A stretch of 35,888 bases of DNA from Microbacteriaceae bacterium (GTDB lineage: Bacteria; Actinomycetota; Actinomycetes; Actinomycetales; Microbacteriaceae), in NCBI GenBank assembly GCA_947447385.1, contig CANFKN010000001.1, positions 1 through 35,888 on the forward strand. The letters are read 5' to 3'. The stretch's first letter is position 1, and each line of letters opens with the position of its first letter. The notes beneath the pieces were generated by a model. It made no database searches. It was given only the letters and a program-made list of their open reading frames with translations, and was not told the DNA's origin. The position numbers and the translations under genes were made by a program. Below, in pieces: positions 1 through 35,888 of the stretch.

Positions 1-80
1 GCGTGCCAGAGGCTGCCAACGGCAACCGAGAACTCGCGTTCAACCGAATAAAGGAACTTGTCGTGGTTGGCGAAAGACAT
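1..80 (-). CDS. 5' part of a probable SRPBCC/AHSA1-like (START-fold) protein, running off the window edge
   Basis: The ATG at 80-78 directly follows the rnj stop. The frame reads MSFANHDKFLYSVEREFSVAVGSLWH and stays open to the edge. 'VEREF...W' resembles the SRPBCC first strand/helix. Not in the ORF track. Confidence 0.5.
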   Translation of the reverse strand, partial: MSFANHDKFLYSVEREFSVAVGSLWH

Positions 81-1757
81 TTAGGCCTCGATTACTACTG
101 GAATGATCATTGGTTTGCGACGGTGAGCCTTGCTGACCCAGCCCCCGATTGTGCGACGAATTACCTGCTGCAGAGCATAGCTATCGCGTGTGCCGTTCGC
201 CATCGCCTCAAGCAACGCTCGTTCGATTTGCGGGCGAACGTTGTCAAAAACGTGGTCTTCTTCGGCAAAGGCGCGGGCGCGAATCTCAGGGCCAACCATG
301 AGTTTACCATTGGTTTTGTCGATAACGCAGAAAATCGAAATGAAGCCCTCGGCAGCCAAAGTTCGGCGGTCTTTAAGGTCTTCTTCGGTGATGGTGCCAA
401 CCTTATTGCCATCGACAAACAAAAGCCCGCACTCAACGGCACCGACAACCTCAGCGATGCCGTTCTCGAGGTCGATGACCCAGCCATCCTCGGTGATTAG
501 AACGCGCTCACTTGGCACGCCGGTTTGCTCAGCCAACTTGCCGTTGGCAATGAGGTGGCGATATTCGCCGTGAACCGGCATCACGTTTTTAGGCTGCAAA
601 ATGTTGTAGCAATAGAGCAGCTCGCCCGCCGCAGCGTGACCAGAAACGTGCACCTTGGCATTGCCCTTGTGAATCACATTGGCACCGAGCTTGGTTAGGC
701 CATCAATCACGCGATAGACCGCATTCTCGTTGCCCGGAATCAGCGAGCTAGCCAAAATAACTGTGTCACCCTCACCGACCTCAATGTTGTGGTCAAGGTT
801 AGCCATGCGAGCCAAAACAGCCATCGGCTCGCCCTGCGAACCGGTGCTCATATATACGATTTTGTCGAGCGGCAGGTCGGCGGCTTTCTTGAGATCAATC
901 AACACATCGCCTGGCACCTTGAGGTGACCCATCGAAGCGGCGATATCCATGTTTCGCACCATGCTGCGACCAACAAGTGCCACGCGACGCCCGTGGGCGT
1001 GAGCGGCATCGAGCACCTGCTGCACGCGGTGAACGTGTGAACTGAATGAGGCAACAACAACCTGGCGCTTCGAACGGCCGATGATGTCAGCCAGAACCGG
1101 GCCAATGTCTTTTTCAAGCGGAGTGAAACCAGGCACATCGGCGTTGGTCGAGTCGCTCATGAAAAGGTCGAGCCCCTCTTCGCCGAAGCGGGCAAACGCA
1201 CGCAAATCGGTGAGGCGGCCGTCTAGCGGAATTTGGTCCATCTTGAAGTCACCGGTGTGAAGCACTGAGCCGGCCTCGGTGCGAATCATCACAGCGAGCG
1301 CATCAGGAATCGAGTGGTTCACGGCAACAAACTCGAGGTCGAAATCGGCTAGCTTTTCGCGACGCCCCTCGGCAACCACCATGCTGTATGGCGCGATGCG
1401 GTGCTCTTTGAGTTTGGCTTCAACAAAAGCTAACGTCAGGCCCGAACCAATCAAAGGAATATCTTGCTTCAAGCGAAGCAAATACGGTACGCCACCGATG
1501 TGGTCTTCGTGGCCGTGGGTCAGCACGATGCCAACGATGTCGTCAAGACGATCGTGCAAATAGCTAAAGTCAGGCAAAATCACATCGACACCCGGCTGGT
1601 GCTCTTCGGGGAACAGCACACCACAGTCAACAATCAGAATCTTGCCGTTGAGCTCAAAGACGGTCATGTTACGGCCGATTTCGCCGATGCCACCAAGCGG
1701 AATGATGCGCAAAACTCCGCGGCGCAGCTTAGCTGGCGCGGGCAGGGTTTGAACCAT
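81..1757 (-). CDS. rnj: Ribonuclease J (metallo-beta-lactamase/beta-CASP)
   Basis: PLGGIGEIGRNM, THGHEDHIG, HTGDFK, GSQGEP and HVSGH motifs; 558 aa; downstream of dapA as is usual in Actinobacteria. Confidence 0.97.
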   Translation of the reverse strand: MVQTLPAPAKLRRGVLRIIPLGGIGEIGRNMTVFELNGKILIVDCGVLFPEEHQPGVDVILPDFSYLHDRLDDIVGIVLTHGHEDHIGGVPYLLRLKQDIPLIGSGLTLAFVEAKLKEHRIAPYSMVVAEGRREKLADFDLEFVAVNHSIPDALAVMIRTEAGSVLHTGDFKMDQIPLDGRLTDLRAFARFGEEGLDLFMSDSTNADVPGFTPLEKDIGPVLADIIGRSKRQVVVASFSSHVHRVQQVLDAAHAHGRRVALVGRSMVRNMDIAASMGHLKVPGDVLIDLKKAADLPLDKIVYMSTGSQGEPMAVLARMANLDHNIEVGEGDTVILASSLIPGNENAVYRVIDGLTKLGANVIHKGNAKVHVSGHAAAGELLYCYNILQPKNVMPVHGEYRHLIANGKLAEQTGVPSERVLITEDGWVIDLENGIAEVVGAVECGLLFVDGNKVGTITEEDLKDRRTLAAEGFISIFCVIDKTNGKLMVGPEIRARAFAEEDHVFDNVRPQIERALLEAMANGTRDSYALQQVIRRTIGGWVSKAHRRKPMIIPVVIEA

Positions 1758-1887
1758 TGGTTCTCGTTTCAGTTATTTAGTTGGTCATTTATGTTTTGGT
1801 CAACACTCTGTTGTTGAACCGAAATCTGTATTGCTCGAATGCTCGCGCCGCGGTTAGGCGGTTTGTGTGGCATCCGAGAAAAATGGT

Positions 1888-2868
1888 CTAGCGGGTGGTG
1901 CCTGCAACTTTCGGCAGTGCACCGCCGGCGGCAGCGTTGCGGTCTGGTCTGAAGTTTTCAAAGGTTAGACCCGTGATGGTCTTGACCTTGTCGATGTCAT
2001 CTTCGATGCGGGCAGCTTCGGCGTCTTCTGGGCCAACGAGCGGCAAACGCACTCGTGGGCTGTCGATGATGCCGAGGCCGTGCAAAGCATATTTTGTAGC
2101 GACGGTGCCTGGCACGTGAGTCATAAGAGCGCGCTGAAGCGGCTCAAGAGTGTTGTGCACCGAAAGCGCGTGGTTGAAGTCGTTGCGGTTGGTTGCATCG
2201 ACAAGTTCACGATAGGCGGCAGGTGCGACATTCGCGGTCACGCCAATCAAACCGGTAGCGCCGATTGATAGGTGAGGCAAGACGTTGCTGTCGTCGCCCG
2301 AGAAATAAATCAAATCTGTTTCGTTCATGATTCGTGAAGCCTGAGCGAGGTCACCCTTGGCGTCTTTGACCGCAACGATGTTTGGGTGCTTAGCCGCACG
2401 GTGAAAAGTGTCGTAGCTAATCGGAATGCCGGCGCGACCAGGAATGTCATACAAGATAACTGGCAGGTCGGTGGCGTCAGCGATTAGGCGAAAGTGAGTT
2501 AGCACACCAGCCTGCGAAGGCTTGTTGTAATAAGGCGTGACGATCATTACGCCGTCGGCACCAGCAGCCTCGCTTGCCTTATAAAGCTGAATCGCGTGAG
2601 CGGTTTCGTTAGAACCACCGCCGGTGATGATTTTGGCGCGGCCACTTGAGACGCTCTTTGCAACGGTCACGAGCTTGAGCTTTTCGGCGTCGGTCAAAGT
2701 CGAAGTTTCGCCGGTTGTGCCGGTCACGACAACGCCGTCGGCACCATTGCTGATGATGTAATCAATCAGCTTCTCGGTGCTTGCCCAGTCAACCTCACCA
2801 TCAGAATTCATGGGGGTTACGAGGGCGACCAACACCTGGCCAAAAAAGTCTTTACCGTTCTGCGACAT
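1888..2868 (-). CDS. dapA: 4-hydroxy-tetrahydrodipicolinate synthase
   Basis: ALVTP, GTTGE, PYYNKP, LYDIPGR and AVKDA motifs. Start moved from the ORF-track 3105 to the ATG at 2868 (MSQNGKDFFG), which has TAATCT 7 nt upstream. Confidence 0.96.
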   Translation of the reverse strand: MSQNGKDFFGQVLVALVTPMNSDGEVDWASTEKLIDYIISNGADGVVVTGTTGETSTLTDAEKLKLVTVAKSVSSGRAKIITGGGSNETAHAIQLYKASEAAGADGVMIVTPYYNKPSQAGVLTHFRLIADATDLPVILYDIPGRAGIPISYDTFHRAAKHPNIVAVKDAKGDLAQASRIMNETDLIYFSGDDSNVLPHLSIGATGLIGVTANVAPAAYRELVDATNRNDFNHALSVHNTLEPLQRALMTHVPGTVATKYALHGLGIIDSPRVRLPLVGPEDAEAARIEDDIDKVKTITGLTFENFRPDRNAAAGGALPKVAGTTR

Positions 2869-2905
2869 GGCTACAAGATTAGCGCAGACAGCTAGCATTA
2901 AAAAT
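2869..2905. promoter_or_regulatory. Back-to-back leaderless promoters for dapA and sulP
   Basis: Minus-strand TAATCT (2876-2881) lies 7 nt before the dapA ATG; plus-strand TAGCAT (2893-2898) lies 7 nt before the sulP ATG. Neither gene has an SD. Confidence 0.6.
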
Positions 2906-4174
2906 ATGAGTCTGTTGCCCACTGGCGGCGAGCTTTTGAATTTGTTCAAAAGTCCCGGCCAAAATTTGCTTAGCGGCGTGACGGTTGCGCTGGTGGCACT
3001 GCCCCTTGCACTCGGCTTTGGAATCGCCTCGGGCATGGGTGCGCAGGCAGGAATCACCGCAGCTGTCATCGCCGGCTTCTTGGCAGCCCTTTTCGGTGGC
3101 AGCAATTTTCAAGTTTCTGGGCCAACCGGGGCAATGACTGTCGTGCTGATTCCGATCTATGCAAATTTCTCGACGGATGGCATTCTGCTCGTCGGCCTCG
3201 GCGCAGGCCTCATCTTGCTCGTGGCAGCCCTCGTCGGGCTCGGGCATCACATTCACCGCCTACCGGTTTCACTAATCGAGGGAATCACCGCAGGCATTGC
3301 CATTGTGATTATTTTGCAACAGCTGCCGGCGGCTTTTGGCGTGACTCCCCCAACCGACGGAGACCTGCCTCAAAAGGCATGGGCGGCGCTCATCGAGCTG
3401 ATCGGCTCTGGGGCATTTGGTTCGCTCGCGATGAGTGCTTCTGTTGCGGCTCTGGTAATTTTTGGTAGCCACCGGTTTCAGCGATTGCCGGTGAGCCTAG
3501 TCGTGGTTGTCTTAGCCACGATTGTTGCGCAGGTTTGGCACCTACCTCTTGCAGACGTTGGTGCGCTGCCACCGAGCATCGGCAGCTTTAGCTTGAACTT
3601 CTTTGGCGCTACTAGCCAGCTGTCAGCCCTGATTGTTCCGATGCTTTCGGTGGCTGCTCTGGCAGCGCTCGAAAGTTTGCTTTCGGCAAAAGTAGCCGAC
3701 CGCATGAAACCCGATCAACCGCCGCACGACAGCGACCGCGAACTTTTCGGTCAGGCTATCGCAAACCTAGTTACGCCATTTTTTGGCGGAGTGCCTTCAA
3801 CGGCAGCTCTGGCTCGCACCGCAGTAAACGTTCGTTCAGGTGCTACCAACCGACTTGCTGCCGTCGTTGCCTCAGTGCTGCTGGGCATATTGGTGCTGGG
3901 TTTCAGTGATCTGGTCTCACAGATTCCGCTAGCAGCGCTAGCCGGAGTGTTGATTGCTACAGCAACGCACATGGTCAAACTGTCAGAGCTTTGGCATGTG
4001 ATGCGCGGCAGTCGGCTCGACGCGCTGGTGCTTACAGCAACGGCAATCGCAACCGTTGCTCTAGACCTAACAACGGGGTTGTTCATCGGGCTAGTGCTTT
4101 GGTTGATTTTGCGCAAGAGTCGCCTCAGCCGCGCTGAACCGCTGGTTGACCAAGACGAGACGTTGGGCGACTAA
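2906..4174 (+). CDS. SulP/SLC26-family anion transporter, transmembrane domain only (no STAS)
   Basis: GVTVALVALPLALGFG, GGSNFQVSGPTGA, LESLLSA, DSDRELFGQ and ALARTAVN motifs. Start placed at the ATG at 2906. The protein ends about 20 aa after the last TM helix. Confidence 0.9.
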   Translation: MSLLPTGGELLNLFKSPGQNLLSGVTVALVALPLALGFGIASGMGAQAGITAAVIAGFLAALFGGSNFQVSGPTGAMTVVLIPIYANFSTDGILLVGLGAGLILLVAALVGLGHHIHRLPVSLIEGITAGIAIVIILQQLPAAFGVTPPTDGDLPQKAWAALIELIGSGAFGSLAMSASVAALVIFGSHRFQRLPVSLVVVVLATIVAQVWHLPLADVGALPPSIGSFSLNFFGATSQLSALIVPMLSVAALAALESLLSAKVADRMKPDQPPHDSDRELFGQAIANLVTPFFGGVPSTAALARTAVNVRSGATNRLAAVVASVLLGILVLGFSDLVSQIPLAALAGVLIATATHMVKLSELWHVMRGSRLDALVLTATAIATVALDLTTGLFIGLVLWLILRKSRLSRAEPLVDQDETLGD

Positions 4175-4902
4175 GGAGCTACTCGGCCGTTCGCGTTGAA
4201 AGCCTCATAGGTTAGCGGCATGAGCTTTGCCCAGAAGTCTTCCATTTTTTCAGCACACATTTCGATTTCGCGCTGTGGGAACGAAGGAAAGTGTGTGCCC
4301 TCGCGCTGAGTGCGCAAGCTCAAGAAGTTCATCAGAGCACGGGCATTCATCGTTACATACATGCTCGAATAAATGTTGAGAGGCAAAACGATGCGGGCAA
4401 CCTCACGTGCAACGCCAGCCTCGAGCATGCGCAAATAGGCAGCATAAGCCTCAGTTGAGGCCTTGCGTGATTCTTGCTCGACCAAAGCGATCTGCTCAGG
4501 TGTGCCAGGCAAAAACTCATAGTGACCAGTCTTGCCAACCTGCACTAGGTTGCGGTCTGGGCCAGGAACATAAAAGACTGGGCTGAGCTGCTTGTAACGG
4601 CCTGACTCTTCGTTGTAGCTCGCGATGCGGTGGCGCATGAACTCGCGAAACACAAAGATTGGCGCTTGCACATAGAAAGTCATTGAGTTGTGCTCAAACG
4701 GGCTGCCGTGGCGGTCGCGCATCAAATAGTTGATGAGGCCGCGGCTGCGCTTGTCGGCTTCAGCATCTTGCTCGTTCATCGCCGACTCAAGGGTTTGTTC
4801 GCCCTGCGTCGAAACGCGGGCAGCAAAAAGCACATCTTGGTCGGTGGCATTTGAGCGCACCAGTTCGACGGTAACGTCGCTTCTAAAAATTACATCAGAC
4901 AC
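4171..4902 (-). CDS. thyX: FAD-dependent thymidylate synthase
   Basis: HGSPFEH and the RHRX7S signature RHRIASYNEES; GTG start with TAAACT 6 nt upstream. Confidence 0.97.
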   Translation of the reverse strand: MSDVIFRSDVTVELVRSNATDQDVLFAARVSTQGEQTLESAMNEQDAEADKRSRGLINYLMRDRHGSPFEHNSMTFYVQAPIFVFREFMRHRIASYNEESGRYKQLSPVFYVPGPDRNLVQVGKTGHYEFLPGTPEQIALVEQESRKASTEAYAAYLRMLEAGVAREVARIVLPLNIYSSMYVTMNARALMNFLSLRTQREGTHFPSFPQREIEMCAEKMEDFWAKLMPLTYEAFNANGRVAP

Positions 4903-4951
4903 AGCTAAAGTTTAGGCGCTCTGGAGCGATGATGCGACGCGTCTTGCGGCT

Positions 4952-4994
4952 GTGGCGCGAACTGACATGCGACAGTGGCGTGAACTGACATGCG
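4952..4994. repeat. 20-bp direct repeat with 23-bp period in the thyX/thioredoxin divergent gap
   Basis: GTGGCGCGAACTGACATGCG (4952-4971) and GTGGCGTGAACTGACATGCG (4975-4994), one mismatch. Confidence 0.85.
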
Positions 4995-5070
4995 GTACTG
5001 CCTCGACTTGGCTCTGTAAGAAAACGACATAAAAACGCACGGATGTTTGAGCCCCTCGTAATCTAGAGTC

Positions 5071-5517
5071 ATGCCTTTTGAAGCCAAACTTGCACTATTT
5101 GCAGCCCTCGTGGTGCTGAGTGTTTTTGCTGGCCTGATCTGGAAAGCCCGCACGGGTCGAGCAAACCTAGTCAAGTCTGGCGAGTTGGTTGACCTAAACA
5201 AACTTGAAGCTCTCAAAGATGGTGTGCGCGTTAGCAAATATGGCCGAAAGGTGACGTTCGTTCAGTTCTCAACTGAGGTGTGCTCGCAGTGCCGTCAGAC
5301 AGCCCGCCTGCTAGGCGAAGTTGAAGCTAAACACAAAGACGTTCTTCACGTTGAGGTTGACGTGACCAACCGTCTTGACCTGGCAGCCCACTTTAAAGTT
5401 CTTCAAACCCCGACCACGCTGGTCTTAGATTCATCCGGTCGCGTTAAATCGCGCATCGGTGGCGCACCCAAGCCAAATGTCATCGCCCACGAACTAGAAA
5501 AACTAGAGGTTATCTAA
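5071..5517 (+). CDS. Membrane-anchored thioredoxin-like protein (CSQC active site)
   Basis: N-terminal TM helix, VQFSTEVCSQC, cis-Pro motif QTPT, RIGG; TAATCT 6 nt before the ATG. Confidence 0.88.
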   Translation: MPFEAKLALFAALVVLSVFAGLIWKARTGRANLVKSGELVDLNKLEALKDGVRVSKYGRKVTFVQFSTEVCSQCRQTARLLGEVEAKHKDVLHVEVDVTNRLDLAAHFKVLQTPTTLVLDSSGRVKSRIGGAPKPNVIAHELEKLEVI

Positions 5518-5996
5518 TGTCATCTGCAGCAAACGGCACCACCCCGGCAGGCATCGACCCGCGCGGCCCGCGCTTTGGCGCAACCATCACCAACGTGCTT
5601 AGCGTCATCATCTTTTTCTTGGCACTAGACACCGACCGCATCAACCAGAGCGCGGCTTACCTACTTTTGGTCTTGGCTGCGGTGTTGTTTGCTGTTGGCG
5701 CCTTCTTTGGCCCAAGTGCCCACCCATATTCTTGGCTCTATAAGAAACTCGTCAAGCCACGCCTTGGCGCGCCAAAAGAGCTAGAAGACCCTCGCCCACC
5801 TCAGTTCGCTCAGGCAGTTGGTCTCTTTGTGGCCGCTGTCGGCATTGTGCTGCAGGCAGTCGGCGTTCAATACGGTGTGGCAATTGCGGCTGCAGCCCTA
5901 TTTGCTGCTACCACTCTTCAGGCTTATTTTGCCTACTGCCTCGGTTGCCAGATTTATCTAGCGCTTAAGCGCGCTGGCATCATTCGCGCCAGCTAG
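5517..5996 (+). CDS. DUF4395-family membrane protein
   Basis: IDPRGPRF, EDPRPPQFAQ and C-terminal YCLGC; TAATG-coupled to the thioredoxin gene. Confidence 0.88.
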   Translation: MSSAANGTTPAGIDPRGPRFGATITNVLSVIIFFLALDTDRINQSAAYLLLVLAAVLFAVGAFFGPSAHPYSWLYKKLVKPRLGAPKELEDPRPPQFAQAVGLFVAAVGIVLQAVGVQYGVAIAAAALFAATTLQAYFAYCLGCQIYLALKRAGIIRAS

Positions 5997-6419
5997 TTTG
6001 ATTGCGCGGCGCATGGCTGCGCGAGCTCGGCGACGATCGCCGGCTGCGTCATAAGCCATGCCCAGCGCGAACCAAGCTGACCAGCTGTCTTGATTGGCTT
6101 CGACAGCGGCGCTAAAGCGCTCGAACTCGGCATCGGCAGAAACGCGAGTTGCGCGGCCGCTTGGCTGAAGGTCTAGGTTGAAATCAGGAAACTCCCCGCG
6201 CGCCACCAAAGTCTTGCCAAGACGTTCGAGGCGAAAACCAAAGCGAATCTCATAGAAGATTCCTGCCAGGCCAACAGCCGGCAAAACTAGCAAAACGCTA
6301 CCCATGACAACACCGGCAAGGCGCCCGCTGCCGATCAAAATGAAACCCTTGTCGCCGAGCAACACCACATAGAGAATGGTGAGCACGGTCATGACCATCG
6401 CGCCGATTTTAGTTTGCAA
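5958..6419 (-). CDS. Conserved actinobacterial membrane protein with a C-terminal TPR-like helix pair
   Basis: Two N-terminal TM segments, PSGR, and W..WF.LG.AYDAAGDRRRARAAMRRAI; typical position downstream of dapB; TTG start. Confidence 0.8.
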   Translation of the reverse strand: MQTKIGAMVMTVLTILYVVLLGDKGFILIGSGRLAGVVMGSVLLVLPAVGLAGIFYEIRFGFRLERLGKTLVARGEFPDFNLDLQPSGRATRVSADAEFERFSAAVEANQDSWSAWFALGMAYDAAGDRRRARAAMRRAIKLAGANDASALKR

Positions 6420-6484
6420 GTTCTAAACCCTTAGCTATTCGAAGTGGCAGATGTTGATTGCCCTTGGTTCGTGAAGTTTGACTC

Positions 6485-7249
6485 TTAGCGCTTTGACGCT
6501 TCAACAACCGCCTGCAAGCCAACAGTCAACGCCGTTGCGGTGGCTGCGGTTCGAATGGCAAGCAAAATGCCCGCCTTGTAAGAACTAACCGAGCTCACTT
6601 CGTGGCTGATTGTGAGAACTTCACTCTCGCCACCGAAAAGCACGTCTTGCTTAGCAGAGACACCGGCGAGGCGAAGGCTGTGAATCGGCACGCCAGCTGC
6701 CACCTGGCCTCGAGCTTCTTGACCAACGCCAGGCAAAAGTGGCTGAGTTAGCCCAGCCACTGCGCGCGCGTGAGAAATCATCTCGGCGGTGCGCACTGCA
6801 GTGCCCGACGGTGAATCGATTTTGCCGGCGTGGTGAGCCTCAACGATTTCGATTGAATCAAAGAAGGTGGCGGCTTCGGCGGCAAACTTGCTGGCAAGCA
6901 TCGAGCCGATAGAAAAGTTTGGAATCACAAGAACGGCAGCTTGTTCGTTGGCAGGCTTGGCTGCATTAGCAGTGTGCAGTTTAGCCTCGACAGCCGCCAG
7001 CTTGCTGGCCGACCAGCCACTCGTGCCCACAACGACCTTCAGACCATTGGTGATGCAAAAGTCAACAACGGTTTCGCTGACTTCGAATCGTGTGACGTCA
7101 AAAACTACATCAGCGCCAACAACCTGGCTGATTTCGCTCTTTGAATCTAGGGCTGCGTGCAAACGCAAATCTTGTGCGCCATCGATCAAGTCGAGGGCAA
7201 GCTTGCCCATGCGGCCGGTAGCACCAACAACTGCAACTGAAATGCTCAT
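6485..7249 (-). CDS. dapB: 4-hydroxy-tetrahydrodipicolinate reductase
   Basis: VVGATGRMG, VGTSG, PNFSIG and EAHHAGKIDSPSGTA motifs. Confidence 0.96.
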   Translation of the reverse strand: MSISVAVVGATGRMGKLALDLIDGAQDLRLHAALDSKSEISQVVGADVVFDVTRFEVSETVVDFCITNGLKVVVGTSGWSASKLAAVEAKLHTANAAKPANEQAAVLVIPNFSIGSMLASKFAAEAATFFDSIEIVEAHHAGKIDSPSGTAVRTAEMISHARAVAGLTQPLLPGVGQEARGQVAAGVPIHSLRLAGVSAKQDVLFGGESEVLTISHEVSSVSSYKAGILLAIRTAATATALTVGLQAVVEASKR

Positions 7250-7251
7250 AA

Positions 7252-8592
7252 CTAAATCTTAAGCAGGCTTTCGAACATCGACTCATTAACGTCGCCAACG
7301 GCAACGATTGAACGTTCACGACCAAGCAACCAACCCGCAAGGTTCTGAACCTGTTCGATGGTCACCTGCTCAAAGTGGTGAAGCGTTGCGTGCAAGTCAA
7401 GAAACTCGCCAGTGGTTAATTCTGAGCCGGTTAGTCGGTTCATGCGGGCCTGTGAGCTCTCGAACTTGAGGGCAAGGCCACCCGAGATATTGCCCTTTGC
7501 AAGGGTCAACTCGGCCTCGGTAATACCGTCTTGTGCAATCTTTTCTAGCTCGGCAACCATCAAAAGGCTAACCTCGGTGGTTTTGGCTGGTGAACAGCCG
7601 GCATAGAGGCCGAAATAGGCTGCGTCAGAATAACCCTGGTTGAACGAGAAAACGCTATAGGCAAGGCCGCGCTTTTCACGAATCTCTTGAAACAGACGTG
7701 AGCTCATGCCACCGCCTAGCACGGTGTTCAAAATGGCCATCGCAAAACGACGGTTGTCATCGGCAATCAAGCCCTGCATGCCAATCAAAACGTTCGCCTG
7801 AGCGATAGGTCGGTTCACAATCTTGAGCGCGGTGCCGCGAGCAATCTTTGCTTCGCCGATCTCGCGGCGAGGCACAGGCTTGCTTTTAGTGCCAAGGTCC
7901 ATGCCCGCCTTGCTGAGTGAATCTTCGACCAACTTGATAAGGGCATCGTGGTCGACTCCCCCGGCAGCTGTAACCACGATGTCTTGTGGTCGATAGTTCT
8001 GTCGATAATATTCCCAAACCGCATCACGGGTTACCGCGTTGATGGTTTCGTGGGTGCCGCCGATTGGGCGACCAAGTTCGTGCTCGCCCAAAACGGCTTC
8101 AGCGAACGCTTCAAATGCGACATCTTGTGGATCATCGTCATTCATCGCGAGCTCTTCGAGAATCACAGTGCGTTCGTTTTCGAACTCAGTCTGATCAATG
8201 AGTGAGTCGGCAAGCATGTCAGCGATCACATCAACGGCGAGAGGCAATGCTGTGCTTTGAACGCGTGCGTAATAGCTGGTGTGCTCTTTGCCGGTCGAGG
8301 CGTTCGATGAGCCACCTACTGAGTCAAAGGCAATCGCAATGTCGAGCGCGGTGCGAGCCTTGGTGCCCTTGAAGAGCAGGTGCTCTAAAAAGTGTGTGCT
8401 GCCAAAGTGGTTGTTGGTTTCATCACGTGAACCAACCGCCACCGAAAACGAGACACTCGCGCTGGCAGCAGCCGGCATGGTCTCGGTTAAAACGCGAACA
8501 CCGCTGTCGAGAATAGTGCGGCGAACCACACTACCCTCGCTAGCGGTGAACGAGAGCTCACGCTGGTCTAGGTCAAAAATAATTTCTGTCAT
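7252..8592 (-). CDS. M16-family zinc peptidase (PepR/pitrilysin-like)
   Basis: VGSRDE, inverted zinc motif HFLEH and GGGMSSRLFQEIREKRGLAYSV. Start moved to the ATG at 8592 because the ORF-track start overlaps pnp. Confidence 0.93.
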   Translation of the reverse strand: MTEIIFDLDQRELSFTASEGSVVRRTILDSGVRVLTETMPAAASASVSFSVAVGSRDETNNHFGSTHFLEHLLFKGTKARTALDIAIAFDSVGGSSNASTGKEHTSYYARVQSTALPLAVDVIADMLADSLIDQTEFENERTVILEELAMNDDDPQDVAFEAFAEAVLGEHELGRPIGGTHETINAVTRDAVWEYYRQNYRPQDIVVTAAGGVDHDALIKLVEDSLSKAGMDLGTKSKPVPRREIGEAKIARGTALKIVNRPIAQANVLIGMQGLIADDNRRFAMAILNTVLGGGMSSRLFQEIREKRGLAYSVFSFNQGYSDAAYFGLYAGCSPAKTTEVSLLMVAELEKIAQDGITEAELTLAKGNISGGLALKFESSQARMNRLTGSELTTGEFLDLHATLHHFEQVTIEQVQNLAGWLLGRERSIVAVGDVNESMFESLLKI

Positions 8593-8632
8593 GGCTAAAC
8601 CAGCCCTTTGCTTTTTAGTTTTTGAAACGTTT

Positions 8633-10888
8633 TTATTCTTCGTCGCTGGCGTCGTCGGCTGAAGCGCCTTCTTCACCCTCAACAACTGGAGCTAGCGAAA
8701 GCTTGCCACGGTCATCAATCTTTGTGATTTCAACCTGGAGGCGCTGACCGACCTCAAGAACGTCTTCAACGTTCTCAACGCGCTTGCCACCAGAGATCTT
8801 GCGAAGCTCTGAGATGTGCAATAGGCCATCTTTGCCAGGCACTAGCGAAACGAACGCACCAAAGGTGGCTAGCTTCACAACGGTGCCCAAGAAACGCTCG
8901 CCAATTTCAGGAACGTGTGGGTTTGCGATTGCGTTCACAGCGGCACGTGCAGCTTCAGCTGATGGGCCGTCGGTTGCGCCGATATAGACAGTGCCGTCTT
9001 CTTCGATCGAGATGTCTGCGCCAGTCTCGTCTTGAATCTGGTTGATCATCTTTCCCTTAGGGCCAATGACCTCACCAATCTTGTCAACTGGAATCTTCAC
9101 AGCGATAACGCGTGGAGCAGTTGCTGCCATCTCGTCAGGAGCGTCAATTACCTGCTCCATGATGTCAAGAATGAAGTGACGTGCTTCGCGAGCCTGAGTC
9201 AACGCGCCGCCCAAGACAGAGGCAGGAATGCCGTCAAGCTTGGTGTCGAGCTGAATCGCGGTTACGAAGTTGCGAGTGCCCGCAACCTTGAAGTCCATGT
9301 CGCCAAGAGCGTCTTCTGCACCGAGGATGTCGGTTAGAGCTGCATACTTGGTCTGGCCATCGATGGTGTCTGAGATTAGACCCATTGCGATGCCCGCAAC
9401 GGTTGCCTTTAGTGGCACACCAGCGTTTAGCAAGGCAAGAGTCGAAGCACAAACCGAACCCATTGAGGTTGAACCGTTTGAACCGAGAGCTTCTGACACC
9501 TGGCGAATTGCATATGGGAACTCGCTGCGGCTAGGAAGAACCGGAACCAAAGCACGCTCTGCAAGCGCACCGTGACCGATTTCGCGGCGCTTTGGAGTGC
9601 CAACGCGGCCAACTTCACCAGTTGAATAAGGAGGGAAGTTGTAGTTGTGCATGTAGCGCTTGCTTGTCACCGGGGTCAAAGCGTCGATCTGCTGTTCCAT
9701 CTTGAGCATGTTCAAAGTGGTGACACCAAGAATCTGGGTCTCGCCGCGCTGGAAGATTGCTGAACCGTGAACGCGAGGAATCACGCCAACTTCAGCATCG
9801 ATTAGGCGAATGTCGCGAAGACCACGGCCGTCAATGCGAATGCCCTCGTTTAGAACGCGGGTGCGCATTACCTTCTTGGTCACTGACTTATAAGCAGCGC
9901 CGAACTGAGCCATCTGAGCTTCGTCAAGACGCTCTGCAAGCTTCTCTTTGGTGCTTGCCTTCAGTGCGTCGTCAGCGTTCTGACGCTCGACCTTGTCGGC
10001 AATCTGATAAACAGCAGCCAAGTCAGACTGAGCAATTTCAGCAACAGCGTTGAAAACCTCGTCGGTGTAAGGCAAGAAGACTGGGTATTCAGCTGTTGGC
10101 TTTGCAGCCTTAGCAGCCAAACGAGCCTGAGCCTCAATGAGGGTTTTGATGAAAGGCTTTGAAGCCTCAAGGCCCTGAAAGACTACGTCTTCGCTAGGTG
10201 CAACTGCACCCTCAGAGATTAGGTTCCAAGCGTTCTCTGAAGCCTCAGCTTCAACCATCATGATTGCAACGTCTTCGACGCCGTTCTCAACGATTAGGCG
10301 ACCAGCAACGACCATGTTGAACACGGCACGCTCAAGCTGTGAGTACTTAGGGAAAGCGACCCACTGACCGTCGATTAGTGCAACACGCACACCACCGATT
10401 GGGCCTGAGAATGGCAAACCAGCAAGCTGGGTTGACATAGAAGCTGCGTTGATTGCGATTACGTCATAAAGCTCGTCAGGAGCAATTGCCATAACCTGAA
10501 CAACAACCTGAATCTCGTTGCGCAAACCGTCAACGAATGAAGGGCGAAGTGGGCGGTCGATCAAACGGCAGGCAAGAATTGCCTCGGTTGATGGGCGACC
10601 TTCACGGCGAAAAAAGCTGCCTGGAATCTTGCCAGCTGCATACATACGCTCTTCAACGTCGATGGTTAGCGGAAAGAAGTCAAACTGATCTTTTGGCTGC
10701 TTGCTAGCGGTGGTTGCTGAAAACAGCATGGTTTCGGCGTCTAGATAAACTGCAGCTGCACCCTGTGCCTGCTGAGCTAGTCGACCGGTTTCGAAACGAA
10801 TAACGCGCTTTCCGTATTTGCCGTTATCGATTTCTGCATATTCGAATTGTGTGCCATCCATTGGCTCTACTTTGTCTGGACCAACCAT
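8633..10888 (-). CDS. pnp: Polyribonucleotide nucleotidyltransferase
   Basis: [25 protein letters not shown] and DMDFKVAG motifs; KH and S1 domains; SD GAGGAG. Confidence 0.98.
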
Positions 10889-11063
10889 TGGTCTCTCCTC
10901 TTATTCCTCGTTTTTCAGCCCGAGTCACACCTGAACCTCACCACGCGCTTCAAAAAGTTTCGAAGGGGGTGTGTGGCCTCAGGCAACACGCATTAAAACG
11001 TGCCGAGACTGAACTGAAAATGAGCGTTCGCGCAGATTAACCTGCCCACATTTGAGGGTTGCC

Positions 11064-11121
11064 CTGGTCTGCAGTTGTCGATCTTGTGAATTTCACCCCA
11101 AGAACAGCAACCGAAGACCAG
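11064..11121 (-). promoter_or_regulatory. Actino-pnp-like leader RNA hairpin
   Basis: Minus strand CTGGTCTTCGGTTG...CAACTGCAGACCAG forms a long stem near the 5' end of the pnp leader. Candidate -10 TAGTCT at 11148-11153. It resembles the known Actino-pnp motif. Confidence 0.65.
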
Positions 11122-11221
11122 CAAACCTGCCACGATGCTCTATCTAAAGACTAACAGAATGGGTGACAAAAGCCTAGAAGCGCAGTCGAAACAGTCGCTT
11201 TGCAGGTTGAGCGGTCGCTTA

Positions 11222-11259
11222 AATGCAAAATGCATCCTCGTTTTTATTTCGAGGATGCA
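11222..11259 (-). terminator. Intrinsic terminator after rpsO
   Basis: Perfect 10-bp inverted repeat TGCATCCTCG/CGAGGATGCA (11231-11259), followed by TTTTGCATT on the minus strand. Confidence 0.75.
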
Positions 11260-11312
11260 CCTTGCTCTTGCAAATCTTTTCGGCACTTTTTCGGGTGCCA
11301 GCGTGGTTTCGC

Positions 11313-11582
11313 TTAGCGGCGAAGGCCCAAACGCTCGATTAGGTTGCGGTAACGGTTGATGTCAACGCCCTGTAGGTAGCCGAGCAAGCGACGACGCTGA
11401 CCAACAAGAATCAACAAGCCGCGACGGCTGTGGTGGTCGTGCTTGTGGTCTTTTAGGTGCTCGGTTAGGTCTTTGATGCGCTGGGTTAGCACAGCAACCT
11501 GGACCTCTGGAGAACCAGTGTCACCCGGGTGAGTTGCATATTCATTGATGATTGCGGTTTTTACTGCTGAGTCGAGAGCCAT
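11313..11582 (-). CDS. rpsO: 30S ribosomal protein S15
   Basis: [10 protein letters not shown] and DHHSRRGLL motifs; 89 aa; SD GAAAGGA. Confidence 0.99.
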
Positions 11583-11667
11583 TTTGATTCCTTTCAGAGA
11601 TCTCGCTGCACGGTGCCAAAAACGGATTGTTTAGGCGCTATCTTTCCGTGGCCGATTCACGGCAACC
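11583..11667 (-). promoter_or_regulatory. rpsO 5' leader, probable S15 autoregulatory RNA
   Basis: -10 TAAGCT at 11673-11678. The leader has pairable segments CCGTG/CACGG and GCGCC/GGCAC. Structured S15 leaders are established in Actinobacteria. Confidence 0.55.
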
Positions 11668-11745
11668 TGTCTAGCTTAGCCTAAAAGCGCAGCGAGCGCG
11701 ACCTCCCGGCTGCCAAGGGCTCGGCAGCGCGCGTCTAGTTTCTGG

Positions 11746-12291
11746 TTACACCCAGCCGTCAGCAGGTGGCTGTGTGACCGGAGCGAAGCGGTTGCCGCGC
11801 CAAGATGGCTTTGACTTCAGCAGAGTGACGACGAACAAGAATATCTGAATCGGAATGAACGTTAGCAAGACAACGCCGAAAGCAGCACCGAAACGATCAA
11901 GCAGCATCAGATCTTGGGCTTTGGTTGGTTCAGCGACTGTGGCATAAACCATGAACGTGTCAACGAACAACAGAATTGCGCGAGACTGAATCACGGCAAC
12001 GATGATTGGAACCAGAGACAGTAACAACCAATATCCACTAAAGCCAGCGTCGTGAAAACGACGCACCATCATAGGAATCACCCAAATATAAAGCGCTATC
12101 TGAACCAAATTTGAAAGCGTGAAGATGGTCGGCGAGCTTTGCCTGCCAGCGATCAGGCTGTCGAGGGTGCCGCACACCATTCCCACCAAGGTAGCGAATA
12201 GTGTGAAATACCAATACTCGCGACGGTCAGAAACTCCGCGATAGTCGTTCCAACGTGTGAACACGCTCTTGATTGCGCCTGCAAAAGTCAT
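11746..12291 (-). CDS. DUF805 (YhaH-like) membrane protein
   Basis: Y.G...RREYW and VRRFHDAG.SG.W motifs; several TM segments; SD GGGAG. Confidence 0.88.
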   Translation of the reverse strand: MTFAGAIKSVFTRWNDYRGVSDRREYWYFTLFATLVGMVCGTLDSLIAGRQSSPTIFTLSNLVQIALYIWVIPMMVRRFHDAGFSGYWLLLSLVPIIVAVIQSRAILLFVDTFMVYATVAEPTKAQDLMLLDRFGAAFGVVLLTFIPIQIFLFVVTLLKSKPSWRGNRFAPVTQPPADGWV

Positions 12292-12336
12292 TGTGACTCC
12301 CTTCGCTATTAGTTTATTCGCTTGGGCTTACCGATT

Positions 12337-12385
12337 AAAAATAGAAGCCCCCGAACACCCTAGGGGGTGGCGTTCGGAGGCTTCT
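12337..12385 (-). terminator. Long terminator-like hairpin with a C-rich loop after the acidic repeat protein gene
   Basis: Minus strand AGAAGCCTCCGAACGCC-ACCCCCTAG-GGTGTTCGGGGGCTTCT forms a 17-bp stem with two G-U pairs, followed by ATTTTT. Confidence 0.75.
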
Positions 12386-12442
12386 GCGCAACAGGCCGGT
12401 GGGATTAGTCCGGTTTGAATCTATTGCGGGTCTATGAAATTT

Positions 12443-13012
12443 TTAGTCGTCGTCGCCTTCGTCTTCATCGTCGCCTTCGTCATCGCCGCTACCGAAGGTC
12501 GGTGCGCCGCTCGAAGTTGCTGTTGGCTTTGGCGTTCTCGTGTGCTTCGTCTTGTGTTCGCCTTCGTCATCGCCTTCGTCATCGCCCTCGTCATCACCAT
12601 TGCTAAACACTGGCGGAACAACGATTTGTGGGCCTGAGGTCGCGCCTGGGTCGGTTGCAGTAGGGTCTGTCGCAGTTGCCGATGGGTCAACCAGGGCTGG
12701 GTCGGTTGCAGTAGGGTCTGTCGCAGTTGCCGATGGGTCAGCCACAGCTGGGTCGGTTGCGGCTGGGTCAGTTGCTGCAGGGTCTGTTGAAGCTGGGTCG
12801 CTGAGTGCTCCGGCGCCTGGCAAAATGTTTGGCAGGGTGCCGGTCATGGCGAATGCGCCACCGCCAACCAAGATGCCAAAGATCACGAACCCGCTGGTCA
12901 TCAACAGACCAGCTTTGACTCGCGATGAACCCTGTGGGCGCTTCTCGTAGTCATAGACATCGTTGATGTCCGTTGGTGGCTGTTCTACGAAGTCAAAATC
13001 TTTTTCACTCAT
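12443..13012 (-). CDS. Hypothetical single-pass membrane protein with DP-x-x-T repeats and DDEG acidic tracts
   Basis: 189 aa with a charged N-terminus, one hydrophobic helix (AGLLMTSGFVIFGILVGGGAFAM), an Asp/Pro/Ala/Thr repeat region and two GDDEGDDE tracts. It has its own upstream signals and a terminator. Confidence 0.75.
   Translation of the reverse strand: MSEKDFDFVEQPPTDINDVYDYEKRPQGSSRVKAGLLMTSGFVIFGILVGGGAFAMTGTLPNILPGAGALSDPASTDPAATDPAATDPAVADPSATATDPTATDPALVDPSATATDPTATDPGATSGPQIVVPPVFSNGDDEGDDEGDDEGEHKTKHTRTPKPTATSSGAPTFGSGDDEGDDEDEGDDD
12646..12760. repeat. In-frame 51-bp-period tandem repeat inside the acidic protein gene
   Basis: Identical 44-bp copies at 12646-12689 and 12697-12740, plus a partial third copy at 12748-12760. 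Confidence 0.9.
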
Positions 13013-13114
13013 TTTTTACTCTCTGGGTTCGCCTTGACGGTGCGTCAAACTTTGAACCCTAAAATCTCTTCTCGATTATTAAGCCATTAGTTCTTGCGGT
13101 TATTCGCAAAAAAG

Positions 13115-13132
13115 GCTGTGAAAATGCTGAGA
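13115..13132 (-). promoter_or_regulatory. OmpR/PhoB-family response-regulator box (TCACAGC-N4-TCACAGC type)
   Basis: The minus strand reads TCTCAGC-ATTT-TCACAGC, an 11-bp-period direct repeat immediately after the ribF stop and upstream of the 189-aa gene. Confidence 0.55.
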
Positions 13133-13133
13133 G

Positions 13134-14075
13134 TTATTTTGCTTCGAGAATGCGCGTGATTTTCTCGAGGTCACGATGTATCTCGGCAACCAATTCATCG
13201 ACGCCGTTGAACTTGGCAGATGTGCGAATAAAGTCGATGTATTCGAGGGTTACTACCTTGTCATAGAGGTCAAGTTGGGTGAAACCGATGACGTGCGATT
13301 CGACCAAACGCGGCACTTCTTGAAAGGTTGCGTTGACACCAACTGAGTGAGCGGCTGGGTAGCGCACGCCGTCGGCAATAAGCCAACCGGCATAAACACC
13401 ATCAAGTGGCAAATAACCTTCAGCGCTTCGGCTTATGTTGGCGGTAGGAAAACCAATTGTGCGGCCAATCTTCAAGCCGTGTTCGACAGCGCCGACAGTC
13501 GTGTGCACCCGCCCAAACATTCCGTTGGCAGTTTTGACGTCGCCGCGATCAAGAGCATCGCGAATCGCGCTGGTTGAAATTTTTTCGCCGTTGAACTCGA
13601 CAGGCTCTAGAACTTCGACTACAAAACCGTGTTTTTGACCGAGCTCAATCAACTTGGCTGTGTCGCCAGCACCGGCGTGACCGAATCGAAAATCCGGGCC
13701 GACAACGACATGTTTGGCATGCAAGGCTTCAACCAAAACCTGCTCGACAAACTCCTCGCCGGTTTGCGCTGCCAGTTCGGCGGTGAAAGGCAAAGTGAGA
13801 ACCGCGTCAACACCGAGCTGCTCAATGGCTCGCAACTTTTGCCCAGGGCCAATCAGTGGCAAACGAAGTTGATCTGGCTTCAGAACTGCATCGGGGTGCC
13901 GATCGAAAGTGACGACAACACTGCGAGACGCTCCCCCAGCGGCAGCCTGCTGTTGGCTTTCGACGACCTTCGAAATGAGTTTTTGGTGCCCGAGGTGAAT
14001 TCCATCAAACTTGCCTATCGTCACAAACGACGCAACGTCGTCAGAAATTTCAGCCAGTGAGTTGAAGTGAATCAT
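13134..14075 (-). CDS. ribF: Bifunctional riboflavin kinase/FAD synthetase
   Basis: IGKFDGIHLGH, TFDRHP, DFRFG, ISTSAIR, GFPTAN and GVYAG motifs. Start moved to the ATG at 14075, which forms a TAATG overlap with the upstream gene. Confidence 0.96.
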   Translation of the reverse strand: MIHFNSLAEISDDVASFVTIGKFDGIHLGHQKLISKVVESQQQAAAGGASRSVVVTFDRHPDAVLKPDQLRLPLIGPGQKLRAIEQLGVDAVLTLPFTAELAAQTGEEFVEQVLVEALHAKHVVVGPDFRFGHAGAGDTAKLIELGQKHGFVVEVLEPVEFNGEKISTSAIRDALDRGDVKTANGMFGRVHTTVGAVEHGLKIGRTIGFPTANISRSAEGYLPLDGVYAGWLIADGVRYPAAHSVGVNATFQEVPRLVESHVIGFTQLDLYDKVVTLEYIDFIRTSAKFNGVDELVAEIHRDLEKITRILEAK

Positions 14076-14485
14076 TATTTGTCGAAACCTTTTTGCTTGC
14101 GATTCAAATAGAACAGACCGAAAATTGGCAAAACAAGAGGTAGGCAGGCATAGGCCGCGCCATAGAACCACCAAACGGTGTGAAAATCGCCCAGTTCAGG
14201 AATGTAAAAGCCGAGAGTGCCAACGCTGATAACACCGGCAAGTTCGAACCACAACGCGACTCTTGCAACAACCGCTGCGCCTTTGCGTCGACTAGCCAAA
14301 GCGAATGCCACTAAAACATAAATTAATGCCGATGCGGCAGACAGAGAATAAGAAAACGGTGCAAGCTCAAATTTGGTAATCAGCTCGAATGATGCCCGAC
14401 CAGTCGCAGCTAGAGCAAACACTCCATAGACAGCAATCAAGAGACGGCCAGCGCCGAGCTTTGAGGTTGTTTTTTCGTTAGGCAC
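14075..14485 (-). CDS. Conserved actinobacterial integral membrane protein
   Basis: GRLLIAVYGVFALAATGRA and four TM segments. GTG start at 14485 has TAAGCT 7 nt upstream; coupled to ribF. Confidence 0.8.
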   Translation of the reverse strand: MPNEKTTSKLGAGRLLIAVYGVFALAATGRASFELITKFELAPFSYSLSAASALIYVLVAFALASRRKGAAVVARVALWFELAGVISVGTLGFYIPELGDFHTVWWFYGAAYACLPLVLPIFGLFYLNRKQKGFDK

Positions 14486-14518
14486 AAAGACAAGCTTAAC
14501 CAAACGAAAGAGACGTGT

Positions 14519-15631
14519 TTATTGGTTAACGTCTTCTTCTGGAATCACTGGTGCTGGCAACCCTGTCGAGACTGCCGACAAGGCTTCGATGCGGGTGGCT
14601 TCGGCGACCGGCAAAAGATAGGTGCTGCCGATTAGGCCCTGCTCGTCTTGACGCATCAAATAAAGCCCGACGGCGCGAGTGATCTTGTTGTCTTCGCCAA
14701 CGAGTTTCATATAGACGCTAAAGATTGCCCCATAGGCTGGGTCAGCATTGTCGGCACCTGCCGGCGGCAAAGGTGCAACTGAGTGATCGATTAGCGCCGT
14801 CACATCATCGCCCGAACGAGTGGTGATCATCTGCGTTGCTGCCGAGGCCACGCCAACCACGTCGGCTGCAACCGCGAGGTCGATGTTTTCATCGCTTGGG
14901 TCTTTGCCAATGATGATGCTCGCCGAAATCATCGGCATGACAGCGTTGAAATCGAACTCAGCTTTGAGTGAAAGCGGCACAAGCGCGACGCCACCGACTG
15001 GCAAGTTGGTCAGGGTGTCTTGGGTAAGCGATGGCATGGCCTTGAACTTTGACGCCTCAGCAGTTTTGCCACTCAAGAACGAGATCCAGCCAGAGAAAGC
15101 ATCCATCGCATTCTGGGTTGAATCAGCAGTCAGGGCAATCGGCCCTGGTTCAAAGGTTTCGTTTGGGTTCGAGTCAGCGATTAGCGGGTCAGACCAGTCG
15201 GTGATGCTGCCGTCGATGATGCCCGCTGCAGCTGCCGGTGAAAGGTTCAGCGCTGAGTTGTTCGGCAAGTTAGCAACTAGAACGGCTGCATCAACCGCCC
15301 AAGGCACGCTAGCAAAAGCTGGCTTAGTGCCAAAGTTGCCATCGGTTGAAACCACAATGTTTGCGCTGTCAATCGAGTCGGCAAGTGTTGCCGACATAGC
15401 CACCAGCGCGTCAGTGCTGCCGTTGCAACTCGTCTCGACGCCATAAACCAAACCGTCTTGCGCGTCGATAACCTCGTGCGGCAATGAAACCGATGCTGAA
15501 CCCTCAATGCACGTCGGATACTGCTCTGCCCACGCAGCCAACACCTCAGGTGGCGGTGGCGGTGTGCAACCCGTTAGCAAAGCAGCACTGGCAAGTGCCA
15601 AAGCTGAATACTTAGCGATTTTCGCAAACAT
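14519..15631 (-). CDS. Lipoprotein with a degenerate PstS-like substrate-binding fold
   Basis: Lipobox LLTG-C22. IIDGSITDWSDPLIADSNP matches the PstS 'G.I..W.DP.I...NP' segment. It follows pstB. Canonical phosphate-binding motifs are not recognisable. Confidence 0.7.
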   Translation of the reverse strand: MFAKIAKYSALALASAALLTGCTPPPPPEVLAAWAEQYPTCIEGSASVSLPHEVIDAQDGLVYGVETSCNGSTDALVAMSATLADSIDSANIVVSTDGNFGTKPAFASVPWAVDAAVLVANLPNNSALNLSPAAAAGIIDGSITDWSDPLIADSNPNETFEPGPIALTADSTQNAMDAFSGWISFLSGKTAEASKFKAMPSLTQDTLTNLPVGGVALVPLSLKAEFDFNAVMPMISASIIIGKDPSDENIDLAVAADVVGVASAATQMITTRSGDDVTALIDHSVAPLPPAGADNADPAYGAIFSVYMKLVGEDNKITRAVGLYLMRQDEQGLIGSTYLLPVAEATRIEALSAVSTGLPAPVIPEEDVNQ

Positions 15632-15674
15632 TTTGACCTTAATCGGTTGTTGAAGGGCGTTCTAAAAAGTGGCT

Positions 15675-16463
15675 TTAGCCGAAGTGGCCGTTGACGTAGT
15701 CGTTGGTTCGAGGGTCAACCGGGTTGTTGAACACGTCGTCGGTCTTGCCGAACTCAACAACACGACCAGGGTTGCCTTCTTCGCTCAAGAAGAAGGCTGT
15801 CTGGTGTGAGACACGCTGTGCCTGCTGCATGTTGTGCGTAACAATAACGATTGTCATCGAGTCTGAAAGCTCAGTGATGGTCTCTTCAATGCGGCGGGTT
15901 GAGCCCGGGTCAAGCGCTGAACATGGTTCGTCCATAAGCAAAACTTCTGGGTTCATTGCCAAAGATCTCGCGATGCAAAGACGCTGCTGCTGACCACCCG
16001 AGAGTGAAAGGGCTGGGTCGTTCAAACGGTCTTTAACTTCGTTCCAAATCGAAGCGCGACGCAGTGAGGTCTCGACAACTTCTTCGGCAATGTATCCCCG
16101 TCGACCAGTGAGCTTCAAACCTGACAAAACGTTTTCACGAATCGACATTGTCGGAAAAGGGTTTGGTTTTTGAAAGACCATGCCGATGTTCAAACGAACA
16201 TCAACTGGGTCAACTTCAGCGCCATAAATGTCTTTGTCGTCGAGCAAAACTCGGCCAGCGAAACCTGCGCTAGGAATCAACTCGTGCATGCGGTTAAGCG
16301 TGCGCAAGAAAGTTGACTTGCCACAACCTGATGGGCCGATTAGGGCGGTCACCTGGTTGCCAGGAAAATTCAACGATACGTTCTTTAGAACGTGACGCTC
16401 GCCAAACCAAACGTTGACGTCTTCAGATCGCAGGTGCGATGCGCTAGTTGCGATATTTTCCAT
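15675..16463 (-). CDS. pstB: Phosphate ABC transporter ATP-binding protein
   Basis: [48 protein letters not shown] and HNMQQA motifs. Start moved to the ATG at 16463. Confidence 0.97.
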
Positions 16464-16467
16464 CGTC

Positions 16468-17565
16468 TTACTTTCTCTTCTTAGCTTTAGTTGATTTTGC
16501 CGAACCCAAAACACGAGCAAGGCTGAACAAAACGAATACCAAAATCAAAATGACCAGTGCCGCACCCCAAGCACGCTGCTGGCTGGTGGCCTGAGCTTGG
16601 CTGATGTAGCTATAAAGGTAGGTCGGTAGGGTCGCGATTGAGCCCTCGAACACGTTGAGGTTCGTGTTGTTTGCAGGTGCTGTGGTCAAAATCAGCGGAG
16701 CGGTTTCACCGATGATGCGGGCAACACCCAAAAGCGCGGCGGTGATCAAACCAGAGCGTGCAGCCGGCAAAGTGACCTGCCAAAAAGCCTTGAATGCCGG
16801 CGCACCGAGAGCATAAGCGCCGTTGCGCAGCTCTTGAGGCACAAGGCGCAAAGCTTCTTCAGCGATTCGAGCAACGGTCGGCAACATGAGCGGGAACAAT
16901 GCAATCGAACCAACCCAACCGGCCTGCTGGGTGAAGCCGGTAGCGTTGCCGAAGTTCGGTGAAATAAGTAGCGCAAAGATGAACAAACCCGATACCACCG
17001 AAGGCAAACCAGACATAGCCTGCACCAGGGTGCGAACAGTTGAACGCATGCGACCACGGGTCTCGGTCAGATAAACCGCAATCAAGATTCCCAGTGGAAT
17101 CGTGAAAAGCGTGGTCAAACCAACAATCAGAACCGTGCCGAGAACTGCGTGGCCGACGCCACCGTATCCCAGTGAAGTTGTTGGTGAAATATAAACATTG
17201 TTCTGGCTGATGAACTGCGGGCTCATAGCACGAATGCCGTTCACCACAACCGAGAACATAACCGACACCAGCAAAACGCCAACGAGTGTGCTGAAGAAAA
17301 TCGTGAAGATTACCAACAGGGCGTCGCCGCGACCTTTTTTGCCATAAATGTATTGGCCAACGCTAACCGAAGCGATGATCTGCAGCGGCAAGAAAACGAG
17401 AATCGTCGCAACAGTTGGGTCGAGCGCTGCACCGAGAGTGATGATCACGGCTAGCACCATCGGCAAAACCGAGGCAGCCGTGATAAGCCACGTGTTTTTA
17501 GGGTTGCGAACCTGCCAAGGCTGTGACTTAGGCCTAGGCAATGCAGAAAGGTCTAGTTCACTCAT
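16468..17565 (-). CDS. pstA: Phosphate ABC transporter permease PstA
   Basis: [26 protein letters not shown] and RAWGAALV motifs. The ATG at 17565 forms an ATGA overlap with the pstC stop. Confidence 0.95.
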
Positions 17566-18581
17566 ATTTTTCTCCAAGGCTGAGCCCTATTGACGATCAC
17601 GGCAGCGAGCCAGTTGACCAACAAGGTGATGACAAACAAAACCAAACCGGCGGCCATGAGAGCCTTGACCTCTTCACTGGTGCCTTCGCCAAACTTCTGA
17701 AGCACAAGCGAAGCAATCGAGCCACCCTTGCTTTCAAGAATGTTGAACCAGTTGATGTCTGAAACCAAGTTCAAAACATAGAAGATTGCAACGGTTTCGC
17801 CCAGAGCACGACCGAGGCCAAGCAAAACACCACCGGTCACACCGCCGCTGGCAGTTGGCAGAATCACACGCATGAAGACTGACGAACGACTGCCACCTAG
17901 TGCGAGGGCCGAGTTGATGAGGTCGCGGTCCATCTGGCTAAAGATTTCACGGGTGACCGATGTGATGATTGGAACGATCATCACAGCGACGATCCAGCCA
18001 GCAACGAACGGTGTGCCGCCAAATGTGTTTGGGTCTTTGCCGTTTGACATTGAGAGCAGTGGAATGTCGAACGAAGCAAAACCAAGCTCAACGTGGTGCA
18101 TTGTGTAGAGCAGCTCAGACCAGTGCGAAACCACCGGGGTGAGCACATAGAGACCCCAAAGACCGATAACGATAGAAGGCATGGCTGCTAGGAGGTCGAT
18201 CATCACGGTTGCGACTTTTGCAACTGGCTTTGGCGCCATGAATTCGATGAAGTACGCCGCAGCAATAGCCATCGGCACACCGCCGATAATGCCAAGAATC
18301 GAGATTAGAACCGATCCCCAAAGCATCGGCCCAATCTGAAAGACTTCGTCGCCCTTAGTGTTATTCCACTGGCTGCCAGTTATGAAATCTAGGCCCTGCG
18401 CTTGAAACGTCGATAACGACTGCGAAAACAAGAACAACAGAATCGCTGAAACCAAGATGATCGAGATGCTCGAAGCACCTTTAGTCACCCCATAAAAAAC
18501 ACGGTCGGCAAGCGAAAACGGCTTGGTTCGCAACTGCCGGCGAGGCGGAATTTCGCCACTGGAGTCTTGAAGTTGAGTCAT
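17562..18581 (-). CDS. pstC: Phosphate ABC transporter permease PstC
   Basis: DLLAAMPSIVIGLWG, LGLGRALGETVA and GLVLFVITL motifs. Confidence 0.95.
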   Translation of the reverse strand: MTQLQDSSGEIPPRRQLRTKPFSLADRVFYGVTKGASSISIILVSAILLFLFSQSLSTFQAQGLDFITGSQWNNTKGDEVFQIGPMLWGSVLISILGIIGGVPMAIAAAYFIEFMAPKPVAKVATVMIDLLAAMPSIVIGLWGLYVLTPVVSHWSELLYTMHHVELGFASFDIPLLSMSNGKDPNTFGGTPFVAGWIVAVMIVPIITSVTREIFSQMDRDLINSALALGGSRSSVFMRVILPTASGGVTGGVLLGLGRALGETVAIFYVLNLVSDINWFNILESKGGSIASLVLQKFGEGTSEEVKALMAAGLVLFVITLLVNWLAAVIVNRAQPWRKI

Positions 18582-18620
18582 ATCTCTAGTTTTGCGAAAA
18601 CCCCTTGCGCAAACCTTGTT

Positions 18621-18653
18621 GCAACCTTAACAGAAGGTGAATTGCTGGTTAAC
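18621..18653 (-). promoter_or_regulatory. PHO box: three 11-nt direct-repeat units upstream of pstC
   Basis: Minus strand GTTAACCAGCA-ATTCACCTTCT-GTTAAGGTTGC resembles actinobacterial GTTCAC-type PhoP/RegX3 units. A weak -10 (AAAACT, 18588-18593) sits 6 nt before the pstC ATG. Confidence 0.7.
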
Positions 18654-18657
18654 GAAA

Positions 18658-19020
18658 TTAGCGTGCAGGCCATAAAATGTGCATGCGAGCCACCATTACA
18701 AACACCGTGAACGCACCAATTGCCAAAACATAGTTCGACCAAAACACGCGCTCAACTAGAGACCACAAGACGGCTAGTGCTGGCACGAGCAAGGCGACAA
18801 CCAAATAGATGAAAAACTCTGCCAAGTTCTGCGGGTTGTGGCCCGGCGTTGAGGCAAACACGATTGACGCGACCAACTGGGCGATCAAACTGAGCTCAAC
18901 GGCTAGCAGCGCGCCAAGACCAACAACGTGAGGTGGGCGTTTTGCTAGGCCAAAGCCTGCGGCAAGCAGCGCGGCAGCGAGGGCGATGCCGATCAGGGCA
19001 AAAAACCAAACATCAAGCAT
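18658..19020 (-). CDS. Conserved actinobacterial integral membrane protein
   Basis: Four TM segments with EF..YL, WSLVER..W and VMVARM..LW. The ATG at 19020 overlaps the truB stop. Confidence 0.8.
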   Translation of the reverse strand: MLDVWFFALIGIALAAALLAAGFGLAKRPPHVVGLGALLAVELSLIAQLVASIVFASTPGHNPQNLAEFFIYLVVALLVPALAVLWSLVERVFWSNYVLAIGAFTVFVMVARMHILWPAR

Positions 19021-20029
19021 CTGCAAACACCACTAACGATTTAAATTCGGTCTTATTGACCTGGGTCAAAATGGCTACGAGTTCACCATCGGGGCCAATC
19101 GCAGCCATCTCAGAGCCGACTGCTGAGTTGCTGCGTGCGATGTCAGAAATCACTGGGATGCGCTTGCCGTGCCGAAGGTCAACGACTTCGGCAGGCGAAA
19201 GTTCGCGAGTTGAGAAACGTTTCTGGGCTGCCGAAGCCAAAGGCTCAAGCTTTAAACCGCCAAGCGGCAGGGCGTCTGGGCCGCTCACTAAAGCTGCGAC
19301 GGCATCGCGCTCAGGCAGCGCCTGAGCCATCGTCAAGTCATAGCCGCCGATACGAGTTCGGCGAAGTGCCGTCAGGTGACCACCAACACCGAGGGCATCA
19401 CCGAGGTCTCGCGCCAAAGCCCGAATGTAGGTTCCTGAAGAGCAATCGACGATGACGTCGAGGTCAATGAAGCCGCGAGCTTCACCATCAATTTCTTCGC
19501 TAATTACTCTTGGCTCACCAAGAACCTCAAATCGGCTAACCGTCACCGGCCTGGCCTTCAACTGCACGGTGTCTCCCCCGCGCACCAAAGCATAGGCACG
19601 TTCACCATCAACCTTGATTGCGCTGACTGAACTCGGCACCTGCAAAATCTCACCGGTGAGCAACCTCACCTGAGCTTTGAGAGGCTCGGGCAAAACGCGA
19701 CCATCAGACCCAACGAGCTCAGCTAGGCGCCGAGCAACTTCGACTGCTGGGCGGGAATCCGAGTTTAAAAAATCGCCCTCAGCGTCGTCGGTCACCGTTG
19801 CAGCACCCAAACGAATTGTGGCGATATAGGTTTTATCTTCGCCAACCACGAAAGTGAGCAATTTAGTAGCCGAATTAATGCCGAGCACTAAAAGGCCAGT
19901 CGCCATTGGGTCAAGTGTGCCAGCGTGGCCAACTTTTTTAGTGCCAGCCAAACGTCGCACTCTGGCGACAACATCGTGACTCGTCATGCCAGTTGGTTTG
20001 TCAACCAACACCAAACCCGATGTAGTCAT
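19013..20029 (-). CDS. truB: tRNA pseudouridine(55) synthase
   Basis: VDKPTGMTSHDVV, VGHAGTLDPMATG and CSSGTYIRALARDLG motifs. The ATG at 20029 is preferred over the TTG at 20044. Confidence 0.97.
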   Translation of the reverse strand: MTTSGLVLVDKPTGMTSHDVVARVRRLAGTKKVGHAGTLDPMATGLLVLGINSATKLLTFVVGEDKTYIATIRLGAATVTDDAEGDFLNSDSRPAVEVARRLAELVGSDGRVLPEPLKAQVRLLTGEILQVPSSVSAIKVDGERAYALVRGGDTVQLKARPVTVSRFEVLGEPRVISEEIDGEARGFIDLDVIVDCSSGTYIRALARDLGDALGVGGHLTALRRTRIGGYDLTMAQALPERDAVAALVSGPDALPLGGLKLEPLASAAQKRFSTRELSPAEVVDLRHGKRIPVISDIARSNSAVGSEMAAIGPDGELVAILTQVNKTEFKSLVVFADA

Positions 20030-20053
20030 TGGAGGTCGGTTCAAAGTGAGAGC

Positions 20054-20503
20054 CTAAGCCTCGTCGTCTTCGTCATCGCCGGCAACTCGAGGTTCTTTAT
20101 AGGGGTTAGCCTCTCCAGCCCACTGAGCGTTCTCAGCGAGCTTGGCAACCTCAGCGTCACGTGCTTTAGCCTCAGCCAGCAAATCGTTCAGGGCTGCAGC
20201 CGTTTCTGGAACTTCGTCCATGATGAACTCAAGAGTCGGCGTGAGACGAATCGAAAGATTGTGACCGACACTGCCTCGAATGCGACCGCGGTTCTTCTCA
20301 ATAATTTCTGAAGAGCGAGTCTTTTCTTCGGCTGTGCCCCACACTGTATAAAACACTGTGGCGTGCTGAAGGTCAGGTGTGACCTTCACGTCGGTAATGG
20401 TGACGAAGCCTAGTTCAGAGTCTTTGACAGTGTGTTCTAGGGCTTCGGCAACCAAAACCTTAATGCGTTCTGCGAGCTTGCGCGCTCTTGCGTGATCAAC
20501 CAT
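20054..20503 (-). CDS. rbfA: Ribosome-binding factor A
   Basis: VTITDVKVTPDLQHATVFYT and RLTPTLEF motifs; directly after infB; SD AGGAG. Confidence 0.96.
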   Translation of the reverse strand: MVDHARARKLAERIKVLVAEALEHTVKDSELGFVTITDVKVTPDLQHATVFYTVWGTAEEKTRSSEIIEKNRGRIRGSVGHNLSIRLTPTLEFIMDEVPETAAALNDLLAEAKARDAEVAKLAENAQWAGEANPYKEPRVAGDDEDDEA

Positions 20504-20515
20504 TCTGAGCTCCTA

Positions 20516-23305
20516 TTAGACGCGCGGCTTTTCGCGCATCTCGTAGGTCTCGATGATGTCTTCGAGCTCGAGGTCGTTGAAACCACCAAGGCCGATACCA
20601 CACTCGTAGTCTGTCTTGACTTCGGTGGCGTCGTCTTTGAAGCGCTTGAGCGAGTCAATCTTGACGTTCTCGACGATGACCTTGCCGTCACGAATAACAC
20701 GGGCTGAGCTGTTGCGACGGATGCTGCCAGTGCGCACGATTGAACCGGCAATGGTGCCGACCTTCGACGACTTGAACAGCTCGCGAACCTCTGCGGTGCC
20801 GAGTTTGTACTCTTCGTATTCTGGCTTGAGCATGCCCTTAAGCGCTGCTTCGATGTCGTCAAGTGCAGCATAGATGACTGAGTAGTGGCGAATGTCGACA
20901 CCCTCGCGGTCAGCACGCTCTTTGGCCTTGTTGTCTGGGCGCACGTTGAAGCCAATGATGATTGCGTTGTCAACGGTAGCGAGGTTAACGTCGCTCTCGG
21001 TGATCGCACCAACACCACGGTGAATGATGCGCAACTGAACGCTGTCGTCAACTTCGATCTTGAGCAATGAGTCTTCGAGAGCTTCAACAGCACCAGAAAC
21101 GTCACCCTTGATGACCAAGTTGAGAGACTCAACCTTGCCATCTTCAAGAGCTTTAGTGAAGTCTTCAAGGCTGATGCGCTTGCGAGTCTTAGCCAACAGA
21201 GCGTTGCGGTCAGCAGCTTCGCGTTTCTCAGCGATCTGGCGAGCCTGGCGCTCATCGTCAGTGACCACAAATGTGTCACCAGCGCGAGGCACCGACTGCA
21301 GACCAAGAACCTGAACGGCGCGGCTTGGAGTTGCCTCAGCAACTGTCTTGCCGTTCTCGTCAAACATGGCACGCACGCGACCGTGAGCTGCACCGGCAAC
21401 GATTGAGTCACCGACACGCAAGGTGCCCGACTGAATCAGTACGGTAGCAACTGAACCGCGACCCTTGTCAAGGTTGGCTTCGATGGCAACACCACGAGCG
21501 TCTTTATTTGGGTTGGCACGCATGTCAAGAGCTGCGTCTGCTGTTAGCAGAACTGCGTCTAGGAGTTCAGGAATGCCAGCACCGGTTAGAGCAGAAACGT
21601 TGACGAACATTACGTCACCGCCATACTCTTCAGCAAGCAAGTTGAACTCGGTCAACTGCTGGCGAATCTTGTCTGGGTTTGCACCCTGCTTATCAACCTT
21701 GTTGACGGCAACAACGATTGGCACGCCAGCCGACTGAGCGTGGTTCAACGCTTCAATCGTCTGAGGCATTACACCGTCATCGGCAGCTACAACCAAGATT
21801 GCGATGTCAGTGACCTGAGCACCACGAGCACGCATAGCGGTGAACGCCTCGTGACCTGGGGTGTCAATGAAGGTGATTGCGCGGTCGATGCCTTCGTGCA
21901 TGGTGTGCACCTGGTAGGCACCAATGTGCTGGGTAATGCCACCGGCCTCGCCAGCCTGAACGTTCGAGTTGCGAATCGAGTCAAGCAAACGGGTCTTTCC
22001 GTGGTCAACGTGACCCATGACGGTGACAACCGGAGGGCGAGCCTCAAGGTCTTCTTCTTCGTCGTCATAGTCGGTTGAAACGTCAAGGCCAAAGCCTTCG
22101 AACAGCTCGCGCTCTTCGTCTTCAGGCGAAACAACTTCAATCTTGTAACCAAGTTCTTGGCCAAGAATCTGCATGGTCTCTTCGTCGAGCGAAGCGGTTG
22201 CAGTGGTCATCTGGCCAAGGTGGAACAACACGGTGATCAGCTGACCTGCATTGCCATCAATCTTGTCGGCGAAGTCTTGAACGCTTGAACCGCGGCGCAA
22301 GCGAATGCTTGTGCTGCCATCGCCACGTGGCACAACAGCGCCACCTAGGCTAGGCGCACTTCTCTGCTCAAACTCTTCGCGTTTCGCGCGCTTTGACTTG
22401 CGAGCCTTGCTCTGGCCGCGACCGCCACCCTTGCCAAATGCACCTGCAGTGCCACTGCCTGTGCCGCGACCGCCACGACCCGCTGGGCCGCCGCCGCCAC
22501 CTGCTGGGCGAGTGAAACCTGCGCCGCCACCAGCACCTGGTGCGCCACCTGGGCGGCTAAAGCCAGCGCCACCTCCGGCACCACCTGGGCGACTGAAACC
22601 TGCGCCAGGAGCTCCCGCTGGGCGTGGACCACCAGGGCGACCTGCGCCGCCAGGGCCACCAGCACCTGCTGGGCGTGGACCGCCAGGGCGACCTGCGCCG
22701 CCAGGGCCACCAGCACCAGCTGGGCGAGGGCCGCGGCCCATGCCCTGGTTGCTTGAGAACGGGTTATTGCCCGGGCGTGAAACTGGGCGAGGAATGCCCA
22801 TGCCCTGACTTGAAGCAAATGGGTTGTTGCCGGGGCGTGGGATGCCCGGAACTGCGCCAGGAGTAGCAGCTGGTGCTGCGCCTGGTGTTGCTGCCGCGGG
22901 TGCTGCGGCTGCAGCAGCCGGTGTTGCTGGTGCAGCAGCGGCTTCTGGTGTTGCGGGTGCAGCAGGCTCGGCTGAGTTTGTAGGCTTTGCGCCTGGTTTA
23001 GCTGAAGGCTTTGATGCGCTCGCTGGCGCAGGTGCGGCAGCTGATGCTGGTGCAGCCGGTGCCATAGCGGCAGGCGCAGCTGGTGCAGCAGCCTCAGCAG
23101 CAGGTGCCGCCTTCGGTGCTGGCGCAGCCTTTGGCTCGACCGGTTTTGCGTTCGGAAAAGCCTCGCGTAGCTTCTTGGCTACCGGTGGTGTGATGGTTGA
23201 TGAACCAGCCTTGACGTATTCGCCAAGTTCTTTTAGTTTGGCCAACGCCTCTTTGGTGTCAATACCAAGTTCGTTAGCAATGTCGTAAACGCGTGGAAGC
23301 GCCAA
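20516..23305 (-). CDS. infB: Translation initiation factor IF-2
   Basis: [24 protein letters not shown] and NKVD motifs; Pro/Gly/Ala-rich N-terminal linker; TTG start with SD AGGAGA at 23311-23316. Confidence 0.99.
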
Positions 23306-23310
23306 GTTAT

Positions 23311-23385
23311 TCTCCTGATCTAGGGGCCTACCCTAGGTCAGGGCAGGCCATTAAAGCTGTTGGGTTCTCATTTCGAGATACTCAT
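23311..23385 (-). promoter_or_regulatory. infB leader: three coupled mini-ORFs plus two alternative hairpins
   Basis: Mini-ORFs MSISK* (23385-23368), MRTQQL* (23371-23351) and MACPDLG* (23351-23328). Hairpins 23325-23349 and 23314-23342 are mutually exclusive. Confidence 0.65.
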
Positions 23386-23651
23386 TTTGTTGCCAACATC
23401 GTTTCTGCCTGTTCTATTGGTTGGGTTAGAGCTGAGACATCAAAAGGGCCGTCGGTGCGCAGTGCGCGACCAAAAGCTCGGCGTTCGATGGCTACATTCA
23501 AACACTTTTTGTTTGCATGAAGCCATGCTCCCCGGCCAGACAAACCACCCCGCTCGTCAATCACAAGTTTTTGTGCTGACATTGCAACGCGCAATAAGTC
23601 TGATCGTGATGCACGTTGGCGACAGCCAACGCAGGTTCTAATCGGTTCCAT
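23382..23651 (-). CDS. ylxR: YlxR/DUF448-family RNA-binding protein
   Basis: PIRTCVGCR, DLLRV, GRGAWLH and RAFGRALR motifs; located between nusA and infB. Confidence 0.92.
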   Translation of the reverse strand: MEPIRTCVGCRQRASRSDLLRVAMSAQKLVIDERGGLSGRGAWLHANKKCLNVAIERRAFGRALRTDGPFDVSALTQPIEQAETMLATK

Positions 23652-23681
23652 TCTAACCCCGTTTAGCGATTTGGGCTAGAA

Positions 23682-24659
23682 CTAGTCGTCTTCGAGAATG
23701 CTGTCGGGTTGAACGTCGATTTTTGCACCGGTTAGTTTTGCTGCAAGTCGAACGTTTTGACCCTCTTTGCCGATTGCCAATGACAGTTGAAAGTCTGGCA
23801 CCAACGCGCGCACCTGGCGGTTTGCAGCGTCAATCATGTAGCAAGAAGAAACCTTGGCCGGCGAAAGCGCCTGTGCAACGAACTCTGGCAAGTTTTCGCT
23901 GAAGTCAACGATGTCAATTTTTTCTTCGTTCAACTCAGCCTGAACGGCGCGCACACGCTGACCGAGCTCGCCAATGCAAGAACCCTTGGCGTTAACGCCT
24001 TCTTGACTAGTGCGAACTGCGATTTTGGTGCGGTGGCCAGCTTCACGAGCCACTGAAACTATCTCAACGACACCACTTGCGATTTCAGGAACCTCAAGTG
24101 CAAAAAGCTTTCGCACCAACGACGGGTGGCTGCGTGAAACGGTGATCTGTGGGCCTCGGGTGCCCTTGACCACGTTGGTCACAAAGAAACGCATGCGCTT
24201 GTTGTGGCTGTAATCTTCGCCAGGAACCTGCTCTTCAGGAGGCAAAATCGCCTCAACGGTGCCGAGGTTCACATAAATCAAGAAAGGCTTCGGGCCCTGC
24301 TGAATTACGCCGGTGACAATTTGGTCTTTTTTGTCGATGTATTCGCCCAAAAGACTGTCGTCGTTGATTGCACGCAAACGCTGAGCGATTACCTGTTTAG
24401 CCGAATAGGCCGCAATGCGACCAAAGTTCTCTGGTGTGGCAAGCTTTTCGCCGGTCTCTTCGCCGTCTTCATCGAGCTCGGGAACATAGATGTTCACGTG
24501 ACCGGTGGTGCGGTTTAGCTCGGCGCGAGCTTTATCGTGGTTGCCAACGTGGCGGTGATAAGCGGCGAGAATCGCCTCTTCAATGATCTGCACTTGCTCG
24601 CCAAACGGAATGTTGTATTCACGCTCGACGCCCTTCAGCACGGCCAATTCGATGTCCAT
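23682..24659 (-). CDS. nusA: Transcription termination/antitermination factor NusA
   Basis: FGRIAA, VSRSHP, AREAGHRTKIAV and SLAIGKEGQNVRLAAKLTG motifs; SD GGAGG. Confidence 0.97.
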   Translation of the reverse strand: MDIELAVLKGVEREYNIPFGEQVQIIEEAILAAYHRHVGNHDKARAELNRTTGHVNIYVPELDEDGEETGEKLATPENFGRIAAYSAKQVIAQRLRAINDDSLLGEYIDKKDQIVTGVIQQGPKPFLIYVNLGTVEAILPPEEQVPGEDYSHNKRMRFFVTNVVKGTRGPQITVSRSHPSLVRKLFALEVPEIASGVVEIVSVAREAGHRTKIAVRTSQEGVNAKGSCIGELGQRVRAVQAELNEEKIDIVDFSENLPEFVAQALSPAKVSSCYMIDAANRQVRALVPDFQLSLAIGKEGQNVRLAAKLTGAKIDVQPDSILEDD

Positions 24660-24677
24660 TGGTGCCTCCCAGGCTAT

Positions 24678-26459
24678 TTAAAGTTCTTGTAGTGCTGATT
24701 CTACCTTGACTGGGCGACGCTCGCCTGTGGCGCGGTTCCAAATGTCAACCTCACCATTGGCTAGGCCTTTGCCGACAATGACAATCTTTGGCACACCGAT
24801 GAGTTCAGCATCGCCAAACTTCACACCGGGGCTGACCTTGGCACGGTCATCAAGAATCACTGATTTGCCAGCAGCTTCGAACTCTGCGGCAAGCTTTTCG
24901 GCTGCCTCATAAACCTCGTCGTCTTTGCCAGCAGCAACGATATAGACATCGGCTGGTGAAACTGCAGCCGGCCAGATTAGGCCCTTGTCATCGTGGTTGG
25001 CTTCGGCAAGAACAGCGAGAATGCGCGTAACGCCAATGCCATAGCTGCCCATGGTGACGGTTACGAGCTTGCCGTTTTCGTCTAGAACTTTGAGTTCAAG
25101 CGCTTCGGCATATTTGCGACCAAGTTTGAAAACGTGACCGATTTCGATGCCGCGAGCCAGTTCAAGTGGGCCTGAGCCGTCGGGTGCTTCATCGCCTGCT
25201 TTGACTTCGGCGAGGTCAACGAAACCGTCGGCAACAAAGTCGCGGCCGGCAACAACGCTAAACAGGTGGGTGTCGGCTTCGTTTGCGCCGGTGATCCAAT
25301 TCGAACCTTCGACAACGCGAGGGTCGACGAGGTAGCGAATGCCGCTGGTTGACTTGGTGCCAAGAACCGCACTGGTCGAGCCGTCGGCGGCGAGCGCAAC
25401 TGGGCCGATATAGCCCTTGACTAGCTCTGGGTGCTTAGCGAAGTCGGCGTCGCCCGCTGGCTCAACTTCGTTTGGCGAGAAAGCTGCTTCGGCACGCTTT
25501 GGTTCGACCTCGCGGTCACCTGGCACGGCAACCACAACGAGTTCGCGCTTGCCGGTTGGGCTGGTTAGCGCCAAAACCACGTGCTTTAGGGTGTCGCTGG
25601 CTTGCCACTCGCGACCATCTGCGCGCTTTAGGTCTGGGTTGGCGTTAGCCAAGGCAACCAAAGGCTTAATGCCTGTTGTCTTTGGAGTGCTCACCTTGTG
25701 AGCTGCCGCCTGGCCTTCAATTGCGACGGATGCTGGCGGAACAGTTGCAACAGCCTCAACGTTTGCCGCATAACCGCCCGGCGAGCGCACAAAGGTGTCT
25801 TCGCCGATGGCTGATGGTGAGAGGAACTCTTCGCTGGCTGAACCGCCCATAGCACCTGCATCGGCGCGCACAATTACATATTCAACGCCGAGACGGGTGA
25901 AGATGCGCTCGTAGGCATCACGCTGGGCTTGATAGGCCTTGTCGAGACCCTCATCTGTCACGTCGAAGCTGTAGGCGTCTTTCATGACGAACTCGCGGCC
26001 TCGAAGTAGGCCGGCGCGTGGTCGGGCTTCGTCGCGATATTTGTTCTGAATCTGAAAAAGGGCCACAGGTAGGTCTTTGTAGCTCGAATATAGGTCTTTC
26101 ACCAAGAGCGTGAACATCTCTTCGTGGGTTGGAGCTAGCAGATAATCAGCCTTTTTGCGGTCTTGCAGACGAAATAGGTTGTCGCCATATTCTGTCCAGC
26201 GGCCAGTGGCCTCATAGGGTTCGCGTGGCAATAGCGCCGGAAAAAACACTTCTTGCGCGCCAGCATTCGCCATTTCTTCGCGCACGACCTTTTCGATCTT
26301 GGCTTTTACGGCCAAGCCAAGCGGCAACCAGGTGTAGATACCGGGGGCGGCGCGACGAATGTAGCCAGCGCGAAGCAATAGCTTGTGGCTGGCGACCTCA
26401 GCCTCAGCTGGGTCTTCTCGAAGCGTGCGCAGAAACAGGTTTGATAGGCGAATTGGCAT
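24678..26459 (-). CDS. proS: Proline--tRNA ligase (with INS editing domain)
   Basis: [33 protein letters not shown] and MGSYGIG motifs; TAAACT 7 nt before the ATG. Confidence 0.98.
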
Positions 26460-26479
26460 GCCTACAAGTTTAGGCGAGG

Positions 26480-27631
26480 CTATTTGATGATTTCGACCGT
26501 TGGTGAACCAAGCGCGGCTGGCATTTCGGCCGCCATGCGATTTGCTTCTTCAATCAGGGTCGCAACGATTTCGCTCTCAGGCACTGTCTTAATGACTTCA
26601 CCCTTCACAAAAATCTGGCCTTTGCCGTTGCCCGATGCAACACCGAGATCGGCTTCGCGAGCTTCACCAGGGCCGTTAACCACACAACCCATCACGGCAA
26701 CGCGCAGTGGCACGGTTAGCTTCTCAAGACCAGCGGTCACGTCGTTGGCAAGCTTATAAACGTCAACCTGAGCGCGACCACAGCTTGGGCAACTGACGAT
26801 TTCAAGCTTGCGAGGGCGAAGGTTGAGGCTTTCGAGAATCTGTGAGCCAACTTTGATTTCTTGAGCTGGTGGAGCCGAAAGCGAAACACGAATGGTGTCG
26901 CCGATGCCCTGCGAAAGCAAAGCGCCGAAGGCAACCGAAGACTTGATGGTGCCCTGAAACTCTGGGCCAGCCTCGGTGACACCGAGGTGAAGTGGCCAGT
27001 CGCCGCGCTCGGCAAGCAGCTGATAGGCGCGAACCATGATCACAGGGTCGTTGTGCTTGACCGAGATTTTGAAATCGTGAAAGTCGTGCTCTTCGAACAG
27101 GCTGGCCTCCCACACTGCTGACTCAACTAGAGCCTCAGGGGTTGCCTTGCCATATTTTTGCAAGAGGCGCGGGTCAAGCGAACCGGCGTTCACGCCAATG
27201 CGAATCGAAACACCAGCGTCTTTGGCTGCCTTGGCGATTGCGCCAACCTGGTCATCGAACTGGCGAATGTTGCCAGGGTTCACGCGAACCGCGCCACAAC
27301 CGGCGTCGATGGCCTGAAAAACATACTTTGGCTGAAAGTGAATGTCAGCGATAACCGGAATCTGCGACTTGCGCGCAATGATGTGCAAAACATCTGCGTC
27401 ATCTTGGCTTGGGCAAGCAACGCGAACAATGTCGCAACCGCTGGCGGTGAGCTCGGCAATCTGCTGCAGTGTTCCGTTGATGTCTGTGGTTGGTGTGGTG
27501 GTCATTGATTGCACGCTGATTGGCGCATCGCCACCAACGGCAACCTTGCCCACCATGATTTTGCGTGAGACACGACGCGGAGCGATAACAGCAGGCTTTG
27601 AGCCAGGCATACCGAGGTTAATTGCAGCCAA
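26480..27631 (-). CDS. ispG: (E)-4-hydroxy-3-methylbut-2-enyl-diphosphate synthase
   Basis: [26 protein letters not shown] and the Fe-S ligands CPSCGR...[10 protein letters not shown]. The TTG at 27631 is preferred because the SD AAGGT lies 6 nt upstream; the GTG at 27637 abuts the SD. Confidence 0.97.
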
Positions 27632-27709
27632 TTTCACACCTTTTCAAAGAGACTGCGCCTTGCGAGAGCTTTCGCATGGCACAAATTGTGATGATTCAAG
27701 CATAAATGG

Positions 27710-29038
27710 CTAAGCGACCGGCTTGATGATGTCAGCGAAGATGAAAAGCAGGCTCATGCCCATGAGAACCAACCACATCGCGTAGGTCAGCGGCACAAGC
27801 TTGGTTAGGTCAACCGGGCCGCGCCAAACTTTGCGGCGAATCTTGAAAACGAGTCGCTTGATGCTTTCGTAGATAGCAGCAGCCATGTGGCCACCGTCAA
27901 GTGGCAATAGCGGAATCAGGTTGAAGATAAACAGGGCGAAGTTGAGCGAGGCCAAAATGCTCAGCCCGGCCGCAAACTTTTGCGCCAGGTCGAGCTCGGG
28001 GCTGCTAGCCACCTGGCCTGCGATTTGGCCAACACCGAGCAGTGAGACTGGGCCGTTGGCGTCACGAGTGCCACCGCCGAAAGTTGCGCCGGCCATCTGA
28101 GCGACTTCGCCTGGCAGCGCAATGATCATGTTTGCTGTGCCCGAGAGCTGTGCGCCAATTTCACCAACGATTTGAGTGCCGCTCGAAGGCAACATCGTGG
28201 GTTTGAGTTGAACACCAATGAACGGGTGAAGCTCAGTCATTGGCTTGCCGTCGGCATCGTTCATAGGCTTGCCAGCGGCGTCATAAATTGGCACGCGCAT
28301 TGCAACTGGCGAAACCGTGAGGTCAACGGTTTTGTCGCCGCGCAACACCTGCACCGAAGTTGAGATGCCGACGCGCTTTGTCAACTCGCCACTGATGTCG
28401 CTCCAGCGAGAAGCCGCAATGCCGTTGAACGAGAGAACTCTGTCGCCGGTTTGAATGCCAGCAGTTTTGGCTGGGCTAATCGGGTCGCTAACAACACATT
28501 CAAACTTCACTTGGTCGCTTGGCACACAGTCGTAAACCTTGGCAATCGTGGTGCCCATGGCCGGGGTGCCGATGACTCCGAGCGCTAAGAACAGCAAAAC
28601 TGAACCAAAAACCAGGTTCATGAACGGGCCACCGAACATGATGATCAGACGTTTGAAAATCGGCAGGCTCGAGAACCAGCGCTCTTTGGGCACGGCACCA
28701 GATTGTTCAGCGTTAGCTTCGCGAGCCTGGTCAACCAGGTCGCGCCAAAACTTTGGGGCACGAACGCGGGAGGGCTTTTTGCCGTCATCGATTGGTTTTG
28801 CCGGAAACATGCCAATCATTGCGATGTAACCGCCGAGTGGAATCGCCTTGAAGCCATATTCGGTTTCGCCACGGCGCCAAGACTTGATGGTTGGGCCAAA
28901 CCCGATCATGTACTTAGTGACCAAAACGCCGAACTTCTTGGCCGGATACATGTGGCCAAGTTCGTGAATGGCGATTGACGCGCCAACGCCAACCATCAGC
29001 AAGACGACACCAAGAATAAAGAGCAAAGTTTGATTCAC
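27710..29038 (-). CDS. rseP: M50 site-2 intramembrane metalloprotease with PDZ domain (RseP/Rip1-like)
   Basis: HELGH, IPLGGY, GGPFMN and NLIPLLPLDGGH motifs; dxr-rseP-ispG synteny. Confidence 0.92.
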   Translation of the reverse strand: MNQTLLFILGVVLLMVGVGASIAIHELGHMYPAKKFGVLVTKYMIGFGPTIKSWRRGETEYGFKAIPLGGYIAMIGMFPAKPIDDGKKPSRVRAPKFWRDLVDQAREANAEQSGAVPKERWFSSLPIFKRLIIMFGGPFMNLVFGSVLLFLALGVIGTPAMGTTIAKVYDCVPSDQVKFECVVSDPISPAKTAGIQTGDRVLSFNGIAASRWSDISGELTKRVGISTSVQVLRGDKTVDLTVSPVAMRVPIYDAAGKPMNDADGKPMTELHPFIGVQLKPTMLPSSGTQIVGEIGAQLSGTANMIIALPGEVAQMAGATFGGGTRDANGPVSLLGVGQIAGQVASSPELDLAQKFAAGLSILASLNFALFIFNLIPLLPLDGGHMAAAIYESIKRLVFKIRRKVWRGPVDLTKLVPLTYAMWLVLMGMSLLFIFADIIKPVA

Positions 29039-29111
29039 GTTTCAACGCTAACTGATGGTGCTGACAATTTGGCTAAGATTTATGCCCAAGACTGATGCCC
29101 TCGGCGAACAA

Positions 29112-30203
29112 CTAGCAGGCCGTGGCCATCTGCGCCTCGGCACGGTCGCGCGCCCAAGTTTCGGCAGCCAGCACGGCACTCAAGCTCAAAACTGGGTCAG
29201 CCGTGTGGGCGTCAACGACGCGCTCAACCACATCAACAATCTGATTGAAACCGATGCGCCCAGCGTGAAAAGCCTCAACGGCCTGCTCATTTGCGGCGTT
29301 GTAAACCGCAGGGTAGGTCAAGCCGGCAGCCCCAACTTGGCGGGCCAGGCGCACCGCACCAAAGACAGTTTCATCGAGTGGCTCGAACGTCCAGGTGGCT
29401 GCCTGTGTGAAGTCGCAGGCCGGCGCAACGTTTGGCACGCGCTCAGGCCATGACATACCGAGGGCGATCGGCAGCTTCATGGTTGGCGGCGAGCATTGCG
29501 CGAGAACCGACCCATCAACGAACTCAACCATCGAGTGCACAATCGACTGCGGGTGAACCGTGACGGCGATTCGGTCAAACGGAATGTCGAAGAGCAAATG
29601 TGCTTCGATAATTTCTAGTCCCTTATTGACCAGGGTTGCTGAGTTGGTCGTGACAACTTTGCCCATCACCCAGGTTGGGTGAGCCAAAGCCATCGCCGGC
29701 GTTACCTCTTGCATTCGCTCGCGCGACCAACCGCGAAACGGGCCGCCCGATGCGGTGAGAATCAATTTTTGAACTTCGGATGCCCCTCCGGCGAGCAAAC
29801 ATTGCGCCAAAGCCGAGTGTTCGCTGTCAACCGGCACGATCTGGCCAGGCTTGGCTGCCTCGGTAACCAGACGGCCGCCGACGATTAGCGACTCTTTGTT
29901 GGCCAGGGCAAGTGTCTTGCCCGTTTTGAGTGCAGCCAGGGTCGGCGCCAAGCCGATTGAACCAGTGATGCCGTTGACCACCACGTCGGCATCCGTTTCT
30001 TCAACAAGTCTTGTGGCGGCTTCAGCACCCAAAACCGCCTTGTCAGCAGGCACACCAAACTCAAGGCGTTGCTGTTCGAGCAACTCAGTGTTGCTGCCGG
30101 CAGCGAGGCCAACGACTTTGAAACGGTCAGGGTTGGCGGCGATCACCTCAAGAGCTTGAGTGCCAATTGAACCGGTTGAACCAAGAATGATTACGCTGCG
30201 CAT
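29112..30203 (-). CDS. dxr: 1-deoxy-D-xylulose-5-phosphate reductoisomerase
   Basis: [34 protein letters not shown] and NKGLE motifs. Confidence 0.97.
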
Positions 30204-30325
30204 GCTTTCATATTGCCACCTGATTTGCCCTCGAAATGTGCTTGGGCTTGGGGTTGCCTGAAATCTTTTGGCGGGTTGGGCAGTTGGCTGCCTCTTAGGC
30301 TCAAGGCAGGCATAGACTTTTATTT

Positions 30326-31660
30326 ATGAGCGAATTCACTATCGCGCAAGAGCGCAAAGTTGTTACTGAGATTCCTGGCCCAAAATCAAAAGCTCTTCAA
30401 GCTGAACGCGTCAAAGCGGTTGGCGCGGGTGTTGGCACCGCACTGGGCATTTTTGTTGAGAAAGCGAACGGCGCAATCATCGTTGACGCCGACGGCAACC
30501 ACATCATCGACCTCGGCTCAGGCATTGGTGTTACCACCATCGGTCACACCAACGCGGGTGTCATCGAAGCCGTCAGCAAGCAGGTTGCTGAGCTAACCCA
30601 CACACTTTTCACCTTGACCCCATATCAGCAATATGTTGAGGTTTGCCAGATTCTAAACGCCCACATGCCGGGCAACTTCGCTAAGAAGTCAGCGCTCTTC
30701 AACTCAGGTTCTGAGGCTGTTGAAAACGCCGTGAAGATTGCTCGCAAGTTCACCGGCCGCGGCGAAATCGCCGTTTTTGACCACGGATACCACGGTCGCA
30801 CCAACCTCACCATGGCGATGAACTTCAAGGCGATGCCTTATGCCTCTGGCTTTGGTCCGTTTGCACCTGGTGTTACCCACGTGCCAATGAGCTACCCGCT
30901 GCGCGACCCTGAGGGTCTAACCGGCGAGCAGGCTGCTGCGCGCTCAATCACCTACCTAGAAAAGCGAATCGGCGCTGAGAACCTCGCCGCAATCGTGATC
31001 GAGCCGATTCAGGGTGAAGGTGGCTTTATTGTGCCCGCCCCTGGTTTCTTGACCGCACTTTCAAACTGGGCTCACGAAAACGGCATCGTCGTCGTTGCCG
31101 ATGAGGTTCAGGCAGGCATCGCCCGCACTGGCCAGTGGTTCGCGAGCGAGTTCGAGCCAACTTTTGAGCCTGACCTAATGACAATTGCCAAGGGCATTGC
31201 CGGCGGCATGCCGATTTCGGCTGTTACCGGTCGCGCCGAAATCATGGATGCCTCACACGCTGGCGGCATCGGCGGCACCTTTGGTGGCAACCCGGTTTCA
31301 GCTGCCGCCGCAGTTGCGGTTTTGCGTCAAATCGAAGCCGGTGGCGTGCTCGAAGAAGCCAAGCGTGTTGAAGGCATTCTTTATTCTCGTCTCGAAGCCA
31401 TGAAGGCAAAGTACCCTCAGATCGCTCAGATTCGCGGCCGCGGTGCAATGGTTGCAATCGAGCTCGTTGAGCCTGGCACCTTGAACCCAAACCCTGCCGC
31501 CGTGAACTCACTCGTTGCTCACTGCCACAAGAACGGTGTTCTGATTTTGAACGCCGGCACCTACAACAATGTGATTCGTTTCTTGCCTTCGTTGGCCATC
31601 ACCAACGAACTCTTGAACGACGCACTTGACGTTTTAGAAGCCGGTCTCGCAGCTCTATAA
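30326..31660 (+). CDS. gabT: 4-aminobutyrate--2-oxoglutarate transaminase
   Basis: NSGSEAVENAVKIAR, YHGRT, EPIQGEGG, DEVQAG, PLP lysine in TIAKG, and GGTFGGNP. Confidence 0.88.
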   Translation: MSEFTIAQERKVVTEIPGPKSKALQAERVKAVGAGVGTALGIFVEKANGAIIVDADGNHIIDLGSGIGVTTIGHTNAGVIEAVSKQVAELTHTLFTLTPYQQYVEVCQILNAHMPGNFAKKSALFNSGSEAVENAVKIARKFTGRGEIAVFDHGYHGRTNLTMAMNFKAMPYASGFGPFAPGVTHVPMSYPLRDPEGLTGEQAAARSITYLEKRIGAENLAAIVIEPIQGEGGFIVPAPGFLTALSNWAHENGIVVVADEVQAGIARTGQWFASEFEPTFEPDLMTIAKGIAGGMPISAVTGRAEIMDASHAGGIGGTFGGNPVSAAAAVAVLRQIEAGGVLEEAKRVEGILYSRLEAMKAKYPQIAQIRGRGAMVAIELVEPGTLNPNPAAVNSLVAHCHKNGVLILNAGTYNNVIRFLPSLAITNELLNDALDVLEAGLAAL

Positions 31661-31732
31661 CCACACAACCGCCCACCTAACGGAGGCCGGCGAATGGGCG
31701 GGAATCCGTGCGAAAAGAATCAAAGGTGATTC

Positions 31733-33121
31733 ATGTCACACAGTGCTAACTCGAACAGCGCGCAAGTGCGCTATGCCGACCGCGAAAAGCTAGCGCGCCT
31801 CTATGACATCGAGGTGCAGCGCTTTGTAGCCGCACACCCAGAGTCGGCCAAGGCTCACGCGGTCGCAGCCGGCCCGATGATGAACGGCGTGCCAATGTCG
31901 TGGATGGCCAAGTGGCCAGGCCCGCACCCGGTCTATGTGGCAACCGCTAAAGGCTCGCGTTTCACCGACGTCGATGGCATTGAATATGTTGACTTTTGTT
32001 TGGGCGACACCGGTTCAATGGTGGGCCACTCCCCCGACGCATCAGTGGCAGCTATCGCTAAGCAGCTGGCTCAAGGCATAACTTTTATGCTGCCGACAGC
32101 CGACGCGACCGTGGCTGCGGCAACTCTGGCCGAGCGATTTGGCCTGCCGAAGTGGCAGTTCACGCTCACCGCTACCGACGCTAACCGCCACATCATTCGT
32201 TATGCCCGCCACGTGACTGGTCGCCGCAAGATTTTGGTGCACGACTTTTGCTATCACGGCACTGTTGACGAAACCTTTGCCAACCTAGATGACGCCGGCA
32301 ACACAGTCAGCCGCGAAAATAACATCGGTGCCCCATTTGATGTCGCCGAAACCACCATCGTCGTGCCTTTCAACGACCTAGCTGCTGCTGAAGCAGCCTT
32401 TGCGACCGGCGAAGTCGCTGCCGCGCTAATCGAGCCAGCGATGACAAACATCGGCATCGTTTTGCCTGAACCTGGCTATCTTGAGGGCTTGCGAGAGCTC
32501 GCAACCAAATATGGCGTTGTTCTGATTCACGATGAAACCCACACTTTGAGCGAAGGTGTTGGTGGCATGACCGCGCGTCGTGCGCTTAGCCCTGACGCCG
32601 TAGTTCTAGGCAAAACCATTGGTGCGGGCATTCCGGCCGGAGCTTTTGGCATGAGCCAGGAGCTCACTGACCGCGTGCTGGGCAACGTTCACCTCGAGCA
32701 CATTGACGTTGGGGGTGTTGGCGGCACCTTGGCTGGCAACGCGCTTTCAATGGCTGCGGTTCGCGCAACCCTAACCGAGGTTTTGACCGCCGACGCTTTC
32801 GTTGCCATGGAGGCTCTCTGCGACATCTTCACCGCAGACGTGCAAGGCATTCTCGACAAATACAACGCGCCTTGGCAGGTTTCGCAACTCGGGTGCCGCG
32901 CTGAATACAGCTTCAGACCAACCGCGCCGCTGAATGGCCGTGAGGCTGCAGATGCCGACGACTTTGAGTTGCAGCAGTTCTTGCACCTGCACGCAATCAA
33001 CCGCGGCATTTTGATGACGCCGTTTCACAACATGGCGTTGATGTCACCGGCTCACACTTTGGCTGACGTCAAACGTCACACCGAGCACTTCGAAGAGGCT
33101 GTCGCCGCGCTGTTTGGTTAG
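31733..33121 (+). CDS. Class-III PLP aminotransferase of the GSA-aminomutase-like branch, substrate unknown
   Basis: GVPMSWM, DFCLGDTG, YHG, DETHT, PLP lysine in LGKTIGAG and GTLAGN; SD AAAGGTGA. Confidence 0.85.
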   Translation: MSHSANSNSAQVRYADREKLARLYDIEVQRFVAAHPESAKAHAVAAGPMMNGVPMSWMAKWPGPHPVYVATAKGSRFTDVDGIEYVDFCLGDTGSMVGHSPDASVAAIAKQLAQGITFMLPTADATVAAATLAERFGLPKWQFTLTATDANRHIIRYARHVTGRRKILVHDFCYHGTVDETFANLDDAGNTVSRENNIGAPFDVAETTIVVPFNDLAAAEAAFATGEVAAALIEPAMTNIGIVLPEPGYLEGLRELATKYGVVLIHDETHTLSEGVGGMTARRALSPDAVVLGKTIGAGIPAGAFGMSQELTDRVLGNVHLEHIDVGGVGGTLAGNALSMAAVRATLTEVLTADAFVAMEALCDIFTADVQGILDKYNAPWQVSQLGCRAEYSFRPTAPLNGREAADADDFELQQFLHLHAINRGILMTPFHNMALMSPAHTLADVKRHTEHFEEAVAALFG

Positions 33122-33951
33122 GCGCTGTACTTCTTGCGGCGGGCGGCAGAGACAACCTGCATGCCGATTACAACTGTGATCGCGATTAGAAACACTGCCG
33201 AGCTGACCACGTTTGCCTCAGCCGGCACGCCACGTGCTGCCGAAACATAAACGAAGAGCGGAAAAGTCTTGGTCGAGCCGTTGTTGAAGTAGGTGATGAT
33301 GAAGTCATCAAAGCTCAGCGCGAAAGAAAGCAATGCAGCTGAGATGATGCCTGGCAACAAAAGTGGCAAGGTGACCTTCATGAAAACCTTGAACGGGTTG
33401 GCATAGAGGTCGCGAGCGGCTTCTTCAAGAACCGGGTCAAGGGTTTGAACACGAGCCTTGACAGTGACCACCACGAAGCTGATGCAAAACATGATGTGGG
33501 CAATGATGATGGTGGTCATGCCAAACTCGGTGCCCGAGTTGAAGAACAAAGCCGCCAAACCAGCACCCATAACGATTTCTGGGGTTGCCATCGGCAAGAA
33601 CAACAGCAAGCTGACGAGTGAACGAGCCCTGAAACGGTAGCGAACCAAAGCAATCGCCATCATCGTGCCGATGATTGTCGAAGCCAAAGTTGAAACGCCG
33701 CCGATGAAGAACGAGTTGCCAACCGAGGCGCAGATGCCAGGCTGGTCGCAAAGGTTTGTCCAGTGGTGAAGGGTGAAGCCCTCCCACACGGTATTTGAAC
33801 GCACCGAGTCATTGAACGAGAAAACGATTGTATAAACGATCGGTGTGAGCAAAAAGACTAGGGCAACCGCTGTGTAAACCCAAAGCAAAGAGTCGCTGAT
33901 GCGAATCTTGCGTGCGTTGCGAGCTGCTGGTTTTGCAGTAATCGAGGTCAT
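33118..33951 (-). CDS. potC: Polyamine ABC transporter permease (PotC-like)
   Basis: FSFN, LEEAARDLYA and FALSFDDF motifs; ATGA-coupled to the upstream permease. Confidence 0.82.
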   Translation of the reverse strand: MTSITAKPAARNARKIRISDSLLWVYTAVALVFLLTPIVYTIVFSFNDSVRSNTVWEGFTLHHWTNLCDQPGICASVGNSFFIGGVSTLASTIIGTMMAIALVRYRFRARSLVSLLLFLPMATPEIVMGAGLAALFFNSGTEFGMTTIIIAHIMFCISFVVVTVKARVQTLDPVLEEAARDLYANPFKVFMKVTLPLLLPGIISAALLSFALSFDDFIITYFNNGSTKTFPLFVYVSAARGVPAEANVVSSAVFLIAITVVIGMQVVSAARRKKYSA

Positions 33952-34901
33952 AGAAGCTCCTCAGTGCCGGCGCGACGAACATAGAGAGAAACCAAAATCA
34001 GAATCGTTGCCATGAGAAGCACTGAAAGTGCCGACGCATAAGGGTAGTTTTGGTTCGCCAAGAAGTCTTGGTCAACCATGTTGCCAATCATCGAGGTGTC
34101 GGGTGCGCCTAAGAACTCTTTGCTGGCGTTGACGTAGTCACCGGCGATAGGAATGAACGTGAGCAGCGTGCCCGAAACCACACCTGGCATCGAAAGTGGC
34201 AGAGTGATCTTGGTGAAAACTTTGAACGGGCTTGCATAAAGGTCACTGCCCGCTTCAAGAAGTCGGCCGTCAAGTCGCTCGAGCGTCGTATAAATCGGCA
34301 ATGTCATAAATGGAATGAAGTTGTAGGTCAGACCAAAGACCACCGCTGCTGGGGTGCCGATGAAATAACCACCGTGCGCCACTAAACCGAGGTTCTGAAG
34401 CACATCAAGCAGTGGTGAGCCTTGAGCTAAAAGTTGCTTCCAGGCAACTGTGCGCAGCAAAAAGCTGATAAAAAACGGCGCAATAACCAAAATCAATGTC
34501 ATTCGCTGAAGCAACGGCCAACGACGCACCTTCACACCAACAAAATATGCCAACGGATAACTGATTAGCAGCGCAAAGATTGTGGCAAGCAATGCATAGC
34601 CAAACGACCTGAAAATCTGCAGGCTGTATTTGACTGCAACGTCGGCAAAGTTTTGAAAATTAAGGTCATAAACATATGCACCAATGGCATAGCTAGGGTC
34701 TGGGCTTTCAAGCGCTGTGACAACAAGTTGAACCAGCGGGGTTAAGAAAAAGAGCGAAAGATAAATAAGACCGGGCGCGAGCAAAATGCCGGCAACCCAA
34801 GCGCCCTTGCGGTCGCCCTTCAACGCACTCTTTGATGCACCTTTTGAGTTGCGTTTTGAACCACCCTTTGAAGGGCTAGCCGAAAAACCTGCGATGGCCA
34901 C
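33948..34901 (-). CDS. potB: Polyamine ABC transporter permease (PotB-like)
   Basis: SYPLAY, PFFISFLLRTVAW, YNFIPFMTLPIY and LTFIP motifs. Confidence 0.82.
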   Translation of the reverse strand: MAIAGFSASPSKGGSKRNSKGASKSALKGDRKGAWVAGILLAPGLIYLSLFFLTPLVQLVVTALESPDPSYAIGAYVYDLNFQNFADVAVKYSLQIFRSFGYALLATIFALLISYPLAYFVGVKVRRWPLLQRMTLILVIAPFFISFLLRTVAWKQLLAQGSPLLDVLQNLGLVAHGGYFIGTPAAVVFGLTYNFIPFMTLPIYTTLERLDGRLLEAGSDLYASPFKVFTKITLPLSMPGVVSGTLLTFIPIAGDYVNASKEFLGAPDTSMIGNMVDQDFLANQNYPYASALSVLLMATILILVSLYVRRAGTEELL

Positions 34902-34903
34902 GA

Positions 34904-35887
34904 TTAGACTTCTTCGGTGCCAACAGGCAGGTCAGCCAAGCCAAATGTGTGCTCAACTTTGAAGCTGACCCAAACATTTGCGCCAAGCTCAACGACCGGG
35001 CTCTTGCCAACGTTTTGAGCAAAAACGGTTACCTCGCCGACATTTGGAATATCGATTAGGTACTGGTTGCTCACGCCGGTGAAGCGAATATCGATAATTT
35101 CACCTGGGCCGAGAATGTTTACGCCGGCTGAAGCAGCTGGTGCGGTTTCGTGAAACTGCGCCTTTTCAGGTCGAACACCCACAGCAATCTTGCCGGCAGT
35201 CTTCTCAGCGCGCGCCGTTGGCACGGTGATTTTGTTGCCGTTTAGGTTGATGCTAACAGCACTGTCGTTGGTCTCAACAACTTCGCCAACAAAAAGGTTT
35301 GACTGGCCCAAAAACTTCGAAACGAAGGCAGTTTTTGGTCGATCATAGAGGGCTTCTGGAGCACCCATCTGTTCGATGCGACCCTTGTTCATTACCGCAA
35401 CGGTGTCTGCCATATCCATGGCTTCTTCTTGGTCGTGGGTAACGTGCAAGAAGGTGAGGCCAACTTCAATCTGAATTGCCTTCAACTCGATTTGCATTTG
35501 GCGACGCAACTTGAGGTCAAGCGCACCGAGTGGCTCATCTAGCAGCAAAAGCGATGGGCGGTTAACAATGGCACGGGCCAGTGCAACACGCTGCTGCTGA
35601 CCACCTGAGAGCTGCTGTGGTCTGCGGTCTGCCAAGTGGCCAAGCTCTACAAGTGCTAGAGCGTCTTGAGCTTTCTTTAGCGGCTCGTCGACCTTGCGCT
35701 GGCGCAAACCAAAGGCAACGTTGTCAAGAACACTCATGTGCGGAAACAAGGCGTAACTCTGAAAAACGGTGTTCACTGCCCGCTGGTGCGGCTTAGTGTC
35801 GGTGATGTCTTCGCCACCGAGAAACACACGACCAGAGGTTGGGGTTTCAAGACCAGCCACAATTCGCAAAGTTGTGGTCTTGCCACA
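34904..35887 (-). CDS. potA: Polyamine ABC transporter ATP-binding protein (PotA-like), 5' end beyond the window
   Basis: The frame is open to the edge and begins within Walker A (CGKTT). [29 protein letters not shown] and a TOBE-like C-terminus follow. Confidence 0.85.
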   Translation of the reverse strand, partial: CGKTTTLRIVAGLETPTSGRVFLGGEDITDTKPHQRAVNTVFQSYALFPHMSVLDNVAFGLRQRKVDEPLKKAQDALALVELGHLADRRPQQLSGGQQQRVALARAIVNRPSLLLLDEPLGALDLKLRRQMQIELKAIQIEVGLTFLHVTHDQEEAMDMADTVAVMNKGRIEQMGAPEALYDRPKTAFVSKFLGQSNLFVGEVVETNDSAVSINLNGNKITVPTARAEKTAGKIAVGVRPEKAQFHETAPAASAGVNILGPGEIIDIRFTGVSNQYLIDIPNVGEVTVFAQNVGKSPVVELGANVWVSFKVEHTFGLADLPVGTEEV

Positions 35888-35888
35888 A

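What the first reader, a model, noticed from the sequence alone, without database searches (positions are those of the whole stretch)
23305..23399. Chain of stop/start-coupled mini-ORFs feeding an RNA switch over the infB ribosome-binding site (candidate IF2 autoregulator)
Seen: on the minus strand the ylxR stop overlaps an ATG (AAATGA) opening MSISK* (23385-23368). Its stop overlaps another ATG (AAATGA) opening MRTQQL* (23371-23351), whose TAA overlaps a third ATG (TAATG) opening MACPDLG* (23351-23328). The last five ylxR codons (MLATK*, from 23399) look like a further unit of the same kind. Right after the MRTQQL stop, two overlapping hairpins are possible. Hairpin A is GGCCUGCCCU/AGGGUAGGCC (10 bp, 23325-23349) and leaves the SD free. 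Hairpin B is CCUGACCUAGGG/CCCUAGAUCAGG (11 of 12 pairs, 23314-23342) and pairs the AGG of the SD AGGAGA. infB starts with a weak TTG. Established: ATGA/TAATG overlaps mediate termination-reinitiation, and IF2 delivers initiator tRNA. Inference: serial reinitiation would measure IF2/fMet-tRNA supply. A ribosome at the MRTQQL stop would mask the 5' arm of A and favour B (repression), while translation of MACPDLG would melt both, so the sign of regulation is not settled. I know of no named element for this but could not check the literature.
Basis: partly seen in the sequence, partly recalled or inferred. Interest (0 to 1): 0.88.

Follow-up and report, generated by a model that had tools for sequence, protein, structure and literature searches.

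The report
Micro-ORF relay gating IF2 translation
Ahead of the gene for translation initiation factor IF2, this bacterium and most Actinomycetes sampled carry three tiny stop/start-overlapping reading frames ending at a predicted RNA switch, which likely lets ribosomes that restart easily (IF2 plentiful) shut off further IF2 synthesis.

Summary
The conserved unit is three chained micro-ORFs (here MLATK*, MSISK*, MRTQQL*) whose last stop sits 1-5 nt before hairpin A. The fourth ORF (MACPDLG*) is incidental (11 of 54 family genomes). Chains of three or more precede infB in 126 of 131 Actinomycetes leaders (8 expected by shuffling), 0 of 23 from other classes, and 1 of 758 long ORFs in this genome. 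Frames and overlaps are kept while peptides vary, and the chain stays with infB where ylxR is missing. Both hairpins show covariation in this order. Masking 7 nt after the last stop closes the SD in 48/53, 21/22 and 28/29 genomes of three groups (13-16% in shuffles), but only 6/42 elsewhere. The predicted sign is therefore repression. Best reading (inferred, untested): negative IF2 autoregulation by serial reinitiation. There is no Rfam family, and ten literature searches found no description; one key supplement was unreadable. Translation of the micro-ORFs is not directly shown. This scan found the element twice before in other genomes.

The parts
23382..23651 (-). ylxR (PF04296). Its last five codons double as micro-ORF1; context, not required for the element
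   Evidence: chain kept before infB in 5 of 5 genomes without a ylxR match (two ORFs only in the three f5 genomes)
23407..23415 (-). SD-like motif AGAACAGGC before micro-ORF1, likely its own loading site
   Evidence: anti-SD duplex median -8.1 vs -4.55 kcal/mol 40 nt further upstream, 114 chains (anti-SD sequence recalled)
23382..23399 (-). micro-ORF1 MLATK* (ATG...TGA), ATGA overlap to ORF2
23368..23385 (-). micro-ORF2 MSISK*, ATGA overlap to ORF3
   Evidence: 5 codons in 101 of 114 chains
23351..23371 (-). micro-ORF3 MRTQQL*; its stop is placed at the foot of hairpin A
   Evidence: A starts 1-5 nt after this stop in 54 of 54 family genomes
23328..23351 (-). fourth ORF MACPDLG*: present here but not conserved; judged incidental
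   Evidence: ATG in 11 of 54 family genomes; absent in the Aquiluna loci and in L128-L131
23325..23349 (-). hairpin A (anti-sequestrator, SD open, predicted ON state)
   Evidence: arm-swap test: self -14.7 vs cross -10.9, 0 of 5000 permutations
23314..23342 (-). hairpin B (pairs AGG of the infB SD, predicted OFF state)
   Evidence: (6 of 10 pairs with two-sided changes; covariation score reached by 0 of 500 shuffles)
23311..23316 (-). infB Shine-Dalgarno AGGAGA
   Evidence: AGGAG invariant in 70 of 70 aligned
20516..23305 (-). infB (IF2, 929 aa), TTG start; the regulated gene
   Evidence: start is GTG in 127 and TTG in 3 of 130 Actinomycetes leaders, never ATG

Best explanation
Three overlapping micro-ORFs end at the foot of a two-state hairpin over the infB ribosome-binding site, and they likely form a negative-feedback gauge in which a ribosome that restarts twice reaches the last stop, is predicted to open hairpin A, and lets hairpin B close the IF2 SD. 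Steps. (1) Shown in sequence: chain, stop placement, both stems, covariation. (2) Inferred: a ribosome loads on ORF1 from its own weak SD, from ylxR, or from a 5' end at the AUG. (3) Established in E. coli, inferred here: each stop/start overlap needs IF2 and fMet-tRNA to restart, so arrival at the ORF3 stop scales roughly as restart probability squared. (4) Predicted: A folds first during transcription and keeps the SD open; a ribosome at the ORF3 stop unpairs A's 5' arm and B forms. High IF2 therefore gives OFF and low IF2 gives ON. (5) Untested: the response to IF2 level in vivo.
For: Chains of 3 or more occur in 126 of 131 Actinomycetes leaders vs 8 expected, and in 0 of 23 from other classes. 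Later sets: 14 of 15 new genomes with an infB start in the stretch and 29 of 29 in family f56 (four of these genomes were seen before). Signature of translation rather than of a fixed motif: successive ATGA words are spaced 2 mod 3 in 125 of 127 cases; link types switch among ATGA, GTGA, TAATG and TGATG; the last stop is TAA 61, TAG 29, TGA 24; ORF3 gives 101 distinct peptides in 114 chains. ORF3 lengthens to 21-25 codons in the f8 genomes with its stop still at the foot of A. The four close relatives whose ORF1 is shifted by one base all have a stop 8 nt over the ORF2 start. Switch: A and B are within 3 kcal/mol in 42 of 54 family genomes, and A is complete a median 9 nt before B. Masking 7 nt raises the cost of opening the SD by 2 kcal/mol or more in 48/53 (family), 21/22 (rest of order) and 28/29 (f56), vs 13-16% of shuffles, and lowers it by 1 kcal/mol or more in only 1 of 146. 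Family f56 uses a different B, built from A's 3' arm and well outside a ribosome footprint, with the same logic. Yoo and RajBhandary 2008 (PMC2268962; abstract and section 10 read): IF2 overproduction raised reinitiation about 2.5-fold with a mutant initiator tRNA, and reinitiation may need IF2 more than de novo initiation does. In M. tuberculosis, ORF1 is listed as a novel ORF at a mapped RUG transcription start (PMC9094748 supplement 1A).
Against: There is no direct evidence here that the micro-ORFs are translated. The M. tuberculosis Ribo-RET tables list no start for ORF2 or ORF3, although they also miss the infB start itself. In 42 other Actinomycetes (class-other) the SD-closing response is near background (6/42 vs 9% of shuffles) and B shows no covariation, so the output step is not universal. 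In this family B begins only 7-11 nt after the stop; if a ribosome holds 10 nt open, only 26 of 54 keep 2 or more SD bases paired. B is already the equilibrium fold in 44 of 54 family genomes, so the ON state there depends on A being a kinetic trap; the computed barrier (about 20 kcal/mol) ignores loop-mediated strand exchange. The IF2 effect in E. coli was seen with a weakened tRNA, and the same paper reports that IF3 lowers reinitiation. Genomes are related, so permutation counts overstate significance.
Confidence: 0.6

Rival explanations
1. Same relay and same repressing switch, but the sensed quantity is general restart capacity (fMet-tRNA supply, IF2:IF3 ratio, (p)ppGpp action on IF2, or mature 30S supply) and not IF2 amount as such.
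For: Formylated tRNA and IF3 both affect reinitiation (PMC2268962 abstract). rbfA and truB follow infB in the window (gene names from own knowledge of the sequences). The anatomy cannot tell these inputs apart.
Against: The switch covers the infB SD specifically, and no second strict chain precedes another long ORF in this genome. RRF depletion did not affect coupling in four studies (PMC12548453 passages).
Confidence: 0.17
2. Positive translational coupling: the chain delivers ribosomes whose arrival melts the SD-closing hairpin B and turns infB on, as the repY leader does for repZ in IncI plasmids (own knowledge).
For: B is the equilibrium fold in 44 of 54 family genomes and starts 7-11 nt after the stop. 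Masks of 10 nt or more weaken it. uORF delivery by an AUGA overlap is shown for ppe2 (PMC11260477 passages).
Against: It gives no reason for conserved, covarying hairpin A. In f56 and in much of the order, B lies outside ribosome reach and masking closes the SD. The last stop lies 33-70 nt from the infB start and a fourth overlapping start is not conserved.
Confidence: 0.08
3. The relay acts on transcription or RNA stability (Rho access, a NusA pause at hairpin A, or RNase cleavage), with SD pairing a later add-on.
For: Hairpin A is class-wide while B is not. Overlapping uORFs are linked to reduced Rho termination in M. tuberculosis (bioRxiv 2022.06.01.494293 passages). A non-TSS 5' end lies at 2707680 in M. 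smegmatis, 8 nt past the ylxR stop (PMC6448022 supplement).
Against: No intrinsic terminator in the leader. Two different B architectures both pair the SD.
Confidence: 0.08
4. The AUGAG repeats are a protein-binding RNA motif or a three-frame stop trap that insulates infB from ylxR, and are not translated.
For: ORF2 is near-constant at DNA level within the family (MSGSK in 39 of 114). The three stops do cover all frames.
Against: A stop trap needs no start codons or mod-3 spacing (125 of 127). ATG/GTG and stop types interchange. The chain is kept without ylxR, and ylxR ends 25 nt or more upstream in 35 of 114. S. coelicolor ylxR has few footprints relative to infB (10.9 vs 2693, PMC4895711 supplement; not length-normalised).
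Confidence: 0.05

Closest known systems
Leader-ORF translational attenuators (ermC and cat-86, own knowledge; mycobacterial poly-Cys leaderless attenuators, seen only as a passage in PMC9031893)
   Same: A ribosome on a short upstream ORF decides between two RNA folds, one of which hides the downstream SD.
   Different: Those sense stalling on specific codons or a nascent peptide. Here peptides are not conserved and there are three frames in series joined by stop/start overlaps, so the likely sensed step is restarting.
Translational coupling by termination-reinitiation at NUGA/URRUG overlaps (Huber 2019, PMC6728339, search listing only; uPPE2-ppe2, PMC11260477 passages)
   Same: The same overlap words join the frames.
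   Different: The last frame does not overlap infB. It stops 33-70 nt short, at a hairpin foot, and the predicted effect is repression, not delivery.
GCN4/ATF4 uORF control and eIF1/eIF5 autoregulation in eukaryotes (own knowledge)
   Same: Serial uORFs of unimportant sequence gauge initiator-tRNA delivery through reinitiation.
   Different: Bacterial, with overlap-coupled frames and SD-hairpin output; unrelated in origin. An analogy only.
rimP-leader attenuator and NusA feedback on the nusA-infB operon (PMC2965389 passages; PMC6511841 passages)
   Same: Regulates the same operon.
   Different: A transcription terminator before rimP, controlled through NusA. This element lies directly before infB and has no U-tail terminator.

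Membership tests
Stall-type leader-peptide translational attenuators (ermC/cat-86/poly-Cys) | Short ORF positioned so its ribosome masks one arm of alternative folds over the downstream SD | tested here: met
   (computational; met in the order and f56, weak in 42 other class members)
Stall-type leader-peptide translational attenuators (ermC/cat-86/poly-Cys) | Conserved arrest peptide or run of regulatory codons | tested here: not met
   101 distinct ORF3 peptides, 44 for ORF1 and 42 for ORF2 in 114 chains
Stall-type leader-peptide translational attenuators (ermC/cat-86/poly-Cys) | Ligand-dependent ribosome stalling shown | not testable with these tools
   needs toeprinting or Ribo-seq
TeRe-coupled uORF delivering ribosomes to a gene | NUGA or URRUG overlaps between frames | tested here: met
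   both links in 114 chains are ATGA, GTGA, TAATG or TGATG
TeRe-coupled uORF delivering ribosomes to a gene | Last uORF stop overlaps or abuts the main gene's start | tested here: not met
   33-66 nt between the last stop and the infB start
rimP-leader / intrinsic-terminator attenuators | GC stem followed by a U-run | tested here: not met
   no terminator-like site in the leader
Any Rfam 15 family | Covariance-model hit at gathering score | tested here: not met
   window 22500-26500, only sub-threshold hits, none over the leader; 16 relatives' loci, 0 hits
Initiation-factor autoregulation (IF3 non-canonical start type) | Expression responds inversely to the factor's own level | not testable with these tools
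   needs IF2 titration with reporters

The most novel reading that the evidence does not exclude
A class-wide, unnamed IF2 autoregulator that counts successful ribosome restarts across three micro-ORFs and converts the count into closure of the infB SD: a bacterial counterpart of GCN4-type reinitiation sensing, kept from Microbacteriaceae to mycobacteria, with the output hairpin built in at least two ways.
Probability: 0.55. Interest if true: 0.92.

Novelty: new variant of a known kind. Interest (0 to 1): 0.8.

Why it matters
IF3 and RF2 have textbook autoregulation (own knowledge), but the papers searched gave no IF2-specific feedback, only operon-level NusA control in E. coli. This element would supply one for a whole class that includes Streptomyces, Corynebacterium and mycobacteria. 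It would also show reinitiation used as a sensor and not just for coupling. As a 100-nt cassette it is a ready reporter for what reinitiation needs in vivo (IF2, IF3, 30S vs 70S), which a 2025 review treats as unsettled (PMC12548453 passages).

Tried and rejected
Rfam: nothing relevant. Ensemble SD accessibility with flanks included did not show a clean ON-to-OFF switch in the family, because B already dominates at equilibrium and long masks cut into B; the tail-only analyses replaced it, and both are reported. RNAalifold on the MAFFT alignment recovered only 6 pairs of B, and A's arms were misaligned, so A was tested by arm swapping instead. A leaderless start at ORF1 as a general rule is rejected: no TANNNT 5-8 nt before ORF1 in 114 of 114 chains; the S. 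coelicolor TSS for infB is listed 19 nt inside the annotated start, with no coordinate offset between tables; M. smegmatis TSSs lie inside the ylxR 3' end. A simultaneous A+B pseudoknot was considered and judged unlikely because only 1-3 nt link the helices (own knowledge of pseudoknot geometry). Sequencing runs: all 22 held under 0.2 of the words; four were laid and are contigs from relatives, so they say nothing on expression or ends. The 16S 3' end was not found in this 67%-complete genome. Rows dropped: L041, L094, L095, L098, L104, L107 (no infB start found); L051, L155, L123-L127 (duplicates); L040, L076 and three hairpin-less loci (L072, L082, L086) from the fold tests; 4 of 20 and 1 of 30 later loci had no infB start in the stretch.

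Full report
Observation. The minus strand reads nusA, ylxR, a 76-nt gap, then infB. The leader folds to hairpin A; without A's 5' arm it folds to B, which pairs the AGG of the SD. With ATG starts and up to 8 codons, infB is the only one of 758 long ORFs in this genome with a chain of three or more; with looser rules (any start, up to 40 codons) 35 of 758 qualify. The organism is a small-genome member of a family whose near loci are Micrococcales MAGs (81-88% YlxR identity) and Aquiluna (42-55%); Microbacteriaceae is my inference. The other family names used here (f56 mycobacteria and kin, f42 Streptomyces, f5 bifidobacteria, f47 Nanopelagicales) are also inferred, not given by a tool.

Distribution. 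I examined 154 infB leaders: the best-scoring 30 loci of each of four searches plus stretches I chose, not all genomes searched. A chain of three or more ends within 70 nt of infB in 126 of 131 Actinomycetes, against 8.0 expected from dinucleotide shuffles, and in 0 of 23 from other classes. Under the strict rule the counts are 107 of 131 and 0 of 23. Later samples gave 15 of 16 loci with an infB start (one a repeat genome) and 29 of 29 in f56. Five genomes with no ylxR match keep a chain before infB, of four ORFs in f47 and two in f5, so the element belongs to infB. The ylxR stop falls anywhere from far upstream to inside the chain.

Selection is on translation. Successive ATGA words are 11, 14 or 17 nt apart, 2 mod 3 in 125 of 127 cases. 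Links switch among ATGA, GTGA, TAATG and TGATG, the last stop among all three codons, and ORF3 encodes 101 different peptides in 114 chains. ORF3 grows to over 20 codons in one family with its stop still at the foot of A. Four close relatives with a one-base shift in ORF1 all have a stop 8 nt over the ORF2 start, a stop absent in the window and most unshifted neighbours. An SD-like motif precedes ORF1 (using a recalled anti-SD). The fourth ORF is not conserved: 11 of 54 family genomes have its ATG, with no fixed frame.

The switch. Hairpin A starts 1-5 nt after the last stop in 54 of 54 family genomes, and within 6 nt in 27 of 27 and 43 of 46 more distant ones. B covaries on a sequence-only alignment: 87% of cells paired, 6 of 10 pairs with two-sided changes, score reached by 0 of 500 shuffles and above all slid controls. 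Position-defined arm swaps favour own partners for A in family, order and class, and for B in family and order, but not for B elsewhere in the class; a control pair showed no effect. A and B lie within 3 kcal/mol in 42 of 54 family genomes. A is complete a median 9 nt before B, with a computed barrier near 20 kcal/mol. Relatedness inflates all these counts.

Sign. Holding 7 nt after the stop open raises the cost of exposing the SD by 2 kcal/mol or more in 48 of 53 family, 21 of 22 other-order and 28 of 29 f56 tails, against 13-16% of shuffles. It lowers the cost in 1 of 146. In f56 the anti-SD is A's own 3' arm, far from the ribosome, a second architecture with the same logic. Against this: 42 other class members show little closing (6 of 42); in this family a 10-nt mask leaves only 26 of 54 with two SD bases paired; and B is the equilibrium fold in 44 of 54, so ON depends on folding order. 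In the window itself A is the more stable hairpin (-20.2 vs -17.6).

Outside evidence. Smith 2022 (PMC9094748; passages and supplement searches) lists ORF1 of M. tuberculosis as a novel ORF at an RUG transcription start, overlapping the ylxR stop. It lists no Ribo-RET start for ORF2 or ORF3, nor for infB, and its main text never names infB. Martini 2019 (PMC6448022; supplement searches) gives M. smegmatis TSSs inside the ylxR 3' end, upstream of the expected chain. Jeong 2016 (PMC4895711; supplement parts) gives no TSS at ORF1 in S. coelicolor. Yoo and RajBhandary 2008 (abstract and section 10) show that IF2 promotes reinitiation in E. coli and IF3 lowers it. None tests this element.

Mechanism. 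Most likely a ribosome enters ORF1, must restart twice, and on reaching the ORF3 stop opens A so that B hides the infB SD. Because restarting needs IF2 and fMet-tRNA, plentiful IF2 would shut infB off and scarce IF2 would leave it on. The anatomy is shown, the fold change is predicted, and IF2 sensing is inferred (0.6). Rivals: another initiation input (0.17), positive coupling (0.08), transcription or stability control (0.08), untranslated motif (0.05).

Novelty. There is no Rfam family. Ten full-text searches returned no description; most results were seen as listings only. The motif-discovery papers listed have no main-text 'infB'. One supplement held as text had no hit and another could not be read, and subscription journals are largely outside the library, so a prior listing is not excluded. 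It works like a leader-ORF translational attenuator but fails that family's arrest-peptide test, and it fails the delivery-uORF test. I file it as a new variant of a known kind with a sensor not found in the papers searched. This scan reported the same element in two other genomes; those notes are not independent support.

Noticed in passing
window 23650-23655 (-): A TAGAAT -10-like box overlaps the ylxR ATG. Similar boxes overlap the ylxR start in 11 of the 12 family loci printed, and S. coelicolor and M. smegmatis have TSSs 2 nt inside the annotated ylxR start. This suggests an internal promoter whose transcript may lack the ylxR start in this family.
   Followed up: partly
L072, L082, L086: One family (f36) keeps the three-ORF chain but has no hairpin; the last stop lies only about 20 nt before infB, so direct occlusion or coupling may replace the switch.
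   Followed up: no
L037, L052, L053, L198 (family f8); L063, L070, L076 (family f24): A chain ORF is lengthened, often by an internal hairpin, while frame and stop position are kept.
   Followed up: partly
PMC4895711 TSS-2870: The S. coelicolor infB TSS (6216485) is exactly 100 nt downstream of where ORF1 would start if the leader is about 81 nt as in L065. Probably coincidence; other coordinates in the tables show no offset.
   Followed up: partly
L041 (G127:C12): The infB SD runs directly into the Gly-rich middle of IF2 and the N-terminal domain is missing; likely an assembly deletion.
   Followed up: no
window 23415-23688, run X6: One metatranscriptome contig joins the nusA end to the chain leader, skipping ylxR (26 letters on the short side), hinting at a relative that lost ylxR but kept the leader. 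Weak.
   Followed up: no
infB start codons: infB never starts with ATG in 130 Actinomycetes leaders (GTG 127, TTG 3), while the micro-ORFs almost always do; in other classes 11 of 23 use ATG.
   Followed up: partly
G000:C18 + strand near 7759: The only other strict three-ORF ATG chain in this genome; no long ORF start was found after it by my rule. Probably chance.
   Followed up: no
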